From positions 142,287-206,286 of the forward strand of contig JAWKTI010000007.1 of NCBI GenBank assembly GCA_041399155.1: a stretch of DNA of 64,000 nt. Reading direction: 5' to 3'. Made by a program: the position numbers and the translations under genes. The stretch's first letter is position 1; every line of letters starts with the position of its first letter. This document shows positions 1 to 64,000 of the stretch, piece after piece. Source of the stretch: Zavarzinella sp. (GTDB lineage: Bacteria > Planctomycetota > Planctomycetia > Gemmatales > Gemmataceae). The notes under the pieces were generated by a model. The model did not search any database and was not told the origin of the DNA. It saw nothing but the letters and a program-made list of their open reading frames with translations.

Positions 1-1905
1 GAGAAACTTTTCACAAAGCTTGGTCACTTCCCATTGAATGACCAGAGTGCCGAACAGTTGGCAGCATCCCCGATCTGCATGGCGCTGACGAATGCTTTGG
101 ATGACTGGGCCAGCGCCTGCCGCGATACCAGGGAAAAACAGCAACTTTATGCGCTGGCCAAAAAAGCCAGCCCCGACCCACAGTGGGGCGACAAGATCCG
201 CGACCTCGCCAGTAGCAATGACCTGCCAGCACTGAGACAATTGGTACAATCGCAGCCACTCAGTCGTCTTACCCAGCCGCAAATTGCCCAGTTGGCTTCC
301 ACCTTACCGATCAGCGATCCAATAGTAGGAGAGTTGTTGAAAGAAGGCATTACTTCGCACCCCCACGATTTCTGGTTCAATATGCTTGCTGCCAAACGCG
401 CCATCAGCATGTTAAACGGTGATTTCGGCCACGACCGCCGCCAGCAGAATCTGGCGATTGCCCACCTGCATACGGCTCAAGCAGTTCGGCCTGATAGTCT
501 GGGTGCGTTGTTCATGCTGGCATATATTTCCAGTCAGGAAAATTATCCCGAACAGTTGGATCTGCTTGCAAAACAGGCGGGCAAGTTTGATCGGGAACAC
601 TGGATCCCCCACTATATTCTGACAATGGCAGCAGTGCGTCGCATGAATCTTCGAGAAGCGATGCAGCACATCGATCGTGCAATTCAGTTAGAGCCAAATG
701 TCATCAATCTGGGCTATGCCAAAATTCAGATCCACTACATGCTGGGCGAAATCACCGAAGGGGTTAGCGTGTGTCAAGCACTGAAAAAGCAATTCTCGCA
801 TATTCCGGAAGTGAACTTTTATTTATGTGCTGGTTTACTTTATCAGAACAAATATTCCGAAACGCAAAAGCTTGCTCTGGAATATCTGACACTGAACCCG
901 AATCAGCCAGAAATGCGATTAATCCTGAGTGTTTGTCTGCTAGTACAGGGAAGGCTGATCGATGCCAAGCCACTGATCGATTCAATCACTTCCAGCGACA
1001 TGGAACTGGCGATGCAACTGGTACCAGTACGTGCCATGCTTCACTACCTGACTGGTGATCTGGATCGGGCCCAACATTTGCTGAAACAATCAGATTCACT
1101 AACGAAAGATTATCAGACAATGCTCATGTCCGCATTCGTAGCCACATCAAAAGGCAATTTTCAGGAGGCAAAAGAAGCCATTATCCGCGGCAGAACAATA
1201 GTGAATGATAATCGGGTGAATCTCTCTCAAATCGCAGGCAGTATGATTCAAATACAGTTAACCGCCTTCACCAATCACCTGAAAATGTATCAAGGCTTTT
1301 CAGATGCACTTGGTGATCGACTTCCGGGGGTGGTGGATTCCAGTACCGCCACACTGAGAAATCGGCTTGAAGCGATGAATGCTGCAGAATTTTTGTATGC
1401 CAGACAGTTTTATTCAACTGCAACGCAGTTCTACGAACTGGCAGTTTCCACCAGCGCGGGCAGAATAGGAAGTTATGTCCTCAACGTTCAGTGTGGGACG
1501 CGGGTAATGGCAGCCCGCTCTGCCACCCTGGCCTGGTCGGGTGCTGGGCGGGAAGCGTTTCGAACCAAAGATGCCGACCGCGAACGTTACCTGCGATTTG
1601 CGATCCAGTGCCTGCAGGATGAACTCAAGGAGATTCGCCAACAGACCAAACCAGCCACTGGTTTACTGGATCGGATGAATCAAGCCCTTTCTTCACGTGG
1701 TAAATCGGATTATTCAACGCGGTTGGGGATCATTCGCCTGCACCGCGATCTGGAACCACTGCGGGATGAACGCTACCTGCAACAAATGCCGGCAGAACAG
1801 GCAGACACCCTCCGCAAATATTGGAAGGATGTCGATGAGCTGTATGCTTCAATCCATCCCCCACTGAATATTCCGGGTATAAAGCCAGTGTGGATGTTTG
1901 AATAA
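1..1905 (+). CDS. TPR/helical-repeat protein, 5' end probably outside the window
   Basis: Frame 1 is open from nt 1 (EKLFTKLGHFP...) with no stop before the listed TTG at 34. The 623-aa translation is alpha-helical repeat-like (TPR-style A/L/Y periodicity), resembling C-terminal regions of planctomycete kinases and regulators. Confidence 0.55.
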   Translation, partial: EKLFTKLGHFPLNDQSAEQLAASPICMALTNALDDWASACRDTREKQQLYALAKKASPDPQWGDKIRDLASSNDLPALRQLVQSQPLSRLTQPQIAQLASTLPISDPIVGELLKEGITSHPHDFWFNMLAAKRAISMLNGDFGHDRRQQNLAIAHLHTAQAVRPDSLGALFMLAYISSQENYPEQLDLLAKQAGKFDREHWIPHYILTMAAVRRMNLREAMQHIDRAIQLEPNVINLGYAKIQIHYMLGEITEGVSVCQALKKQFSHIPEVNFYLCAGLLYQNKYSETQKLALEYLTLNPNQPEMRLILSVCLLVQGRLIDAKPLIDSITSSDMELAMQLVPVRAMLHYLTGDLDRAQHLLKQSDSLTKDYQTMLMSAFVATSKGNFQEAKEAIIRGRTIVNDNRVNLSQIAGSMIQIQLTAFTNHLKMYQGFSDALGDRLPGVVDSSTATLRNRLEAMNAAEFLYARQFYSTATQFYELAVSTSAGRIGSYVLNVQCGTRVMAARSATLAWSGAGREAFRTKDADRERYLRFAIQCLQDELKEIRQQTKPATGLLDRMNQALSSRGKSDYSTRLGIIRLHRDLEPLRDERYLQQMPAEQADTLRKYWKDVDELYASIHPPLNIPGIKPVWMFE

Positions 1906-2002
1906 TCCCCTACCTCACGGACCGTCTACGGCCTCCTGCTACGTCGAGCCGACTAGGATTAGTCTGGTCCATCACGGCCAGGGGTTCTGAAACACAATTC
2001 AG

Positions 2003-2800
2003 TCAACTGCTCAATGAATGTGTCGCGGAACACCAGTGGGTGACTAATTCCAGATATTCCTGCCATAATTCTGGAAAGCATTTCACGCTGGGGATATGGT
2101 TTACTTCCAGCAAAAATGGCCCACTTGGCGACAGCATATAATCGTTGGCGATGATATCTAACCCCAAACCACGCTGGATTGCCTGTGTGTCAGCAACCAA
2201 CTCGGAATCGGTGGGCATCAGCGCTGCACCTGCCCCGTGAACAGATTTCAGCCAACTGGTGCCTGCCAGGCGGATCTGTCGCGGTTCTTTCAAGTTGACA
2301 ATCCGAACTGCTTCGCCATTGATAAACGGTTCAAATAATGTTGCTTCTGCGGCAGTCCAGGTGCCATGAAACCGTTCTTTGTTTTCGCCACAATGCCAGT
2401 TGCCCCACTTAGCAACACTTTCCGATGTCGCCTGATACTGGGCTTTGTTTGTGGCAAATCCTCGACGTTCATTGGCAAAACGGGTGTGCTGAAGTGCTTT
2501 CACCAAACATGGCAAGCGGAGTCTGCAGTCCATCATCGCTGTGGGATTCGGAAAACAAGGTCCACCCCACAATGCAAGTCCTGCCAGGAAATCCAGGTCA
2601 TGCTCGAATATGCCATGAAAAATGACGTACGAAACGGGCAGATATCGTTCACTATATGGAGGTGATTCAACTTAAAGTTGCTCTCCCTGCACAACGATTT
2701 TGGGAAGCATTTCACTGGCAATGCACTCTGTGCAAAGGTGGGAAGCAAGTTCTGCCGAATCAGCTTCATCGAATCCAATCAGTAAAGTCCGGGCTTCCAT
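2003..2800 (-). pseudogene. ATP-grasp (RimK-like) family gene interrupted by an in-frame TAA at codon 43
   Basis: The minus frame reads MEARTLLIGFDEADSAELASHLCTECIASEMLPKIVVQGEQL, then TAA (2672-2674), then VESPPYSERYLPVSYVIFHG...RLPCLVKALQH...EPFINGEAVRIVNL...GLGLDIIANDYMLSPSGPFLLEVNHIPSV in the same frame. The C-terminal half resembles ATP-grasp ligases. Confidence 0.4.
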
Positions 2801-3138
2801 TGAAGAGCTCCATCAAATGTTGTCGCACAGTAAGTGCCAGTTCTCTCAATTTAGGGGGACGTAAAGCGGAACCCCGGGCTAACGAATTCCAGGAAAATCC
2901 AACCCTGATGGGGTTTTGGTCCCATTGAGTAAATGTGCCCCCACAGGGCAAAAAAAATGAGCTGGAGTGTTTACCAAAGGTTCACTTCGTTCACCCTGGA
3001 CTGGTCGATTTGACACCCACAGTGTTGAAAACAATTCACTGCAAGTGCAAGAGTTGCACGATGAAAATATGAAAAATGCACCCGACAATGAAACTGTGAC
3101 AGGGAATTCCAAAATACTACGGCGTTTGCACGCACGTA

Positions 3139-3372
3139 TTATTTCGTGGTGCCGATCTGCTCTACCAGTTGTTCTTCGTTGGGGAACTTACCCGTGGCAA
3201 TTTTGGAATAGATTAAATTGCCATTGATCGTTAATTCAAAACAACCCCCGCTGGCGGGGATCAGTTTCAGCGATCGGATTCGTTGTTTGTACTTTGCAAG
3301 CACCTTTGCTGCCAAACTGACAGCTTGTGGCTCGTAGTTTCACATCGAACAGTATTTTAATTCCAGCTCCAT
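3139..3372 (-). CDS. SelW/SelT/SelH (Rdx) family selenoprotein candidate, with TGA at 3340-3342 read as selenocysteine
   Basis: ATG at 3370-3372 has GGAGG 8 nt upstream. Translation is MELELKYCSM-U-NYEPQAVSLAAKVLAKYKQRIRSLKLIPASGGCFELTINGNLIYSKIATGKFPNEEQLVEQIGTTK, with TAA at 3139-3141 (78 codons in frame). It carries a CxxU motif, the Rdx-type pattern L.P..GG.FE....G.LI.SK...G.FP, and a hairpin 15 nt after the UGA. Confidence 0.72.
3308..3324 (-). promoter_or_regulatory. Putative bacterial SECIS hairpin
   Basis: The minus-strand RNA GCUGUCA-GUU-UGGCAGC forms a 7-bp stem including one G-U pair, with a G/U apical loop. It starts 15 nt downstream of the in-frame UGA. Confidence 0.5.
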
Positions 3373-3493
3373 CTCTTCAACCTCCACTATATACGGAAGA
3401 CCACAGTTAATTAACTGTAGTACACCGTTTTGATAGTTGGAGTGAAAAAGAGATTCCAGCAAAATCTGGAGATTTTGGGCAAGCTGGGGGATT

Positions 3494-3751
3494 TTAGTGT
3501 CGCAACGTATCTGATGTGGGGTTCGGTTCGGTGCTTTCACCCAGCAGCACTTCTTCGTCTGCAGAAGCATGCACAGGAACAACGACATCAAACTGAACTC
3601 GGCGTTCGTGCACTTCTGCACGATCCACCGCTACATTCTTGGGTGCTGCCACCCCGATACGAACACGATCCCCTTTTACAGACACAATGGTGATGCGGAT
3701 GTTGTTGTCGATGACAATTTCTTCACCAACTCTGCGAGATAATACCAACAT
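3494..3751 (-). CDS. csrA: Carbon storage regulator CsrA
   Basis: MLVLSRRVGEEIVIDNNIRITIVSVKGDRVRIGVAAPKNVAVDRAEV is the canonical CsrA fold sequence. AAGGAGGG lies 6 nt upstream of the ATG at 3749-3751. The longer listed ORF start (3796) lacks an RBS. Confidence 0.92.
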   Translation of the reverse strand: MLVLSRRVGEEIVIDNNIRITIVSVKGDRVRIGVAAPKNVAVDRAEVHERRVQFDVVVPVHASADEEVLLGESTEPNPTSDTLRH

Positions 3752-3849
3752 GACCAACCCTCCTTGGAAGTAACACTCATGAAGTAAACGCACCAAACTA
3801 ATAGAACATAATTTTTAAGTAGCAAGCGCTGTGCCAAAAAATTATTTAT

Positions 3850-4010
3850 TGGCAGAATTCACAAAAAATCTCCCCCTGCCTTCCGTCCTAACCCATATTA
3901 CCAGAAGAATCTGAACGTGTCTACATGAGGTTGGTAGAAAAAAATTGCAGAATCGAACAGTCGTTCGTGCAAATGTACAATAATTGTACAGTTCACAATG
4001 GGACAAGTTC
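3850..4010 (-). repeat. Diverged third copy of the intergenic module also found at 33880-34062 and 46861-47045
   Basis: It shares GAATTCACAAAAAA and AGAAAAAAATTG boxes at about the same spacing (79 vs 84 nt) as the copy at 46861-47045. An AT-rich palindrome (TGTACAATAATTGTACA) replaces the GTGGA...TCCAC palindrome. The end carrying the shared box faces csrA. Confidence 0.3.
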
Positions 4011-4189
4011 ATAATCTGGACAGTCTGGAAATCAAAAAAAGGAATAAATCCAGCCATTTTTTTCAAAACGGTAATATGAAATTGTAACTTTGTTGGTAGG
4101 TGGTGCGAGAATCTCCTAATCGCCCGCAATCTTCCTACCCTGTATACGGTGGGGCATTTTTTGCCCACATCGTTATTAATGAACTGTCT

Positions 4190-4681
4190 ATGGCCGCAGC
4201 AACGCAGCAAAAATACCCCGATCCTTCGCTCAAGGACCTTTATTGGGGTGGTTACAGTGGGTGGGCATTGTGGCCACTCGCACTGCTCTGTGCGGTGCTG
4301 GCACCGGTCATTTTCTATCTGGTCCCATGGCTTTTCGAACGGTGGGGCTTCAACCACGCCAATGTCGCCTGGATTTGCATCAATGTCGATATTGTGCTGC
4401 TCAGCGGGTGTGCTGCCCTCTGGCTTTACCGCAGCATTTACTATGTCTACCGCCTGACCCCTGAGTATTTGTTCATAGATCGAGGCTATTTTCATCGTCC
4501 GGTGCCAAAATTGCCACTCAAAACGATCAGCGAAATTTGCATTACCAGCCCACGCTGGTACCAAATTGCGGGCACGGGCACGATCCGAATTACCTGCACC
4601 GGTGGGCGAATCGAGTATCTCACAGGTGTTTTCAATCCCCACGCGTGCGTGCAGCGACTCAATTCGTTGATCTGTAATTAG
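4190..4681 (+). CDS. Membrane protein with two N-terminal TM helices and a bacterial PH (YdbS/YdbT-like) domain
   Basis: MAAATQQKYPD..., then hydrophobic helices WALWPLALLCAVLAPVIFYLVPWLF and VAWICINVDIVLLSGCAALWLY, then a YRLTPEYLFIDRGYFHRPVPKLPLKTISEI bPH-like segment. The opposite-strand 300-aa ORF looks non-coding. Confidence 0.55.
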   Translation: MAAATQQKYPDPSLKDLYWGGYSGWALWPLALLCAVLAPVIFYLVPWLFERWGFNHANVAWICINVDIVLLSGCAALWLYRSIYYVYRLTPEYLFIDRGYFHRPVPKLPLKTISEICITSPRWYQIAGTGTIRITCTGGRIEYLTGVFNPHACVQRLNSLICN

Positions 4682-4864
4682 TTGATATGCAAGATATCTG
4701 TTGGCGATATTGTGGCGATTTCCTGACGTATAATTAATTGACATGTAGCCTATTCAGCATCGGGCTTCGGTGTCGACTGCATCCCTTTCCCACGTGGGGC
4801 GATATCGCATAAACGCATTTCCCCTGTATAATGCCTTACCAACAGAGCAGAGGAGCAGGCGGGG

Positions 4865-6349
4865 ATGCTGGAACGTATTGCCTATCAGGGAATCACATTT
4901 GACGATGTCTTGTTAGAACCGGGTTATTCGGAGGTTGTCCCACGGGATGCCGATGTGCGAACTCAACTGACCCGAAACATCAAACTGAACATCCCCATTA
5001 TCTCTTCACCCATGGATACTGTGACCGAAAGCGAACTGGCCATCGCACTGGCACAGGAAGGTGGGCTGGGGATTATTCACAAAAATTTGTCGATTTCTGC
5101 CCAGACTCGGGAAGTAGATAAGGTAAAGCGTTCTGAAAACGGGGTGATCAGCGATCCCGTGACCCTCCCACCGGACGAATCGGTGGCAAATGCCAAGCGG
5201 ATTATGGAGCAGCACCACATCAGTGGGGTGCCGATTACGGTGGATGGCTTTTTGAAAGGCATTCTGACCCGCCGCGATCTGCGATTTTTAAGCGATTCGG
5301 ACCAGACAATTGCCGATGTGATGACCAAAGACGGGCTGGTTACTGCAAAAGAGAACACCACCCTGGAAGAGGCCGAGCGGATCCTGACCGAAAATAAAGT
5401 GGAGAAACTTCTCCTGGTAGACGATCTATATCGACTGAAGGGATTAATTACGATCAAAGACATCGATAAGATCCTGAATTTTCCCAACGGCTGTAAAGAT
5501 AGTCGTGGTCGGCTCCGAGTGGGTGCCGCGATTGGTGTACACGATTTCGAGCGGGCAGCATCGCTGATTGAAGCGGGTGTGGATCTGCTGGTGGTCGATT
5601 CTGCCCACGGTCACTCGAAAAATGTGATCGAAACAGTGCGGGAACTGAAAAGACAGTTCGCGATTGAAATTATTGCTGGCAACATTGCCACCCAGGAAGG
5701 AGCCCGTGCCCTGGTTGAGGCTGGTGCCGATGCAGTGAAGGTGGGGATCGGGCCTGGTTCGATCTGTACCACACGGATTGTGTCTGGCGTGGGTGTCCCC
5801 CAGCTTTCGGCGATTTCGGAAGCAGCAAAAGGGGTGGGCGATCCTGCCATCCCACTGATTGCGGATGGTGGCATCCGCTATTCGGGCGACATTACCAAAG
5901 CATTGGCTGTTGGTGCCCATTGTGTGATGATTGGCGGACTGTTTGCGGGGCTGGCAGAAAGCCCAGGGCAAACCATCATCTACAAAGGAAGAACATTTAA
6001 AGCCTACCGCGGCATGGGCTCGCTGGGTGCAATGATGGCCGGCTCCGGCGATCGTTACCAGCAGGGCAAAGATGCGGTGAATAATGGCAAACTGGTACCC
6101 GAAGGGGTGGAAGGTCGGGTGCCCTACAAAGGCCCACTGGCACCATTCCTGTTTCAGTTGATCGGTGGATTGCGTGCTGGCATGGGGTATTGCGGCACAC
6201 AGAATTTAATGGAATTACGCACAAAAGCCCGATTTATTCAGGTAAGTGCGGCTTCGGTGCAGGAGAGTCACCCTCATGATATTCTCATTACTCAAGAAGC
6301 TCCCAACTACAGTACGCGGGAGGAAGGCACCAAATCGGATAACTTATAG
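4865..6349 (+). CDS. guaB: IMP dehydrogenase
   Basis: Full-length match to the GuaB architecture: [15 protein letters not shown], a CBS pair, the catalytic loop [11 protein letters not shown], and [26 protein letters not shown] is upstream. Confidence 0.97.
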
Positions 6350-7121
6350 CTTGGTGGTGCTGGCTGGAGGGCTTTGCAGCCCGCTGGCCACAGCACAAAC
6401 CATGCCTGGGGTCATTCGTTCCAATTATGTCCCGTTGGGCAGTGCACCAGTGGCACCCACCATCACGGCACCGGCGGATTTACCGATCCCATCAACCTCT
6501 GCTCTGCAGTCACCCAAAGATGTGGAACCACCCGCACCACCGAAAAATGTAGAGCCACCGGTTCCGCCGCAACCGCAGCCCAAAGATCTGTTGGATCCGG
6601 TTGATCCTGCAACACAATTGCCTCCCGGTTTGAAACTGGACGTGGCGGTGCTGGACCTGCCTTCAAGCGATCGGATTTTCCGCGATCTCGAAAATGAAGA
6701 TGAATTGCGGGTTCGTCTGAAACAAGTGGCAGATTCGAAACGGCTGGGTATTCGCCTCGATAAACTGGACCCACCCAGTACCGAACCGTTTAAGACCCGA
6801 GCCTTTCCACCGAATATGATGGTGGTGGAGCCTGCATATGTGGTGTACCGTCCGCTGTTCTTTGAAGAAGTCAATTCAGAACGCTACGGCTGGGAACTGG
6901 GCGGTCTGCAGCCGATCGTTTCGACGTTGCATTTCTACAAGGAAGTGTTGTTCCTGCCCCACAATGCCGCACGGGAAGCGTGCCGCTGCTTTGACACCAA
7001 CGCAGGATGGTATCTCCCTGGGGATCCAGTGCCTTACACGATCTACCCACCTGATTTCAGTTGGTATGGTGGGCTGGCACAGGCAGGTGTCGTCGCTGGA
7101 CTGTTCCTCGCTATTCCATAA
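6276..7121 (+). CDS. Proline-rich secreted or membrane-anchored hypothetical protein (start uncertain)
   Basis: Signal-like [17 protein letters not shown], a PxP-rich spacer, a conserved-looking C-terminal half and a terminal hydrophobic stretch ([17 protein letters not shown]). The ATG at 6276 overlaps the guaB 3' end; TTG/GTG codons at 6351-6359 are alternative starts. Confidence 0.45.
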
Positions 7122-7162
7122 CTCAATCCTAATATAAGCAACCACTTCTACTGAGTTGATCC

Positions 7163-9544
7163 ATGCTGAAGTTTGTCAAGAAAGTGATCAAAAAGCTGAT
7201 TCGTTATCAACCAGTATCCCAACAATCTGACCCAACGCCACCGCCAATCGTGCCACAATTGAAGCTGGCACAATTGCGAGACTTTCGACTCCATGGCAGC
7301 AGTCGCTGGGACGATACTGGTGCGGTGCTGATCACCTCTCCAAACATCTGGGATTACGGTCTTGAAGCCGATTTTGACCTGACAACCACTTCCACTACTG
7401 TGATGTTGTCTGTGGAAGGGGAAATCCTGCATGGGGAAATCGCGTTTTGTCTGATCCGGGCAGACAATGAAATCGATTCGATGGCGATGATCCCCCACGG
7501 TGTTCGCAATCCTCGCGTCCTGTTTCACAAACCAGCCGATGCAAAATCGATTTTGGTTCGCAACGTGTCTTCCAGTGGGGAATCTCACATCCGCCTGACA
7601 CAGATGAAACTGGAGCCATTTTCGCTGGATTTGAACACAGGCAACGCGTTTGATCTTCAGCAAACACAGCTCAGTCGAGATGAAGCCCGTTTCTGGAATC
7701 GTTTTTATGGCACAGAATCACCCCCACGGTTAGAGCAATATCGTCGCCACCGAATCTTCGATCATCTGCAGCAGGCAACGTGGGTCACCTGGCGTGAGGG
7801 AGTGCAGATTAAAATTGCCCCCGGCAACGAGACAAGCAGGGCGTTATTTGTCTCCGGCAACTACGAACCAGTCGAACTGGCGGTGCTTGAATCGCTGGTC
7901 AGTACAGGGATGATGGTCGTCGACATTGGTGCGAATCAGGGGATTTACACTACCCGTGCTGCCAGTCTGGTGGGAGCCACTGGCAAGGTGGTGGCTATTG
8001 AGCCTTCAGAACGGGAATTTCAGCGGTTGACCGAAAACATTCAAAAAAATCAATTTTCACAAGTCTCTCCGTTCGCAGTGGCACTCAGCAATCAGGAAGG
8101 TGAGGCGACTCTGCTGATCAGCCAGGAAAATCACTCTGGCCACAATACCCTGGCGGGCTCCTTTTCATATGTCACCACCCACTCCGACGGTCTGCAGGTG
8201 GTGCCACTGAAGCGACTGGATGACCTGCTTCCCACGGCCGGGGTAGGGAAAGTCGATTTCATTAAAATCGATGTCGAGGGTGCAGAACTGAGTGCTTTCC
8301 AGGGTGGTCGAGCCGTCCTGGAAAGGGATCACCCAGTCATTCTGTTTGAAGCAACCGCCCAGCACCTTGGGAAAATGGGTGTCACCACCGATCAGTTATT
8401 TGGCTTTCTGGCCGAACTGGGTTACCGTTTCCTGCGGTTTGACCCCACCACCTTTACCTGGGTGCCCGTGCCTGGCTATCAAAGCGGGTCTGAAGCCTAC
8501 GTGGCAGTACCGGCGAAGAACTCCGAGCAGGTTGCTTCACAGATAAACAATTATCTGCAAAAGACTTACGTCGATTCAGCCACAGACAATCTGGTCATTG
8601 CCAAATCGATGAATTCCTCCGATGGTCTGGATATTGGTGTCTTTTTCTCTTCTGATGCGATTGCAATTAACGAGGCCCGTCTGGAGCATCTGGCCAGCCT
8701 GAAGCTCGATCTGCGGGGCAAAACAGTGCTGGAAGTTGGTGGTGGACCAGGTCACCACACCTGTCTGCTGGAAGATCTGGGCGGAAATGTCCTGCTGACG
8801 GACGCACGTGCGGACAATCTGGAAGACGCAGTGGCACGCCACCCCCACCGGAAAACGGCAATCCTGGATTTGAACGACTGCCCGAATATTGAACAGTTGG
8901 GCAAGTTTGATGCCATTTACTGCTACGGCACCCTCTACCACCTGGAAAAGCCCCAGTACGCCATTGAACAATTGGCGAAAGTGGGCGACATGATCATGAT
9001 GGAAACGTGCCTCTGCACCGCCCACGATAATGTGGTAGAGATTGTGGGTGAAAACAAAGATAATCCCAACCAGGCTTCCAGTGGGCTGGGTTGTCGGCCC
9101 GCCCGTGCCTGGGTGATGGATCAACTTCGGAAGAACTTTGGTTACAGCTACATCGCCATCGATCAGCCGAACCACATCGACTTTAATCTGGAATGGGAAA
9201 CCCCACCGGAAGCGAAAAATTATCGGGCAATTTTCGTGGGATCCCGCACCCCGATTCAATTGCCGAAACTGGTGACCGACCTGCCCATGCACCAGCAGTT
9301 TTACAGATATCTTAATGTTAAGTATCTTGAGGTTGAGACAACTGCTCAGGCCGAGGCAGCACTGCCGGCTTGGTTTGCGGAAAAAGCAAAGATCAAGCTG
9401 GTGTTTCCCAATAATGCGGACGCACCTGCCAAGCGCAGTCGAATCCTGGAACTGGCGAAAGATTCGGGATATGTCCGCATTGCCGATTACCACTGGAAAG
9501 GCCGCTATTTCCTGACCCTGGTCCCCACGGTCAGCAACGAATAA
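7163..9544 (+). CDS. Fusion protein: FkbM-family methyltransferase plus a second class I SAM-dependent methyltransferase domain
   Basis: FkbM motifs VVDIGANQGIYT, FAVALSNQEGEATL and VDFIKIDVEGAELSAF. A second Rossmann SAM motif, VLEVGGGPGHHTCLLEDLGGNVLLTDA, lies about 250 aa downstream. Confidence 0.8.
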   Translation: MLKFVKKVIKKLIRYQPVSQQSDPTPPPIVPQLKLAQLRDFRLHGSSRWDDTGAVLITSPNIWDYGLEADFDLTTTSTTVMLSVEGEILHGEIAFCLIRADNEIDSMAMIPHGVRNPRVLFHKPADAKSILVRNVSSSGESHIRLTQMKLEPFSLDLNTGNAFDLQQTQLSRDEARFWNRFYGTESPPRLEQYRRHRIFDHLQQATWVTWREGVQIKIAPGNETSRALFVSGNYEPVELAVLESLVSTGMMVVDIGANQGIYTTRAASLVGATGKVVAIEPSEREFQRLTENIQKNQFSQVSPFAVALSNQEGEATLLISQENHSGHNTLAGSFSYVTTHSDGLQVVPLKRLDDLLPTAGVGKVDFIKIDVEGAELSAFQGGRAVLERDHPVILFEATAQHLGKMGVTTDQLFGFLAELGYRFLRFDPTTFTWVPVPGYQSGSEAYVAVPAKNSEQVASQINNYLQKTYVDSATDNLVIAKSMNSSDGLDIGVFFSSDAIAINEARLEHLASLKLDLRGKTVLEVGGGPGHHTCLLEDLGGNVLLTDARADNLEDAVARHPHRKTAILDLNDCPNIEQLGKFDAIYCYGTLYHLEKPQYAIEQLAKVGDMIMMETCLCTAHDNVVEIVGENKDNPNQASSGLGCRPARAWVMDQLRKNFGYSYIAIDQPNHIDFNLEWETPPEAKNYRAIFVGSRTPIQLPKLVTDLPMHQQFYRYLNVKYLEVETTAQAEAALPAWFAEKAKIKLVFPNNADAPAKRSRILELAKDSGYVRIADYHWKGRYFLTLVPTVSNE

Positions 9545-9609
9545 ATCGCCAAATTTCGGGCAAACCAGATTGAACTACCTTGATATTCGAAAAAAGGTGA
9601 GTTTTTGCC

Positions 9610-10356
9610 TTATTTTCTTTCGGGGGCACGCATCACAAAAAATGCATAGCCAAAGTAATCCGAATATTGCCGAAAAATTGCGATCTCTTGTGTTGCTTCA
9701 TCCAGAACCGCCATTGCTTCGGGTATTCCCTTCCATTCCAATGATTTTTCAGCGATTCGTTGTTCCATTGGAGTATAGTAATTCTCAGTCCAGGCGCTGA
9801 CTGGCAATAGAAATGACCCCACAGGCTGATAACCTAATCGTTCAATGACCGTCAGCTTGTTAGCTACGGTATCAATCTCCGGGTATTGCTGCCAATATTC
9901 CCGAAGTGGTGCCGGTGGGTTATTCTTCAGCCAGACAACTTCACTGACAGCAACATATCCACCAGGTCGGACAATATTGAAGATTTTCCTTAAACCGTTT
10001 TCAAACCCCATGTTGTAAATGGCAGCTTCAGACCAGACAACATCAAAGGTCCCTGGTGGGAAATCAATCAGGTTCATGTCCTTGTCAAGCACTGTCAACC
10101 GACTGTCAACCCCCGCTTCGATCGCAAGAGTTTTTGTCCTTTCAATCATTTCGGGAAGAAAATCCAGTGCTACGACGGTCCCGCCAGATAGGCGTAACAA
10201 GTCAACTGTTTGCACCCCTGGCCCACAACCAATGTCCAGAATATGTGGTGCGGTGGGTAATTCTGTCATCATGGCATAGGCACGTTGGGTGCATTCCGAA
10301 GACCCAGGTCCAGCACGCCGTAACGTGCCAAAAATTTCGAGAAAGTAATCCATCAT
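9610..10356 (-). CDS. Class I SAM-dependent methyltransferase
   Basis: ILDIGCGPGVQTVDLLRLSGGTVVALDFLPEMIE (motif I), FDVVWSEAAIYNMG and VRPGGYVAVSE. Confidence 0.85.
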   Translation of the reverse strand: MMDYFLEIFGTLRRAGPGSSECTQRAYAMMTELPTAPHILDIGCGPGVQTVDLLRLSGGTVVALDFLPEMIERTKTLAIEAGVDSRLTVLDKDMNLIDFPPGTFDVVWSEAAIYNMGFENGLRKIFNIVRPGGYVAVSEVVWLKNNPPAPLREYWQQYPEIDTVANKLTVIERLGYQPVGSFLLPVSAWTENYYTPMEQRIAEKSLEWKGIPEAMAVLDEATQEIAIFRQYSDYFGYAFFVMRAPERK

Positions 10357-10398
10357 TGTCCCGGTAAGATGAGAGAAAATGAGGAAATTTGGTCCTCA

Positions 10399-11556
10399 TT
10401 AATCCATTTTTAGCCATTGCTGCATTTTGGCCAGCATTTTCGACCAGTCCCCACCAAAGCGGACAATACAGAATTGTTCGTACAACAGATCAAATGTTTC
10501 CACCAGGTGGCGTAACTGGTCGGAACGTGCGGCAACGCGGGCCAATTCGGTCTCCGGATCGTCTTCCGGTGGAGGAATCTTGGCCGCACTGATGACGTAC
10601 GGTTCGGCCAGCAGGCTGATTTCGTACGGAATCTGGTGCCTGACGATCGTAATACCGGCTTTGCGTGGTAGTTTCCCACCTTGCAGCCCACGCAGAGCCT
10701 CTGGCAGGATGGTGGGGGCTTCGTGCGTAAACGTTTCGCTGCCTGTCATCCCACGTGGGCATTCCAGGGTCAGCGAACGAGTCATCATCACCGTAATTTC
10801 GCTGCCATCGCTGCCTTTGAAGGTCTCCTCATCATCGTGGCACATAAACCACAGCCAGATCAGAAATTCGTTTCCGGCAAAGTCGCGGTTCGCCTCATCT
10901 GCGATCCAACTGACCTCTTTGGGTGCGACACTGGGCACAAATGGCGACAAGGAGGCATCATCCACCGCGCGAGTTTGCTGATAGGCTTCCGCAATCTGGT
11001 ACGCACGCCGACCACTGGAAACCAGCTCCAGGTGGTAGCCAAAGGTATTTTTGAACAGCACCCCCAGCCGATCGATTGCGGTGCTGGACGATGTGCCGAA
11101 CCACAATTCGTTACTCTGGCGTTCCCACACGCACTCAATCGCTTTGCGTTTGGTAAATCGCCCATCTTTGGCTTCCTGTTCCAGTCGGTCGCGGGCAGAT
11201 TCGCGGGCCTCTTTCTTCTGGCGTGTGGAGGCAAAACCACTCGGATTGCTCTTGATCAGTGCGGCAAGATCGATTTCGTAATAGGCTCGCAGCAAATCCC
11301 CAGGCAGTTTGGTGGTATCCATCCGCATGCTGAAAAACAGCATGTCATTAATGATATTTTTCTCATATTCAAACTGTGTATCCAGAATATGCCCCGCAGC
11401 ACACCAGCCGGTATCGACGCCATCGGCGGAAAGCAGACGCTGCCTGCCAATACTGTTTTCTGCCAGCATCGCGAGGTGCGATTCTTCGAAAAGTTCAGGC
11501 GGCTGACCAAGTACCGTAAATCGCGTAATGGTTGCCCTGCCGGAGAAAAATCCCAT
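10399..11556 (-). CDS. RdgC-like recombination-associated protein
   Basis: The N-terminal ATITRFTV...GW...LFFSMRMDTTKLPGDLL and the following charged linker resemble the RdgC family layout. Assignment is by recollection of the family pattern only. Confidence 0.5.
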   Translation of the reverse strand: MGFFSGRATITRFTVLGQPPELFEESHLAMLAENSIGRQRLLSADGVDTGWCAAGHILDTQFEYEKNIINDMLFFSMRMDTTKLPGDLLRAYYEIDLAALIKSNPSGFASTRQKKEARESARDRLEQEAKDGRFTKRKAIECVWERQSNELWFGTSSSTAIDRLGVLFKNTFGYHLELVSSGRRAYQIAEAYQQTRAVDDASLSPFVPSVAPKEVSWIADEANRDFAGNEFLIWLWFMCHDDEETFKGSDGSEITVMMTRSLTLECPRGMTGSETFTHEAPTILPEALRGLQGGKLPRKAGITIVRHQIPYEISLLAEPYVISAAKIPPPEDDPETELARVAARSDQLRHLVETFDLLYEQFCIVRFGGDWSKMLAKMQQWLKMD

Positions 11557-11921
11557 GCAAATCCTTCATAACACGGCGGTCCAGCCCAATCCAACTGCAC
11601 CCGCCCAAGTTTCGAATGGGTAATTCTATATGTTCTGGGGCACTTTTTGCCCGACTGGTGCCGGAGAAATTACCCGCACCTGAAAGTATGGTGAATACCC
11701 CGTGGGAATGACGAACGATTGATCAGTTCAGGCATTTGGAATGACCAGTTACCCACTCCAATTCTTGACTTCTTGGCATCCTGGCGGCTTGGCGGTCAAT
11801 TTTGCATCCCAAGGGACATGAAACCACCCTTCCAGGTGCTGCGGGCGATGAAGGCGAAAGAAAAACAAACCGGCTAACAATGCAGGAGTTTCGAATTGCC
11901 AATCCTATCGGTCTGCTCTGG

Positions 11922-11965
11922 ATTCCCGCCTTCGCGGGAATGACGGTTGGTTATGAACAACCGTC
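11922..11965. repeat. Two adjacent perfect hairpins (REP-like)
   Basis: ATTCCCGC-CTTC-GCGGGAAT (11922-11941) is immediately followed by GACGGTTG-GTTATGAA-CAACCGTC (11942-11965). They lie in the 550-bp gap downstream of the gene ending at 12106. Confidence 0.4.
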
Positions 11966-12105
11966 TGACGGCAAACTACGGCCAATGCCATCGGCTCACA
12001 AGCAAGCGGACAAGATGTCGGCGGTCCCAGAGAAAACTAACCACATGTGGGCGATTGGCATTCAGCTCGATTTCTCATCCAGCTTTTCTCGCACGGAAAT
12101 CGCCC

Positions 12106-13293
12106 TTAAAACTCCGTGGTGACGCGTTTTTTCGCATGTTCCAGTGGCAGGCCAGTACAGTCGGTAATCGTCTGCATGATTTCCTGGGCTTTCGCCTGTT
12201 TTGGACCTCGGTAAACATACGTTTCGCTGGCACCGTGGCCTTTCGTCAGACTGACTGCGAAGCGTTCTGGAAAAATCACCAGAAAATACCACAGTGCGGC
12301 ACTGCCCAGCGTGAATACCAGCCAGATCAGTTTTCCCCAGCCCGCCAACGCAAACGCGGTGGGTGCGGCAGAGAGAAAAATGAGAAAAATTAACCAATCC
12401 GTGATCCCTGTGGTGCTGTAGGGCCCAATCGCAACCGATTCGTGGTCCTGCCAGCGAATCCGGTTTTCCCACACCGGGTACAGGCAGATGAAAAAGTAGC
12501 TGGTAATCCGACTGCGACCACGGGAATCTCGCCTGACCTGCAACGCAGGATAGGAACCGAGCAAAAATGCCTGCAGGAAAATCGTAAACAGCAGTGTGCC
12601 ATATTCGACAGGGTCAAGCGACAGCACCAGATAGCGGGCACCGTAGAAGAACAGATCGATCCCCACGGCAATGCCAAACCAGCGCCAACGCCACTTGCGA
12701 GACATCCCCGTATCCCAATAGCGATTCACCACCGGGAAGGTGCGTTTGATTACTTCGCCTGTTTCGTGGTTGTACCCACAGTGGGTGCAGAGCAGGTCAG
12801 TGTCCGGAATCCGCTTCCCACAATTCCTGCACGGAATCGAATTTTCGACAATTTCTTCCACGATGTAGGGGTTGGCGTTTTCTTCATCGTCCTCTTCTTC
12901 AAACACCGGACGTGGGGGCGGCTTCGTTTCTTTTGCTGCCAGATCCTCTGTCACCGCCCAGGTGCTGCCGCGATTGCGTTGCCGCACCGGTCGTTCTTCT
13001 GTGGGTGGGGCTTCTTTGGGTGGAGGTGCCGCTTTCTTCGGCACACGTGGTGGCTGCTTTTCTGCTACTGGCTTGGGTGCGGGCTCGTCTTCGAGACTGT
13101 CCCAATCGATTTCCTGCGTTCTGGATGCAGTTTTTCTGGCAATCTGCGGGGGCTGGGGCGTCTGCGGGGCTTCACTGGCTGTCTGACCGATGATATTGCC
13201 GCACCACATGCATTCGAGGTCGGATTTGGGTATGCCTTCCGGTGGGATCCCCAGCACCGTTTGACAACTGGGACAGGAAATCGACTGTGCCAT
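12106..13293 (-). CDS. Membrane protein with two zinc-ribbon motifs and a Pro/Glu-rich linker
   Basis: MAQSISCPSCQ...CMWCG and CRNCGKRIPDTDLLCTHCG (CxxC pairs), followed by 4-5 hydrophobic helices. The ATG at 13291-13293 was chosen over the upstream listed start. Confidence 0.55.
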   Translation of the reverse strand: MAQSISCPSCQTVLGIPPEGIPKSDLECMWCGNIIGQTASEAPQTPQPPQIARKTASRTQEIDWDSLEDEPAPKPVAEKQPPRVPKKAAPPPKEAPPTEERPVRQRNRGSTWAVTEDLAAKETKPPPRPVFEEEDDEENANPYIVEEIVENSIPCRNCGKRIPDTDLLCTHCGYNHETGEVIKRTFPVVNRYWDTGMSRKWRWRWFGIAVGIDLFFYGARYLVLSLDPVEYGTLLFTIFLQAFLLGSYPALQVRRDSRGRSRITSYFFICLYPVWENRIRWQDHESVAIGPYSTTGITDWLIFLIFLSAAPTAFALAGWGKLIWLVFTLGSAALWYFLVIFPERFAVSLTKGHGASETYVYRGPKQAKAQEIMQTITDCTGLPLEHAKKRVTTEF

Positions 13294-13327
13294 GGCTTCC
13301 GTGGTGGTGAAAGAAGAACGCTTTATC

Positions 13328-13816
13328 TTAACGTGTTGGTGGGCGATATAAAAGCCAGCCACCAAACAATAGTGCGATTGCCCACTGTGCGGTGCTGACG
13401 CACAGATAGCCTGCGTGCCACGGGCGAAACTGTTTCCGCGATATCATTTTTTGGTTTTCCAGATCGATGAACAGGTCCATTTTGATGTGTACCATCACCT
13501 GAGCAATCAGGGTGGCCAGCAAAATTGCCCAGATTGCCGTGGCCCATGCCTTTTTTCTTCTGGAAATGGGCAGCACCGCCAGATAGAGCAGCGCGACAAG
13601 CAACGTCATTCCGCCTGACAGGTTCAAATAGTGCGTAACCTGTTGTGTAATCAGACCTTGCTGAAAATCTGATCCCGTGATTTCGGCTCCGATGGGCACC
13701 ACGATCAGGCCGTAAAACATGAAGCCACCTTGCCAGAAGATCAGCAGAAAAAACAGCACTCCCCGCACCACGTGGGGTGTAGGAAAAGTGCGTTGATCGT
13801 TCTGTGCTTTTTCCAT
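13328..13816 (-). CDS. Small integral membrane protein (4 predicted TM helices)
   Basis: Hydrophobic segments VVRGVLFFLLIFWQGGFMFYGLIVVPIG, LSGGMTLLVALLYLAVL, AIWAILLATLIAQVMV and WAIALLFGGWLLY. It sits 34 nt upstream of the next gene on the same strand. Confidence 0.5.
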   Translation of the reverse strand: MEKAQNDQRTFPTPHVVRGVLFFLLIFWQGGFMFYGLIVVPIGAEITGSDFQQGLITQQVTHYLNLSGGMTLLVALLYLAVLPISRRKKAWATAIWAILLATLIAQVMVHIKMDLFIDLENQKMISRKQFRPWHAGYLCVSTAQWAIALLFGGWLLYRPPTR

Positions 13817-14161
13817 AACAATCTATTTATATAATCAAGTGAATATAAAAACAGAAAAGCGTTCGTATATTGAACCTCATGCGGGTCTGGGGGCTCTAAT
13901 TATTACCTACTTCGTGTGGTGTGAACGCCAGTGCCGACCCACCAATATTTGGTGTGAAATCTCTGAACAGCCCACCACATGAAGTACTTATGTTCTACTA
14001 TCTGGTGCTTTTTCGCACAAAACGTATTTACCACCAGAACATCATCATTCGTGCGACCATTTTGCGTGGGTACAGATTACCTGTTTTTACAATATTTCAT
14101 GATTTTGCCACTTCTTACCGATGATTAGCGGAAGTACTGCCACTTTTTCGGAACTTTAGGC

Positions 14162-15463
14162 ATGATGCGTTTAGCCATTACTTTCCTTTTCCTTGCAGCC
14201 ACCGTTGGTGCGACGGAACCTGTTCGTTTTCAACGCAATCCTGCTGGCAAAGAAGTTCATGTTGAAATTTCCACCAAACTGCAGGGTTATTTTCAGATCA
14301 TTCGTGGTGGTAAACCTGTCAAGCTGGCAGTTTCAGCCAACAATCAGCACCGCTTCGAGCAAATCTCATTAAAATTCAATGAGAAACAAGTCCCCACGCA
14401 GGCGGTCCGGTGGTATGAAACTGCAGAATCGAAAGCCACGATCGATGGGGAAAGCAATAGTCGCACGTTATCGGACAAGCGAAGGCAGATTGTGGTCGAC
14501 CGCACGCTGCAACAGTTAATTTGTTACAGTCTGGAAGGCCCACTGACCCAGCAGGATCTGGAAATGGTGGCAGAGCATTATGACACCTTGCCGATTGTTG
14601 GATTATTGCCCGAAAAACCAGTGGCACTGAACGATACCTGGAAAATCGACCCGGGTGTTGTGCAGTCGCTGTGCCTGTTTGATGCCCTGACCGAACAGGA
14701 TTTGCAGGCAACCTTCAAAAGCCAGACGGACACCACCGCAACGATTGCAGTATCCGGCACCGCCAAGGGGATAGAACGCGGTGCGTTAGCCACCTTAACA
14801 ATCACAGCTGCAGTAACTTACGACAAATCGACAGAGCAAATTTCGGCCATCCAGTGGCAGCAACGTGATGTACGCCAGGCGGGGCCGATGACACCCGCAG
14901 CCAATCTGGAAAGCGAAACGAATGTGGTCGTGAAACCACAGGCAGCCACGCACGTGCCAGCAGGGATTGCCAGCAAGATTCCTGCCGTGGACCGATTGCC
15001 TCAGGCAATGGCGTCCTTATTCGTGCGGGAACCTGCCCAGCGTTACGAATTGATGCACCACCGCGAATGGCAAATGATTGCCGCCAACCAATACACCATG
15101 ATCATGCGGCTGATGCAGCGTGGGGATTTCATTGCCCAACTGAGCATTACTTATTGGAAGAAGCTGGAGGCGGGCAAAAATCTGGGAGCTGACCAGTTTG
15201 TGAAGGAAATCTCATCTTTGCCCGGCTGGGAGATGCTGTCAATCACCGAACGAGGGGAAATTCCGAACGAAGAGAAACGCTGGACATACCGCGTTGTGGC
15301 CACAGGCAAGTTGAATGGTCAGCCGGTGACGCAACATTTTTATTGTGTTGCCGCACCAAATGGGCAGCACGTGCTGTTGACCTTCACAGGCACCGCAGAC
15401 AACATGGTGCGTCTCAGCACCCGCGACCTGGAAATAGTGAACTCACTTGTGATTAATAAATGA
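14162..15463 (+). CDS. Secreted hypothetical protein
   Basis: Signal peptide MMRLAITFLFLAATVGA, then a 433-aa ORF with protein-like composition and no recognised domain. Confidence 0.55.
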   Translation: MMRLAITFLFLAATVGATEPVRFQRNPAGKEVHVEISTKLQGYFQIIRGGKPVKLAVSANNQHRFEQISLKFNEKQVPTQAVRWYETAESKATIDGESNSRTLSDKRRQIVVDRTLQQLICYSLEGPLTQQDLEMVAEHYDTLPIVGLLPEKPVALNDTWKIDPGVVQSLCLFDALTEQDLQATFKSQTDTTATIAVSGTAKGIERGALATLTITAAVTYDKSTEQISAIQWQQRDVRQAGPMTPAANLESETNVVVKPQAATHVPAGIASKIPAVDRLPQAMASLFVREPAQRYELMHHREWQMIAANQYTMIMRLMQRGDFIAQLSITYWKKLEAGKNLGADQFVKEISSLPGWEMLSITERGEIPNEEKRWTYRVVATGKLNGQPVTQHFYCVAAPNGQHVLLTFTGTADNMVRLSTRDLEIVNSLVINK

Positions 15464-15504
15464 GTAAATGGTGAGAGAGAAAGTCGGGTGCCACTGGGGG
15501 AAAA

Positions 15505-17040
15505 TTACTTCACTAATTCTGGATCACTCAGCTTCCACGTTTTGTCGTAGAAAGGCTTTAGAGGACCGTACAGTCGGAAAATAGTGTTCCATCCCTTCCC
15601 AGGTACGGTCTGGACCCAGTTATTTTCAAAACCTTTCGGTGGCTCCGGCGCAAAGTAAATGTCGTAGGAACCATCCCGATTTTGCTTCATGTTCTTCTGG
15701 CTGAGATTGTCGATGCCTGGGAAACGTTGATCGGTTTGCAGCATTGATCGCGTCTGATTATCATAAAGCGTAAACGACCAGAAGTCCTTTGCAGGTACGT
15801 TCGGAGGCAAATGGATCTTGTACGTTTTGCTGCCATCCAGTGCATTGCCATCCTTATCTAGATAGGCAATCAGATATTGTGAACCCTTGCCGACATTCCT
15901 GGCTGCCATGGCCGGTGTAATCCCTGTTGCATAGAAGTGCATGTATACGCGACCATCGTAAAGTCGCCTGCCTTCGAGAATGAAATCGTAGCGGTTGGCA
16001 AAAAACGGGTTCGTCCACTTCAATTCGCCAGGATACACATATGCAAGATCATCCTTCGGGCGGGCTGTGAGAGCCCGAGCGGTCACAGCACCGATCTTGG
16101 CCACATCCTCCAGGATTTTCTTCTGCTCTGGAGTAGGATCGAACTTCTTGCCCTTCTCGATCCCTACCTCGGCAAGCAAACCACGGATGTCCGGGTCAAG
16201 ACCCATGAGCGTTTCGTCCTGGATCTGAGCATTCAGCTCTTCCCAGTAACCATAGTCCATCCGGTGGATGGTGTTGTTGGACTTACCAGAGACATTAATA
16301 AATGTCAGCTTCGGCTGGTTATTCTTTTGGGAAAGCGGGTAGGCTTTGAAGAGCTTCTGTGTCGCCTCCACCGCGGGCTTGGTCGAGCCTTCCACTGGGA
16401 AGCCCCTCCAAACAACCCAGTTGCCGGTCGTCGGTGTTCGAGCGATGTGATAGCCATCTGGGAGCTCTCCTTTGTAGTCCTCGCGGACAAGTAAGAATTT
16501 ACCGCCCTGACCATTGTCCGGGCCCGCGTTGCCGAAATCAGCCACGTACTGGAACCAGGCATCGTCGATGATTCCTAGGACGTTCGGCGGCGTTTCGAGC
16601 ACCATCGGCTCATCGCCCAGTTCCACCCAAATTGCCTGGTAGATCGATACCGTATTGGGGGTCAGCCAGCGTGCTTTGGAATCCATCTGATCGGCGAACT
16701 GGATCACCGTGGTGTTCGGCGGACCGAACTCACGAATGCCCTGTTCCATAGCGTACATTGATGCGATCTGAATAGAGTTCAGATAAGCACTCAACGCCCG
16801 CTGCCGAAACAAGTTTTCATAGACCAGTTGGGTGGTTTTGACATCGGGCACACCGTCAAATCCTGTCAAAGTGCCAATCGAAGTTTCCAGCTTGTCCGGT
16901 GTGGCGATTCCTGGCGGTACTGGTGTGGTCATCTTCATCTTGGGTGGTTGCATTATTTGCTGCTGTTGTATAGCAGCAAGCCAGCCAATCGATGCAGTAG
17001 TGACGAGTAAAGTCACAATCAGAATACGGGTGTACTTCAT
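15505..17040 (-). CDS. DUF1254/DUF1214 domain-containing secreted protein
   Basis: N-terminal signal, then family-typical segments DAWFQYVADFGNAGPDNGQGGKFLLV and DFWSFTLYDNQTRSMLQTDQ...NWVQTVPGKGWNTIFRLYGP. Confidence 0.72.
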   Translation of the reverse strand: MKYTRILIVTLLVTTASIGWLAAIQQQQIMQPPKMKMTTPVPPGIATPDKLETSIGTLTGFDGVPDVKTTQLVYENLFRQRALSAYLNSIQIASMYAMEQGIREFGPPNTTVIQFADQMDSKARWLTPNTVSIYQAIWVELGDEPMVLETPPNVLGIIDDAWFQYVADFGNAGPDNGQGGKFLLVREDYKGELPDGYHIARTPTTGNWVVWRGFPVEGSTKPAVEATQKLFKAYPLSQKNNQPKLTFINVSGKSNNTIHRMDYGYWEELNAQIQDETLMGLDPDIRGLLAEVGIEKGKKFDPTPEQKKILEDVAKIGAVTARALTARPKDDLAYVYPGELKWTNPFFANRYDFILEGRRLYDGRVYMHFYATGITPAMAARNVGKGSQYLIAYLDKDGNALDGSKTYKIHLPPNVPAKDFWSFTLYDNQTRSMLQTDQRFPGIDNLSQKNMKQNRDGSYDIYFAPEPPKGFENNWVQTVPGKGWNTIFRLYGPLKPFYDKTWKLSDPELVK

Positions 17041-17247
17041 GGAAAATATCCTTGGTCAGGGTACAATTTGATATCGGTTAATTGGTCAGCGATATCATGG
17101 ATCAACGAATGGGGCATTGACGATGATTGTTCTTTATGAGCGGTTTTTATTTCTCTTTCTTCGTAGGCACTTTCATCATGGGAAGGTGCCTCGAATTGCA
17201 TCACCTATTCATCAGGTTTCCTGAACAGCGATTCTATTGAGCTGTCC

Positions 17248-17952
17248 TCATTGCTCCTGAATAGGGTCAGACCCTGTTCGATTCGGGTATAGGGTGGAAC
17301 TCCAGATCCGTATCATCGTTTCGAGGACAGGTCTGGGTTCTGCCTGTGGGCGGCGACCAAAGCTCTGGATGACAAGGGCTGCGTCCATCCGGTTAAGTGC
17401 AACAGCTACTGGATGTGGGTCAAACATTGGTATCAGCCCAGCATCCTGATGTTGTTTAATTCGCGCGGCAACAATGTCATCGAATCCTGAGAGAAAATTA
17501 GACCATGACTTCTCAAGACGTTCGTCGGATGGTGCCGCGTCCGAAACTGCACGCACGATAGGTCCTCGTTCGTAACAAACCTGGACCAGGGCCCCAAGAG
17601 ATACTTTGAGGAGCGGCAAAGGATCGCCTTCACCGTGGAACCATGGTGCAGAAACTTCCAGGATGTCATGCCCTAAGCCACGTAACAATACTTCCATCAA
17701 ATCGTGCAGATCGTTGAAGTATTGGTAAAACGCTGAGCGACTAATTCCGGTCCGCGACGTAATGGAAGCAACAGTCATGTCACGGAAAGGGTGATCCCAG
17801 ACAAATTCCAGTGCAGCCTCAAGAATTGCAGTCCTGGTTTTCTCAGATTTCCTTGGTAATGAAGCCGGTTGAGTAACGGAGGTAGCAAATCGTTTCAGTG
17901 GCAAATTTTCTGACATAACGTTAGTTATTACTGACATTGCGTCAGTTGGCAA
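17248..17952 (-). CDS. TetR/AcrR family transcriptional regulator
   Basis: HTH region TRTAILEAALEFVWDHPFRDMTVASITSRTGISRSAFYQYFNDLHDLM. Confidence 0.85.
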   Translation of the reverse strand: MPTDAMSVITNVMSENLPLKRFATSVTQPASLPRKSEKTRTAILEAALEFVWDHPFRDMTVASITSRTGISRSAFYQYFNDLHDLMEVLLRGLGHDILEVSAPWFHGEGDPLPLLKVSLGALVQVCYERGPIVRAVSDAAPSDERLEKSWSNFLSGFDDIVAARIKQHQDAGLIPMFDPHPVAVALNRMDAALVIQSFGRRPQAEPRPVLETMIRIWSSTLYPNRTGSDPIQEQ

Positions 17953-18084
17953 TGGTAAAAGTTGTTTAGAGGTGCAAATTTCATTGGTTACATGGATCCA
18001 AGGTACGTGCTACCAACAAAGTGTGCTATTGTGTTCGGCAGCCTGGCTGTGCACGTGGAGGATTCAGAAAATGACCCGAGGATC

Positions 18085-18672
18085 ATGCCTGATCGGTTGA
18101 AACTGCCTTTTACTTTTGATACCCACCTGCTATCAGAAGACCTTGATCAACTTGGCCAGCAGTGGACTCAGCATTACAATCGAGAAAACTATTCAGGTAG
18201 CTGGCAGGCAATTCCACTACGGTCCCCTTGTGGTGAAACCGATGCATCCCGCATGATTCAAGCAGACCCCACTCAAAAAATATTTGTCGATACCACCTGC
18301 CTGCAAAACACCCTCTATTTTCAACAAGTTCTTTCCAGTTTCGAAAGCACGATATTTGCAGCACGTTTGATGCGTCTCACTGCAGGATCTGTGATTAAGG
18401 AACATACGGACGATGGCTTGCGTTTCGAAGATGGAGTGGTACGCATTCACATACCAATTCGAACCAACTCTGAAGTGGACTTCTTTCTCAATGGTTCGCG
18501 TGTAGAGATGATGCCAGGAAACTGTTGGTACTTACGACTGTCCGACCCTCATCAAGTCAGAAACCGTGGGAAAACCGATCGCATTCATCTTGTCATCGAT
18601 ATGAAGGTGAACGGATGGCTGACGAAATTGTTTCGGGCGGCAAAAAACAGTCGAAATAGCAACGGCACGTAA
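18085..18672 (+). CDS. Aspartyl/asparaginyl beta-hydroxylase-like (cupin) protein
   Basis: MPDRLKLPFTFD...VIKEHTDDGLRFEDGVVRIHIPIRTN...CWYLRLSDPHQVRNRGKTDRIHLVID matches the 2-His-1-carboxylate cupin pattern of this family. It is divergent from the TetR gene. Confidence 0.68.
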   Translation: MPDRLKLPFTFDTHLLSEDLDQLGQQWTQHYNRENYSGSWQAIPLRSPCGETDASRMIQADPTQKIFVDTTCLQNTLYFQQVLSSFESTIFAARLMRLTAGSVIKEHTDDGLRFEDGVVRIHIPIRTNSEVDFFLNGSRVEMMPGNCWYLRLSDPHQVRNRGKTDRIHLVIDMKVNGWLTKLFRAAKNSRNSNGT

Positions 18673-18800
18673 AAGCCTCTCAGAATGTTTCGGACTTAGG
18701 GTGAGCGGTAAACCAATCAAACGGAAATCGTCAACTCACTGGCAATCAATAAATGAGGAAATGGTGAGCAGTGAAGAGGGCTGGGAATCCCAAGTTCCTT

Positions 18801-18851
18801 GCTTCCTTCAGGCACGAAGTGCCGTCTAGGCCAAGCCCAGTCCGTGAGGGC
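18801..18851. repeat. Left arm of a MITE-like palindromic element split by the IS4 copy
   Basis: GCTTCCTTCAGGCACGAAGTGCCGTCTAGGCCAAGCCCAGTCCGTGAGGGC is about 90 percent reverse-complementary to 20533-20583. It is built from short hairpin modules (GGCAC-GAA-GTGCC; GCCC...GGGC). Confidence 0.7.
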
Positions 18852-20362
18852 CATTGGTGTGAAGGTCTTGAACTGCTGGGAGGATTTGGCTAAGTTCTTT
18901 AAGAGTAAGGTTTTATGTTTTGTCAAGGATTGACAGATGACTTCAAATTCATTCGCTTCAGAGGCTTTATCACGCCTACCTTTAGCCGAAGCCGCTTTCC
19001 TCATGCTTGATGACATTTTCCAAAATAATACGCTTGAAGCGATCTATCAATCAAATCGTGGACGCACCTACACTCGTATTTTGACATTCTCTTCATTTTT
19101 CCAATTGTTGCGAGATTCACTGATTTCTCCCGATCACTCTGCCAGGGCTCGTCTGATCGATGCATCTGAAAACGGTGAATTGCCTACATCGCTCAAAGCG
19201 TTTTATGACAAATTAGCGCATATGCCGCCAGAGGTTGGGGCGGGGCTCCTTTCGCATTCCTATCGGGCTATTTCAAAGCTTTTGCCAAGAAAAATGACTT
19301 CTAAATTACCAAAATCTCTTTGCAAACTTACTGTTGTCGCCGTTGATGGCAAAGTAATTAAGCATACGATGCGGCGCCTTCTTCCTTTAAGAATAAGCAA
19401 GCAAAATGCATCAAAATTGCTTGGAGGAAAGCACTTGTTGCAGTGAATCTGAGTACTGGTCTGGTAATGGAAATGGCTTCGGAATTGGATGGAGAAGCAA
19501 GTGAAACACGCTTGTTAGCTCCACTTTTGCAACAGCTGAAAGACCATTGCGGCGAGAAATTAATTGTGGCGGATCGATGCTATGGTTTCTACAAGCATAT
19601 TGCAATGATCAAGGATGACGGGTGCCATTTTGTTTTACGAGTTGCAAGCATTACCCAATTTATTCAAGATCCGGAAAAACCAGCGAGAATTGGCAAAGAC
19701 CGATATGGCCGAAAACTTATCGAAGAACATGGCTGGATCACAAGTCAAAAGAATACGAAATTGATCGCAGTACGCCGACTGAGCATTATCCGCGATAAAG
19801 TGCAGATACAACTACTAACAGACCTGACCGATTCGAAACGATACCCTGCAGACGACATCGCAGAGATATATCGCTATCGTTGGGATATTGAGCGTGTATA
19901 CGCGACGATTACAAAAGTGTTTCAGTTGCGTCACTTGATAGGTACCAGTCCAGAGGCTGGTTTAATACAAGCATCGCTTTGCCTCATTTTATTTAACATT
20001 ACAGAAGCAATCAAATGGCATATTTCGGTCGGAAACGGAAAGAAAATAGATGAAGTATCTGGCGAAATGCTCTGGCGAGATATCCGAGATGAGGTGATGG
20101 CCGCAACGCGATTGCTTCGAACGCGCGATGTGCAGATGCTGCTTCAAGGGATCAAACAAGAAGTGGGGATATTAGAAAGACTAACTGAATTATTGGGCAA
20201 TCTGTGGAAAAAGAAGTGGGCAAAAAGCAAAGTAGGGCGTACAGATCCTACAAAAATTCCAAATCCAAAACCCCAAAAACTGAAACAGACAACTTGCCAC
20301 GATTCAGTCTTTAGGGTGATGAAGCGAGCAAAAAAATGATGTCCAAGACCTTCACATCAATG
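18852..20362 (+). mobile_element. IS4-family insertion sequence, copy 1 (1511 bp)
   Basis: Terminal inverted repeats CATTGGTGTGAAGGTCTTG (18852-18870) and CAAGACCTTCACATCAATG (20344-20362) match 18/19. It is flanked by the 12-bp direct repeat GTCCGTGAGGGC (18840-18851 and 20363-20374). Confidence 0.85.
18937..20339 (+). pseudogene. IS4-family DDE transposase split by a single frameshift (ORFs 18937-19446 and 19443-20339)
   Basis: DDE candidates VVAVDGKV, LIVADRCY and YRYRWDIERVY...K (YREK-like). Copy 1 has GG at 19426-19427 where copy 2 has GGG (63395-63397). Adding one G fuses the two ORFs (...LLGGKALVAVNLSTGLVMEM...). Confidence 0.78.
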
Positions 20363-20583
20363 GTCCGTGAGGGCTGGGTACAAGATGCTCCCAATGTTGA
20401 AGGCCTGTAAGGCCGTCTCATTTCGCTGTTTTTCTTGAAAACAAGTATTTGTAGGGCGAACTTAGGCATGGGATAGTTGTTGATGTATTCTTTAGATGGC
20501 CTTACAGGCCTGAATTGATGATGTATTGATTTCCCGGCCCTCACGGACCGGGCTAGGCCTAGACGGCACTTTGTGCCTGAAGC
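20363..20583. repeat. Right part of the MITE-like palindromic element (duplicated target, internal hairpins, right arm)
   Basis: Begins with the TSD copy GTCCGTGAGGGC. It contains inverted AGGCCTGTAAGGCC modules and ends with CCCGGCCCTCACGGACCGGGCTAGGCCTAGACGGCACTTTGTGCCTGAAGC, abutting the stop codon of the HEAT-repeat gene. Confidence 0.7.
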
Positions 20584-21774
20584 CTATTTCTTCATCACCG
20601 GTTTTTCCTTCTCTTCTTTCAAATACTTAATCGCTTCTTCGGCTGCTTTTTTCACATTCTCATCAGAATGCTTCGTCAGTGGCTCCAGGCCACGCAGCAC
20701 GGTGGGTTTCAACGACTTCATTGTGGTGGCGGCACCGATGGCAGCAATAATCACCTGGGGCTTCTCCTGGGCATCACTCATCACCGCAATCAAGTCCTGC
20801 AGCCGGGCTTTGGCATCTTCACCCAGATAGGCCAGTGCGGAGCAGGCTTCCACACGCAGTTCGACATCGTCCGCCACGGCCAGGTTTTTGGAAATCGCCA
20901 GTAGACGAGTGGGGGCCATTTTGGCACCATCCGGATCGTATTTAATCAGAAACACATCAGCCCAGATGCGTATCGCCATCGAGCGATCCTGTTGGGAAAC
21001 ACGCCCCAGGATATCGCGACTGTCTTTCAGGTAGATCACCGGCACCGGCCCAATGGTCAACAGAGAATTAATTGCCTGACGACGCACTGGTTCACAGCCA
21101 TCATCACGAAGTGAATACAAAATCGCCTGTACGGCACGTGCATCAACTTCAATCGGTGCCGCACCTTTTTTCAAATCTTCTTCTGAAGGCTGCCACCCCT
21201 GACCCACCTGACCGAGTGCGAAAACCGCATTCCTCCGGACCTGCCACGATTGCAGATCTTTGGTTCTGGCGATCAGTTGTGTCATTAGTTTCCGTGCTTC
21301 CGGGTGGGGGCCCATCGCGGCCAGCGTCGATACCCCTTCATAACGGAGATGCACTGAAGATGGAGAATTCAGAAAGTTGCGTTCAACGACCCCCATGCCT
21401 GTCTTGGTTTGCTGGACAGTTTTGAAACCAAACAGGGGTACCAGGGCCAGTGCGGCAATCCGCACGTTGAAATCAGGATCGACTGTCATTGTCTGGATGA
21501 TCTGGGGGCCTAATTTGTCCGATTCCCCAGCTTTCGGGCCAAACTGTGGGATCATGAAGCAGGCACGCTCGCGTGCCGAGGGATCTCGCTGTAGGCCGGC
21601 ATTCATTTCGGCAATCCACTGGTCGACAGTTTTGCCTTCAATAATACTGGGCCACTCGTCCTTCTTTTCTTCTTTCTTCGGAGGCACCTTCGGATCGGCA
21701 CCCTGTGCCAACAGTTTCTGGGTACCACAACCATACAAAAGCAGTCCTGCAATCAGTAAACGAAACACCGGCAT
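20584..21774 (-). CDS. Secreted HEAT/armadillo-repeat protein
   Basis: The start at MPVFRLLIAGLLLYGCG (signal peptide) has GGGAGG 6 nt upstream. Repeated helical units carry HEAT-like spacing (VRRNAVFALGQVG, VRRQAINSLLTIG, ELRVEACSALAYLG). Confidence 0.7.
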   Translation of the reverse strand: MPVFRLLIAGLLLYGCGTQKLLAQGADPKVPPKKEEKKDEWPSIIEGKTVDQWIAEMNAGLQRDPSARERACFMIPQFGPKAGESDKLGPQIIQTMTVDPDFNVRIAALALVPLFGFKTVQQTKTGMGVVERNFLNSPSSVHLRYEGVSTLAAMGPHPEARKLMTQLIARTKDLQSWQVRRNAVFALGQVGQGWQPSEEDLKKGAAPIEVDARAVQAILYSLRDDGCEPVRRQAINSLLTIGPVPVIYLKDSRDILGRVSQQDRSMAIRIWADVFLIKYDPDGAKMAPTRLLAISKNLAVADDVELRVEACSALAYLGEDAKARLQDLIAVMSDAQEKPQVIIAAIGAATTMKSLKPTVLRGLEPLTKHSDENVKKAAEEAIKYLKEEKEKPVMKK

Positions 21775-22334
21775 ACTTTTTCCTCCCAATGGTGCCTTAT
21801 CATTCAGGATACCAGTAAGAACGGTGAAAACGCAACTGCAACAGGCTTCACCGTTATGGTGGAAGACGCACATGTCGGCAGTACTTGCCCTAAAATTGTC
21901 CCCCACTGCTCATAAAACGGGGAAGTCAGGAAAAAGTTTGCAGAAAAATGAAATTTTGTACAGTTTTTTGTAATTTTGTATTTTTTCTCAAGTTTTGCAG
22001 AAGTTGCCCGTTTATTCTGTGTTGGGTAGTATGCACCCACGAATCACCAGCAGATGTGAAGGAATTTTCATGAGAATTATTTCATCAATTCGCCGTTCAC
22101 TGCATCTATGGTAGCACGATGCAAAATCCTGTCTTGTTTCTTCACTTCTCAGGGATAGTTGCTGGGGGGTTAGGTTGCCGACAGCAACAAAACGAGGTCA
22201 GCACGTCTCATCTCGACTGTTCTTCGCAGTGATTTCACGAAAAAAGATTGCTCTTCGATTGGTGAAATTGTAACCTTGTTGGAAACCACCCGCGCGGTGG
22301 GCTGATCATCCAGGATTCTAACAGGAGTTTGACC

Positions 22335-22835
22335 ATGTCGGTAATGTATGTCGGCGAATCACTTGTCATTCAGGGCAGCGACCTCGCCAATGTGTCGCAC
22401 ATCGATTTGTTGATTGGACCAAAAGATGGCCCCGTGGGTGTGGCTTTCGCCAACGCACTGGCCAATCAGTCGGCTGGCCATACCAACCTGCTGGCAGTGG
22501 TCACCCCGAACCTGGCCTGCAAGCCATCCACAGCCATCATCACCAAAGTAACCCTGAAAGGTTCCAAGCAGGTCATTCAGATGTTTGGCCCCGCACAAGC
22601 CGCCGTTGCACGTGCCGTGACCGACAGCGTCATCGAAGGCGTGATTCCTAAAGACAAAGCCGAAGAATGGGTGATCGTGTGCGGTGTGTTCATCTCTGGC
22701 GATGCCAATGATAACGCCGTAATTTACAAGAACAATTACGAAGCCACCAAAGAAGCAATCGCACGGGCCTTGAAGAACCTGCCTTCCGTTGACGAAGTGA
22801 TTGCTGGCAAAGACCAAAAACACCCATTCGAGTAA
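22335..22835 (+). CDS. fae: Formaldehyde-activating enzyme (5,6,7,8-tetrahydromethanopterin hydro-lyase)
   Basis: YVGESLVIQGSDLANVSHIDLLIGPKDGPV...NLLAVVTPNLACKP...VQMFGPAQAAVARAV...YKNNYEATKEAI aligns along its whole length with Methylobacterium Fae as remembered. AGGAG RBS is 7 nt upstream of the ATG at 22335. Confidence 0.93.
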   Translation: MSVMYVGESLVIQGSDLANVSHIDLLIGPKDGPVGVAFANALANQSAGHTNLLAVVTPNLACKPSTAIITKVTLKGSKQVIQMFGPAQAAVARAVTDSVIEGVIPKDKAEEWVIVCGVFISGDANDNAVIYKNNYEATKEAIARALKNLPSVDEVIAGKDQKHPFE

Positions 22836-22887
22836 TCGACTGGTGGTTTTTCCTGTCTGAATGGATCTCGCACGTACGAGTGCTCTC

Positions 22888-23769
22888 ATGTCTGAAAAAC
22901 GCAAGATTCTTATCCACCTTGATACCGATATCCATGCGTCCGTGTTCGATCGCGTGGTAGCGGTGGATTCCGGAATTGATTTTCTGTTTACCCACTCCGG
23001 TGTGCGACCAGAACATGTGGTCCCGATGGTGCATGGTGCCATCTTCACTCGTGGGAACAAAGATCTTCATCGTACCGCCATTTTTTTGGGTGGCTCCGAT
23101 GTCGCCCATGGCGAAGCTGTGCTGAAAGCCGTTCAGCAGGCAATGATCCCGAAGGCAGGGCTGCAGGTCTCGACCATGCTGGATTCCAATGGGTGCAATA
23201 CCACCGCAGTGGCGGCAGTGCTGGCGGCAGAACAGCACCTGAAACTCAGCACCACCACCGCACTGGTACTGGGTGGGACAGGGCCCGTCGGCCAGCGGGT
23301 CGCACGGATTCTGGCACGACAGGGTTCTAAAGTGCTGGTGGGCTCCCGCGATCTCTCCAAAGCCCAGCAGGCGTGCGACGCTATTTTGCGGAAAGTGCCC
23401 ACTGGTAAGGTAACTGCGGTTGCGACAGCAAGTTCCAGCGATGCCCCACTGGCACTGCAACAGGCCCAGTTAGTGGTTGCTGCTGGTGCTGCTGGCGTGG
23501 TGCTGTTACCCGAAAAAATGAGAAAAGATTATAAAAATCTGAAAGTCGTGATCGATCTGAATGCCGTCCCACCGGTGGGGATAGAGGGTGTCGATCCGAT
23601 GGATCGCGGCCAGGAACGGGATGGGGCGATCTGTTACGGGGCGATTGGTGTGGGCAACACAAAAATGAAAATCCACCGCCTCGCGGTCGCAAAACTCTTT
23701 GAAGCCAACAACACCCACCTGGATGCAGAAGAAATCTACGACCTGGGCAAATCACTCGGCAAATTGTAG
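22888..23769 (+). CDS. NAD(P)-dependent methylene-tetrahydromethanopterin dehydrogenase (MtdA/MtdB/MtdC family, probably the planctomycete MtdC type)
   Basis: KILIHLDTDIHASVFDRVVAVD...TAIFLGGSDVAHGE...MLDSNGCNTTAVAAV...LVLGGTGPVGQRVARILA...KIHRLAVAKLFE...DAEEIYDLGK parallels MtdA over its full length. Confidence 0.9.
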   Translation: MSEKRKILIHLDTDIHASVFDRVVAVDSGIDFLFTHSGVRPEHVVPMVHGAIFTRGNKDLHRTAIFLGGSDVAHGEAVLKAVQQAMIPKAGLQVSTMLDSNGCNTTAVAAVLAAEQHLKLSTTTALVLGGTGPVGQRVARILARQGSKVLVGSRDLSKAQQACDAILRKVPTGKVTAVATASSSDAPLALQQAQLVVAAGAAGVVLLPEKMRKDYKNLKVVIDLNAVPPVGIEGVDPMDRGQERDGAICYGAIGVGNTKMKIHRLAVAKLFEANNTHLDAEEIYDLGKSLGKL

Positions 23770-24112
23770 ATGGGTTTTCTTCTTGCCAATCCATCGTGAT
23801 GATTGGCAGTCGTTCTTGGTAGAAAAACTGCATGGAGACAGAATGCGGCTAGCGATTGTGCCATGGCAAACCGCATCAGACGGCCTGACAAGCCTTATTA
23901 AATCGGCAAACTAAACCCAGTTACCAGCGATTCAGAGGTTGAACTGCTCCGCGGCAAACAATCTGGGTAAGTGGGAGGGTCACGAGAAAAAGTAGTTCCG
24001 GTTTTCTGAAGCAGACCGCACCATGCACACGATAAGTGGGTAAAGATGCGCCCTGTGGCACCGGCTTCCAGCCAGTGAAAAGTAAATCCAGCTCCAGGAT
24101 GCTATATTCCAG

Positions 24113-26905
24113 TTATTTTTTCGTAGCTGCAGGCAGGCTTTCAATAAATTTGGCAAACTCCGGTTGTTTCTTCATGTAGTCGTTGTGCCAGCCAAGTTCC
24201 TTGGCAAACGTTTCTTTGGTAAATGGCTGCTGGCTGTGGGCTCTTTTTAGATAGTAAATCGCGCGCTGAAGTAATTCCTGGGCTTTTTCGTCCAGTTTCT
24301 CTGCAGCAAACCATTCCGTGGCCAAGGCATAGTTTTTTGCCAGATTATAGGTCTGGGCAAATACCGTGGGTGGCTCTCCCAGATCTTCCAACATCTGCAG
24401 GCTTTTTGCAAACTCAGGCAGATCCTTCTTCATGCGACTCATTTCAATTCGGTAATTGATCATCACCGATTCAACATTCCGTGGGTAACTGAAATTCTTT
24501 GCCTGCTTTGTCTTAGCAACTACCTGTAGTAGTGGGTCAATATGTTCCCACGCCTCGTCATCCAGTTTTAGTTTTCGTAGTGCCACGATCAGGTTTGCCA
24601 GTGGCAGAATGATTCTGGGATCTTCCGGACCATATACCTTCCTCACAATCTGCAGTGTACGAACAAGTAACCCTTTGGCTTCATCAAGTCGATCAGCTTT
24701 CGTATAACTGTTTGCCAGATTCCCCATGGTCGTAAGCAAATCGGGGTGTTCCTCTCCCAACTTTTCCTGTTGCAGTTTCAGTGTCTTTTCACGTAGTTCC
24801 AGTGCATCATCGTATCGTTGTAATGAATAATACACATTACTTAGCGCATTCATCGAACCTAAAGTACTAGGGTGAAGCTCGCCAAGTTTTTCCTTGCGTA
24901 GTGTTAGTGTTTTTTCCAGTATTTCGAGCGCATCCTGCATGCGATTCTTCTTGTAGTAATACCCACCCAGAGCTTCCATGCTCAACAGCGTATCTGGGTG
25001 GTCGATTCCCAGAATTTCCTGCCGTAGCTTCAACGTCTTTTCCAGCAACGTAATCGCATCATCCAATCGTTGAAAGGATTCATAACTAATAGCAAGGTTA
25101 TGCATGCTCATTAAAGTATCGGGATGATCCGGCCCGAGAATTGCCTTTCGGCGTTGCAATGTTTCATCTCGTAGTTCCAGTGCCAATTCTCGCTTGTTCG
25201 CACTGGCGTAACAATTGGCAAGATTATTCATTGTCCACAGAGTATCCGGATGATCAGGTCCCAGCACTTTCTGGCGAAGCTCTAATATTGTTTTGAATAT
25301 CTCCATCGCTTCGTGTCTGCTACCAAGATAGAAGAGATTGATTGCCACGTGGTTGGCACTGTGCAAGGTATCTGGATGTTCCGGCCCCTTCGAATCAGCC
25401 AATAGCACTTGTAAACGTTTGAAGTGCTTCACAGCTAGGTCAGATCGACCCACGGATTCCAAGGCACTGCCCAGGGTTTTCCGTAGTTCCGCTTCAATTT
25501 CAGGTCGATCATCGAACTTCCCTTCAATTTTGTCAGAAGCACGCACCAAAACTTCGCGCAGTTTTACATCGGCTGCATAACGAATAGAGCTGTCCTTCAG
25601 TTGGGTCTTGGGATCTGCCAAATCCAGAACATCCAGTTGCAGAAACCGACGCACCTCATCGGCAAGTTCTGTTTTTTCTTCGGCGTTGTGCTTTGCATGC
25701 AAAGCTTCGATGCGGCGTTGTTCTGTTTGTTGTTCGGCCAGCTCTGCTTTTTTGCGAGACTGATTCGCCCAGATTGCAAGACCAGTTGAAAGCACTACCC
25801 CCACTGCCAGCGTGGCAGCTAGCCCGATCCAGATTTTGCGGCGTTTCCTGCCTTCCACCAGTTGCATTGCGGTGGCTGCATTTTGGAGTTCTGCCTGTCG
25901 GGCACGCTCTTCCGAATCCATTCTTAGCCGTGCGACCAACTGTGCAACTTCCGCTGCTCCTGCGGGGCGATCCGACTTTTCGATTGACAGGCACTTTTTG
26001 CACAACAAAACCAGTTCCGGATCTGCTCCGCATTGATCGAGTGCCGCGAAACAGTCGGCCAGTTTGCCCATAGCCGCCAGTTGGCGGGTCGTTTCGGATG
26101 ACTTGCTCTGGTATGGCGGGCGACCAGTCAAAATGGCAGCCAGAATTCCTCCCAGGCCAAATACATCAGTTTGCTGGTCAATTCTGTCAACCGCACCGAT
26201 TGCCTGTTCTGGTGCCATGTAACTTGGGGTGCCCAGCACGCTGCCGGCCTGGGTAAACAAGTCGTCACTGTCCCGCGTCGAGCGTATTTCTGTTGCAGCA
26301 GAGGTCGATTCCGGATCGATGAGTGTCTCTGCTTTGGCATTCCGCAGCACCTTTGCCAGACCCCAGTCCATCACCTGCACTTCACCAAAATTGCCCACCA
26401 TGATGTTGCGTGGTTTCAGATCGCGGTGGATCACATCGTGGGCATGGGCATATGCCACAGCGTTGCAGATATCTTCAAAAACAGCCACCAATCGAGATCG
26501 ATCATGGGTAGTATCGGTGCGGGATTTCAGGATTTCATCCAGCGTTTCGCCTTTAATGAGTTTCATTGCCAGAAACGGTCGACCATCCGCCAGCGTGCCC
26601 AGATCATGGATCGGGGGGATGCCGGGGTGCTGCAACTGACCAGTAATTCGGGCTTCATCCAGAAATCGATAGGCAGTGCTCGAAGCTACTTCGTACTTAC
26701 TATGCAAGACTTTAACGGCAATTTCGCGGTTCAGAACCCTGTCTGTTGCTCTGCGAACTTCCCCCATGCCACCTGCGGCAATTGGTTCGCCAATTTCATA
26801 CCGAGTGGAATGGGTAATTTCAAGAATTGTTGCAGCTTGTTGTGAATCCTGCGTTGTGGCGTTGGCACTGACGAGACTGGAAGCCTCTGTCCGGTTCGGG
26901 TCCAT
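24113..26905 (-). CDS. Ser/Thr protein kinase with a transmembrane segment and a long C-terminal TPR (KLC-type) array
   Basis: Kinase motifs GGMGEV, AVKVL, HRDLKPRNIMV, DWGLAK and GTPSYMAPE. TM segment IWIGLAATLAVGVVLSTGLAIW. At least 8 repeats of the ...GPDHPDTL.SM.NLA..Y type. GGAGGAG lies 7 nt upstream of the ATG at 26903-26905. Confidence 0.9.
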   Translation of the reverse strand: MDPNRTEASSLVSANATTQDSQQAATILEITHSTRYEIGEPIAAGGMGEVRRATDRVLNREIAVKVLHSKYEVASSTAYRFLDEARITGQLQHPGIPPIHDLGTLADGRPFLAMKLIKGETLDEILKSRTDTTHDRSRLVAVFEDICNAVAYAHAHDVIHRDLKPRNIMVGNFGEVQVMDWGLAKVLRNAKAETLIDPESTSAATEIRSTRDSDDLFTQAGSVLGTPSYMAPEQAIGAVDRIDQQTDVFGLGGILAAILTGRPPYQSKSSETTRQLAAMGKLADCFAALDQCGADPELVLLCKKCLSIEKSDRPAGAAEVAQLVARLRMDSEERARQAELQNAATAMQLVEGRKRRKIWIGLAATLAVGVVLSTGLAIWANQSRKKAELAEQQTEQRRIEALHAKHNAEEKTELADEVRRFLQLDVLDLADPKTQLKDSSIRYAADVKLREVLVRASDKIEGKFDDRPEIEAELRKTLGSALESVGRSDLAVKHFKRLQVLLADSKGPEHPDTLHSANHVAINLFYLGSRHEAMEIFKTILELRQKVLGPDHPDTLWTMNNLANCYASANKRELALELRDETLQRRKAILGPDHPDTLMSMHNLAISYESFQRLDDAITLLEKTLKLRQEILGIDHPDTLLSMEALGGYYYKKNRMQDALEILEKTLTLRKEKLGELHPSTLGSMNALSNVYYSLQRYDDALELREKTLKLQQEKLGEEHPDLLTTMGNLANSYTKADRLDEAKGLLVRTLQIVRKVYGPEDPRIILPLANLIVALRKLKLDDEAWEHIDPLLQVVAKTKQAKNFSYPRNVESVMINYRIEMSRMKKDLPEFAKSLQMLEDLGEPPTVFAQTYNLAKNYALATEWFAAEKLDEKAQELLQRAIYYLKRAHSQQPFTKETFAKELGWHNDYMKKQPEFAKFIESLPAATKK

Positions 26906-27154
26906 GTGGGATCTCCTCCAGAGGAATGTCGCCATTGTAACCCAGATCTGCAGTCAGATGTGCGGTTTTTTAGGATTTTTTACCAGTTATCTCTTGCGGA
27001 CTTGGCATCGAATTTTCAGTAGATGATTTTGTGCAGCCAAATTAGAAGTGCCAGTATTGCAATATTGTAATATTGGAACCCGATTTCCCAGCAACTTCTT
27101 GGGTAGGATTGGGTTAGTGGATGAAATCTTGATCACAATTTTTTGGACAATCGT

Positions 27155-28369
27155 CTAACGCTTCATCAACCTGCGGATCAGCACAAGCGAACTGATCAAC
27201 AGAAAAATGTTCGCAGCCCAAGGGCCATATGGTGGGATACTCCCTTCCTTGGACATATTTGCACCTGCCAATAGCAGTGGGTAATAAGCAAATACCGCAG
27301 GCAGGAAACAGATAATGAAAATGCTCAAATAGTCGGAGCGGTTCGCCCAGATTCCCACCGGGCAGCCGATCAGCACGAAGCAAAGACAGCCCACTGCAGT
27401 GGCTGGTCGCATGTGGCGTTCTGTGCGGACTTTGTTCAGCAGATTGTCCACATGCTTCAGTTTGTGCTTGTACTCTTCGGCGATTTCTCTGGCATTCATC
27501 GTCGCCGAAATCTGCGTTTCTCCCTGGCTTTTCAAGTCTGCTACAATCGCTTCCACTTCCCGCAACTCTTTCAGTATTTCATTTTCACGCACCGTTAGCT
27601 CTTTCCAGGTCAGTGAACTGGGGCGTTCTTTGGCCGTTTTGCCGAAAATCGACACTGGCAGAGTGGTGGAATAGCGTTCGGAGGTCACTTCCGAACTGTC
27701 GCCGGAGCCATGATCGACGACGCACCGCCCCATCACCACAGTTAACTTGGGCAGTGCGTCCGGATTATCGTCCCACTGCACAATCAAGCGGGCGGTCTGG
27801 GCACGGGCAACCAGATCGTAGCCATCGCGGTTCTTGTTCCGCTTTTTGACCACCACATCGATCAGGTCTTTCCCCTGCACGTCCTTCACATAGACCACAA
27901 AGTCGAGGCTGCTCTGCTTCAGACTACCTTCCCGCTTCAACAAGCCGTACAGCACCTCTTCAGCATCCTCCAGGAACTGCTTTTGCAGTTTTCGCTGGGA
28001 CATTGGTATTACATCGTAATACAGATATCCCGTCACTCCGGTGGTCAGCACCCCCAGCAGCAGTGCGGGCCACAATAAGTGGTAAATGTTGACGCCAGCA
28101 GACTTTAAGACAATTACTTCGTTATCAGCAGACATCCGCCCATAGACGATACACACCGAAAACAACGTGGTGGAAGGAATCGTAAATGGCAGAGTATTGG
28201 GAATGATGTACGGGATGGCCAGCAGCACCTGCACCGGCGAGAGGCCTTTCTGGGAGGCTTCCTGCACCAGACCAGCGAGTAGAAACATTCCTGTCAGAGC
28301 GGTTAAAGTAATGAGAAATACTTTCACCAGCTCCAGAAATATCATGCGGTTAATCGCACCGAAATACAT
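27155..28369 (-). CDS. LptF/LptG family (YjgP/YjgQ) lipopolysaccharide export permease
   Basis: INRMIFLELVKVFLITLTALTGMFLL...IPYIIPNTLPFTIPSTTLF...GRMSADNEVIVLKSAGV, a large periplasmic insert, and C-terminal TM helices. Confidence 0.82.
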   Translation of the reverse strand: MYFGAINRMIFLELVKVFLITLTALTGMFLLAGLVQEASQKGLSPVQVLLAIPYIIPNTLPFTIPSTTLFSVCIVYGRMSADNEVIVLKSAGVNIYHLLWPALLLGVLTTGVTGYLYYDVIPMSQRKLQKQFLEDAEEVLYGLLKREGSLKQSSLDFVVYVKDVQGKDLIDVVVKKRNKNRDGYDLVARAQTARLIVQWDDNPDALPKLTVVMGRCVVDHGSGDSSEVTSERYSTTLPVSIFGKTAKERPSSLTWKELTVRENEILKELREVEAIVADLKSQGETQISATMNAREIAEEYKHKLKHVDNLLNKVRTERHMRPATAVGCLCFVLIGCPVGIWANRSDYLSIFIICFLPAVFAYYPLLLAGANMSKEGSIPPYGPWAANIFLLISSLVLIRRLMKR

Positions 28370-28414
28370 GGCAAATCCTTCGCAGCCACCAGATGAAGAG
28401 GAAATCGCAACCGT

Positions 28415-31400
28415 TTACGGGTTCGGACGGACATATTGAAACAGCCGTCGAACGGGATCGGTTAATGCGGGCAAGGCTTCCTGTTCAGTCCGGATTTTTC
28501 CTTCTTTCAATTCACCTTTCACTTTAATTTTATAGAGCAGGCTGCTGAGACGCGAAGAAAGATTGCCAGAAACACCAAACAGATTGCGAAGATCGGTCCA
28601 GACCGTATAGAATTCCAGGTCGAGGTCAGTGCCATCAAGGTTCATTTCCCCTTCCCCACCCAGACTGACAGCATTGCCCAGCAAGTCAAGCTGGCCAAAG
28701 CGAACGCGGTTGCCACGGATGCGAAAGACGGCGTGTGCCTCTTCAAACATCGTGTGGTCCATCGGTCGCAGGCGAACCAGCTTGATAATATCCAGCATGA
28801 ATGGCAGGTCGAGGATTTTGCCTTTGGGGATATCCACTGCCCCACTGCCCTGAATGACTGGCATTCGGCTTTGGGGATCGATTGGATTGGCCAGCCGCAG
28901 TTGCAGGGTGGCATCACCCGCGAGTTGCGTTTTGGGCCCCAGGTGGTTGATTTTGGCAAATTCTTCCAGTTTCAGCTTCGCACCATCGAGCGACAGCGAA
29001 AACAGCATCGGACTGCCCATGCGGATGCGGGCTTCCCCGCCAATTTCCCCACCGTAAATCTGAGCGCGAATCGTTTCAATCGCCAGAATATCTGGCTTTT
29101 GTGGGTAAATCTTCATTGCAGCGGTGAGTTGGCTGACTGGCTGCTTTAACACCGCTGCCTGATCGATTGCCAGATCGCTGACCACCCGATCCAACTGGTT
29201 ATTTTTGAACAGGCCCCACGATGAGATTCGCCCACGGACGCCCGTCCAGGGCACGCCGGTATTGAAGCGGGTATTGGTAAACTGGGCGGTACCGTTCCAA
29301 TAAATCGACAAATGATCTTCTTCAGGTGCCTGATCTCCCACCAGCATCGGATTGGCCCCTTCTGCCTCCGGTGGGTAGTTGCTGACCACTAATTGCTTGG
29401 CGTGGAGCTGAAAATCCCCATTCAGTTCCAGCGACTTACAGGTATCCTGGATCCCACGTGGGAGAGAGTGGAGAAAATCGTCGTCGATCGTCAGATGTTC
29501 CGCACGGACATCGCGAATATCCGCATAATAGCCCCCACGCAGGGGTAATTGAATTGTGGCACTGGCCACTTTCAGGCTTGTCCGCTGGTGGCTTCCCGAA
29601 ATTTCGCCCATCGTGACGGTGCCATCGGCATACTTCAGCCGTCCAGTCACCTGATTCAGTGCGTACGGCCAGAAAACAGGCCGAATGGTGATTCCGTTAA
29701 ACGATAAGCCGAGTTCCAGATCACGTGCGGGGATAAATTCGGCTGCCTTTAACTGTTCATCCACCCGATCGTGCAGCACAATGCGGATTTCACAATTCAT
29801 CCGTCCCGTGGGATCGAAAGAATCCCAGGCACTATTCAACTTGATATCACCAATGGCTTTGTGCAGCGAACCATCCAGTGGGACTGATTCGCCACTGATA
29901 TTGAGGCGAAAGACCGCGCCCAGGTCTTCTGGTGTGCGGGAGCCACTGATTTTCAAAAATGCCCCACCGGTGCCACGGGCGGTGAAATCTTTGATCTGCA
30001 GCGAGCCGATTTCCCCACGAAACGGCTGCACTGGCTGACCAGGTGCAATGGGCTGCACCGCAGTGGGTTCATCCTGGGCAGTGCGGATCACCAATTTACC
30101 CGCCAGTTCGGTCAGTGGGTAGCGAAATCGCTGGTAATTCAGGGAGCCCTTCTTAATTGTGATGTCGAATTCATTGTCAAATGCATCCGGCCCGTGCTTC
30201 TGGCGGATCGATTCATTATGGCGAATCCGTGCGGTAAAATCGCCCACCGCTTCTGGCTGCAGCGAGCGGATGACCGTGGGATAGTGATCCGGCAGAGCAT
30301 CAATCAGCGTATCATCCAGCAGAATATCGGAACCCGTCAGCACCAGATCGACAGAACCGTCCAGCCCACTGACTATTGTACCCTTCAAGGTCACAGGTTT
30401 CTGTTTCCCCTCACCGACAAGGTCCAGTTCGAACTGGTTGGGGCGGTTTTCCTGAACGGTCAGCACAATATTGCCGCGAATCTGATCGACGGGATAACGA
30501 AAACCCCGATACATTGCAGACATCCCACGTGGCTGGAAGGTAATGCGGGTTTTAGGCTCTTCTTTGGTAAACGTGCGTTCCACAATAATGTCCGCTTTCC
30601 CTTTGGGTGCGAACATATCCTGAATTTCTTTGTATTTTGGTGGCAGGCGATCAAACAATGCCTGATTCAGCTCCAGATTGACCAACGACACTTCCACGTG
30701 CTGCAATAAATTAGGAATTTGTGAGAAATCCATCTCCGGTTGATGCAGAGGATTACCCATCTCCAGGTGGGCACGCAATTCTGTTCCATCGGCCTGACCA
30801 ACAAATCGCGTAACACGAATTGTTTCCGGCGTAATATTGGCATCCAGTTCCAGTTGGCTGAACTTTACAGGCAGTTCGGGGTGCTGCGCTGAGGCGTCAC
30901 GCAATTTGAGATCGAACGAATAGGCCCAGGTGGGCTGGTGACCCTGGCGCCAGGTCAAGCGACCGTTCAGTTGCACATTCCCACGGATTCCCTGCATCTG
31001 TTCGTGGGCGTCGGGTGCCAGCGTGGCCATTAAACGACGCACCCCACCGTGCAGTGGGAGGTTTTCGACGGAAATGTCGACAATTGCTTCCCCCACCGTG
31101 CGATATTTAGCCTGCACCTGAAAAGGGCCGGTAATATCTGAATTTGCCGTAAGTTCCACACTGAAAAGATCTTGCGGATCATTGATGACCGTTAACTGGA
31201 CTTCATTCAATGTCACAAGTTCTGTCGCGGAGCGTGCATCGTCGCCCACGACAATGGTGGCATCTTTCAGCACCAGGATGGGGACAATTTCATCATCATT
31301 GGCAGGATTAAATTCTTCTAATAAATTCCAGGTTCCCGCACTGTTCCGACGTGCGACAATTTTGGGCTGGTGAAATTCAATTTTCCAGGCGGCTAGTTTC

Positions 31401-31729
31401 CCACGTGACAGGGCTTCTTTGTCCGGCCAGATGATTGCTGTTGGAATGTCGATCAGTGGCTCGCGATTGGCACTGCTTCGTGGCGTAATCACCACATGGT
31501 TGATCCGAATACCACCGAACAGGCGGAAGGATGCCGACCCCACTTCAATATCACAATTTGGAAACTTTTTTTGTAAAGACAGGCGCACCTTGTTGGTAAT
31601 TTCTTCATTGATGCCAAATCTCTGGTAAAGAAAAATACCAACGATGGCGATGAATGAAATGGTGATTGCAAGTCGTGTGAGCCGTTTGCGTAACACGATG
31701 CCTCCTTGCACCTTGTAGATTTTGCACAA
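28415..31729 (-). CDS. Large N-terminally anchored envelope protein, AsmA/TamB-like
   Basis: A single N-terminal TM (LTRLAITISFIAIVGIFLY) is followed by about 1050 aa of beta-rich sequence with a C-terminal amphipathic segment. It lies just upstream of, and on the same strand as, the LptF/G gene. Family assignment is by architecture only. Confidence 0.45.
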   Translation of the reverse strand: MCKIYKVQGGIVLRKRLTRLAITISFIAIVGIFLYQRFGINEEITNKVRLSLQKKFPNCDIEVGSASFRLFGGIRINHVVITPRSSANREPLIDIPTAIIWPDKEALSRGKLAAWKIEFHQPKIVARRNSAGTWNLLEEFNPANDDEIVPILVLKDATIVVGDDARSATELVTLNEVQLTVINDPQDLFSVELTANSDITGPFQVQAKYRTVGEAIVDISVENLPLHGGVRRLMATLAPDAHEQMQGIRGNVQLNGRLTWRQGHQPTWAYSFDLKLRDASAQHPELPVKFSQLELDANITPETIRVTRFVGQADGTELRAHLEMGNPLHQPEMDFSQIPNLLQHVEVSLVNLELNQALFDRLPPKYKEIQDMFAPKGKADIIVERTFTKEEPKTRITFQPRGMSAMYRGFRYPVDQIRGNIVLTVQENRPNQFELDLVGEGKQKPVTLKGTIVSGLDGSVDLVLTGSDILLDDTLIDALPDHYPTVIRSLQPEAVGDFTARIRHNESIRQKHGPDAFDNEFDITIKKGSLNYQRFRYPLTELAGKLVIRTAQDEPTAVQPIAPGQPVQPFRGEIGSLQIKDFTARGTGGAFLKISGSRTPEDLGAVFRLNISGESVPLDGSLHKAIGDIKLNSAWDSFDPTGRMNCEIRIVLHDRVDEQLKAAEFIPARDLELGLSFNGITIRPVFWPYALNQVTGRLKYADGTVTMGEISGSHQRTSLKVASATIQLPLRGGYYADIRDVRAEHLTIDDDFLHSLPRGIQDTCKSLELNGDFQLHAKQLVVSNYPPEAEGANPMLVGDQAPEEDHLSIYWNGTAQFTNTRFNTGVPWTGVRGRISSWGLFKNNQLDRVVSDLAIDQAAVLKQPVSQLTAAMKIYPQKPDILAIETIRAQIYGGEIGGEARIRMGSPMLFSLSLDGAKLKLEEFAKINHLGPKTQLAGDATLQLRLANPIDPQSRMPVIQGSGAVDIPKGKILDLPFMLDIIKLVRLRPMDHTMFEEAHAVFRIRGNRVRFGQLDLLGNAVSLGGEGEMNLDGTDLDLEFYTVWTDLRNLFGVSGNLSSRLSSLLYKIKVKGELKEGKIRTEQEALPALTDPVRRLFQYVRPNP

Positions 31730-32000
31730 TAATGTGGCGGGCGGTTTCCGTCAATACGAGTGAATCTCCCACGCAAAGTGGTTGAGATTGCCTAATTTGT
31801 GTAAATTGTTGCCGCCAGGGCAATTCGATGCAGACTATTTTGCCATGTGGGTACTGGGCGAATATCACCCACTTCCAAAGCCAAATCAAATAATTAAACC
31901 AAAATCAGATTGAAAATCGGTGTTTACAGATTTGGTGAGTTATGTTAAGCTGGTCAGAATGTTCAACCTAGGCAAGTCGACCAACCTTTGGAGATCAAGG

Positions 32001-32273
32001 ATGATCCGACCGAACACTACTAAATGGAATCAAACCACCGATGATTTGCGTCGCCTGGCTCTGGAATCCGAGCATCCTCGTACTCGGGAGCGGTTTATGG
32101 CTTTGTACCAAATTGCTCTTGGTCACACTAACGCAACTGCTTATGCCGCAGAAATTGGACGTTGCGACGATGTGTTGTTGAACTGGGTTCATAAATATAA
32201 CAACCATGGACCTGACGCCTTGATTTATCGGCGTACTGGCGGCCGTGTCCCCCTTTTGTCCAGTCGCAGATAG
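32001..32273 (+). CDS. IS630 transposase N-terminal (HTH) ORF
   Basis: MIRPNTTKWNQTTDDLRRLALESEHPRTRERFMALYQIALG...HGPDALIYRRTGGR. GGAG is upstream of the ATG at 32001. Confidence 0.8.
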   Translation: MIRPNTTKWNQTTDDLRRLALESEHPRTRERFMALYQIALGHTNATAYAAEIGRCDDVLLNWVHKYNNHGPDALIYRRTGGRVPLLSSRR

Positions 32274-33097
32274 AGCAGATCGTTGATGCCGTTCTGAAAA
32301 GCGATCCGGTAGATCACCAATTGCCAGGCCACGGATGGACGATCAGGAAGTTGTGCAACTGGATCGGTTGTCAATTCCAGCGGTATGTATCTCGGAATAC
32401 CGTGCGGCGGATCCTGCAATTAGCGGGATTGAGCTGGAAGAAATGCAAGAAACTGTTCGGCAAAGGGGACCCTGAAAAGCGGGCCGAATACCTGAAACAG
32501 TTCGCGGATATGTACCAGCAAATGTGTCGCGGCGATATCGTGATCATTTATATTGATGAATCCCATTTTCATCGTGATATGGACTTGGGCTATACTTGGT
32601 GGCGCAAGGGAGAATCGGCTTGGCGAGTGAGTGATTGCCCTCCGCTGTCCGATCGCATCAACTGGTATGGTGCTTACAATTTCAGTGCTGGTGCATGTTT
32701 GATCTGGAACGAAGGCAAATGCAACAAGGAAAACACGGCTGAATTTTTGCACCGAGTGAACGATTGGGTAGAAAGACAAGGTCGACGTGTTGTGGTAATT
32801 TGGGATGGAGCACCTTGGCACAAGGCGAAGTTCGTTCGAACCAAAGCCAGCGAGTTGGACATCGAAATAGTAGTTTTGCCCAGTTATAGTCCCGATTTCA
32901 ATCCCATTGAAGGGTTATGGAAATGGATGCGTGAAGAGGTCACGCAACATTGTTGTTTTGCAACCTTGCGTGACTTGTTCGACGCTTGCAAAGGATTCAT
33001 CGATACATTGAATGAAACTCCGGATGAAATAATTAAAAGACTGTGGCCAAGATTTGAAGTCGATCCTCAAGCGGAAAAACTCCGATTTTCAATCTGA
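32216..33097 (+). CDS. IS630 transposase catalytic (DDE) ORF in the -1 frame, open from 32216 (first ATG-type start at 32321)
   Basis: IYIDESHFH, VVIWDGAPWHKA and LPSYSPDFNPIEGLWKWMREEV form the DDE triad region. This frame overlaps the upstream ORF across the C5T4 run at 32249-32257. Confidence 0.85.
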   Translation, partial: RLDLSAYWRPCPPFVQSQIEQIVDAVLKSDPVDHQLPGHGWTIRKLCNWIGCQFQRYVSRNTVRRILQLAGLSWKKCKKLFGKGDPEKRAEYLKQFADMYQQMCRGDIVIIYIDESHFHRDMDLGYTWWRKGESAWRVSDCPPLSDRINWYGAYNFSAGACLIWNEGKCNKENTAEFLHRVNDWVERQGRRVVVIWDGAPWHKAKFVRTKASELDIEIVVLPSYSPDFNPIEGLWKWMREEVTQHCCFATLRDLFDACKGFIDTLNETPDEIIKRLWPRFEVDPQAEKLRFSI

Positions 33098-33138
33098 TTT
33101 TGGTTTAGAACTTCGATATGATTGGATAAACGCGGGGT

Positions 33139-33747
33139 TCACTCACCGTCTTCGTCGCCTGGTTGCACGAACGGTAGGGTAAGGCCGGGTTGATCCTGGT
33201 ATTTGCCACGTTTGTCGGCGTAGCTGGTTTTGCAGACATCTGCCGCACGGAAAAACAGCATTTGGGCAATCCCTTCCCCAGCATAAATACGTGCAGGCAG
33301 TGGGGTAGTATTGCTGATTTCCAGCGTCACCTTGCCCCGCCATTCCGGCTCCAGTGGGGTAACATTCACAATCAGGCCACAGCGGGCGTAGGTGCTTTTC
33401 CCCACACATACCACCAGGACGTCGCGTGGGATTTCAATGTATTCCACCGTTTCTGCAAGCACAAAGGAGTTCGGTGGGATCAGGCAATGTTCCCCCTCAT
33501 GTTCCACAAAAGAGCGGGGATCAAACGATTTTGGGTCGACCACTGCACCGAAGACATTGGTGAAAATTTTAAAGCGTTGATCCAGCCGCACATCATAACC
33601 GTAACTGGTGACGCCATAAGAAATTACGCCGGGACGACTTTTCTGTGGTTCGAACGGCACGATTTTGACATCCCGTTCAATCATCCAGTCCGGCAACAGA
33701 CCCGCAGGTTTCATTCGATTTCTCGCCAAAGAATTACTTATTGGCAT
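33139..33747 (-). CDS. dcd: dCTP deaminase
   Basis: [15 protein letters not shown]...[12 protein letters not shown]...[79 protein letters not shown]. An alternative start is MKPAG at 33714. Confidence 0.92.
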
Positions 33748-33879
33748 AAGAAAAGTTTTGCTTCAAGTCCTGCCTTTTTCTGGAAAGTACCCGTTTGCAG
33801 CCCGTGTGGCTGCGGATATCATGGTTTCGTTTGTCATGAGGTGCCCTCATTTTCGATGCTGTCAAAGACCAAATTCGGA

Positions 33880-34062
33880 GCGTGGAATTATTTCCACTGT
33901 ATATTAATATATCCACGGCCCGCCAAATTCTGGCGATTTTTTTCTCGCCAGGACGGATTCTGGCCAAGATTGGCAGCCGTAACCTCTTATCTGAAAACAA
34001 CTTGCGACGATCAGAACTTTTTTGTGAATTTTTGCAAAATTTGTATCACCTCTACCGCAACG
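33880..34062 (+). repeat. Intergenic module, copy A
   Basis: About 40 nt at the 5' end (GTGGAATTATTTCCAC.GTATATTAATATATCCAC) and about 35 nt at the 3' end (CTTTTTTGTGAATTTTTGCAAAATTTGTATCACC) nearly match the reverse complement of 46861-47045. The middle is 50-65 percent similar by eye. Confidence 0.75.
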
Positions 34063-34129
34063 TGTTCGCTCTGGTGCGACTTCATATTCTGATGACAGTG
34101 CTTGTAACAGCTACTTTGGGAGACAATCG

Positions 34130-34714
34130 ATGTTGAAATCCGAATTTATGTTATGCTCTGCAGTTGTCTGCTTCTGGGCTTCCAATCTGTTTTCGCAATT
34201 TCCCTCTGCTGAGAAGTTGATCGCTGAACAGCAGAACGCACTGGCCCCGCTCAAAAAGATGGATGGTAAATGGCGTGGGACGGCCTGGACGATTCGGCCA
34301 GATGGTAAAAAAATTGAAATGGTACAGACAGAGCGTGTGGGTTCCATGCTAGAAGGAGCTGCAAAAGCAGTCGAAGGCAGAGCATATGATGAGGATGGGA
34401 AAATCGTCTTCAATGCGTTTGCGATGATTACTTACGATCCGATGAGCAAGAAAATTACGATGCGATCCACCGCACAAGGCCGCGTGGGTGAATTTGAAAT
34501 CAAATTGACCAAAACTGGCTTTACCTGGGAAATTCCAGCAGGGCCTGCCACGATTCGTTATGTTGCGGAAATTACTGAGGGTAAATGGACTGAATATGGT
34601 GAGAGACTGATTCCTGATCAGAAGCCCTTTCGCTTTATGGAAATGAATTTGCGTCGAATTGGCGACACAGACTGGCCTTCTGCAGGTGCTGTCCAACCAG
34701 AAGAGAAAAAATAG
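34130..34714 (+). CDS. Secreted hypothetical protein (DUF1579-like beta-barrel suspected)
   Basis: Signal-like MLCSAVVCFWASNLFSQ, then the KKMDGKWRGTAWTIRPDGKK...ITYDP...FEIKLTKTGFTWEI pattern. Confidence 0.55.
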   Translation: MLKSEFMLCSAVVCFWASNLFSQFPSAEKLIAEQQNALAPLKKMDGKWRGTAWTIRPDGKKIEMVQTERVGSMLEGAAKAVEGRAYDEDGKIVFNAFAMITYDPMSKKITMRSTAQGRVGEFEIKLTKTGFTWEIPAGPATIRYVAEITEGKWTEYGERLIPDQKPFRFMEMNLRRIGDTDWPSAGAVQPEEKK

Positions 34715-34725
34715 ATAGTAATGTG

Positions 34726-36399
34726 TCAGCGGACGGGCACCAGGTATCCCAGGGCGGCCTTGTATTGTGCCTCAGCAATAAAATATTTCAGTTGGGCACT
34801 CACTTCGCCTAGCTGGGCATCGAAGGCAAACTGTTCCTGAATATTGACCTTGAAGACTTCACTGAAGCCCGCCTCAAACAGCACTTGCTCGCCATCGGCA
34901 ACCATGCGGCCATAACGCACCCGTTCGGAAACCTGTTTCGTTTGCTCGTGGGCACGTTCCAGTGCCACAAATGCATTCTGGACTTCGGTGCGGATGACAT
35001 CCCGCTGATTTCGAATTTCCTGGTTGACCTGTGCCAACTGGGCCTGAATGGCAAACACTTTTCCTAAGGCGTCGCGTCGCTGGTAGGGCAGGCGAAATTC
35101 GACCCCCACATCCACGGACTGTCGATCCAGTCGAGAAGGGCCGGTAGCTGGTTTGCCAAAACCCACATCGGTGGCACCAGAAATAATGGCGTTAAATGCT
35201 GGCTGGGTCAGGTTTTGCGATTGCCGCAGTTCCACTTCCAGTACTTCCCGCTGGTAGGCCAGGCGGAGTAATTCGGGGCGGTTCTGCCAGGCATAGTCGA
35301 TTGCGGCTTGCAGTTGTTCCCCATCGGGTTCGCTCATCATTGGAAAGTTCGGCAGCCGACCGTAGGCAGGCAGCACCGATTCCCCATTGGTATCGCGGAG
35401 AAACATTGAAAGATCCACGGCCGCCTTGGCGAACATCTCTTCCGCTTCGACCAGGCTGGCATTCCGGCCATAGAGGCTCTGCAGGTTGTTGGCCCGTTCC
35501 ACTTTCGCTGCAACCTGGCCTGCCACCACGGCTCGGAGTTGTTCATCGCGATCCTGGGCCAGTTTTGCCAGTTCGCGGGCAATTCGTAGACGCTGGCCTG
35601 TCGCTACCCAGGCGTAATAGGCACGGCTGGCTGCCAGTTGCAGGCGAATGTTCTGTAACTGGATTAGTGGTTCAACAGCATCCCGCCCAATGGTTGCCTG
35701 CTGCAGGTTCGCCCGAGCCCGATCAATATCGCGATTTTGTAACAGAGGGATGCTGACACCGGCTCGAAACTCCCCACCTTCGGCGGTTTTGTCCCCACCT
35801 TTATAGACGGGGTAATCGCCAAAGCCCCCACGGTATCTGCTGAAGACATTGACACCGGAATCGGTAAACGCCTGACTGAGCCCCGTGGTAAAGCCGTAAT
35901 TCTCATAAGTGGCCAGTGGTGAGTTATAACTGGCTGCGGTGATGTTCAAATCGAACGCACCGAAGGCGGAAAGCAGCTTCCCTTCCGCCACGGAACGTTC
36001 CAGGCGGGCAGCCTGCAGCAGTGGGAAGTGATTATCAACTGATTGCAGCACTTCAGACAACGTCAAGTCACCCAGTACCGCACTGGGCGGGGTACCTTGC
36101 AGACGGGGCAGGGTTCTGGGGATAGCGGGACTGAGTTCTGGCAGAACAATATTGAAGTTGGGCAATTTATCCGGTATTTTGGGCAACGGATTGAGTTTGG
36201 GTTGTTGAAAATTCGCGGGCAGCAGTTCTTGTTGCTGCGGCACCTTTTTGGTGGCAGGGGGCACATTGACCACTGGCGGAACAACGCGGTCGCTCGCAAA
36301 CTGATCCTGTGCCCACACCAGCGGCGATTGCATCAGGAAAATAATCAGGCATCCTTGCCAACGCATTGTGAAACCTCTGTTATTGTTGGCTGCAGGCAA
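34726..36399 (-). CDS. TolC-family outer membrane efflux protein
   Basis: Signal peptide (MRWQGCLIIFLMQSPLVWAQ from the internal ATG at 36366), LTLSEVLQSVDNHFPLLQAARLE, and two repeated coiled-coil/beta halves. It is the last gene of the ABC-HlyD-TolC operon. Confidence 0.85.
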   Translation of the reverse strand: MPAANNNRGFTMRWQGCLIIFLMQSPLVWAQDQFASDRVVPPVVNVPPATKKVPQQQELLPANFQQPKLNPLPKIPDKLPNFNIVLPELSPAIPRTLPRLQGTPPSAVLGDLTLSEVLQSVDNHFPLLQAARLERSVAEGKLLSAFGAFDLNITAASYNSPLATYENYGFTTGLSQAFTDSGVNVFSRYRGGFGDYPVYKGGDKTAEGGEFRAGVSIPLLQNRDIDRARANLQQATIGRDAVEPLIQLQNIRLQLAASRAYYAWVATGQRLRIARELAKLAQDRDEQLRAVVAGQVAAKVERANNLQSLYGRNASLVEAEEMFAKAAVDLSMFLRDTNGESVLPAYGRLPNFPMMSEPDGEQLQAAIDYAWQNRPELLRLAYQREVLEVELRQSQNLTQPAFNAIISGATDVGFGKPATGPSRLDRQSVDVGVEFRLPYQRRDALGKVFAIQAQLAQVNQEIRNQRDVIRTEVQNAFVALERAHEQTKQVSERVRYGRMVADGEQVLFEAGFSEVFKVNIQEQFAFDAQLGEVSAQLKYFIAEAQYKAALGYLVPVR

Positions 36400-36405
36400 C
36401 CAACG

Positions 36406-37812
36406 CTACTTTTTGTCATCCGATTTGGGAGACGAAGGCGGTTCTTTCCCAAGTACAGGTGGGAAGCCGTTGAGTCGTCGCCAGACTTCCCAACCCAGGG
36501 TAACGCGGTTGAGAAATACCCAGCCAACCACCTGATTTCCCTGTCGCAGATACTCTTTTCCAGGCCAGATATCGTTCTCAAACTGCTGGTCTGGTTCAAT
36601 CAGCACCCGAAACTGGCCTTTGCCATTATCGGTCTGGTCGATCTGTCGTACCCGCCCGCCAAAGGTTCCCACAGCAGCAGAAGGCCAACCGGTGAACTGC
36701 ACCGCAGGCCAACCTTCAAACTGCAATCTTACATGAGGATATCGACCATCAGGGCCCCGTTGGATGAGCGGAGCATCGACACCATCGATAAAAATTTCTG
36801 CCACATAGTCGTTGCTGTCGGGCACAATAATTACCAAAGGGTCACCAGCTTTCAGAGACGACCCAGATTGACTGGAATTCTGGAGAATCTGGAAAACAGT
36901 GCCAGTACAGGGGGCTTTCACAAAACGCATCTGATAGCGGGAATAGGTAGTATCGATCTCCTGGATTTCACTGCGGATCTTTTCGACAGTCTCCCCTTGA
37001 ATCCGATTCAGATCCTGCTCTGCCAGCACCAGGTCACGTGCAGTATCAGCATCCACGCGGCTGCGCATAAATTTTTCCCGTTCGACCGATTCTTTTGCAG
37101 CCAGCACATCGGCATTAGCTCTCTGAAATGCGAGATCCAGTTCGGCTACTTTGGCATTACGTTGGATCAACTCGATCTCTGGGCGCAACCCTTTCTCCAC
37201 CAGAGGTTCAATCAATTCCAGTTCCTTCTTCGCCAGATTCAGATTGACCTCAGTGCTATTCAACAACTTTTCTCGTGCTGAGAGCGTCTGCATGATGATG
37301 TTCACGGCACGGTCCGCACTATCCTGTTGTGCTTTCCGCGATTCCCGAATGCGGTTGATTGCATCCTGTCGTCTTGCCGCCTGGCCAAGTGCTTCTTTGA
37401 GCCGTTTTTGCAGAATTGCTTTTCTTTCAAGCAACCGTTGTTCATATTGTGGGTCGGGATCAACAAGTTCTGCAATCGGGTCACCCACTTTGACCTGGGA
37501 ACCTTCCACAACGTGCCACTTGGTAATAAGCCCACTGATCGGTGCCATGACCGTTTGCTGGCGTTCTTCCGGCTTGTAGGCGATCAATTGACCACGTCCG
37601 GTCACAGTTTGCTGCCACGGCAGGAATATCAAGCCAATCAGGATCAGGATGAACAACAATCCCAGTAATCTGCCAAACTGGACCATTCGGCGGGACGACT
37701 TGACCAGCTCCATCGAGGAGAACCCCATATGGGCAGCAATGGGTATCCCCTGATCCGGTATGTGCGTGATCTCCCCTGCTTCCGGTGCACGTTCGATCGT
37801 TTGCATGGTCAT
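36406..37812 (-). CDS. HlyD-family membrane fusion (periplasmic adaptor) protein
   Basis: N-terminal TM (LLGLLFILILIGLIFLPW), a lipoyl-like GLITKWHVVEGSQVKVGDPIAEL, a long coiled coil, and a beta-barrel C-terminus. Its start overlaps the ABC gene stop (ATGA at 37809-37812). Confidence 0.9.
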   Translation of the reverse strand: MTMQTIERAPEAGEITHIPDQGIPIAAHMGFSSMELVKSSRRMVQFGRLLGLLFILILIGLIFLPWQQTVTGRGQLIAYKPEERQQTVMAPISGLITKWHVVEGSQVKVGDPIAELVDPDPQYEQRLLERKAILQKRLKEALGQAARRQDAINRIRESRKAQQDSADRAVNIIMQTLSAREKLLNSTEVNLNLAKKELELIEPLVEKGLRPEIELIQRNAKVAELDLAFQRANADVLAAKESVEREKFMRSRVDADTARDLVLAEQDLNRIQGETVEKIRSEIQEIDTTYSRYQMRFVKAPCTGTVFQILQNSSQSGSSLKAGDPLVIIVPDSNDYVAEIFIDGVDAPLIQRGPDGRYPHVRLQFEGWPAVQFTGWPSAAVGTFGGRVRQIDQTDNGKGQFRVLIEPDQQFENDIWPGKEYLRQGNQVVGWVFLNRVTLGWEVWRRLNGFPPVLGKEPPSSPKSDDKK

Positions 37813-39488
37813 GCATCAACCTCCGAATAATCCAAGTTTAATACTCGATCACACCGATCCAGAATTTCCTGATTTCGCGTCACCACAACCAGGGTCCAGG
37901 GGGCGTTTTCTGCAAATAGCGTTTCCAGCAGGCGGGGGCATTCTTCCAGATCCAACCGATCAAGCACCCCATCCAGCACCAGCAGGCGGGGGCCAGCAAC
38001 GATCGCTCGAGCGATACACAACCGCATCGCTTCCGTTTCCGAAAGTGGGCGTCCATTCGGCATCAATCTGGTTTGCAGGCCATCTTCCAGATGATTGACA
38101 ATATTCAGAATACCCGCACGGTCCAGGGCTTCGGAAATCTGCTCTACTGTCAGCGCTTCTCGCCGAAGCAGGATATTGTCGTACACAGTACCGTTAATAA
38201 TCTCCAGTTCGTGCACCACCGATACCTGCTGCCGGACACTTTCCAGTTGAAGTTCTTTCAGCGATACCCCATCTAATGATACCACACCGCTGGTGGGTTC
38301 TTTGAAACCGGAAAAGAAATCGAGCAGCACTGATTTACCCACCCCTGCCGAGCCCACCAGAGCAATTTTTTCACCGGAACGGATTGTGAAGTTCGGGAAA
38401 AACTTGGTTTGATTATAAATTCTGAAGGTGGCATCCTGCACTTTGATGCTGATCCCCACGGGCCGTGCAGGCAGTGGGGCACCAGTATCCCGTTCGGTGG
38501 GCAGATCATCGATCACACCCAGCTTTTCCACACCCGTGAACAGATCATACCAGCTATCGAGATATTTGTAGATCTTCAACAGCGAGTTCACCACCATCGC
38601 AATAATCAGTTCGCTGGCGATTAGCTGGCCGATGGTCAGTTCCTGTTTCGTTACCAGCCAGCCACCAAGACCCAGCAGCAGCACGTTGGCGACGATCTGG
38701 ATCAGCACTGCAAAACTGAATTGCCGAAAGACGATTGAAAAGTGGGCTTTGCGGGCAATCACATATTCATGGGCAAGGTGGTCCGCCCGATTGACCGCAA
38801 TCACCGGCCCACCCGCCGTGCGGATGGTACGTGGGATGCGGGCTAGTTCCTGCAGCCATTCCGCCACTTCATATTTCACATGGGATTCTTCGATACTCGT
38901 CTTCACCCCACCACGACCTAGAAGAATCAGCAAAATCAGGCAGACAATCAGACCGACGTCGAAGGCCAGCAGTAATGGGTGATAAAATGCCAGTACGGTC
39001 AGGCCGACGATAATGATCAGCACCAGTTCAATACCGTCCAGCAACAGAGTCGCCATCGATTTCTGCACTTTCTGCACATCAAAGAACCGGTTGATCAGTG
39101 CGGGTCCGTATTCATGGTTAAACTCTGTCATCTGAACACGTGGGATCAAACGCGAAAAGCGCTCCACCACCCGAACAAAGATTCGTCGCTGCAGAATTTC
39201 AATGACATAAACTTCCGCAACTCGAATCAGACCAGAGAGAAACATAAAGCCAAACAGGGCCACTGCCAGCCAGATAATCGGCCAGAGCAGCACGCCAAAC
39301 ATGACGGTGCTGACCATCGCCTCCACGGCAATCGGTGTGGCCAGCGATAAGATTGCCACTAATAGCGCGAATGTGACGATCAGATAAATATCAGAACGAT
39401 CGACCAGAATCAGTTGCCTGATTCGGTACCACGGTCGGAATTGATAACCATGGCCGTGCGTACCTTTATTATCGGCGTGGGAACTCAT
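37809..39488 (-). CDS. ABC exporter (fused TMD-NBD, type I secretion style) with a non-canonical NBD
   Basis: A six-helix TMD followed by Walker A GSAGVGKS. The signature is LSETEAMRL (not LSGGQ), Walker B is LLVLDGVLD (no DE), and the H-loop position reads VVVTRN. Confidence 0.88.
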   Translation of the reverse strand: MSSHADNKGTHGHGYQFRPWYRIRQLILVDRSDIYLIVTFALLVAILSLATPIAVEAMVSTVMFGVLLWPIIWLAVALFGFMFLSGLIRVAEVYVIEILQRRIFVRVVERFSRLIPRVQMTEFNHEYGPALINRFFDVQKVQKSMATLLLDGIELVLIIIVGLTVLAFYHPLLLAFDVGLIVCLILLILLGRGGVKTSIEESHVKYEVAEWLQELARIPRTIRTAGGPVIAVNRADHLAHEYVIARKAHFSIVFRQFSFAVLIQIVANVLLLGLGGWLVTKQELTIGQLIASELIIAMVVNSLLKIYKYLDSWYDLFTGVEKLGVIDDLPTERDTGAPLPARPVGISIKVQDATFRIYNQTKFFPNFTIRSGEKIALVGSAGVGKSVLLDFFSGFKEPTSGVVSLDGVSLKELQLESVRQQVSVVHELEIINGTVYDNILLRREALTVEQISEALDRAGILNIVNHLEDGLQTRLMPNGRPLSETEAMRLCIARAIVAGPRLLVLDGVLDRLDLEECPRLLETLFAENAPWTLVVVTRNQEILDRCDRVLNLDYSEVDA

Positions 39489-39725
39489 TATTTTTTCACC
39501 ATTTCGTGGACTCTTCTCATAAAAATGAATACCGCATGGAGGCTACCGGCAGATTTATAGACTCAACCACCTGCTTGGATACAGCCCACAGCAAATGGTT
39601 TCAAGGATTTTTGCATTTTGTGGGGAAAAGATGATATTTCTCTCACCTTCGTGAGGAAAGCTGTACTAACCTGTTATACTTTGTAATATACTAGAATACC
39701 TAGACTTACTCTTTGTGGTTGATTC

Positions 39726-40397
39726 ATGGTTCGGTTTGAACGATCTCAATTCCGCACGCAGGCAGCAAAACTACTCGACCAGCAATTGTGGTGCTGGGGG
39801 CGGGATATTCTGCACCCAAAAGGCAATCTGCTGCTCGATCTGGGGATGTGCCGCTATCGTGATGCCAATCATCAGAAAGATGGCACCATGTACTCTGCCT
39901 CCACTAACGAGGGCAACATCGTCTGGCTGTGGGGTTTTGGCATCATGTGCTGTTCCCCACAAGGGGATGGGGTCTTTCTGCAACGGTCACGATTTGAGCC
40001 GAAACGGTTGCGGCACCGCCCACCAAGACCCGTGCACTACTGGCACGACCTGCCATTAATACAGAAAACTGCTACCCGCACAGAAACAAATCAGATGCAG
40101 GCCATGCTAAAGCAGCTTTTTTTGTGGATCAGCCAGTACGAACACTGGATTGCTGAAACCCAGGGGGTGAGCTATCGCCAGTCCACCATTGAAGCCGCCC
40201 CCAAAAAATATCAGGTGCCTGGTGCCAAATTGGCCTGGCAGTGGTCGCAACTAGCAAAGAAACTGCATCGTTTGAACACCAGCGATTTACCTGCACATGG
40301 TGTCTGGGCAACCGCAATTCAGACAGTCGCTTCTCCCACACCAGCACCAGCGGTGCGGTATCACCAACTCATTCATAAAGGAACTTTTCGCCGATGA
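39726..40397 (+). CDS. Hypothetical protein, translationally coupled to the COG0523 GTPase gene
   Basis: A 223-aa ORF with no recognised domain. Its stop overlaps the next start (ATGA at 40394-40397). Confidence 0.5.
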
Positions 40398-41134
40398 TCG
40401 CTGATTCTCCAACTGATACCCGGCTGCCCGTTACCGTGCTTTCCGGTTTTCTGGGTGCTGGCAAAACAACTGTCCTGAACCACGTGCTGCACAATCGGGC
40501 AGGCATGAAGGTGGCGGTGATTGTCAACGATATGTCCGAAATCAACATTGATGGTTCACTGGTCAAGAATGGCCAGGCAGCACTGTCCCGCACCGAAGAG
40601 CAGTTGGTGGAGATGCAGAACGGTTGTATCTGTTGCACACTGCGGGAAGATCTGCTGAAAGAAGTGGCTCGACTGGCAGAGGAAAAACGGTTCGATTACC
40701 TGTTGATCGAATCTACCGGGATCAGCGAACCACTTCCCGTGGCAGAAACGTTCACTTTTGAACATGAAGACGGCTATAGTCTATCCCAACTGGCCCGCCT
40801 GGATACGATGGTGACGGTGGTGGATGCCCTGAACTTTCTGGAAGATTACCAGTCCTCCGATTCATTACAGGAACGCGGGCAGTCGATGGGCGAAGAGGAT
40901 GATCGGGATCTCGTGAATCTGCTGGTCGATCAGATCGAATTTGCCAATGTCATCCTCATTAACAAAGTGGATCTCATCAATCAGACGCAACTGGAACTGA
41001 TTCAATCGATTCTGAAATCGCTGAACCCATCAGCCCATCTTATCCCAACCTCACGTGGGCAGATTGAACTGGGCAATGTGCTGGGAACCGGCTTATTCGA
41101 TATGGAAAAGGCTTCCGCCGCACCAGGGTGGCTA
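40394..41134 (+). pseudogene. COG0523 (CobW/ZigA/YeiR-type) metallochaperone GTPase, 5' fragment, interrupted by IS630
   Basis: [17 protein letters not shown] (P-loop), [12 protein letters not shown] (CxCC metal motif), [15 protein letters not shown] and NKVDL. The native reading ends at ...APGWL (codon CTA at 41132-41134) where the IS begins. Confidence 0.85.
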
Positions 41135-42353
41135 GTGCTTTGTCACATCTAAAAAGTCGGATTGGCAATTCCAGTCAAATCTGCGATACTGCATGGTACA
41201 AGGAGTTTGCCATGCGGAAGTTGTATATCATTCGACTGACAAAGCAAGAACGAGTCGAGCTTCAGAGTGTCGTCAAGAAGTTGAAGGGAACCGGGCAGAA
41301 AGTTCGACGTGCTCAGATTCTGCTGAAGGCAGATGCCGATGGTCCGAATTGGACTGATGAGCGTATTGCCGAGGCGTTTTCGTGTCGGACTAGAACCGTG
41401 GAACGGCTTCGCCAGCGGTTCGTCGAGCAAGGATTTGAAGAAACACTCAACCGAGCTAAACGTCAGCAACCACCCGTGGATAAGCTATTGACGGGCGACC
41501 AAGAGGCCCGCATCATCGCGACTCGGCTTGGGCCGCCTCCGAAAGGCTACAACAACTGGACGCTTCGGTTGCTGGCACGCAAGGTCGTGGAGTTGGAAAT
41601 CGTGGAGTCGGTGAGCTACGAAACGGTCCGACGCACGCTAAAAAAAATGGCATGACGAATCGGAAGATTGAATATTGGGTGATCCTCCGGAGGCGGACGC
41701 CGAGTTTGTCGCCCATATGGAAGATGTGCTGGAAACCTACGAAAAACCGTACGATCCGAACGTGCCGGTCCTGTGCATGGACGAACAACCGGTGCAGTTG
41801 TTGAAAGAAACACGCGTTCCTATTCCCGCCACGGCCCAACATGCCAAGCGGGTTGACTACGAATACGAACGAGCGGGCACGGCGGCTATCTTCATGTTTA
41901 CCGAACCGCTGGTCGGTTGGCGTGAAGTCTCCGTTCGCGAACGGAGGACGAAGATTGACTGGGCCATCGAAATGGCTCGGTTGTTGGAGGGTCGCTATGC
42001 GTCATGTGCCAAAGTGATCGTGGTGTGTGACAACCTCAACACCCACACCAAGGCGCGTTCTATGAAGCGTTTGAACCCGCGCGTGCGCGGACCTTGGTTC
42101 GACGGATCGAATTCTGCTACACACCCAAGCATGGAAGTTGGCTGAACATCGCAGAGAATGAACTGAGTTCGTTAACCCGCCAATGTGTCGCGGACCGTCG
42201 CTTTGAAGATGTTGCCACTTTGAGTGAAGAAACCGAGGCATGGTCGAACGATGTCAACACCACACAGCGTGGCGTTGACTGGCAAATGAAGATCGACGAA
42301 GCACGAACGAAATTAAAATCGGTTTACCCGACAATTAAGTCGTGACAGAGCAC
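41135..42353 (+). mobile_element. IS630-family insertion sequence, copy B (1219 bp), unrelated in sequence to copy A
   Basis: Inverted ends GTGCTTTGTCAC... (41135-) and ...GTGACAGAGCAC (-42353). TA lies at both junctions (41133-41134 and 42354-42355). Confidence 0.88.
41212..42345 (+). pseudogene. IS630-family transposase broken into three frames
   Basis: MRKLYIIRLTKQERVELQ... (HTH) stops after an A8 run (41640-41647). DEQPVQLLKE...VVCDNLNTHTK is in another frame, and RRIEFCYTPKHGSWLNIAENELS in a third. Frame changes are near 41640-41648, about 41685 and about 42051-42058. Confidence 0.8.
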
Positions 42354-42868
42354 TAGCAACCCTGCGTGGGGAAGAACAATCGGAAACCGATCAATACGGC
42401 ATCAGCAGTTTTGTCTACAGTGCCCGCAGGCCTTTCCATCCGGAACGCCTTTACCAGTTCATGACCAGTAAAGAGCATACCCGAAGTCTGTTACGTTCCA
42501 AAGGTTATTGCTGGATTGCCACCCGTCCGCAGTGGGTGGGGTTATGGTCGCACGCAGGCCGCGTGATGGAATTATCCCCACAGGCCATCTGGTGGGCAGA
42601 TGTTCCTCGTGATGAATGGCCCACCGATCCGGCGCATCGGGATTCGATTACGGAACATTTCATTGATGGAGTGGGTGATCGACGTCAGGAACTGGTCTTT
42701 ATTGGCTATAAGATGGAACCAAGTGCGGTTCAGGCCGCCCTCGACCGAGTGTTGTTGACGGATGATGAATTTGCGATGGGGCCGGAAGGCTGGCTCACAT
42801 TCAACGATCCTCTCCCACCGTGGCCTGAAAATGCCGACCAGGCCGAAGAAATGAGTGCAGACTCATAA
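42354..42868 (+). pseudogene. COG0523 GTPase, 3' fragment (CobW C-terminal domain)
   Basis: From 42356 the same reading frame continues ATLRGEEQSETDQYGISSFVYSARRPFHPERLYQFM...GYCWIATRPQW...QELVFIGYKM. Removing 41135-42355 rejoins ...PGWL-ATLRG... in frame. Confidence 0.85.
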
Positions 42869-42961
42869 ATGAGTTCTGGCTCATTGTTTAATCTTTTCTA
42901 AACTCTCCAGCTCGCAGGTAGAAAGTAAATCGCCAGTATGTGATTCTTGAGATGGGAGTAT

Positions 42962-43939
42962 TTACGGTACGGTGATCTGGTTGCGGATTTGACGCACACC
43001 TGGGGTCAGTCGGATCATCCCTTCAATCAGTCGACGTTCATCATCGTTGGCGGCACGTCCGGTCAGGAGAATTGCCCCGTTAGCTTCTTCAATGCGAATG
43101 CCTGCGGGATTGGAAATTGTGGTAGATCGTTGCAGCATGGCCTGTAAATCAGTAACAATCTGTGGGATCTGGGGCACTTTCGGGGTAAAGCGGAATGTGG
43201 CAGTGTAAGTGATGACGTTGGGGCCACCAGCCATTTGCGTTGAACCAGCACCGCCAACACCACCTGCACGTCCGCCACCCAGGCCACCTGTGGCTCCTCC
43301 GCCAAAACCAGTAGCCCCACCTGCGCCTCCAAAGCCCGTGCGGCCGGCACCTCCCCCACCTAATGCGTTGGTTCCACCAAATCCTGTGGTGCCACCCGTA
43401 CGTCCTCCACCAAAGCCGCCAGTGCCTCCCGTGGTGCCACCACCGAAGGAAACGGTGCCACCAGTACCTCCGCCTGTGCCACCACCAAAGCCTCCTGTGG
43501 TGCCTCCACCCCCAAAGCCTCCTGTGCCGCCTGTGGTACCACTGCTGCCAAATGAAGATTGGCCAAAACCTTCACCAGTGATGGCACGATTATTGTTGTT
43601 CTGTTCAATCGATTGGGCACCGGTTGCTGCACCTGGGGTCTGAATCTGAACACCCGGCCGTCCGGAATAAAGTGGGTTACTGTAAGTGGCAGCCAGAAAG
43701 TTCGTCGCGTTCGTGGTGCCGCCTCGTCCGGCAGTACCACCCTGACCTCCACCAAAACCACCACCCTGGCCGCCACCAAAACCTTGACCTCCACCTAATC
43801 CACCGCCCGCACCTCCAAATCCGGCACCTCCGCCTCCAAGGCCGCCTGCACCCCCGCCACCTGCACGTTGGGCATAAGTGGTGGTCGAGCAGATACCAAG
43901 TGCCAGGGTACTGATCACGAGCCAGCGATGCATTTTCAT
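42962..43939 (-). CDS. Secreted glycine-rich protein with a C-terminal BON domain
   Basis: Signal peptide MKMHRWLVISTLALGICSTTTYA, about 200 aa of GGxG/GGTGGFGGG repeats, then IVTDLQAMLQRSTTISNPAGIRIEEANGAILLTGRAANDDERRLIEGMIRLTPGVRQIRNQITV (BON-like). Confidence 0.75.
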   Translation of the reverse strand: MKMHRWLVISTLALGICSTTTYAQRAGGGGAGGLGGGGAGFGGAGGGLGGGQGFGGGQGGGFGGGQGGTAGRGGTTNATNFLAATYSNPLYSGRPGVQIQTPGAATGAQSIEQNNNNRAITGEGFGQSSFGSSGTTGGTGGFGGGGTTGGFGGGTGGGTGGTVSFGGGTTGGTGGFGGGRTGGTTGFGGTNALGGGGAGRTGFGGAGGATGFGGGATGGLGGGRAGGVGGAGSTQMAGGPNVITYTATFRFTPKVPQIPQIVTDLQAMLQRSTTISNPAGIRIEEANGAILLTGRAANDDERRLIEGMIRLTPGVRQIRNQITVP

Positions 43940-44145
43940 TTTTGGGGTCTCCGGTGCGGTTAAAGGTTACTCTAACAGAACTTTCTGAGAAAATGGGGAA
44001 AATTCTGCCACTTCTCCAATCGACACAATGGGAATGACTAGTTCAATCGAAATAATGAGAAAGTGATCAGAATGTGGCTGAATCGCTATTTTTTATAACA
44101 AGGCAATTATATTCCATTTTTATTATCTATCTCCGTCGGTGCGGC

Positions 44146-44174
44146 TTGACAGGAATCTGGTTCTCGCGTATCGC
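44146..44174 (+). promoter_or_regulatory. Sigma70-like promoter candidate upstream of bamA
   Basis: TTGACA (44146-44151), a 17-nt spacer, then TATCGC (44169-44174), 140 nt upstream of the bamA ATG. Sequence pattern only. Confidence 0.25.
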
Positions 44175-44313
44175 ACCCGAACTTCAACAAACAGGGAATA
44201 TTTTCCTACTGTTGTCGTAGAGGTGGGCTACGCACCTGGAACGGTTGATTCAACCGGACTTTGTTGTTGTAAGTACTGATAAATTAAGAACTTGTCATCT
44301 GTGGGGCTGGCTG

Positions 44314-46674
44314 ATGGTTCGCACTTGTTTCACCGTGATTGCTTTCGCTGGATTCATCGGACTGTGCCGTCCCGCCTTCGCTGCTTCTCCTATTGGAAAA
44401 GAAATTGCTGAAGTCGTGGTGAAGGAAAACCAGGTCCGCAGCACTGCCAGTATTCTCGAAGTATTTCGTGTAAGGCCTGGCCAGGCTTATACTTACGAAA
44501 CCATGCGGGAAGGGGTGCGGCGCCTGCACCAGACCGGCTGGTTTGCGGCAAACGGTATCGAAGAACGCACGGTCGAGTTGCCGGATCAGCGGATTCAGGT
44601 GATTCTGTATGTGAAAGAACTTCCCAACATGATCACCGATATTAAGTACCTTGGGGCAGACCACTTAAGTGTGAAAGAACTGGATGAACTGACCGGATTG
44701 CGACGTGGGATGGCGATGTCGCCCCAGCGAAACGATCAGGCACGGTTGAACATATTAAGAAAATATCAGGAAAAGGGTCGCTACCACGCCAGCGTAACGT
44801 TGCGGGAAGGAAACCGTGTTACGGATCAACGGGTGGTCTTTGATATTGTGGAAGGTCCAAAAATTAAAATCCGCGAAGTGGATTTCAAATTTCTAGGCCC
44901 CCACGAATCGGGCATTTCCAGTGGGATGCTGAGAAATCGCCTGACGATCTCCCGTGCCCGCATCGGTGGGCTGATTCAGGGGGAATACAACCCAGGCCAG
45001 ATTGAACATGATGCGGAACAATTGACCGAATACTACCACGGACTGGGTTATCTGGATGCCAAGGTGCGTGCCGAGCGGATGTTCTCTGATGACCACCGTT
45101 GGGTCGATGTGGTGTTCCACGTGGAAGAAGGCACCCGCTACAAAGTGGGCCAGGTCCGTGTGGTGGGCAACAAAGAATACTCTGAAAAGTTCCTGCTGGG
45201 TTACACCAACCTGCGTGGGGATGAGTTTTACGATCGAACAATTATCCGCAGCGATATTAACCGAATTAAGGACCTGTACGGCTACCAGGGCAGAGCAATC
45301 GCCATTCGCGAAGAATTTGTGGAAGCCCAGCCTGGTACAGGAGTGGTGAATGTGAATTATCAGGTAATGGAAGGCCCACCTTCCCGCGTGGGGCGAATGT
45401 ACGTCCGCGGGAATACAGTTACCAAGGATTCGATTATTCTGCGGGAATTGGCCGATGCTGGTATTCTGCCGGGTCAGGTGCTTTCCTATCCTGGTGTGCG
45501 AACTGCTGAAAACAATCTCCGCCGCACACAACTCTTTATGGATAATCCGATGGAAGGTGTGCAGCCCACCATCGAATTGCGTGATGCGATTGATAACCCC
45601 AACCTGAAAGATGTGTTTGTTACCGTGCGTGAAGCACAGACAGGCAGCTTCATGGTGGGTGGTGGCATTAACTCCGATGCGGGTATTACCGGTAGCGTGG
45701 TGTGGAACGAGCGAAACTTCGACCTGTTTCGTTTCCCCACCAGTATCGATGATATTACCAGCCTGCGGGCTTTCCGTGGGGGTGGCCAGGAATTTCGCCT
45801 CGAAGCTGTGCCTGGGAATATTTTCCAGCGCTATACCGCCAGTTGGCGCGACCCCAGGTTGTTTGATTCACCCTACAGCCTGAGTGTCAGCGGGTATTAC
45901 TTCAACCGTGGGTATAACGAATATGTAGAAGACCGACTGGGTGGACGCGTTACCTTAGGCCGCCGGTTGGATCAGTTCTGGTCGGCATCGCTATCCACTC
46001 GGGTGGAAGGTGTGACCGTTCGCGACCTGCCTTTCAACGCACCAATGGATATCAGGCGGGATGAAGGGTACAGTTTCCTGACGGGTGTTGGTGGGAACCT
46101 GCGACGCGATTCGCGGGACAATTATCTCCGCCCCACCTCGGGAAGTGTGCTGGATCTTAGCTACGAACAGGTATTCGGGGACTACCAGTTTCCGATTCTG
46201 ACAGGGGAATTCACGAACTTCTTTACCACATATGAACGCACCGACCGCACAGGTAAGCATGTGCTGGCCTTCCGCAGCCAGGCATCGTGGGCAGGTGATG
46301 ATACCCCCGTCTTCGAACGCTTCTACGGTGGTGGTTTCCGCAGCATCCGTGGTTTCCAGTTCCGTGGCGTGGGGCCGTTTGAAAATGGGTATAACGTCGG
46401 GGGCCAATTTGCCTTCATGAACAGTGCGGAATACCAAATCCCACTGGTACCCAGCGAAAGCCTGTACTTGGTAGGCTTTGTGGATTCTGGTGCAGTGGAG
46501 CGGAATTTCACCATCAACGATTACCGTCTCACGGCTGGGGTGGGTCTGCGGATCAGCATGCCACAACTGTTAGGACCGGTCCCACTGGCAATCGACTTCG
46601 GCTTCCCGATTGTGAAAGGCCAGAACGACCAGGAACAGATCTTCAGCTTCTGGTTTGGTGTGTTCGGACAGTAA
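44314..46674 (+). CDS. bamA: Outer membrane protein assembly factor BamA (Omp85 family)
   Basis: Signal MVRTCFTVIAFAGFIGLCRPAFA, five POTRA-like units (e.g. IREVDFKFLG, VGQVRVVGNKEYS, VGRMYVRGNTVTKDSIILREL), and a C-terminal beta-barrel ending ...FSFWFGVFGQ. Confidence 0.9.
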   Translation: MVRTCFTVIAFAGFIGLCRPAFAASPIGKEIAEVVVKENQVRSTASILEVFRVRPGQAYTYETMREGVRRLHQTGWFAANGIEERTVELPDQRIQVILYVKELPNMITDIKYLGADHLSVKELDELTGLRRGMAMSPQRNDQARLNILRKYQEKGRYHASVTLREGNRVTDQRVVFDIVEGPKIKIREVDFKFLGPHESGISSGMLRNRLTISRARIGGLIQGEYNPGQIEHDAEQLTEYYHGLGYLDAKVRAERMFSDDHRWVDVVFHVEEGTRYKVGQVRVVGNKEYSEKFLLGYTNLRGDEFYDRTIIRSDINRIKDLYGYQGRAIAIREEFVEAQPGTGVVNVNYQVMEGPPSRVGRMYVRGNTVTKDSIILRELADAGILPGQVLSYPGVRTAENNLRRTQLFMDNPMEGVQPTIELRDAIDNPNLKDVFVTVREAQTGSFMVGGGINSDAGITGSVVWNERNFDLFRFPTSIDDITSLRAFRGGGQEFRLEAVPGNIFQRYTASWRDPRLFDSPYSLSVSGYYFNRGYNEYVEDRLGGRVTLGRRLDQFWSASLSTRVEGVTVRDLPFNAPMDIRRDEGYSFLTGVGGNLRRDSRDNYLRPTSGSVLDLSYEQVFGDYQFPILTGEFTNFFTTYERTDRTGKHVLAFRSQASWAGDDTPVFERFYGGGFRSIRGFQFRGVGPFENGYNVGGQFAFMNSAEYQIPLVPSESLYLVGFVDSGAVERNFTINDYRLTAGVGLRISMPQLLGPVPLAIDFGFPIVKGQNDQEQIFSFWFGVFGQ

Positions 46675-46860
46675 TAAGAATATCAATTACCCTTACTACT
46701 CCATTTCAGTGCAAGCTCTTTCTGGACAGTTGCGAAAGGGTGGCACCTGCTTCCAGCTGGTGAACAAGAAAAAACTGCGGCAGGATGCTGCGGCCACTTT
46801 ACACAACATTCGTGGAAGATAATCTTACTTTTGTACACTATCATTCCTTAATGTTCTGTG

Positions 46861-47045
46861 GGGGGTGATATCAATTTTTACAAAAATTCACAAAAAAGTT
46901 TTCATTCGCGCAAATTCCTGTCAAAAAAGCACTTGTGGCAACCGGCTTTATGGGAAATACGTCCCAGCAAGAAAAAAATTGTCCAAATTGGATGAGTAGT
47001 GGATATATTAATATAACGTGGAAATAATTCCATGCTCGGTAATCG
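46861..47045 (-). repeat. Intergenic module, copy B (inverted relative to copy A)
   Basis: See 33880-34062. The six-frame track also shows it: AWNYFH.ILIYP...NFFVNFCK appears in the spurious ORFs 33190-34092(+) and 46871-47062(-). Confidence 0.75.
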
Positions 47046-47103
47046 TTTCGTGACGGCACCAAGTTGAAGCGAATTGCCTAATGATTTCGTCGAGTGAGGA
47101 CAG

Positions 47104-47961
47104 CTACCCTTTCAGTCGTTCCAGGCTGTGAACAATGTGTTCGACAAACAGCTCTGCCACCACTGAAAGCTCCTCTTTTTTCATCAGTGCCAGTTCGGCA
47201 TCGGCCAGGTGTGGCATTTTTTTCTCTTTGCGAATTGGGTAAATTCCATCGGGGATCATATGTTCTGGCAGCACCGTAATCCCCAGGCCCGCCTTCACCG
47301 CAGCCAGCGTTCCTGCCAGGCTGGGACTGGTATAGCTGATGTGCCAGCTTTTCTTCGCTCGGTCGAGTGCGGCAATGGCACGTGTGCGGTAGATACATGG
47401 TTGTGGCGACAGCACCAGCGATAGAGGTTCTTCCATCTGATAATCGTTGCCGGCTGCCCACACCAGAGGTTCTCGCCAGACTTTTGTCCCACCTTTCACA
47501 CGCTGGGGATCGCGCTTGGCAAGGATCACATCGTATTCCCCACGATGAAAACCGTCGATCAGGTGCAGCGTCAGATTGCAGGAAACATTTAACTGCACCC
47601 TCGGGTGGTGCTGTCGAAAGCTCGCCAGCACATCCGGCAAATAATGGGTCGCAAAATCTTCCGGAGTACCAAAATGAATCTCACCTTCCATTTCCGGCTC
47701 TTTCAGCCGACTGTACACCTCCCACTGAAGTGCAATGATTCGTCTGGCATAGCCAAGAAAGATTTCCCCCTCCGGTGTCAGCACCACACGACGTCCGGAA
47801 CGATCAAAGAGAGCACAGCCCAGCTGGTCTTCCAGTTTTTTCATCTGCAGGCTGATGGCAGATTGGGTGCGGTTCACTGTGGCCGCAGCCAGGCCAAAAG
47901 TTCCGGTTTCTGCAATCGCAACAAAACTTCTCAGTTGCACCGTATCGACAAAGAACGACAT
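47104..47961 (-). CDS. LysR-family transcriptional regulator, divergent from dabBA
   Basis: HTH LRSFVAIAETGTFGLAAATVNRTQSAISLQMKKLEDQLG plus a LysR substrate-binding domain. Confidence 0.9.
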   Translation of the reverse strand: MSFFVDTVQLRSFVAIAETGTFGLAAATVNRTQSAISLQMKKLEDQLGCALFDRSGRRVVLTPEGEIFLGYARRIIALQWEVYSRLKEPEMEGEIHFGTPEDFATHYLPDVLASFRQHHPRVQLNVSCNLTLHLIDGFHRGEYDVILAKRDPQRVKGGTKVWREPLVWAAGNDYQMEEPLSLVLSPQPCIYRTRAIAALDRAKKSWHISYTSPSLAGTLAAVKAGLGITVLPEHMIPDGIYPIRKEKKMPHLADAELALMKKEELSVVAELFVEHIVHSLERLKG

Positions 47962-48091
47962 CAGCTCACCTATAAGAAAAACTTATCGTATCGATCAATA
48001 ACTTCAATTTTACAAATATCAACGACTATGTACATTGGTTATCAGGGACATGTGAGAAGTCATGCCTTTGAATACAGGAGTGGTGATTCGA

Positions 48092-49426
48092 ATGACTGAT
48101 TCGGTTGTTTTTCAATCGGACAATTTATCGTGGGTGATGGCAGGTCTGATCCTGGTTGTCTCGATCAGTGTGTCGGCATTCTCTGGTCGATATCTCGCAG
48201 GTGATCGCTTACAGCGTCGTCACCGCGGGCTAGTGGCACTGCTCACCTGTACCATGATTGTGCTGGTTTTCTCCAATCATCTGCTCCTGTTCTGGTGTGC
48301 ATGGTTGATCAGTAATCTGTTGCTGGTCCTACTGATGATCCACAACAGTCGGTGGGTCGCTGCACGCAATTCCGGCTTGCTGGCATTCAAAACACTGGGC
48401 ATCGGCACGATTGCCCTGGGTGCGGGTTTGTATCTGTTATACGTTCATACGGGCTCGATCACCATTGATGGTGTTCTGCAGTCGGACAAACTCAGCACCA
48501 CTCAGAGTGGAATCGGCTTGCTGTGCATTGCCATCGCGGCCATGGCTCAATGTGCCGTGTTGCCATTCCATCGCTGGCTATTATCGTCCCTCAATTCACC
48601 CACCCCCGTATCGGCATTGATGCACGCTGGCCTGGTGAACGGTGGGGGTTATCTGATTGTACGATTTGCTCCCATCGTCGCTGAACAACCGTGGTTGCTG
48701 CAAAGCATCTTTGTTGTTGGCTTGATCTCTGCCTTTGCGGGCACGTTCTGGAAACTGATTCAAACGGATATCAAGCGGATGCTTGCCTGTTCTACGGTTG
48801 GCCAAATGGGCTTTATGCTGGTGCAATGTGGGATGGGCCTGTTCGTGCCAGCAATTTCGCATCTGTGCTGGCATGGCCTGTTCAAAGCTTACCTGTTTCT
48901 GAATGCTGGCACCAGTGTGCGGGATCAGCGGACTGCAACTTCACAGGCATCCCCCACACTCTCCCACGTGGTGCTGGGACTCATTGCTGGCATGGTGGGC
49001 GTGTTCGCTTTTTGTGGTATTACCAACCTGCCGATTCAATTAGCAGACACTCGTTGTCTGTTAATTCTGATGGTGCTGCTGGCATCATCCCACCTGGCAA
49101 TCAAGACGCTCGCTCAGGGTCGCACCATCAGCTCCGTATTCATCAGCATTCTGGCCAGTATCATGGTGGGGATTTGTTACGGCTTCAGCATCAGCCTGCT
49201 GGAACAATTGCTGCCCGCATTGAGTGCCATCCCAGCGCAAGCAATGAATCCTGTATACTTTGCGGGGCTTGGCAGCTTTACCCTGGTGTGGCTGGCCATG
49301 CTGCTGGATCTTCCCGGAAAATTACAGGCCACCACTGCCTGGAAACGGCTGTACATGATGGCGTTAAATACCAGCCAGCCCCACCCACAGACAATTACAG
49401 CCATACGATCCGCCTACCAGATTTAA
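48092..49426 (+). CDS. dabB: NuoL/MrpA-like proton-conducting membrane subunit (DabB/MpsA type)
   Basis: A polytopic protein with complex I antiporter-subunit motifs (ALMHAGLVNGGGYLIVRF, GQMGFMLVQCG, HLCWHGLFKAYLFL). It lies directly upstream of a DUF2309 gene. CAGGAG is 11 nt before the ATG at 48092. Confidence 0.78.
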   Translation: MTDSVVFQSDNLSWVMAGLILVVSISVSAFSGRYLAGDRLQRRHRGLVALLTCTMIVLVFSNHLLLFWCAWLISNLLLVLLMIHNSRWVAARNSGLLAFKTLGIGTIALGAGLYLLYVHTGSITIDGVLQSDKLSTTQSGIGLLCIAIAAMAQCAVLPFHRWLLSSLNSPTPVSALMHAGLVNGGGYLIVRFAPIVAEQPWLLQSIFVVGLISAFAGTFWKLIQTDIKRMLACSTVGQMGFMLVQCGMGLFVPAISHLCWHGLFKAYLFLNAGTSVRDQRTATSQASPTLSHVVLGLIAGMVGVFAFCGITNLPIQLADTRCLLILMVLLASSHLAIKTLAQGRTISSVFISILASIMVGICYGFSISLLEQLLPALSAIPAQAMNPVYFAGLGSFTLVWLAMLLDLPGKLQATTAWKRLYMMALNTSQPHPQTITAIRSAYQI

Positions 49427-49438
49427 CAGGAGAAAACC

Positions 49439-51664
49439 ATGAATATACTTGCAAATCAGTACACCCGCCAGCATACGAAAGCACTAGCAGGGCATCAGGC
49501 AATTTTCGATCTGATTGCCCGCGCTACCAACACGGTTTCCCCTGTGTGGCCTTTGAAAAACTTCATTGCGGTCAACCCACTGCAAGGTTTAGAATACCTG
49601 CCCTTTGAGCAGGCTGTTGCCATCGCCAGACAGCAACATGCGATTCAGAATGAGCAGCAGGATGGGCGCGAGGCGGTCAATCGCCAAATGATTAAATGGT
49701 GCGGTGCCTATTTTGATGAAGGCCAGGCAACGTTTCCGATTCCGGAGCGTGTCAAGGGTTTTTATTATGCGTTTGTACAGCTGGTGCGGTTCGATAAGAA
49801 CTTAATTCGCACCCAGCAAGATCACGCACTGGTAAAAAATCTGCCGGAATCACCCATCCAGGCGATTGAGGACTCTCTCAGACAGCTTGAGATTCCCTCC
49901 GAAGATCAGGAAGAGTTTCTTCGGCAGTCTCTGGAGGCATTACCGGGCTGGTCTGGCTACGTGAAGTGGTTAGAACTCTATCCCACCCAGGGAAATGGGG
50001 TGCGTGCCTCTTTGATTGAATATCTGGCTGTTCGCCTGGTATTGACGCAGTTGTTGTGGCCAGCAGCAAGTGCGATCCCATGTGCTGTGCAGTCGACTGA
50101 TTTGTCTTCACTTACCACTGCCGAACAAGGTTTCCGCCAGAAACTAATTCCCGAGTTGCTTCACAACAGTCAGCAGGAATTGCCCACGGAAACCGTGCGA
50201 CCAGACGCCCAGTTCGTTTTTTGTATTGATGTGCGATCTGAATCATTTCGGCGGGCAATTGAACAGATTGGAAATTACGAAACCCTGGGCTTTGCGGGCT
50301 TTTTCGGCATTCCAGTCGAAATTCATCCTTATGGGGAGCAGAACGCTTATGCGTCCTGTCCGGTATTGTTGAATCCTAAGCATCACATCCGTGAGCATGC
50401 AGATGATTCGCCAGAAACAATCAGAAAGCATGCTCGTGGCAATCGTTTACTTCGGCTGTTCAAGGATAGTTATACCCGCTTGAAATACAACTTTACCACC
50501 CCCTTTCTGCTGGCAGAAACCATTGGGCCGGTGCTGGGAATCAAGATGGTGTGCAAGTCGCTCTTCCCAAAGGTGACTGCAAAATTTGCCCGTTTGTTCC
50601 GGGGTGGGGTAGTGCCGGAAATCCAGGTCAAACCTTGTCTGGAAGGAATATCTACCACAGCACAAGTTGATTATGTGGAAACTGTGTTGCGAATGCTGGG
50701 CTTAACGGCAATCGAATCCCCATTTGTGATCTTCTGTGGGCATGGCAGCAGCACTGTGAACAACGCCTATGGTTCCGCACTGGATTGCGGCGCCTGTGGC
50801 GGAAATCACGGTGGGGGAAATGCCCGCATACTGGCCAGCATTCTGAACAACGTGATGGTGCGTGCCCACCTGACAGAGCGTGGGATTACGATCCGTCCCT
50901 ACACGCTGTTTCTGGGTGCAGAGCACAACACCACGACCGATGAAGTACAGTTTTATCTGCCCCGCCATGCCACCGAATGGGAACGCCAACAACTGGATGT
51001 GATCAAAGCTGATCTGGAACAGGCACGCAGCGTGAATACGGGCAATCGTGCCCGCACGCTGGGTGCTGCTTGCCATCATCAACATGCCATTGCCGAAACC
51101 AGCCGCCGGAGCGTAGACTGGGCAGAAACCCGCCCCGAGTGGGGCCTGGCCAGAAATGCTGCTTTTATTGTCGGTTCTCGTCGATTAACCCAGTCGCTGG
51201 ATCTGGAAGGACGGTGCTTTCTTCATTCCTATGACTGGATGAATGATCCGGATGGGACGCAGCTCACCACAATTCTGACCGCACCGATGGTGGTGGCACA
51301 ATGGATCAACAGCCAGTATCTGTTTTCCACGCTCGATCCCGTGAATTATGGTGGTGGCAGCAAAATCACCCAGAACATTACAGGCAAGATCGGAGCGATG
51401 CAGGGAAATGCCAGCGATTTAATGCACGGCTTGCCGTATCAATCAGTCTACTCGAAACATGGCACCCCATACCACGAGCCAATGCGACTGCTGACAGTAG
51501 TCCATGCACCATGCACCATGCTGGATGGGATCATTCAATCGCAAGCTGTTCTGCAGAAGCTGTTTGGCAATGGTTGGGTGAATCTGGTGTGTATCGATCC
51601 CACCGATCAGCGTGCCTACCACTTGCAGCGGGACTTTCGCTGGGAGGCGATCAATCCTGAGTAA
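49439..51664 (+). CDS. dabA: DUF2309/UPF0753 protein, the DabA subunit of a DAB inorganic-carbon pump
   Basis: WPLKNFIAVNPL, FVFCIDVRSE (Cys/Asp zinc ligands of the beta-CA-like site), FCGHGSSTVNN and LDCGACGG (His/Cys ligands). AGGAG RBS is present. Confidence 0.85.
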   Translation: MNILANQYTRQHTKALAGHQAIFDLIARATNTVSPVWPLKNFIAVNPLQGLEYLPFEQAVAIARQQHAIQNEQQDGREAVNRQMIKWCGAYFDEGQATFPIPERVKGFYYAFVQLVRFDKNLIRTQQDHALVKNLPESPIQAIEDSLRQLEIPSEDQEEFLRQSLEALPGWSGYVKWLELYPTQGNGVRASLIEYLAVRLVLTQLLWPAASAIPCAVQSTDLSSLTTAEQGFRQKLIPELLHNSQQELPTETVRPDAQFVFCIDVRSESFRRAIEQIGNYETLGFAGFFGIPVEIHPYGEQNAYASCPVLLNPKHHIREHADDSPETIRKHARGNRLLRLFKDSYTRLKYNFTTPFLLAETIGPVLGIKMVCKSLFPKVTAKFARLFRGGVVPEIQVKPCLEGISTTAQVDYVETVLRMLGLTAIESPFVIFCGHGSSTVNNAYGSALDCGACGGNHGGGNARILASILNNVMVRAHLTERGITIRPYTLFLGAEHNTTTDEVQFYLPRHATEWERQQLDVIKADLEQARSVNTGNRARTLGAACHHQHAIAETSRRSVDWAETRPEWGLARNAAFIVGSRRLTQSLDLEGRCFLHSYDWMNDPDGTQLTTILTAPMVVAQWINSQYLFSTLDPVNYGGGSKITQNITGKIGAMQGNASDLMHGLPYQSVYSKHGTPYHEPMRLLTVVHAPCTMLDGIIQSQAVLQKLFGNGWVNLVCIDPTDQRAYHLQRDFRWEAINPE

Positions 51665-51682
51665 TTTTTCATGGTAGCTCTG

Positions 51683-52558
51683 TTATTGATTGCTGGTCAA
51701 TCTTTTCCGCACCACGGTGACCTGTTGTGCGGCCTTCAGTTGATCTGCACCCACATGATCATGAAAGACCAGTAGTTTTTCCAGGCCGCCATCCGCACAG
51801 GTGCGTTCGAAGATCATCGGCTGGTGGTACATCGGCCATTCGGCAAAGCAGAGCACCGCCTCATCTCCGTTGCCTTCCTGCCACGAGATTGCCGAAGTAT
51901 ACAGATTGGGTGAACTCCAAAGATGCCCACTGAGCATCAGGCCGTTGCCAAGATCCTGTGGCCAGACGTTCTTCTGAAACTCCAGCGACAAGCATAACGA
52001 AGTGGGGGATTCCGCACCAGTATCGGCAGGTCGTGGTACGGATGTTGTGGTTGCGACACCTGGCTTCCATATCTCAGCAGTTTCGATGGTGTTTTCACGC
52101 CATGCCAGCGGAATCTGCCTGCGGGAAACATTCAATTGTGCACTGATTGGATAATGATTCCCACCTGCACGGCACCACCACTGTGGGAACCGTTCCAGGA
52201 ATTGATTATCCAGTTGCTCGTAGCCGTTGGGATATTGTTTGATGAAGTCGTAGTAATTGAAATCGGGCACGGTGCGAATTGCCTGCAGCCAGTTCAACTG
52301 TAAGACGCAGGCTGAAATCGCTTTGGGTTTGGGTGTTTTTGATCGGGCTTTTGCAGGCAAGCCAACAATCTCTACCACCATTTGAGAATAGTTCTGTTGA
52401 AAATCAAACACCAGTTGGGTGGCCCGTTCTGGCAGCGGATCGTTGATCATGGCTGCAAGAATCGGCAGTAACTGCTGCTCGATCTGCAGCAATCGTTGAT
52501 CAAGAATATCAGCGTAGGGTGCCATCTGGATGATTGCAGAAAAATCAAGAAACGACAC
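51683..52558 (-). CDS. Hypothetical protein
   Basis: A 291-aa ORF with protein-like composition and no recognised domain. It is the last gene of a tight three-gene minus-strand cluster. Confidence 0.5.
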   Translation of the reverse strand: MSFLDFSAIIQMAPYADILDQRLLQIEQQLLPILAAMINDPLPERATQLVFDFQQNYSQMVVEIVGLPAKARSKTPKPKAISACVLQLNWLQAIRTVPDFNYYDFIKQYPNGYEQLDNQFLERFPQWWCRAGGNHYPISAQLNVSRRQIPLAWRENTIETAEIWKPGVATTTSVPRPADTGAESPTSLCLSLEFQKNVWPQDLGNGLMLSGHLWSSPNLYTSAISWQEGNGDEAVLCFAEWPMYHQPMIFERTCADGGLEKLLVFHDHVGADQLKAAQQVTVVRKRLTSNQ

Positions 52559-52581
52559 GGGAACCGTATTATTCGCAGCCT

Positions 52582-53124
52582 TTACTTTTTCCAGAAGGTG
52601 CCGAGTTTCTGTTCAATTTCGGTCAGTTGTTTCTCAGTTAGCTGATCGACTTTCAGTGCGTAGTTATGGACCACTTTTTTGTTATTGAACATCAGGATGG
52701 TAATGTCGGCCTGTTCTGCCAACAGGTATGCAGGTGGGCCAACAGGATCATCAAAGACACCCGTGGGGGTTGATTTCAGGCCTGTTTCTTTGGTCCATTT
52801 GCCCAGTTCATCCTGAGAAATGGTTTTTTCACCCAGAACGGTCAGCCAGCATTTCGGCCCACCCATTGCAATAGCCTGTGCGTCAATTTTCTGCATCAGT
52901 TTCGCCATCTGGCCGGAAACCGTGCGTGCAAAGACGATCACGCCTGGCTTTTCAGCGGTTTCACAGACATAACAGGTAAGCTGGCCGCGTTCTGGTCCAC
53001 TGGAAACCAGAAAACTGTAGGGCCCAGGCCGCTGTCCCACCTGTGGGCCAGAAACCAGTGGATCGGCAGCAAAGCTGATAGCTGAGATGCTCAGCAAAAG
53101 GGCGGATGTTAAAAGAACTTTCAT
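52582..53124 (-). CDS. Secreted hypothetical protein with a CxxC motif (thioredoxin-like fold suspected)
   Basis: Signal MKVLLTSALLLSISAISFA, then LTCYVCETAEKPGVIVFAR. Confidence 0.5.
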   Translation of the reverse strand: MKVLLTSALLLSISAISFAADPLVSGPQVGQRPGPYSFLVSSGPERGQLTCYVCETAEKPGVIVFARTVSGQMAKLMQKIDAQAIAMGGPKCWLTVLGEKTISQDELGKWTKETGLKSTPTGVFDDPVGPPAYLLAEQADITILMFNNKKVVHNYALKVDQLTEKQLTEIEQKLGTFWKK

Positions 53125-53147
53125 GAAACTCTCGCGATGAAAAATAC

Positions 53148-54827
53148 TCAATCAGATGAACTTGCGGTTGTGGCAGGCTTGGAAGGCAGGGTAATTCGTT
53201 GAGCCTTTTTCGAAAGCCCTTCACGAATTCGTTGAATATCCAGTGGGTCGGCATTTTTCCACAGCCGACTGGCCAAAGCGGCAAAACGGTTCGCTTCTTC
53301 GGTTCTGCCCAGTCGCTGGCACAACACTTCCATGCCCAGTGCGGCACGCACGCTGCCCGAATCGTGGGCAAGAGCTTCCAGAAACGCTTCTTCTGCCTGC
53401 ACAGCATCGCCCGCTTCCAGTGCACCCACACCCCACGATTCCATGTAATAGCCACCACCCCCCCAGGCATGGTGACTGTAGTCGGCAATTGTTTTATCCA
53501 CTGCTTTTTTCAGCAGTTTCAGACCAGCATCGCCATCATTGGTTAAGCAGGCCAGGCGACCCTGCATTTCCAGATAGCGTAACTCCAGGCGACGATCCGA
53601 TTTTCGTTTTGCCTGGGCTTCTTTTAACACATCGACCTGCTTTTTCAAACGATCCACATCGCCTTTTTCCACTGCCACCAAGGCAGAGAAATAGGCCGCC
53701 ATCGTTTTATCGCTGCGTTGTTGCTGGCCGATGATCTTTTCTGCTTCTTCCCACTGGTGCCTGCCCAAAGCAATCCGGAAAAATGGGAAGTTAAACTTAT
53801 AGTTGTAAGATTCGCAAAGTTTGCGGTGCAATTCCGCTTCCGAATAACGCCCATCGTGCAACAGGCTCAACATCAACGTTTCCATATGGTGGGAGAATTG
53901 ATGGTCCTGGGTGTTCTTGACACCCTGCACTTCGTGGTATTGGCGTTGCAGTTCAATTGCTTTCGCAGATCGGTCTGTTGTTTTGTCCCACTTGCCAATC
54001 CGCATGGCCAGGTGGGCCTGCATGTGCCAGGCGTGGGGAAGCCCAGGCGATGAGGCAATGTAACCTTCCGCATAGGGCCAGCCTAACGCAGGCCGACGCG
54101 AACCTTCATAAAAGTGAACCAGTTCGTGGTTGGAACCAGGGTGCAGCGGATTGATTTTCAGCAACGCTTTGTGAAAAGGCACCCCGTCTTTCGATCCACC
54201 GTGGCTCCCACCGTGGATCGCTGCACGGGCAAACCAAGCCTCTTCATCATCATCGTAAATCGTCAGCATGTCGTTCAGGGTGGCGATGGCTGCATTTCGC
54301 TTCGCTTCCAGTGTGGTGTTTTTATCACCTTCCAACAGGCCTTTTTCCTGCAACTTCGCCTTGATAATCAACTGTTCACGGTGGGGAGCAAGCGGCATTT
54401 TCTCCTGTGCCTTTTTCAGGGCATCGGTGGCCAGTTGCTTCCGCCAGCGTTCCAGCCCGTTATGCAGGATCAGCCAGGCGTAGGCACAGTCCGGATCGTG
54501 CCGAAGTGCCGTTTCTGCCGACCGAACCGCTTCGATGTAAACGTAAGAATAATAATACCCCAATGCCTGATCGACGTATGCCTGGCACTTGTCCGATGTG
54601 GTACCCACGCGGTACTTGTACAGGCAAAGATTATCGATGAGCACTGCCGGAGCCAGTTTACTCATCGGTAGCCTTTCATCCAGTACCACGACTACCATAG
54701 ATGGTGCGGTCAGCGGGATGACATCCGGCACCTTGTTGCTTGCGGGTGCGGTATCGGCGGGGGTTCTTTGTGCCAGTGACTGATTCAGTGTGATCAGGCA
54801 CAAACACAGTGCTATGCGGTGCATCAT
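53148..54827 (-). CDS. Secreted TPR-repeat protein
   Basis: Signal MMHRIALCLCLITLNQSLAQ, followed by helical-repeat (TPR-like) sequence throughout. Confidence 0.65.
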   Translation of the reverse strand: MMHRIALCLCLITLNQSLAQRTPADTAPASNKVPDVIPLTAPSMVVVVLDERLPMSKLAPAVLIDNLCLYKYRVGTTSDKCQAYVDQALGYYYSYVYIEAVRSAETALRHDPDCAYAWLILHNGLERWRKQLATDALKKAQEKMPLAPHREQLIIKAKLQEKGLLEGDKNTTLEAKRNAAIATLNDMLTIYDDDEEAWFARAAIHGGSHGGSKDGVPFHKALLKINPLHPGSNHELVHFYEGSRRPALGWPYAEGYIASSPGLPHAWHMQAHLAMRIGKWDKTTDRSAKAIELQRQYHEVQGVKNTQDHQFSHHMETLMLSLLHDGRYSEAELHRKLCESYNYKFNFPFFRIALGRHQWEEAEKIIGQQQRSDKTMAAYFSALVAVEKGDVDRLKKQVDVLKEAQAKRKSDRRLELRYLEMQGRLACLTNDGDAGLKLLKKAVDKTIADYSHHAWGGGGYYMESWGVGALEAGDAVQAEEAFLEALAHDSGSVRAALGMEVLCQRLGRTEEANRFAALASRLWKNADPLDIQRIREGLSKKAQRITLPSKPATTASSSD

Positions 54828-54979
54828 CGTTGAATTCTCAACGTGCGAGGATTATGGATGTTTACCACATGATAACGCCAATCCAAAAGTTTGGCGCATT
54901 GATGATAAACTTTTCATCAAATGGATATATCTTATCCGTTCGGTGAAAATTATTGTAACCAATTGTCACCCGACTTGGA

Positions 54980-56185
54980 ATGACAAAATTGTTAGAAACT
55001 GGTGTTGCTGCCCATTGGATCCTGCCCGCGACAGGTCATGTGGTGCCAAATGCGGAAATCGTTGTCCGCGATGGCTTGATTGCGGAACTGAAACCGATGG
55101 CCGCACCACCCGAAGGTGGGGGCACCACGATTGTGCTGCCGGGGCTGGTGAACGCCCACACGCACCTCGATTTGTCGACGCTTCGTATTCCGGTGACAGC
55201 AAAAAAACCAGTCGACTGGCTGCACCGTGTGGTGCAGGCCCGTACCCAGGATCAGCCCGGTGATGCTGCCCAACGAATCCATGCCGGGGTGCTGGAATTG
55301 CTCGATTTCGGTGTCACGCTGGTGGGCGATATCTCCTCTGGCGGTCTGACGAGCGAGTTATTCCCCACCCTGCCGATGTGGGGCGTCGTTTTTCATGAAA
55401 TTCTTGGCCTGAGCGACGCACGTGGCAATCATTTCTGGCAGCAGATGATCAAACGTCTGCACGAATATCCCGCCACAGACAACTGGCAGTGGGGCATCAG
55501 TCCCCATGCACCGTACAGCACGCACCGACAGCTCATTGAGGCAGCCGCACGGCTCGATATTGGTCCCGTGTGCATCCACCTGGCAGAATTTTCCTGTGAA
55601 AAATCGTTGCTGGAAGAAAATTCAGGTGAATTGGCGCGATTTTTGCAGGAAATCAATCTTTGGCACCCTGCTAATCTGGCACCACACTGGGAGTGGATTC
55701 GCTGGAAACTGCGACGTGCCAGCCAGGCGATCTACGTTCATGCGAATTATTTACCCAGAACACCTGCTTTTCATCATAACGAAGCGGTTATATACTGCCC
55801 ACGCACGCACCAGGCCTTTGGGCATCCGAAATACCCACTGTCGGAACTGCTGCAGGCTCAGGTGAAGGTGGCACTAGGGACCGATTCCCACGCATCGACA
55901 CCGAATCTGGACCCACTGGCAGAAGCGTGCCTGGTGCGGCAGCAGTTTCCCGACATCCCACCGGAAATGATTCTGCAGATGATCACGCGGTGGGGAGCGG
56001 AAATGCTGGGTTTTGCCCACTGCACCGGAAGTCTGGAAGTGGGCAAATCAGCCGATCTGGTCATGATTCAGGCCCCCACCCGATTGAAAACGGTCGACGA
56101 AGTGTACCATTTTCTCTTTTCAGGTGCGGCCATCGGCCTCCCACGCACCACCATGTGGCGGGGAAAGTGGCGACGGCGTGAATAA
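54980..56185 (+). CDS. Amidohydrolase-superfamily deaminase/chlorohydrolase-like protein
   Basis: VLPGLVNAHTHLDLS (HxH metal motif), CIHLAE, VHANYL and ALGTDSHAS (the conserved Asp region). Confidence 0.78.
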   Translation: MTKLLETGVAAHWILPATGHVVPNAEIVVRDGLIAELKPMAAPPEGGGTTIVLPGLVNAHTHLDLSTLRIPVTAKKPVDWLHRVVQARTQDQPGDAAQRIHAGVLELLDFGVTLVGDISSGGLTSELFPTLPMWGVVFHEILGLSDARGNHFWQQMIKRLHEYPATDNWQWGISPHAPYSTHRQLIEAAARLDIGPVCIHLAEFSCEKSLLEENSGELARFLQEINLWHPANLAPHWEWIRWKLRRASQAIYVHANYLPRTPAFHHNEAVIYCPRTHQAFGHPKYPLSELLQAQVKVALGTDSHASTPNLDPLAEACLVRQQFPDIPPEMILQMITRWGAEMLGFAHCTGSLEVGKSADLVMIQAPTRLKTVDEVYHFLFSGAAIGLPRTTMWRGKWRRRE

Positions 56186-56232
56186 AATTGTTGCTGATTC
56201 AGTACTGTTCGAACAATCAGAATTGAGTGTAG

Positions 56233-58113
56233 TCACTCTTTCATGTCAAACCATGTTTTCAAGATTTTGTCTTTGCTGTCTTTCAGGCTGAATTTCTGCA
56301 CGGTCACGGTTCCTGTTGAGTTGGCGGGGTCCAGTCGAAGTGCGGTCAATGGCTTCTCCGTAGGAAGTTTAATCTGATAAGTGTGGAACTTCTGATCATG
56401 AGTAATCGAAAAGGTGACTGATCGATCCCGATGAAAGTTGGGGGCTTCTGCGGTTGCCCAAAACACCTGTCCAATACCTTTGGCATCCGATGACAAGGAA
56501 ATTTCCAAGGTATACGGCCCAGCTCCTTTGGGGATTTTTCTGGTGATGATGTAGGGGTCTTTGCCACTGGAAACAATCTGCAACATCTCAGGTTTCAAGG
56601 TCAAGGCAGCATCTTTACTCGCAGACCATTCACCTGCTGGAGATTGTGGTTTTCGATAAGCAGGATTGGCACGTGGGATTACTGCATCTGTATCTTTCAG
56701 GAATGTGGTGATCTGTTTATTCAATTCATCCACTAATTGTGGCTGTGATGAGACGAGGTTTTTCTGTTCGCCGATATCTTCTTTCAGGTTGTAAAGTTCC
56801 AACCGATCACTGCCATCATCATTGTCAGCAAAAAACCGAATCAGTTTCCAATCCCCCTGACGAACCCAGGTCGCTGGGCGGAATCCGTCGATATCCCCAC
56901 GCCCACCATGTGGGAAATGGCAAAAGATTCGTTTGCGATCTACTTCCCCACCGGTGAAGGCTGCGGAAACATCAACGCCGTCGAAATTACACTCTTTGGG
57001 CTTTGGAATACCAGCCATTGTCAATAACGTTGGAAACAGATCGGTACTTTGCACAATAGTATCGCTGTTGCTTGCTGGTTTGGTTTTACCTGGCCACACT
57101 ACCAGCATCGGAACATGGGTACCACCTTCGTAATTACTGGCTTTCCCACTGCGAAACGGGGCATTACTGGTAACTGGAATTTCTTTGTATTGTGCGTTAT
57201 TGCTTGCTTCTCTGGCAACATTGTGCCAGCCACCATTATCGCTGGTAAAAATGATGATTGTTTTCTCCAGAAGCTTTTGCTTTTCTAATTCAGCCACAAT
57301 CAGACCGATCGAATCGTCCAGACTTCTCACCATCGCTGCATAAACAGGGTTTCGCTGTCCGCTTTTCGGATCCATCCGTTTTGCCGCTTCCTCGATGTAC
57401 TCTTTTTTGCCCATCCACGGCGAATGAACACCAAATGCCCAGTAATTGACAAAAAATGGGCGATCTTTGTTTTCTGCGATGAATTTCGCGGCTTCTGCAC
57501 CCATCCGATCGTCAATATGATCACCTGGTTTCCCTTGTCCCGGCCACCAACGCCAAGGGGCAAAGTAGCCATTGGCACCACCAGGCCCCGGACCGGCCAT
57601 GTGGGGCAAATCGACATCAAATCCGTGCTGCAATGGCGAATAAGGCTCTTGACCCAGATGCCACTTTCCGAAGTGCCCAGTGCGATAGCCGGCATCCTTC
57701 AACACTTCTGCAATCGTGGTGTATTCCGTTTTTAGCCTGGTGATCGAATCGGCAACGAGCACTCGGGCATTCGGATTGCCAGAAACGAGTTGCTTTTTCA
57801 GTTGCACCTGTGGAAGATGACAGGCGGGGGCTGTAATGCCAATCCGTGCGGGATGGAGACCCGTCAGAATGCTGCTGCGAGTCGGCGAACACAATGGGCT
57901 TGCAGAATAAGCATTGCTCAATTTCAGTCCGCGTTTCGCAAGGGCATCTAAATGTGGTGTTTTGTGAAATTTACTTCCATAACAACCAATATCGTGCCCA
58001 CCGAGGTCATCTGCAAGGATCAACACAATATTTGGGCGGTCTGCTGATATCGCTGGTGCAAGATGCATAGTGATAGTGAAGCCGGCAGCCATCAGAAAAC
58101 GTAGTAATTGCAT
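56233..58113 (-). CDS. Sulfatase (formylglycine-dependent) with a ~170-aa C-terminal extension
   Basis: Signal peptide, NIVLILADDLGGHDIGCYG, the CSPTRSSILTG (C-x-P-x-R) active-site motif, and GKWHLG. Confidence 0.9.
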   Translation of the reverse strand: MQLLRFLMAAGFTITMHLAPAISADRPNIVLILADDLGGHDIGCYGSKFHKTPHLDALAKRGLKLSNAYSASPLCSPTRSSILTGLHPARIGITAPACHLPQVQLKKQLVSGNPNARVLVADSITRLKTEYTTIAEVLKDAGYRTGHFGKWHLGQEPYSPLQHGFDVDLPHMAGPGPGGANGYFAPWRWWPGQGKPGDHIDDRMGAEAAKFIAENKDRPFFVNYWAFGVHSPWMGKKEYIEEAAKRMDPKSGQRNPVYAAMVRSLDDSIGLIVAELEKQKLLEKTIIIFTSDNGGWHNVAREASNNAQYKEIPVTSNAPFRSGKASNYEGGTHVPMLVVWPGKTKPASNSDTIVQSTDLFPTLLTMAGIPKPKECNFDGVDVSAAFTGGEVDRKRIFCHFPHGGRGDIDGFRPATWVRQGDWKLIRFFADNDDGSDRLELYNLKEDIGEQKNLVSSQPQLVDELNKQITTFLKDTDAVIPRANPAYRKPQSPAGEWSASKDAALTLKPEMLQIVSSGKDPYIITRKIPKGAGPYTLEISLSSDAKGIGQVFWATAEAPNFHRDRSVTFSITHDQKFHTYQIKLPTEKPLTALRLDPANSTGTVTVQKFSLKDSKDKILKTWFDMKE

Positions 58114-58289
58114 TCTTCCTTCCCTTTTGTGGGAGCGAACCCGCAGTAGCTTTTTCAGATAATTCGGTGGGAATTCAGTATTTTAGGCAACCGTGTAAAA
58201 TTACGATAGTACCAGCCACCATTGGTATGGTACAGGATTCTCCTTAATCCTTATGCAGTAAGTAGTTAAACCACAGCAGGAGGGGGCAG

Positions 58290-59465
58290 ATGGAACAGTT
58301 CATTGTTTCGGCGGTTCGCACACCAATTGGCAAGTTTCTGGGTGGGTTATCCAGCCTGACTGCACCCCAACTGGGTGCTGTGGTGGTGAAAGCAGCTCTC
58401 GAAAAAGCCCAAGTGGGGGTGGAGCTGGTCGATGAAGTGATCATGGGGCAGGTGCTGCAGGCAGGGGTGGGTCAGAACCCTGCCAGACAGGCGGCATTGT
58501 TTGCTGGTTTGCCCACGTCGATTGCTGCGTATACCGTCAACAAAGTGTGTGGGTCTGGCTTGAAGGCTGCAATGCTCGCTTCGCAGGCAATTAAAGCTCA
58601 AGATGCAGGCATTGTTGTTGCGGGCGGCATGGAATCGATGAGTTTAGCGCCCCACCTGTTGCAAAAATCTCGAACCGGCTTCAAATACGGCGATGAAAAA
58701 CTGGTTGATGCCTTAATTCGCGACGGTCTGTGGTGCGCCTTTGAGCAATGGCCCATGGGCAACGCAGCGGAATACATTGCACAGAAATGTGGGGTCGACC
58801 GCACGGCACAGGATGAATTTTCTGCCGCAAGCCACCAGCGTGCCGCACAGGCACAGGCTGCGGGTGCTTTCGCGAATGAAATCGTCCAGGTTTCTGTGGG
58901 AAGTGGCAGCAAAACGACGATCGTTGCCCACGATGAGGGGATTCGACCAGATAGTTCTGCTGAGAATCTGGCTCGCCTGAAACCCGCATTTCAGGCTGAT
59001 GGCACCGTCACGGCAGGAAATGCGTCGCAACTCAGCGATGGTGCTGCCGCACTGGTGATCGCCTCGGCGACTGCCGTTCAGGCCCACCAATTGCAGCCAC
59101 TTGCCAGAATTGTGGCGTATGCCACCAGTGGGGTCGATCCGAAAGAGATTTTCATTGCACCGGTCAGTGCGGTGAAAATGGTTCTGGAACGAGCATCCAT
59201 GACGATCGATCAGATCGATCTTTTTGAACTGAATGAGGCGTTTGCCGCACAGATGCTGGCTTGCAGTCAGCAGCTTGGGCTGGATTCTGCCAAAGTGAAT
59301 CCCCACGGTGGGGCAATTGCGTTGGGGCACCCCATCGGCTGCAGTGGGGCACGCGTGCTCACCACGCTGGTGCACGCATTGCACCACCACGGCAAACGAT
59401 ATGGGTTGGCCTCGCTGTGCCTGGGCGGTGGCAACGCCGTTGCAATGATCATCGAACGCTTGTGA
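58290..59465 (+). CDS. Acetyl-CoA C-acetyltransferase (thiolase II)
   Basis: SAVRTPIGKF, NKVCGSGLKA (active-site Cys), NEAFAAQ, GGAIALGHPIGCSGAR and CLGGGNAVAM. Confidence 0.95.
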   Translation: MEQFIVSAVRTPIGKFLGGLSSLTAPQLGAVVVKAALEKAQVGVELVDEVIMGQVLQAGVGQNPARQAALFAGLPTSIAAYTVNKVCGSGLKAAMLASQAIKAQDAGIVVAGGMESMSLAPHLLQKSRTGFKYGDEKLVDALIRDGLWCAFEQWPMGNAAEYIAQKCGVDRTAQDEFSAASHQRAAQAQAAGAFANEIVQVSVGSGSKTTIVAHDEGIRPDSSAENLARLKPAFQADGTVTAGNASQLSDGAAALVIASATAVQAHQLQPLARIVAYATSGVDPKEIFIAPVSAVKMVLERASMTIDQIDLFELNEAFAAQMLACSQQLGLDSAKVNPHGGAIALGHPIGCSGARVLTTLVHALHHHGKRYGLASLCLGGGNAVAMIIERL

Positions 59466-59493
59466 TCATTGGCTGTCACTTCTTGAAACGAAC

Positions 59494-60249
59494 TCATTTT
59501 GGAAAATATTCCATCAGCTTCTGTGCCACCAATTCATGCCCTGCACGGTTCGGATGATTTACCTGAGACATGAAATCAGTCAATTCTTTCCCCGCAGCCA
59601 CGGCTGCCTGGAATGCTGCCAGACTATCCACGAGGCCAACGGCATGTTCTGCCGCCAAGGCTCTGATCTGTGCTGCATGCTGGTTGAGTGGGTCGGTTTC
59701 TTCATTGAGTTTTGCTTTGGTATCCGGCGTGGGGGTCAGCAACAAAACGGGCACCCCTGCCTTTTTTGCAGCCAGAATCATGCTGCTCCAGGCTTTGTGG
59801 GCCGCCTGCAATCCCAGCCGCCGATCGTTCAGTGCATAGTCGATGGTGATCAGATCCGGCTGCAGGGAAAGGACATCTTTCTCGAAGCGTGCCGCACCCG
59901 TTACAGATGCCTCCCCACCGATTGCGGTAACGACCACATTGATGACTGCGGTGGGGAATCGCTCTGCCAGCCCCACGTGCAGCAGGTGGGGGTACGAATC
60001 AAACGTCCTTACCACCGGAGTAACGAAATAACCTGCAGGCACACTATGGCCATGGCAGACAATCCGCAGTGCCCGATTTTTGGGCCACTTCGCCGCAGCC
60101 AGCTCTCGAAACTTGGCAAGATAGGTTTGAGGGTCTACCACTTTGGGTGTGGGACTCTCCTCCCCGCCAAGGGTGCTCTGCTGGATAGCTGTCAAACAAA
60201 TAGCAGCCCCACCGAGCAACGACCGACGCGAAATCTCCAGATGATCCAT
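59494..60249 (-). CDS. SGNH/GDSL-type hydrolase with a Tat-like signal
   Basis: MDHLEISRRSLLGGAAICL (twin-Arg), IVCHGHSVPAG (the block I Ser is replaced in context), ITIDYALND and a DSLAAF...NHPNRAGHE C-terminal block. GGAGG is 5 nt upstream of the ATG at 60247-60249. Confidence 0.72.
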   Translation of the reverse strand: MDHLEISRRSLLGGAAICLTAIQQSTLGGEESPTPKVVDPQTYLAKFRELAAAKWPKNRALRIVCHGHSVPAGYFVTPVVRTFDSYPHLLHVGLAERFPTAVINVVVTAIGGEASVTGAARFEKDVLSLQPDLITIDYALNDRRLGLQAAHKAWSSMILAAKKAGVPVLLLTPTPDTKAKLNEETDPLNQHAAQIRALAAEHAVGLVDSLAAFQAAVAAGKELTDFMSQVNHPNRAGHELVAQKLMEYFPK

Positions 60250-60540
60250 AGCAACCTCCATCGAGTAGGTGGTAATATACAGAGCGGAAGAGCCAATTCG
60301 TCAACGCCGAAATAGGGTATTGATCGCGCAGATTCACGAAAGAGTTTACCAAGTAATTTCTGTTCGATTTCTTTGCACCCTCCAATTCTATTTTTAGCAC
60401 TGTAGGATTTGCTTTGTGAAAGGTCCCAGGAAAAGAATCACCTGTCATTGACTAAATGTACCTATTTTTCATTGCATTTTTCTCATGAGAGATTATTCTG
60501 AATTCAGTTAAGGCCTCAGAAGGCGGAGCCCGACAAAGCG

Positions 60541-60963
60541 ATGACATGGGACGAAGACAGTCTGGAGCACGGATACGTCCTCGACCGGATCGCCAGTGGC
60601 GGGTGGTGGCACCTGCACTTCGGCCGCTCTCGCTGGTCGTACCACTGCGACATGTTGGGTCACCAGACGAAAATCCTGGCGGTACTCCAGAGGTTCGAGG
60701 CGGGGGCGGTCTCTGCGTCGCCGCCGTACTTCCTCACTCTGGACGGCGAGGGCGTGGAGTTATCTGCGTCAGAGGTCTCACTGGATTTCTGTTGGGGTGA
60801 CCGTTTCGCAGATACTGAGTTGGCCGACGAGGCGCGGAACTTTCAGCGTGAGGTCGTGCCACTGCTGCACGACAGCCCTACGTTTCAGCGATCACTGGCA
60901 GAAGTCGTGGCTCTCCAGCAGCACCGACAGGTGGTTGCACCGGGCACTCTCAGAAGGGACTAA
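60541..60963 (+). CDS. Hypothetical protein (cassette-like ORF 1)
   Basis: A 140-aa ORF in a visibly GC-richer block. It starts 27 nt after a GTTAAGG box (60507-60513) and is followed by an attC-like palindrome. Confidence 0.5.
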   Translation: MTWDEDSLEHGYVLDRIASGGWWHLHFGRSRWSYHCDMLGHQTKILAVLQRFEAGAVSASPPYFLTLDGEGVELSASEVSLDFCWGDRFADTELADEARNFQREVVPLLHDSPTFQRSLAEVVALQQHRQVVAPGTLRRD

Positions 60964-61023
60964 CCCTGCACAGGACACAAAGTCACTGATCGCGTCAATT
61001 CTGAAACCAAAGTTGGTTGGTCG

Positions 61024-61154
61024 GCCTAACTTAACGAGACAGCGATTGACTATATAGTTAAGCTGACCGCCGCGAGCGGCCGAAATGAGCGATTGGAGCA
61101 GGAATCGCTTCGTATCCACTGTCGCGACTCTGCTCAATCGCGGCCCCGTTCGCC
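61024..61154 (+). repeat. attC-like imperfect palindrome 1
   Basis: Starts with GCCTAAC (RYYYAAC) and ends with GTTCGCC. GCGATTGA (61042-61049) pairs with TCAATCGC (61134-61141). It is about 80 percent identical by eye to 61643-61768. Confidence 0.45.
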
Positions 61155-61162
61155 GGCAAAAC

Positions 61163-61582
61163 ATGGCACACACTGATCTGCCGTCCCTGAATGTTCAACT
61201 TTGGTATGGGACGATTCTCGTTGCGGACTTGCGTAACGTCATTGCCCACCAAGGAACGTGGTCCGGCGAATACGAACAACGTGTCGCTCCTCAGCAGGGC
61301 AAGTTAGAAACGCGAGTGTGCGATTACATCTCCTTCTGTGAGAAATGGCACAAACGCCTCAAGGAAGACAAGAATCCGAATGCCAAAGAGTTTGACGATT
61401 TCAAGGATGTGTTGAACTCTGGCCTTTGGCATGTGCTTTGTGCGGACGGGGCTGAGTTGAAAATCCCTGACGGCCCGATTTTTGTCCATGGGGAAGCGAG
61501 CTGGAATCATCCAGACAACGAGCCAACGCGAGAGTCTGCAGCCTATGAGTACTGGTGCCAGCGAACCAGCCCTTGCACCTGA
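61163..61582 (+). CDS. Hypothetical protein (cassette-like ORF 2)
   Basis: The ATG at 61163 lies 8 nt after the end of palindrome 1. The product MAHTDLPSLNVQLWYGTILVADL... has no recognised domain. The listed upstream start (61085) lies inside the repeat. Confidence 0.5.
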   Translation: MAHTDLPSLNVQLWYGTILVADLRNVIAHQGTWSGEYEQRVAPQQGKLETRVCDYISFCEKWHKRLKEDKNPNAKEFDDFKDVLNSGLWHVLCADGAELKIPDGPIFVHGEASWNHPDNEPTRESAAYEYWCQRTSPCT

Positions 61583-61642
61583 CCGGGGCCGCCATTCTGT
61601 TTCGCCCGGCATGAAGGATTTGCAGGCGGCCCCGGCAGGTGA

Positions 61643-61768
61643 GCTTAACTGGGTCCGCGATTGAGCATATACTAATGGTGACAGCCTCAGCTGCCTAAGT
61701 GAGCGATTGGAGCAGGAATCGCTTCGAATCCACTCCGCGACTCTGCTCAATCGCGGACCTCGTTAGGC
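61643..61768 (+). repeat. attC-like imperfect palindrome 2
   Basis: GCTTAAC-tg-GGTCCGCGATTGAGCA (61643-61667) is reverse-complementary to TGCTCAATCGCGGACC-tc-GTTAGGC (61744-61768). That gives a 16-bp perfect stem plus 6/7 in the terminal boxes, which fit RYYYAAC and GTTRRRY. Confidence 0.55.
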
Positions 61769-61792
61769 GGCCGAGGGCTTCAGACGTTCCCG

Positions 61793-62410
61793 ATGAAACA
61801 AGCTGAGAAACAGAGGCTCACGGCACTTACCCGCGACGCCGTCGCCCAACTAACCACCTGCCCCTCGAAGGTTAAGGAGCACGCTGAGAAGGTCGCGGCC
61901 CGGTACTCGCCGACGAATGCCGAGCAGTACCGGAAGCTGTCCGAGATCGTCTGGTGGCTCATCGCAGTCGACTGCGTCGAGGATGCGCTGGGCTTGCTGG
62001 ATGCGATCTGCGAGGTGGACGACAATTACTACTGGATGTTCCACGCACTTGGGAGCGCCTTCGCGACACGAGCGTGGCTCCGAGCGAGGTACGAGCAGGT
62101 GGCGGCCGCGCGGGAGGATGCCCTGACTGCCCTCCATTGGATCGGGCGTGACCCGAACTCCAAGGCGATAACCGAATCCGAGGTCCGCGGGGCGCTGGAG
62201 CGGTTCGACGGATGGCTGGAGCGGGCCGCAGGCGAGCGGGGAACGGTGACGGCCTTGCACGTTCTCTCCCACGCACTGCGGGTTCTGGTCATGTATCAAC
62301 AGTTTGCCGTGGCGGGCGATTCCGCCGCCAAGGCGATTCCGCCGGGCGAGTTTACCGCGCGGCTGGAGTCCGGCGTCCAGACGCTGCATCGTCGGATCAA
62401 CAGTTGGTGA
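61793..62410 (+). CDS. Hypothetical protein (cassette-like ORF 3)
   Basis: A 205-aa helical ORF starting 24 nt after GTTAGGC, with no recognised domain. Confidence 0.5.
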   Translation: MKQAEKQRLTALTRDAVAQLTTCPSKVKEHAEKVAARYSPTNAEQYRKLSEIVWWLIAVDCVEDALGLLDAICEVDDNYYWMFHALGSAFATRAWLRARYEQVAAAREDALTALHWIGRDPNSKAITESEVRGALERFDGWLERAAGERGTVTALHVLSHALRVLVMYQQFAVAGDSAAKAIPPGEFTARLESGVQTLHRRINSW

Positions 62411-62776
62411 GGCCGCAGACGCCGCCCCAGGAACTTCCCCAGCTGAAGACTAACGGTTTAATTCAACTCACTTAAATTATTTCATCTGTGAAAGCTAAAA
62501 GTGCTTATTCAACGCGCAAAGATAGCGTCTGACGTGGGTATCTTTTGCAAAAATTCCCCCAGACCTGTTCTTCATAAAATTGTCAAAAACCTGCTCTTTC
62601 CATTCACGCAACAGTGGGTTCCACCTTTTTCAACTCATACTCCAGCACTTTTACCAGACGGTGCAACTGTTTTTCGTGACGGGCATTTACTTCCGCAGCA
62701 AAAGATCATTCCTGCTAATTCGTGGAATCTCCCTCACATGCAAAAGAAAAGGAGGGGAATTCAATTTTCCCATGTT

Positions 62777-62823
62777 GCTTCAGGCACGAAGTGCCGTCTA
62801 GGAAAAGCCCGGTCCGTGAGGGC
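62777..62823. repeat. Second copy of the hairpin-rich repeat arm, again immediately upstream of an IS4 copy
   Basis: GCTTCAGGCACGAAGTGCCGTCTAGGAAAAGCCCGGTCCGTGAGGGC matches 18801-18851 and the reverse complement of 20533-20583. Confidence 0.7.
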
Positions 62824-64000
62824 CATTGGTGTGAAGGTCTTGAACTGCTGGGAGGATTTGGCTAAGTTCTTTAAGAGTAAGGTTTTATGTTTTGTCAAGG
62901 ATTGACAGATGACTTCAAATTCATTCGCTTCAGAGGCTTTATCACGCCTACCTTTAGCCGAAGCCGCTTTCCTCATGCTTGATGACATTTTCCAAAATAA
63001 TACGCTTGAAGCGATCTATCAATCAAATCGTGGACGCACCTACACTCGTATTTTGACATTCTCTTCATTTTTCCAATTGTTGCGAGATTCACTGATTTCT
63101 CCCGATCACTCTGCCAGGGCTCGTCTGATCGATGCATCTGAAAACGGTGAATTGCCTACATCGCTCAAAGCGTTTTATGACAAATTAGCGCATATGCCGC
63201 CAGAGGTTGGGGCGGGGCTCCTTTCGCATTCCTATCGGGCTATTTCAAAGCTTTTGCCAAGAAAAATGACTTCTAAATTACCAAAATCTCTTTGCAAACT
63301 TACTGTTGTCGCCGTTGATGGCAAAGTAATTAAGCATACGATGCGCGCCTTCTTCCTTTAAGAATAAGCAAGCAAAATGCATCAAAATTGCTTGGAGGGA
63401 AAGCACTTGTTGCAGTGAATCTGAGTACTGGTCTGGTAATGGAAATGGCTTCGGAATTGGATGGAGAAGCAAGTGAAACACGCTTGTTAGCTCCACTTTT
63501 GCAACAGCTGAAAGACCATTGCGGCGAGAAATTAATTGTGGCGGATCGATGCTATGGTTTCTACAAGCATATTGCAATGATCAAGGATGACGGGTGCCAT
63601 TTTGTTTTACGAGTTGCAAGCATTACCCAATTTATTCAAGATCCGAAAAACCAGCGAGAATTGGCAAAGACCGATATGGCCGAAAACTTATCGAAGAACA
63701 TGGCTGGATCACAAGTCAAAAGAATACGAAATTGATCGCAGTACGCCGACTGAGCATTATCCGCGATAAAGTGCAGATACAACTACTAACAGACCTGACC
63801 GATTCGAAACGATACCCTGCAGACGACATCGCAGAGATATATCGCTATCGTTGGGATATTGAGCGTGTATACGCGACGATTACAAAAGTGTTTCAGTTGC
63901 GTCACTTGATAGGTACCAGTCCAGAGGCTGGTTTAATACAAGCATCGCTTTGCCTCATTTTATTTAACATTACAGAAGCAATCAAATGGCATATTTCGGT
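62824..64000 (+). mobile_element. IS4-family insertion sequence, copy 2 (runs off the window)
   Basis: Starts with the same CATTGGTGTGAAGGTCTTG end. It is near-identical to 18852-20030 and preceded by the same GTCCGTGAGGGC (62812-62823). Confidence 0.85.
62909..64000 (+). pseudogene. IS4-family transposase, copy 2, with at least two 1-nt deletions relative to copy 1
   Basis: GATGCGCGCC here vs GATGCGGCGCC in copy 1 (near 63353) gives a premature TAA at 63359-63361. GATCCGAAAAA vs GATCCGGAAAAA (near 63645) shifts the frame again (…FIQDPKNQRELAKT… instead of …FIQDPEKPARIGKD…). Confidence 0.8.

Follow-up and report, generated by a model that had tools for sequence, protein, structure and literature searches.

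We identify a gene for a small SelW-like redox protein at positions 3139..3372, on the minus strand, of the 64,000-nucleotide stretch of Zavarzinella sp. DNA that was analysed (hereafter the window). Its reading frame contains a UGA at 3342-3340 that, judging from comparison with related loci, is almost certainly decoded as selenocysteine. We hold with high confidence the explanation as a whole, in which the locus encodes a SelW-like selenoprotein, UGA decoding is directed by a SECIS, and the product is a 77-residue redox protein. The features of the locus and its surroundings, all on the minus strand, are as follows.

3139..3372, minus strand: complete SelW-like (Rdx family) selenoprotein coding sequence of 77 codons with UGA read through (translation, profile matches and orthologues)
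3381..3385, minus strand: Shine-Dalgarno-like GGAGG, with an 8-nt spacer to the ATG (read from the sequence)
3370..3372, minus strand: ATG start codon (sequence; Met aligned in 54 of 59 orthologues, 92%)
3349..3351, minus strand: TGT encoding Cys8, the first residue of the CxxU redox motif (orthologue alignment)
3340..3342, minus strand: in-frame TGA, putative selenocysteine codon for residue 11 (orthologue column and CxxC alignment)
3308..3324, minus strand: SECIS-like hairpin GCUGUCA-GUU-UGGCAGC, with its 5' arm at 3324-3318, loop at 3317-3315 and 3' arm at 3314-3308
3139..3141, minus strand: TAA stop codon (sequence and translation)
3494..3796, minus strand: csrA, the upstream neighbour (Pfam CsrA, E 7.6e-21)
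3470-3455, minus strand: terminator-like hairpin after csrA (terminator scan)
3111..3145, minus strand: possible intrinsic terminator over the SelW-like stop codon, ending in a U-run (-14 kcal/mol, z-score -1.87)

Ten codons (MELELKYCSM) precede the TGA and 66 sense codons follow it before the TAA, so that readthrough from 3372 to 3139 yields the 77-residue product MELELKYCSM[U]NYEPQAVSLAAKVLAKYKQRIRSLKLIPASGGCFELTINGNLIYSKIATGKFPNEEQLVEQIGTTK. The list of open reading frames cuts this gene in two, into a 93-aa ORF (3340..3621) and a 58-aa ORF (3139..3315) that starts at TTG 3315. The 93-aa ORF begins within the 3' end of the upstream csrA, in another frame, and ends in MELELKYCSM; it has no Pfam match. 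A preliminary description of this DNA had proposed a hidden selenoprotein gene here, spanning 3139-3372 with a GGAGG ahead of its start and a TGA at 3342-3340, and every detail proved correct when the minus strand was re-read, the ATG lying at 3372 and the TAA at 3141-3139. The 77-residue product with a CSMU motif that it predicted is what translation returns, and the meaningless 93-aa ORF that it ascribed to ORF calling stopping at the TGA is found in the ORF list. It had also warned that standard annotation would miss or truncate such a gene, and databases indeed list C-terminal fragments of 45-62 aa for this family, a problem documented in the literature (PMC1088965, PMC2398784, PMC4607533).

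Profile comparisons, run with U replaced by C, place the readthrough product in the Rdx/SelW family to which the preliminary description had assigned it. The product matches Pfam Rdx PF10262 with an E-value of 1.7e-19 and 70.2 bits (cut-off 22.6) over profile positions 2-72 of 74, and TIGR02174 (CXXU_selWTH) with 71.7 bits (cut-off 34.2) over positions 1-73 of 74, both above the curated thresholds; the Rdx match lies far outside what chance would give. The NCBIfam equivalog NF041051 (SelTWH_Campy) gave 78.8 bits, under its cut-off of 88, and the product is outside this narrower Campylobacter-type group. The ORF downstream of the TGA, taken alone, matches Rdx PF10262 only from profile position 19 to 72; it lacks the N-terminal strand and the redox motif, and the missing part is therefore the sequence encoded upstream of the TGA. 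The proposal that MELELKYCSM is the true N-terminus thus holds, as the first 18 Rdx profile positions are absent without those 10 residues.

By sequence, the product resembles seven Rdx proteins of known structure, bacterial and human, with E-values from 4e-11 to 5e-6, and the CxxC homologues in the PDB comprise 2fa8, 2obk, 2p0g, 2oka, 2ojl, 3dex and 2ljk; the sequence match to mouse SelW is weak (E 0.13). In the alignment, C8-S-M-U11 falls opposite the CTQC of 2fa8 and 2obk and the CEPC of MIEN1 (2ljk), such that Cys8 corresponds to the first Cys of the CxxC in these three homologues and U11 to the second. For structure we used the AlphaFold model of a natural Cys orthologue (P0001), 69% identical to the window product, which stands in for the window protein. 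This model (pLDDT 78.8) contains E2-8, H15-28, E34-40, E46-49, E52-56 and H66-80, a beta-alpha-beta-beta-beta-alpha order, and Foldseek aligns it with 2obk, 2fa8, 3dex and 2p0g at TM 0.83-0.85 and with mouse SelW at 0.78, thioredoxins coming next. By this orthologue model, the SelW-like product is predicted to adopt the thioredoxin-like beta-alpha-beta-beta-beta-alpha fold.

For the family, the question of the UGA is decided by 67 related loci, 63 of them found by scanning a single genome per species (GTDB) and four fetched earlier. The scan loci are nearly all from Planctomycetota MAGs (Gemmataceae, Pirellulales, Isosphaeraceae and others), with a few labelled Poribacteria, Verrucomicrobiota or Anaerolineae, and the highest identity to the window gene in this species-representative scan is 72%. 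TGA occupies the identical codon in 64 of the 67, and the other three have Cys (TGT in L001, TGC in L066 and L067). Conservation extends to both sides: ahead of the TGA, Y and C are kept at -4 and -3 (YCxx) along with the start Met, and behind it the orthologue alignment retains xYEPxAVSL...GGCFE...YSK...FP. Cys8 is invariant in 59 in-register orthologues, and Sec is found at that position in four others. Orthologues thus do not terminate at the TGA, and given this conservation of the TGA and of its flanks at the protein level across the family, we exclude a pseudogene, a sequencing error and a true stop. A protein search returned four full-length relatives, one with Cys and three with 'W' at the Sec column, together with eight shorter pieces (45-62 aa), four of them bearing the JGI name 'selenoprotein W-related protein'; the Cys form was confirmed in DNA as the TGT of L001. 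Alignment with PF10262 members, which the preliminary description had suggested as a check, therefore has Cys or Sec in the UGA column, Cys coming both from the three natural variants and from the CxxC of 2fa8, 2obk and 2ljk.

Of the 52 long ORFs in the window, 18 end at TGA as an ordinary stop; a thiolase and a sulfatase with complete Pfam domain matches are among them, and this stop-codon usage rules out a reassignment of TGA in the source organism. A search of the window for a second selenoprotein gene, in which an in-frame TGA had to separate two open stretches, singled out the SelW-like gene alone.

A hairpin that codes for A-V-S-L-A begins 15 nt after the UGA. The 7-bp stem with a GUU apical loop that had been described at this distance was confirmed at 3324-3308, and it is present in the minimum-free-energy fold. 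Considered as a single sequence it is unremarkable: the fold z-score is -0.84 over 66 nt and -1.79 over 31 nt, neither statistically unusual, and among all the TGA triplets of the window 5.6% precede a comparable hairpin (at least 7 bp, G in the loop). Its significance emerges only through comparison of orthologues. An Rfam search of 2900-3700 with E-values up to 10 found no SECIS family, returning one spurious lncRNA match, and RNAalifold on a 58-sequence, 54-nt alignment gave zero consensus pairs; we therefore tested the named hairpin explicitly on the alignment of 58 distinct orthologous sequences, using 500 shuffles and sliding the pairing partner by 1-3 nt.

In this test, each of the inner 5 bp forms in 93-100% of the 58 orthologues, and the two outer bp form in only about 60%. 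None of the 500 shuffles reached the observed values of pairing and covariation, and sliding the partner by 1-3 nt left 23-46% of cells paired, versus 87% in register. The pair 21-33 joins the third positions of the Ala and the Thr/Ala codons, both synonymous, and occurs as CG in 43 sequences, UA in 12 and UG in one; the window, L062 and a separate 'K' clade all show the U-A state, which thus arose in at least three lineages. Further compensated changes occur in L051 (GUU...UUA) and in L063, where the peptide is A-S-S-L-E and the pairs become C-G and U-A. The G of the loop never varies among the orthologues, and at least 90% of them have U after it. Codon choice is restricted in the same place. 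Ser at +8 is AGT in 56 of 58 sequences, with a codon entropy of 0.22 bits as against 1.8-2.1 at other conserved Ser columns; Val at +7 is GTC in 51 of 55 (0.45 bits); and Leu at +9 is NTG in 58 of 59, with 0.91 bits as against about 1.6-2.4 at other conserved Leu columns. This synonymous constraint is limited to the hairpin codons. The covariation, the invariant loop G and the narrowed codon choice bear out the SECIS-like character first proposed from the single sequence, and the pattern as a whole points to an RNA element embedded in coding sequence that would fit a bacterial SECIS.

The Planctomycetota subgroup has the conserved hairpin sequence GCYGUCAGUYUGRCRG. The Cys form L001, very close to the Sec forms, keeps the hairpin, and the distant Cys homologue L067 has none; because L001 retains it, the presence of the hairpin is in itself no proof of current function. 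UGA-to-stem spacing is 15-17 nt here, compared with 11 nt in the E. coli minimal SECIS element. The likeness to the E. coli fdhF-type SECIS, of which SelB binds a minimal upper stem-loop (PMC4607533), lies in a hairpin within the ORF, just 3' of the UGA, whose upper stem is short and conserved and whose small loop keeps a G(U); the window hairpin differs in its sequence and in having no evident bulged U, and its loop counts three nucleotides (G-U-Y), or five (A-G-U-Y-U) should the closing A-U pair open. The pattern also agrees with the published account of the bacterial SECIS core, a hairpin of 5/6 bp whose loop guanosine never changes and which lies shortly after the UGA (PMC4607533; also PMC1088965).

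The genes for selenocysteine insertion are expected elsewhere in the genome. ARAGORN found no tRNA in the 64-kb window, hence no tRNA-Sec there; tblastn with planctomycete SelD found no selD in the window; and SelA, SelB and SelD domains were absent from the 20 window ORFs, out of roughly 50, that were scanned with Pfam, a set that included the largest. A complete Sec machinery has been reported in several Planctomycetes (PMC4807772), and the gene described here implies that selABCD would be present in the source genome too. Related loci lend indirect support. In 27 of the 67, selD lies downstream of the SelW-like gene on the same strand, across a gap of 8-120 nt (357 nt in L061), and 25 of these 27 adjacent selD genes have an in-frame TGA at the classical site (CAG[U]AGK). 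In the Sec-type selD genes the same G-U-Y triloop tops a hairpin, GCGCAG-GUY-CUGCGC, that is missing from the two Cys-type selD genes; the distance from UGA to hairpin in these selD genes is 33 nt, compared with 22 nt here. A tRNA-Sec (anticodon TCA) separates the SelW-like gene from selD in L061.

Three other explanations were weighed against these data. Were the Sec trait to have been lost, the TGA could be a true stop, leaving a pseudogene or remnant, or only a C-terminal fragment of 58 aa from TTG 3315. That no Sec machinery was seen in the 64-kb window is in keeping with such a loss, as is the routine listing by gene callers and databases of only the 45-62-aa C-terminal pieces of this family. 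We nevertheless regard it as very unlikely, since the identical TGA recurs in the great majority of loci over several Planctomycetota orders with the 10 upstream codons conserved as protein, the ORF is intact on either side, a good ribosome binding site stands ahead of the upstream ATG and none is needed internally, the window hairpin keeps a compensated U-A pair, and the fragment from 3315 would carry neither the redox motif nor profile positions 1-18 of the domain. A still smaller chance, bordering on the negligible, falls to decoding of the UGA as Trp, Cys or Gly rather than selenocysteine, whether through reassignment or through SECIS-independent near-cognate readthrough. This reading draws on the W at the UGA position of three database proteins (P0002-P0004), but the W of P0003 (L002) is TGA in the DNA and therefore reflects a gene call under an alternative code, and P0002 and P0004 are presumed alike. 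It is also opposed by the many window ORFs, among them genes with complete Pfam domains, that end in TGA, by a UGA column that alternates with Cys only and never with TGG, and by the genomes that have the SelW-like TGA and carry selD with the classic Sec site, one of them with tRNA-Sec.

The remaining explanation accepts a selenoprotein gene and takes the hairpin to be a by-product of the conserved A-V-S-L-(T/A) peptide, with the true recoding signal elsewhere or more extended. The hairpin does encode a conserved peptide, its single-sequence statistics are weak, neither RNAalifold nor Rfam recovered it, and the Cys form L001 retains it. Conservation of amino acids, however, leaves unexplained the synonymous choice of AGT from six Ser codons and of GTC for Val, and it does not account for third positions of the Ala/Thr codons that co-vary from C-G to U-A in separate lineages, nor for amino-acid changes that are themselves compensated in L063 and L051. 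The distant Cys homologue L067 is without the hairpin, and selD of the same genomes has a G-U-Y triloop hairpin only when it bears TGA. We consider this by-product reading improbable, and favor the hairpin as the recoding element.

We propose that the ribosome would start at ATG 3372 and would not terminate at UGA 3342-3340, because the hairpin would act as a bacterial SECIS, consisting in this sequence of the 5 conserved bp plus 2 more and the G-U-Y apical loop. SelB-GTP carrying Sec-tRNA(Sec) would bind the hairpin and deliver selenocysteine, and translation would run on to TAA 3139 to give the 77-residue protein. The stand-alone small gene would thus supply a SelW-like thiol/selenol oxidoreductase with a Cys8-x-x-Sec11 redox centre, located at the start of helix 1 of the thioredoxin-like domain, whose Cys-Sec pair may alternate between selenolate/thiol and selenenylsulfide forms.

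Because of the terminator-like hairpin at 3470-3455 after csrA, the gene is probably its own transcription unit. The arrangement of csrA and the SelW-like gene is not conserved in relatives, and no synteny was found between the flanks of the window and related loci, save for one ORF common to L040. The terminator-like hairpin over the SelW-like stop codon (3145-3111) is a weak candidate, and a consensus terminator scan did not pick it up. An internal terminator-like hairpin at 3263-3242 was rejected because the codons there vary freely among orthologues.

Four relatives (L020, L046 and the metagenome contigs L068 and L069) have TGA at both redox positions, reading Y-U-x-M-U-G-Y-E-P; their ORFs are otherwise intact and have the same hairpin as the CxxU genes. 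Such a UxxU centre would be a potential diselenide, and neither the 2022 nor the 2026 catalogue of prokaryotic selenoproteins lists the variant for the SelW-like family (PMC9312934, PMC13188914).

The first catalogue of bacterial SelW-like CxxU proteins dates from 2005 (Zhang, Fomenko and Gladyshev; PMC1088965). These proteins form the most abundant prokaryotic selenoprotein family, with 48 Sec and 7 Cys forms in the Sargasso Sea data and 427 Sec and 56 Cys forms in GOS (PMC1088965, PMC2398784), and both the 2022 and the 2026 catalogue class them as 'predicted with high confidence' (PMC9312934, PMC13188914). We assign the window gene to this family (PF10262, formerly PF05169; TIGR02174) because every family feature open to testing was found in it. 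Common to the window gene with its relatives and to the family at large are a single domain of about 75-80 aa with CxxU right after the first beta-strand, a UGA with a coding-region stem-loop and apical G, a preponderance of Sec over Cys forms, and genes that annotation misses or truncates. No bacterial selenoprotein family is better known or more abundant, and a further member of it will not surprise a specialist. The window gene differs in belonging to a Planctomycetota-specific subgroup with its own hairpin sequence and in the operon-like selD pair, present in about 40% of its relatives but not in the window. The Cys-type Rdx proteins (Atu0228 2fa8, P. fluorescens 2obk, V. cholerae 2p0g, 2oka, 2ojl and 3dex) share the full-length domain, the fold and the redox columns, but their motif is CxxC, they reach about 100 aa through additional terminal segments, and they have neither UGA nor SECIS. 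SELENOW (2npb) and MIEN1 (2ljk) likewise have an aligned CxxU (SelW) or CxxC (MIEN1) and a thioredoxin-like fold, whereas eukaryotic SelW depends on a 3'-UTR SECIS with SBP2 and eEFSec instead of a SelB-bound hairpin in the coding region.

The selD pairing seen in relatives, absent from the window, is the sole hint at a function for the bacterial SelW-like family, and we found no description of this pairing or of the shared G-U-Y triloop in the open-access literature searched. It raises the speculative and rather doubtful idea that the Planctomycetota SelW-like protein serves as a partner of SelD, for example as a selenium/selenide-handling or SelD-reducing carrier, and not as a generic redox protein, that a subclade further evolved the UxxU centre, and that the window gene is an unlinked member. 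The idea stems from the closeness of the two genes, which in about 40% of species-level genomes form a pair that seems to be co-transcribed, and from both being Sec-encoded and sharing the triloop. If it is true, one SECIS hairpin would need to serve two UGA codons 9 nt apart in the UxxU subclade.

Collectively, our data correct the annotation of the source genome, in which one 77-aa selenoprotein replaces two meaningless ORFs. Since a SelW-like selenoprotein is present, the organism would decode UGA as Sec, and other split genes are to be expected in its genome. For the family, we add, modestly, a covariation-supported Planctomycetota SECIS consensus (a stem with a G-U-Y triloop) common to SelW-like and selD genes, as well as the four UxxU variants, and the recurrent SelW-like/selD gene pair may hint at what bacterial SelW-like proteins do.

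We identify four orthologues of the SelW-like gene in which TGA occupies both redox positions, two at related loci (L020, L046) and two on metagenome contigs (L068, L069). The codons across this site read TAC TGA xxx ATG TGA GGN in all four, giving Y-U-x-M-U-G.

Candidate UxxU SelW-like genes:
L020, 3001-3222
L046, 3001-3219
L068, 2700-2455, minus strand
L069, 86-1, minus strand, truncated by the contig edge

Apart from the two TGA codons, the reading frames of the complete genes (L020, L046, L068) are intact, as is the hairpin 3' of this site in the four orthologues, and locus L011 carries TGC where the near-identical L020 has the extra TGA. SelW-like proteins in the 2022 and 2026 catalogues of prokaryotic selenoproteins are exclusively CxxU with a single Sec (PMC9312934, PMC13188914). 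The codons of these four genes suggest a UxxU variant of the SelW-like family, with a possible diselenide.

In 27 of the 67 related loci, the gene for selenophosphate synthetase, selD, sits directly 3' of the SelW-like gene and shares its strand (L001, L002, L004, L006, L009, L017-L019, L021, L024, L026, L027, L029-L033, L035, L036, L039, L042, L044, L046, L053, L055, L061 and L064), separated from the SelW-like stop codon by about 8-120 nt; this arrangement is absent at the window locus. All but two of these adjoining selD genes (25/27) contain an in-frame TGA of their own (CAG[U]AGK). At one locus, L061, from a single MAG, a tRNA-Sec gene with anticodon TCA stands between the two.

Gene order at L061:
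3001-3228, SelW-like gene
3384-3480, tRNA-Sec gene
from about 3589, selD

About 27-45 nt past their TGA, selD genes of the Sec type contain the hairpin GCGCAG-GUY-CUGCGC, which is missing from both Cys-type selD genes (L055, L027). It shares its G-U-Y triloop with the SelW-like hairpin, although it lies 33 nt from the UGA as against 22 nt for the latter; in the four orthologues with two TGA codons, the first UGA would be 31 nt from the loop, close to the selD spacing.

At many related loci, a gene of about 150-170 aa lies immediately upstream of the SelW-like gene and is transcribed divergently from it; its resemblance to the DTW and Ribo_biogen_C domains stays below threshold. Its true count is below 40, because the 40-locus cluster also holds antisense ORFs, and no such gene is present in the window.

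Examples of the divergent gene, all minus strand:
L002, 918-1373
L003, 4905-5369
L008, 2431-2946

Within the window's SelW-like coding sequence, a terminator-like 9-bp hairpin followed by UUUU (3263-3242, minus strand) spans the codons for L-I-P-A-S-G-G-C-F; we regard it as probably a chance structure, since orthologue codons at that spot vary freely. Elsewhere, the window contains a 1.2-kb direct repeat of 99.4% identity, its second copy extending past the window end.

Direct repeat and the ORFs it covers:
18803-20029, copy one, ORFs 18937-19446 and 19443-20339
62775-64000, copy two, ORFs 62909-63361 and 63594 onward

Public protein collections hold the SelW-like family in two faulty forms (P0002-P0012). 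In the first, the protein is complete but shows W in place of Sec, a result of translating TGA with an alternative code; for P0003 the DNA bears this out. The second comprises C-terminal fragments of 45-62 aa, four of which bear the JGI name 'selenoprotein W-related protein'. The L003 orthologue (5450-5690), on a nanopore-derived contig, keeps the conserved TGA and shows a 1-nt frameshift about 60 nt further on, probably an assembly error.

The sole close Cys form, at L001 (68-313), has TGT at the Sec column. It retains the SECIS-like hairpin, and the selD downstream is Sec-type. L001 looks like a case in which Sec was recently replaced by Cys while the organism kept its ability to decode Sec, or else like a base-call variant.

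Follow-up and report, generated by a model that had tools for sequence, protein, structure and literature searches.

A probable integron cassette cluster with composite attC sites, and without an integrase in the analyzed window, in a Zavarzinella sp. genome

Clusters of attC sites lacking an integron integrase (CALINs) were defined by IntegronFinder (Cury et al. 2016, PMC4889954), and 83% of them have fewer than six sites (PMC4889954). CALINs are common, and published work covers both integrons and an attC model specific to Planctomycetes (PMC4889954, PMC8352920, PMC2426708). The Planctomycetes attC set is that of Ghaly et al. 2021 (PMC8352920), and the phylum was already known to carry integrons. 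The window analyzed here is a stretch of 64,000 nt from a metagenome-assembled genome (MAG) of Zavarzinella sp. (Gemmataceae, Planctomycetes). It very probably contains a three-gene integron cassette cluster at 60507-62454 that has no integrase in the window, that is, a CALIN, and its size of three cassettes is typical. Two palindromes, el1 (61024-61154, + strand) and el2 (61643-61768, + strand), are in all likelihood attC recombination sites of this cluster. The cluster is a real and ordinary kind of element, and the composite build of its attC sites is the sole unusual feature. Integrons and CALINs in Planctomycetes are already known, and the current understanding of integrons is unchanged.

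The cluster lies between a GDSL-lipase gene, upstream of cassette 1, and an insertion sequence (IS). Cassettes 1 to 3 each open with the TT of a GTTRRRY-type box (GTTAAGG at 60507, GTTCGCC at 61148 and GTTAGGC at 61762), and each carries one small ORF on the + strand. ORF1 (60541-60963, 140 aa), ORF2 (61163-61582, 139 aa) and ORF3 (61793-62410, 205 aa) encode products of no recognizable function. No match was found for any of them in Pfam, NCBIfam or PADLOC, in agreement with the original prediction that they contain no recognizable domains. ORF1 had 27 homologues with 52-68% identity, all hypothetical and one named Gemmataceae. ORF2 had only four homologues. ORF3 had 64, including a 100% match named 'MAG: hypothetical protein R3B84_24245 [Zavarzinella sp.]'. 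The AlphaFold model of ORF1 was too poor for a structure search. The model of ORF3 (pLDDT 95.6) was an all-alpha helical-repeat protein with ten helices, and a Foldseek search with it returned only weak, generic TPR-like matches (E ≥ 0.07, TM ≤ 0.42). Homologues of the cargo ORFs occurred in runs of small same-strand unknown ORFs (contigs L022 and L021) or in varied neighborhoods. The ORF1 homologue in L022 is the first gene in a run of about 11 small same-strand ORFs.

Cassette boundaries were located by comparing related loci. The R'-like 5' boundary box of cassette 1 (GTTAAGG, 60507-60513, + strand) is where a GC-rich block begins, and its counterpart in L022 is the homologous GTTCGGCCGCAGAGG, which precedes the ORF1 homologue there. 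The GC profile also displayed an AT-rich promoter-type spacer (60262-60506) directly preceding this box and block. The 5' boundary of cassette 2 is the R' box of el1 (GTTCGCC, 61148-61154, + strand), with a presumed crossover between its G and TT. Homology of the ORF2 unit begins at 61147/61148, the GTT of this box (78% to L012, L013 and L014; 90% to L015). The sequences upstream of the unit are unrelated in three contexts: the window has el1 there, L012 the terminal part of a Lactamase_B ORF, and L015 a site of a second attC type, attC_A. Homology of the ORF3 unit to L020 and L019 begins at 61766-61776, and L019 and L020 diverge from each other at the same box. The ORF2 unit and the ORF3 unit were thus each found in three contexts, with the same ORF, differing surroundings and a break at the GTT box, as cassettes are recognized.

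The ORF2 unit carries, at its 3' end, an R'' box reverse-complementary to the GTT box at its own 5' end, and these boxes covary. All seven positions were complementary in L015 (GTTCGCT/AGCGAAC) and L012 (GTTCGCC/GGCGAAC), and six of seven in the window. For the ORF1 homologue in L022, the pair GTTCGGC/GCCGAAC was also complementary at 7/7. The ORF3 sites were more decayed (6/7, 5/7 and 4/7). Such covariation of R'' with the cassette's own 5' box is characteristic of a circular cassette. An R'' complementary to the own 5' box was observed for attC_A, but not for el. By analogy with the integron mechanism, the bottom strand of attC would fold, and an integrase encoded elsewhere, if the genome has one, would cut between the G and TT of R'; cassettes would then be released in circular form and reintegrated. 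An IntI in this genome and present recombination activity are what we infer, as distinct from the sequences, structures, covariation and shuffled contexts, which were observed.

Both palindromes are composite sites of a type that we named attC_B. el1 consists of a 5' half-site (GCCTAAC..GCGATTGA) and a core (61079-61154) that ends in R' GTTCGCC. el2 consists of the 5' half-site GCTTAAC-TG-GGTCCGCGATTGAGCA and a core (61692-61768) that ends in R' GTTAGGC (61762-61768). All the features that the original prediction had described for the pair were confirmed in the sequence. The identity between el1 (131 nt) and el2 (126 nt), estimated at about 80%, was 82-83% by alignment. The two lie between small same-strand ORFs as described, el1 ending 8 nt before the ATG at 61163 and el2 24 nt before the ATG at 61793. 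The end boxes of el2, GCTTAAC and GTTAGGC, pair at 6/7, and its 25-nt arms are 88% complementary and include a perfect 16-bp stem. The degenerate 3' box and shorter stem ascribed to el1 were also found (GCCTAAC/GTTCGCC, with C at the first R position; arms of 17 nt, 82% complementary). An inner pairing, GCGATT-G-GAGCAG with CTGCTC-AATCGC and one bulged G, was present in both elements. It had been called an alternative pairing; the pairing itself stood, and its status as an alternative did not, the inner 77 nt being a widely conserved attC core.

Other properties of the pair were compared with those of attC sites. Their total lengths and the 77-nt core agree with the range of 57-141 nt, and they are located 3' of a cassette ORF and co-oriented with it. 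Complementary RYYYAAC/GTTRRRY ends were found in the el1/el2 group, with a deviating R' in el1. el1 and el2 were the two best inverted repeats within 60262-62775. The conserved 26-mer of the core occurs exactly twice in the 64 kb, with zero occurrences expected. Single-stranded DNA folding was compared with shuffled sequence. On both strands el2 folded much more stably than its shuffles (z = -6.7 on the + strand and -5.3 on the - strand), and el1 did not (z = -1.7 and -1.1).

In order, the attC_B core has an R''-like box; GCGATT-G-GAGCAG as its L'' arm, which carries a single extrahelical base; a loop that varies; CTGCTC-AATCGC as its L' arm; then a spacer and R' GTTxxxx. In this short form, the R''-like box ends in AAG (el2) or AAA (el1), not AAC. 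The bulged G of its 5' arm is at position 17 in el1 and el2, which have a 6-nt spacer, and at position 16 in L023, L025 and L027. About 50 nt of additional 5' sequence hold a second R''-L'' half-site, so the single 3' arm of el can also form a longer, perfect outer stem. This long form has a perfect 16-bp stem and no extrahelical base, and the outer 16-bp stem extension was shared only with contig L027.

Two other identities of el were considered and rejected. Although the ATG at 61085 shares the reading frame of ORF2, an indel breaks the homologous GTG frame of el2, and el is accordingly non-coding. A T-loop-like string, TTCGAATCC, is present in el and is not part of a tRNA-like fold; a tRNA/tmRNA scan found none. 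A search of Rfam over all 64 kb gave nothing at the gathering threshold; the matches at E ≤ 10 within 60400-62600 were all by chance.

Relatives of attC_B were found outside the window. The original prediction had proposed looking for further copies; none beyond el1 and el2 was present in the window, and family members were present in metagenome contigs. A metagenome scan for both el arms yielded L023, L025/L026 and L027, all with RYYYAAC-N5-ATT-G-GAGCAG...CTGCTC-AAT... and all between same-strand ORFs. Their R' boxes were GTTAGGC (L025), GTTGGCT (L027 copy 1) and a degenerate GTGTGTG (L023), and L027 copy 2 is cut before R'. The R''/R' pairs were CTCTAAC/GTTAGGC in L025 and CGCGAAC/GTTGGCT in L027, and R'' of L023 was GCCTAAC. 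L027 has two attC_B copies flanking ORFs. The outer stem covaries between el2 (GGTCCGCG/CGCGGACC) and L027 (GGCGCGCG/CGCGCGCC). attC_A and attC_B were found together within the same arrays. L024, also returned by the scan, was a chance match in AT-rich coding DNA without end boxes. Model R2 matched el1 at 61079-61156 with 83.5 bits, el1 being a training copy, and el2 at 61693-61770 with 78.6 bits. An exact 20-mer of the el core had 11 matches in 185,579 species-representative genomes, all by chance, with identity over only 20-24 nt. A blastn search of 61555-61775 against 72,556 plasmids gave no match.

The sites were also compared with class 1 attC. Six class 1 sites from plasmids have the layout R''(7)-N5-3 bp-extra base at position 16, and attC_A and attC_B have the same layout. 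The identity of the extra base differs: on the ORF-sense strand it is G in attC_B versus a bulged C at position 16 in class 1 sites, so that the geometry agrees and the base does not. An improvised attC model, R3, was built only from the six class 1 sites. Its sensitivity was low because it also missed genuine class 1 sites on which it had not been trained. On the related loci, its six best matches were exactly the attC_A and attC_B sites, full-length and on the right strand; the best had 24.3 bits (E = 5e-4), and it was the only significant one of the six. On el2, this low-sensitivity model aligned over its full length to exactly 61643-61768 on the + strand with only 7.3 bits (E = 0.53 in 2.2 kb), below significance. 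The same low-sensitivity model did not align el1 as a whole.

The original prediction overlooked attC_A, a site of which (61560-61657, + strand) belongs to ORF2. Its R'' box AGCGAAC (61560-61566) is inside the end of ORF2 and is followed by CACCTG-A-CCGGGGCCGCC and GGCGGCCCCGG-CAGGTG-AGCT. It lacks an R' of its own and continues directly into el2, whose GCTTAAC box falls on the L'-R' spacer of this attC_A. It contains an 11-bp perfect hairpin (61583-61593/61625-61635), and model R1, of which it is a training member, scored it at 84.8 bits. In the attC_A family of eight sequences, 95% of the L-helix cells were paired, and 8/16 pairs had compensatory changes. None of 500 shuffles reached the observed values, and slid controls paired at 23-44%. 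R1 picked up more attC_A members in L022, L023 and L025. A possible decayed attC_A of cassette 1 is at 60922-61023 (+ strand; CACCGAC-AGGTGG-TTGCAC-CGG-G-CAC ... TTGG-TTG-GTCGG-CC-TAACT), where the resemblance to the consensus is weak and was seen by eye, and R1 gave no match there. A decayed attC_A remnant of cassette 3 (62421-62454, + strand; GCCGCCC-CAGGAACT-..CAGCTGA-AGACTAAC) forms the end of the cluster. BLAST homology of this remnant to L020 and L019 stops at 62431-62435, an alignment by eye to the intact 57-nt attC_A of L020 reaches 62454, and R1 gave no match at 62421-62454. Cassette 2, and probably cassette 1 too, retains an attC_A body at its ORF end.

Since its R'' box matches the cassette's own 5' box, attC_A is the original site of its cassette; this site lost its R' box and was fused to el. 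The most likely cause of the fusion would be the loss of a short segment between an ORF cassette and the ORF-less mini-cassette behind it; contig L027 still has this arrangement intact. The cluster may be an inactive relic, given that cassette 2 has an attC_A devoid of R' and that cassettes 1 and 3 have decayed ones.

The absence of a tyrosine recombinase from the window, as originally predicted, was verified by tblastn with IntI1 and XerD. The same two queries found no integrase in any of the related loci. The IntI1 probe had been validated as 100% correct. A 49-aa IntI1-like stretch at 31847-31701 (- strand, E = 0.01) is situated in an intergenic, AT-rich spacer; Pfam gave no support for it, and it was treated as a chance match. 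A complete integron has intI, which encodes a tyrosine recombinase carrying the IntI-specific insertion, next to attI and the first cassette; in the window, the gene upstream of cassette 1 is that of the GDSL lipase. Because the window has no integrase, the cluster was filed as a CALIN rather than an integron. CALINs require at least two attC sites clustered within less than 4 kb and no intI nearby; el1, the attC_A at 61560-61657 and el2 lie within 750 nt, an assignment that depends on accepting these three as attC. The IS on the other side is of the IS4 type (DDE_Tnp_1; 62775-64000), is cut by the window end and is 99.4% identical to a copy starting at 18803. An AT-rich spacer of 320 nt separates the cluster from it.

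The proposal of an integron cassette array or CALIN was supported by the breakpoints at GTT boxes, the covariation of R'' with 5' boxes, the attC family in metagenome contigs and the class 1-like geometry. Among other explanations of el, it is possible, though on balance improbable, that el is left over from an independent mini-cassette without an ORF, or from a nested site, inserted between the G and TT of attC_A, and that a deletion of about 20-25 nt removed R' of attC_A and fused both. The working unit, if any, would then be attC_A, with el as a passenger. Several observations are consistent with this: the 5' box of cassette 2 is matched by R'' of attC_A and not by R'' of el; L027 has an attC_A-like site with an intact R' (GTTCGCG), then 11 nt, then the el architecture with two half-sites; and the 44-nt spacing between two GCGATTG motifs is identical in L027 and el. 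In L020, L022 and L015, R' comes directly after attC_A and there is no el, and the L'-R' spacer of L020, GAGCTAACTC, can be aligned with GAGCTTAACT of the window. However, no GTT box is left between attC_A and el in the window, and el1 and el2 are joined to the preceding site in the same way, which calls for one fusion and its later propagation, or else for a cause that makes this junction recur. Because cassettes 1 and 2 have no R' at their disposal other than that of el, el would supply the recombination point in the present arrangement.

It is unlikely that el is mainly an expression module, with a promoter and structured 5' leader for the downstream ORF and with secondary or vestigial attC-like features. 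Sigma-70-like motifs are present in el1 (61031-61058, + strand; TTAACG-16-TATAGT, facing ORF2) and el2 (61645-61673, + strand; TTAACT-17-TATACT, facing ORF3). They are the only two such matches in 60200-62800 (0.9 expected by chance) and occupy homologous spots facing the next ORF; being homologous, they are not independent counts. The AT-rich region upstream of ORF1 has no promoter-like site, and RNA from the predicted start would include a fully conserved 60-nt hairpin. However, each motif matches only 9/12 positions of the sigma-70 consensus, which may not be the planctomycete consensus, and the AT-rich -10-like segment is missing from the homologous L027 element. Rfam had no matching family, and RNA fold z-scores were just -1.9 to -2.5. 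A shared riboswitch-type ligand is unlikely, since the downstream genes are unrelated.

Quite unlikely, too, is a two-register attC, in which the 3' arm pairs either with the proximal 5' arm, forming the canonical short site, or with the distal 5' arm, forming a long perfect stem with a branched loop, and an outward promoter lies between the arms. If so, the site could switch between recombination-competent and silent folds, and el could drive the next cassette, resulting in self-expression of cassettes in clusters without integrase and promoter.

That el1 and el2 are generic intergenic palindromes (REP- or MITE-like, or terminator hairpins) with coincidental RYYYAAC/GTTRRRY ends is very doubtful: the long terminal inverted repeats (25 nt, 88%), the IS elements and lack of an integrase nearby and the subthreshold score of the improvised class 1 model fit it, but only two copies exist in 64 kb, each between co-oriented ORFs, homology assigns the end boxes to the flanking ORF units, which have them even in places without el, family members elsewhere also lie between same-strand ORFs and end in GTTAGGC-type boxes, and the hairpins have no following T-run or called terminator-like site. 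A MITE reading of the 16-bp inverted terminal repeats was rejected, as there was no target-site duplication and the end boxes were part of the flanking units.

With el1 and el2 read as attC sites of a CALIN, Gemmataceae, which have few characterized integrons, now have a documented cassette cluster, along with attC_A and attC_B as two attC sequence families. On this reading, cassettes in Gemmataceae are shuffled between genomes at boundaries between G and TT. The two families could seed improved Planctomycetes attC models. The fused or nested sites suggest that CALINs can contain decayed and composite attC, and automated callers may split or miss such sites.

Like CALINs called by IntegronFinder, the cluster has at least two same-strand attC-type sites, small co-oriented ORFs of no assigned function, no intI within reach and an adjoining IS. 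Unlike in a typical CALIN, its sites are composite, one attC type has no R' box, and they were identified by comparison, not by the IntegronFinder attC model. It resembles sedentary chromosomal integron arrays, such as the Vibrio cholerae repeats, in the attC similarity within the array (82-83%), in cargo of no assigned function and in attC families that recur in related genomes, whereas it has only three cassettes and no integrase, and its attC_A and attC_B are mixed and physically fused. With class 1 attC (the 59-base elements of aadA2, aacA4, ereA2 and others) it shares the RYYYAAC...GTTRRRY boxes, the R''(7)-N5-3 bp-extrahelical base at 16-stem order, the variable terminal loop and the 3-bp-N5/6-R' end. 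In contrast to class 1 attC, the el core has 6 nt instead of 5 nt between R'' and L'', and an additional 5' half-site provides el with a second stem, perfect over 16 bp, and with a branched fold.

The evidence supports reading the region as a cluster of three integron gene cassettes that has no integrase, in the MAG of a Zavarzinella sp. The cargo of cassettes 1, 2 and 3 is ORF1 (60541–60963), ORF2 (61163–61582) and ORF3 (61793–62410), respectively, all on the + strand. The genes upstream encode a sulfatase, a thiolase and, divergently, a GDSL lipase, and an AT-rich spacer (60262–60506) precedes the cluster. GTTAAGG (60507) marks the exact start of a GC-rich block that extends to near 62454; downstream, 320 nt of AT-rich DNA separate this block from an IS4-type element. 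This IS (DDE_Tnp_1; terminal inverted repeats of ~48 nt) has two copies in the window (18803–20585 and 62775–64000; 99.4% identical), and in the copy at the window end the transposase frame is broken into several ORFs. Elsewhere, an IS630-like element (31920–33097; HTH plus DDE_3 transposase, split over two ORFs) adjoins the start of a gene for a 1104-aa membrane-anchored protein, and there are imperfect GCC/ACC-rich tandem repeats with 18–42-nt periods (43415–43802), which on one strand code for a Gly/Pro-rich repeat.

As predicted from the sequence alone, the three encoded proteins had no recognisable domains, with no match in Pfam, NCBIfam or PADLOC. ORF2 had 4 homologues, and ORF3 had 64 in many different neighbourhoods. 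The ORF3 protein is 100% identical to 'MAG: hypothetical protein R3B84_24245 [Zavarzinella sp.]', encoded on a 255-kb contig, which makes the host a planctomycete of the Gemmataceae. Its structure was predicted with confidence to be all-alpha (pLDDT 95.6), with only weak, TPR-like structural matches; the predicted structure of ORF1 was poor.

The attC-like palindromes el1 (61024–61154, between ORF1 and ORF2) and el2 (61643–61768, between ORF2 and ORF3) lie 8 and 24 nt before the ATG of the next ORF. Their placement between co-oriented ORFs and similarity of about 80%, both claimed in the original prediction, were confirmed, with 82–83% identity in the alignment. The window (64 kb) contains exactly 2 copies of a 26-nt core common to both, where 0 would be expected. 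An inverted-repeat scan of 60262–62775 placed the arms of both among its three best repeats. The el2 arms were 25 nt long and 88% complementary, with the 16-bp perfect stem that had been described, and the el1 arms were 17 nt long and 82% complementary. The third repeat, which the original prediction lacked, was an 11-bp perfect hairpin (61583–61593/61625–61635). On either strand, el2 folded far better than its shuffles (z −6.7 and −5.3), which el1 did not. The region had no match to Rfam families or in a tRNA scan.

Cassette boundaries were examined in related metagenome contigs, denoted by L numbers (here L012–L015, L019 and L020). DNA homology of the ORF2 unit (78% in L012/L013/L014 and 90% in L015) started at 61147/61148, the GTT of GTTCGCC, which is the R' box of el1, and ended at ~61644. 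The sequence upstream of this box differs in the three contexts, which are unrelated: in the window it is el1, in L012 a Lactamase_B ORF whose stop codon is followed by six more bases, and in L015 a different imperfect palindrome. Homology of the ORF3 unit (87% in L020 and 84% in L019) started at 61766–61776, at the GTTAGGC box, and L019 and L020 lost mutual similarity at the box in the same position. Thus, for both units the three independent contexts all diverge at a GTT box, exactly as G|TT recombination predicts. In many cassettes, the GTT box is immediately followed by GGCC-N-CAGAGG or GAGGG (60507–60530 and 61762–61785 in the window; several L022 sites). This Shine-Dalgarno-like sequence appears to travel with the cassette 5' end. 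The lone ORF3 homologue in L019 and the L022 cassette array both adjoin molybdenum-cofactor genes (moaE, moaA), which may be due to chance or to a preference for this chromosomal site.

In an integron cassette, the 5'-end box and the R'' box of attC derive from one site, so the two are expected to be complementary. In the ORF2 unit they were complementary and covarying: GTTCGCT and AGCGAAC in L015 (7/7), GTTCGCC and GGCGAAC in L012 (7/7), and GTTCGCC and AGCGAAC in the window (6/7). The unit of an ORF1 homologue in L022 had GTTCGGC and GCCGAAC (7/7). The ORF3-unit boxes were more decayed, with 6/7 complementary positions in L020, 5/7 in L019 and 4/7 in the window.

The cluster carries two attC families, attC_A and attC_B, one fused into the other. 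attC_A is a repeat family between small same-strand ORFs and was found in L022, L020 and L015; on L022, a contig of 1.18 Mb, moaA and ispF enclose ~11 consecutive small + strand ORFs. The attC_A consensus reads GCCGAAC-N5-GCT-G-CAC-CGG-A-CC[stem]...[stem]GG-CCG-GTG-AGC-T-N4-5-GTT(A/C)GGC. In an eight-member alignment with the structure written by hand, 95% of the cells of the long helix were paired, and 8 of the 16 pairs had compensatory changes. None of 500 shuffles attained the observed values, and in controls with the partner slid by 1–3 columns pairing fell to 23–44%. The window member (61560–61657), also absent from the original prediction, has its R'' box AGCGAAC inside the last ORF2 codons. 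After R'' it reads CACCTG-A-CCGGGGCCGCC / GGCGGCCCCGG-CAGGTG-AGCT and contains the 11-bp hairpin.

L022 also has two copies of a ~200-nt ORF-less unit (11880–12085 and 13567–13775). They have cassette-like ends, GTTAGGCAGAATGAC...GTCATTCTGCCTAAC, with TTGAC-rich promoter-like sequence inside, and after the first copy is a further attC type with a GCAGCAACTTCGGC/GCCGAAGTTGCTG stem. Upstream of the first array cassette (9744–10000), two copies of the 12-mer AAATAGACCGCA, spaced by ~50 nt, immediately precede the first GTTCGGC and are reminiscent of attI integrase-binding direct repeats. No integrase was found within 10 kb of them.

el1 and el2 belong to attC_B. A metagenome scan with the two inner el arms (GATTGGAGCAG...CTGCTCAATCG) gave three true relatives, L023, L025 (= L026) and L027, and one further match that was due to chance. 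The attC_B layout is RYYYAAC-N5-ATT-G-GAGCAG, then a loop that varies and forms a stem of its own, then CTGCTC-AAT and, after a spacer, GTTAGGC or GTTGGCT; in the relatives an ATG follows R' by ~40 nt. The exceptions were L023, with a degenerate R' (GTGTGTG), and L027 copy 2, cut before R'. Because the relatives have this layout, the portion of el kept in all contigs is the inner 77 nt. The 'alternative inner pairing' originally noted corresponds to this conserved part. L027 has two nearly identical attC_B copies flanking ORFs. It also has the el 5' extension, a second R''-like box then CGCGATTG, with the 44-nt spacing to the inner GCGATTG seen in el. Between el2 (GGTCCGCG/CGCGGACC) and L027 (GGCGCGCG/CGCGCGCC), the outer stem shows covariation, and the predicted fold of the 127-nt L027 copy is a three-way junction with z about −9. 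The 126-nt unit described earlier is therefore real and, within this sub-lineage, conserved. The arrays in L023, L025 and L027 each combine attC_A-like with attC_B sites. Only el, with its composite structure of two registers, makes the cluster unusual.

In L020, L022 and L015, attC_A ends with ...GTGAG-CT-N5-GTTxGGC. The window member ends with ...CAGGTGAG-CT-TAACT-, followed by the el2 body, and the first GTT box after it is GTTAGGC of el2, ~115 nt on. Of the boxes originally assigned to el2, GCTTAAC and GTTAGGC, both are present, but GCTTAAC coincides with the attC_A L'–R' spacer (compare GAGCTAACTC-GTTCAGG in L020). In L027, the attC_A-like site retains R' (GTTCGCG), and 11 nt later comes an element of the el type, an ORF-less mini-cassette. 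Its first box, CGCGAAC, complements that R' exactly. The simplest history of the window would be an L027-like arrangement, then a ~20–25-nt deletion removing R' and fusing attC_A with el. However, el1 and el2 have the same junction, so on such a history the junction would have arisen only once, or something would have made it recur.

The expected lack of a tyrosine recombinase in the window was borne out by tblastn with IntI1 and XerD, which found none there or in any fetched locus. The IntI1 query was 100% identical to the annotated intI1 of >5000 plasmids. A 49-aa stretch at 31701–31847 (− strand) resembled IntI1 residues 90–134 (HGKIVCIELPW vs YGKVLCTDLPW; E 0.01); it lies in an AT-rich intergenic spacer, has no Pfam support and is probably a chance match, less likely an intI relic. 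The only two sigma-70-like matches in 60200–62800 were at homologous spots in el1 and el2, facing the next ORF. Each was just 9/12, and the motif was not conserved in L027; judged by these motifs, a promoter role of el may be a minor, non-exclusive possibility. As IntegronFinder defines the term, the cluster counts as a CALIN. This reading, already proposed, was supported and refined by the GTT-box breakpoints, the box covariation and the attC_A/attC_B families in relatives.

The cargo of related arrays included a CAP12/Pycsar-type TIR-domain protein, DUF5343, DUF4145 and a methyltransferase fragment. The L023 cassette encoding the TIR-domain CAP12/Pycsar effector (192–701, − strand; PF10137, E 7e-29) is flanked by attC_B (825–742) and an attC_A-like site (254–183). 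It is a possible anti-phage gene riding as an integron cassette in a relative.

An improvised covariance model, R3, was trained solely on six class 1 attC sites from three arrays (aadA2, aacA4, ereA2, aac(6')-IIc, arr-3 and lnuF). R3 recovered its training sites, but its sensitivity is low, since it missed some genuine class 1 sites that were not in the training set. Across related loci totalling 32 kb, the six top-scoring matches were exactly attC_A/attC_B sites, full-length and on the right strand, with 24.3 (E 5e-4), 15.9, 14.7, 12.9, 11.4 and 10.6 bits. On the window, the low-sensitivity model aligned full-length at exactly 61643–61768 (+) with 7.3 bits and gave no significant match. The R3 results therefore support the attC_A/attC_B families through their related-locus copies. 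The arrangement common to the six class 1 sites is R''(7)-N5-3 bp-extrahelical C at position 16-stem...3 bp-N5/6-R'; attC_A and attC_B match it except that position 16 is G instead of C. The literature documents integrons in Planctomycetes, an attC model specific to them and how abundant CALINs are (PMC4889954, PMC8352920, PMC2426708). Integron cassette clusters of this kind are already known, and this one adds a further example.
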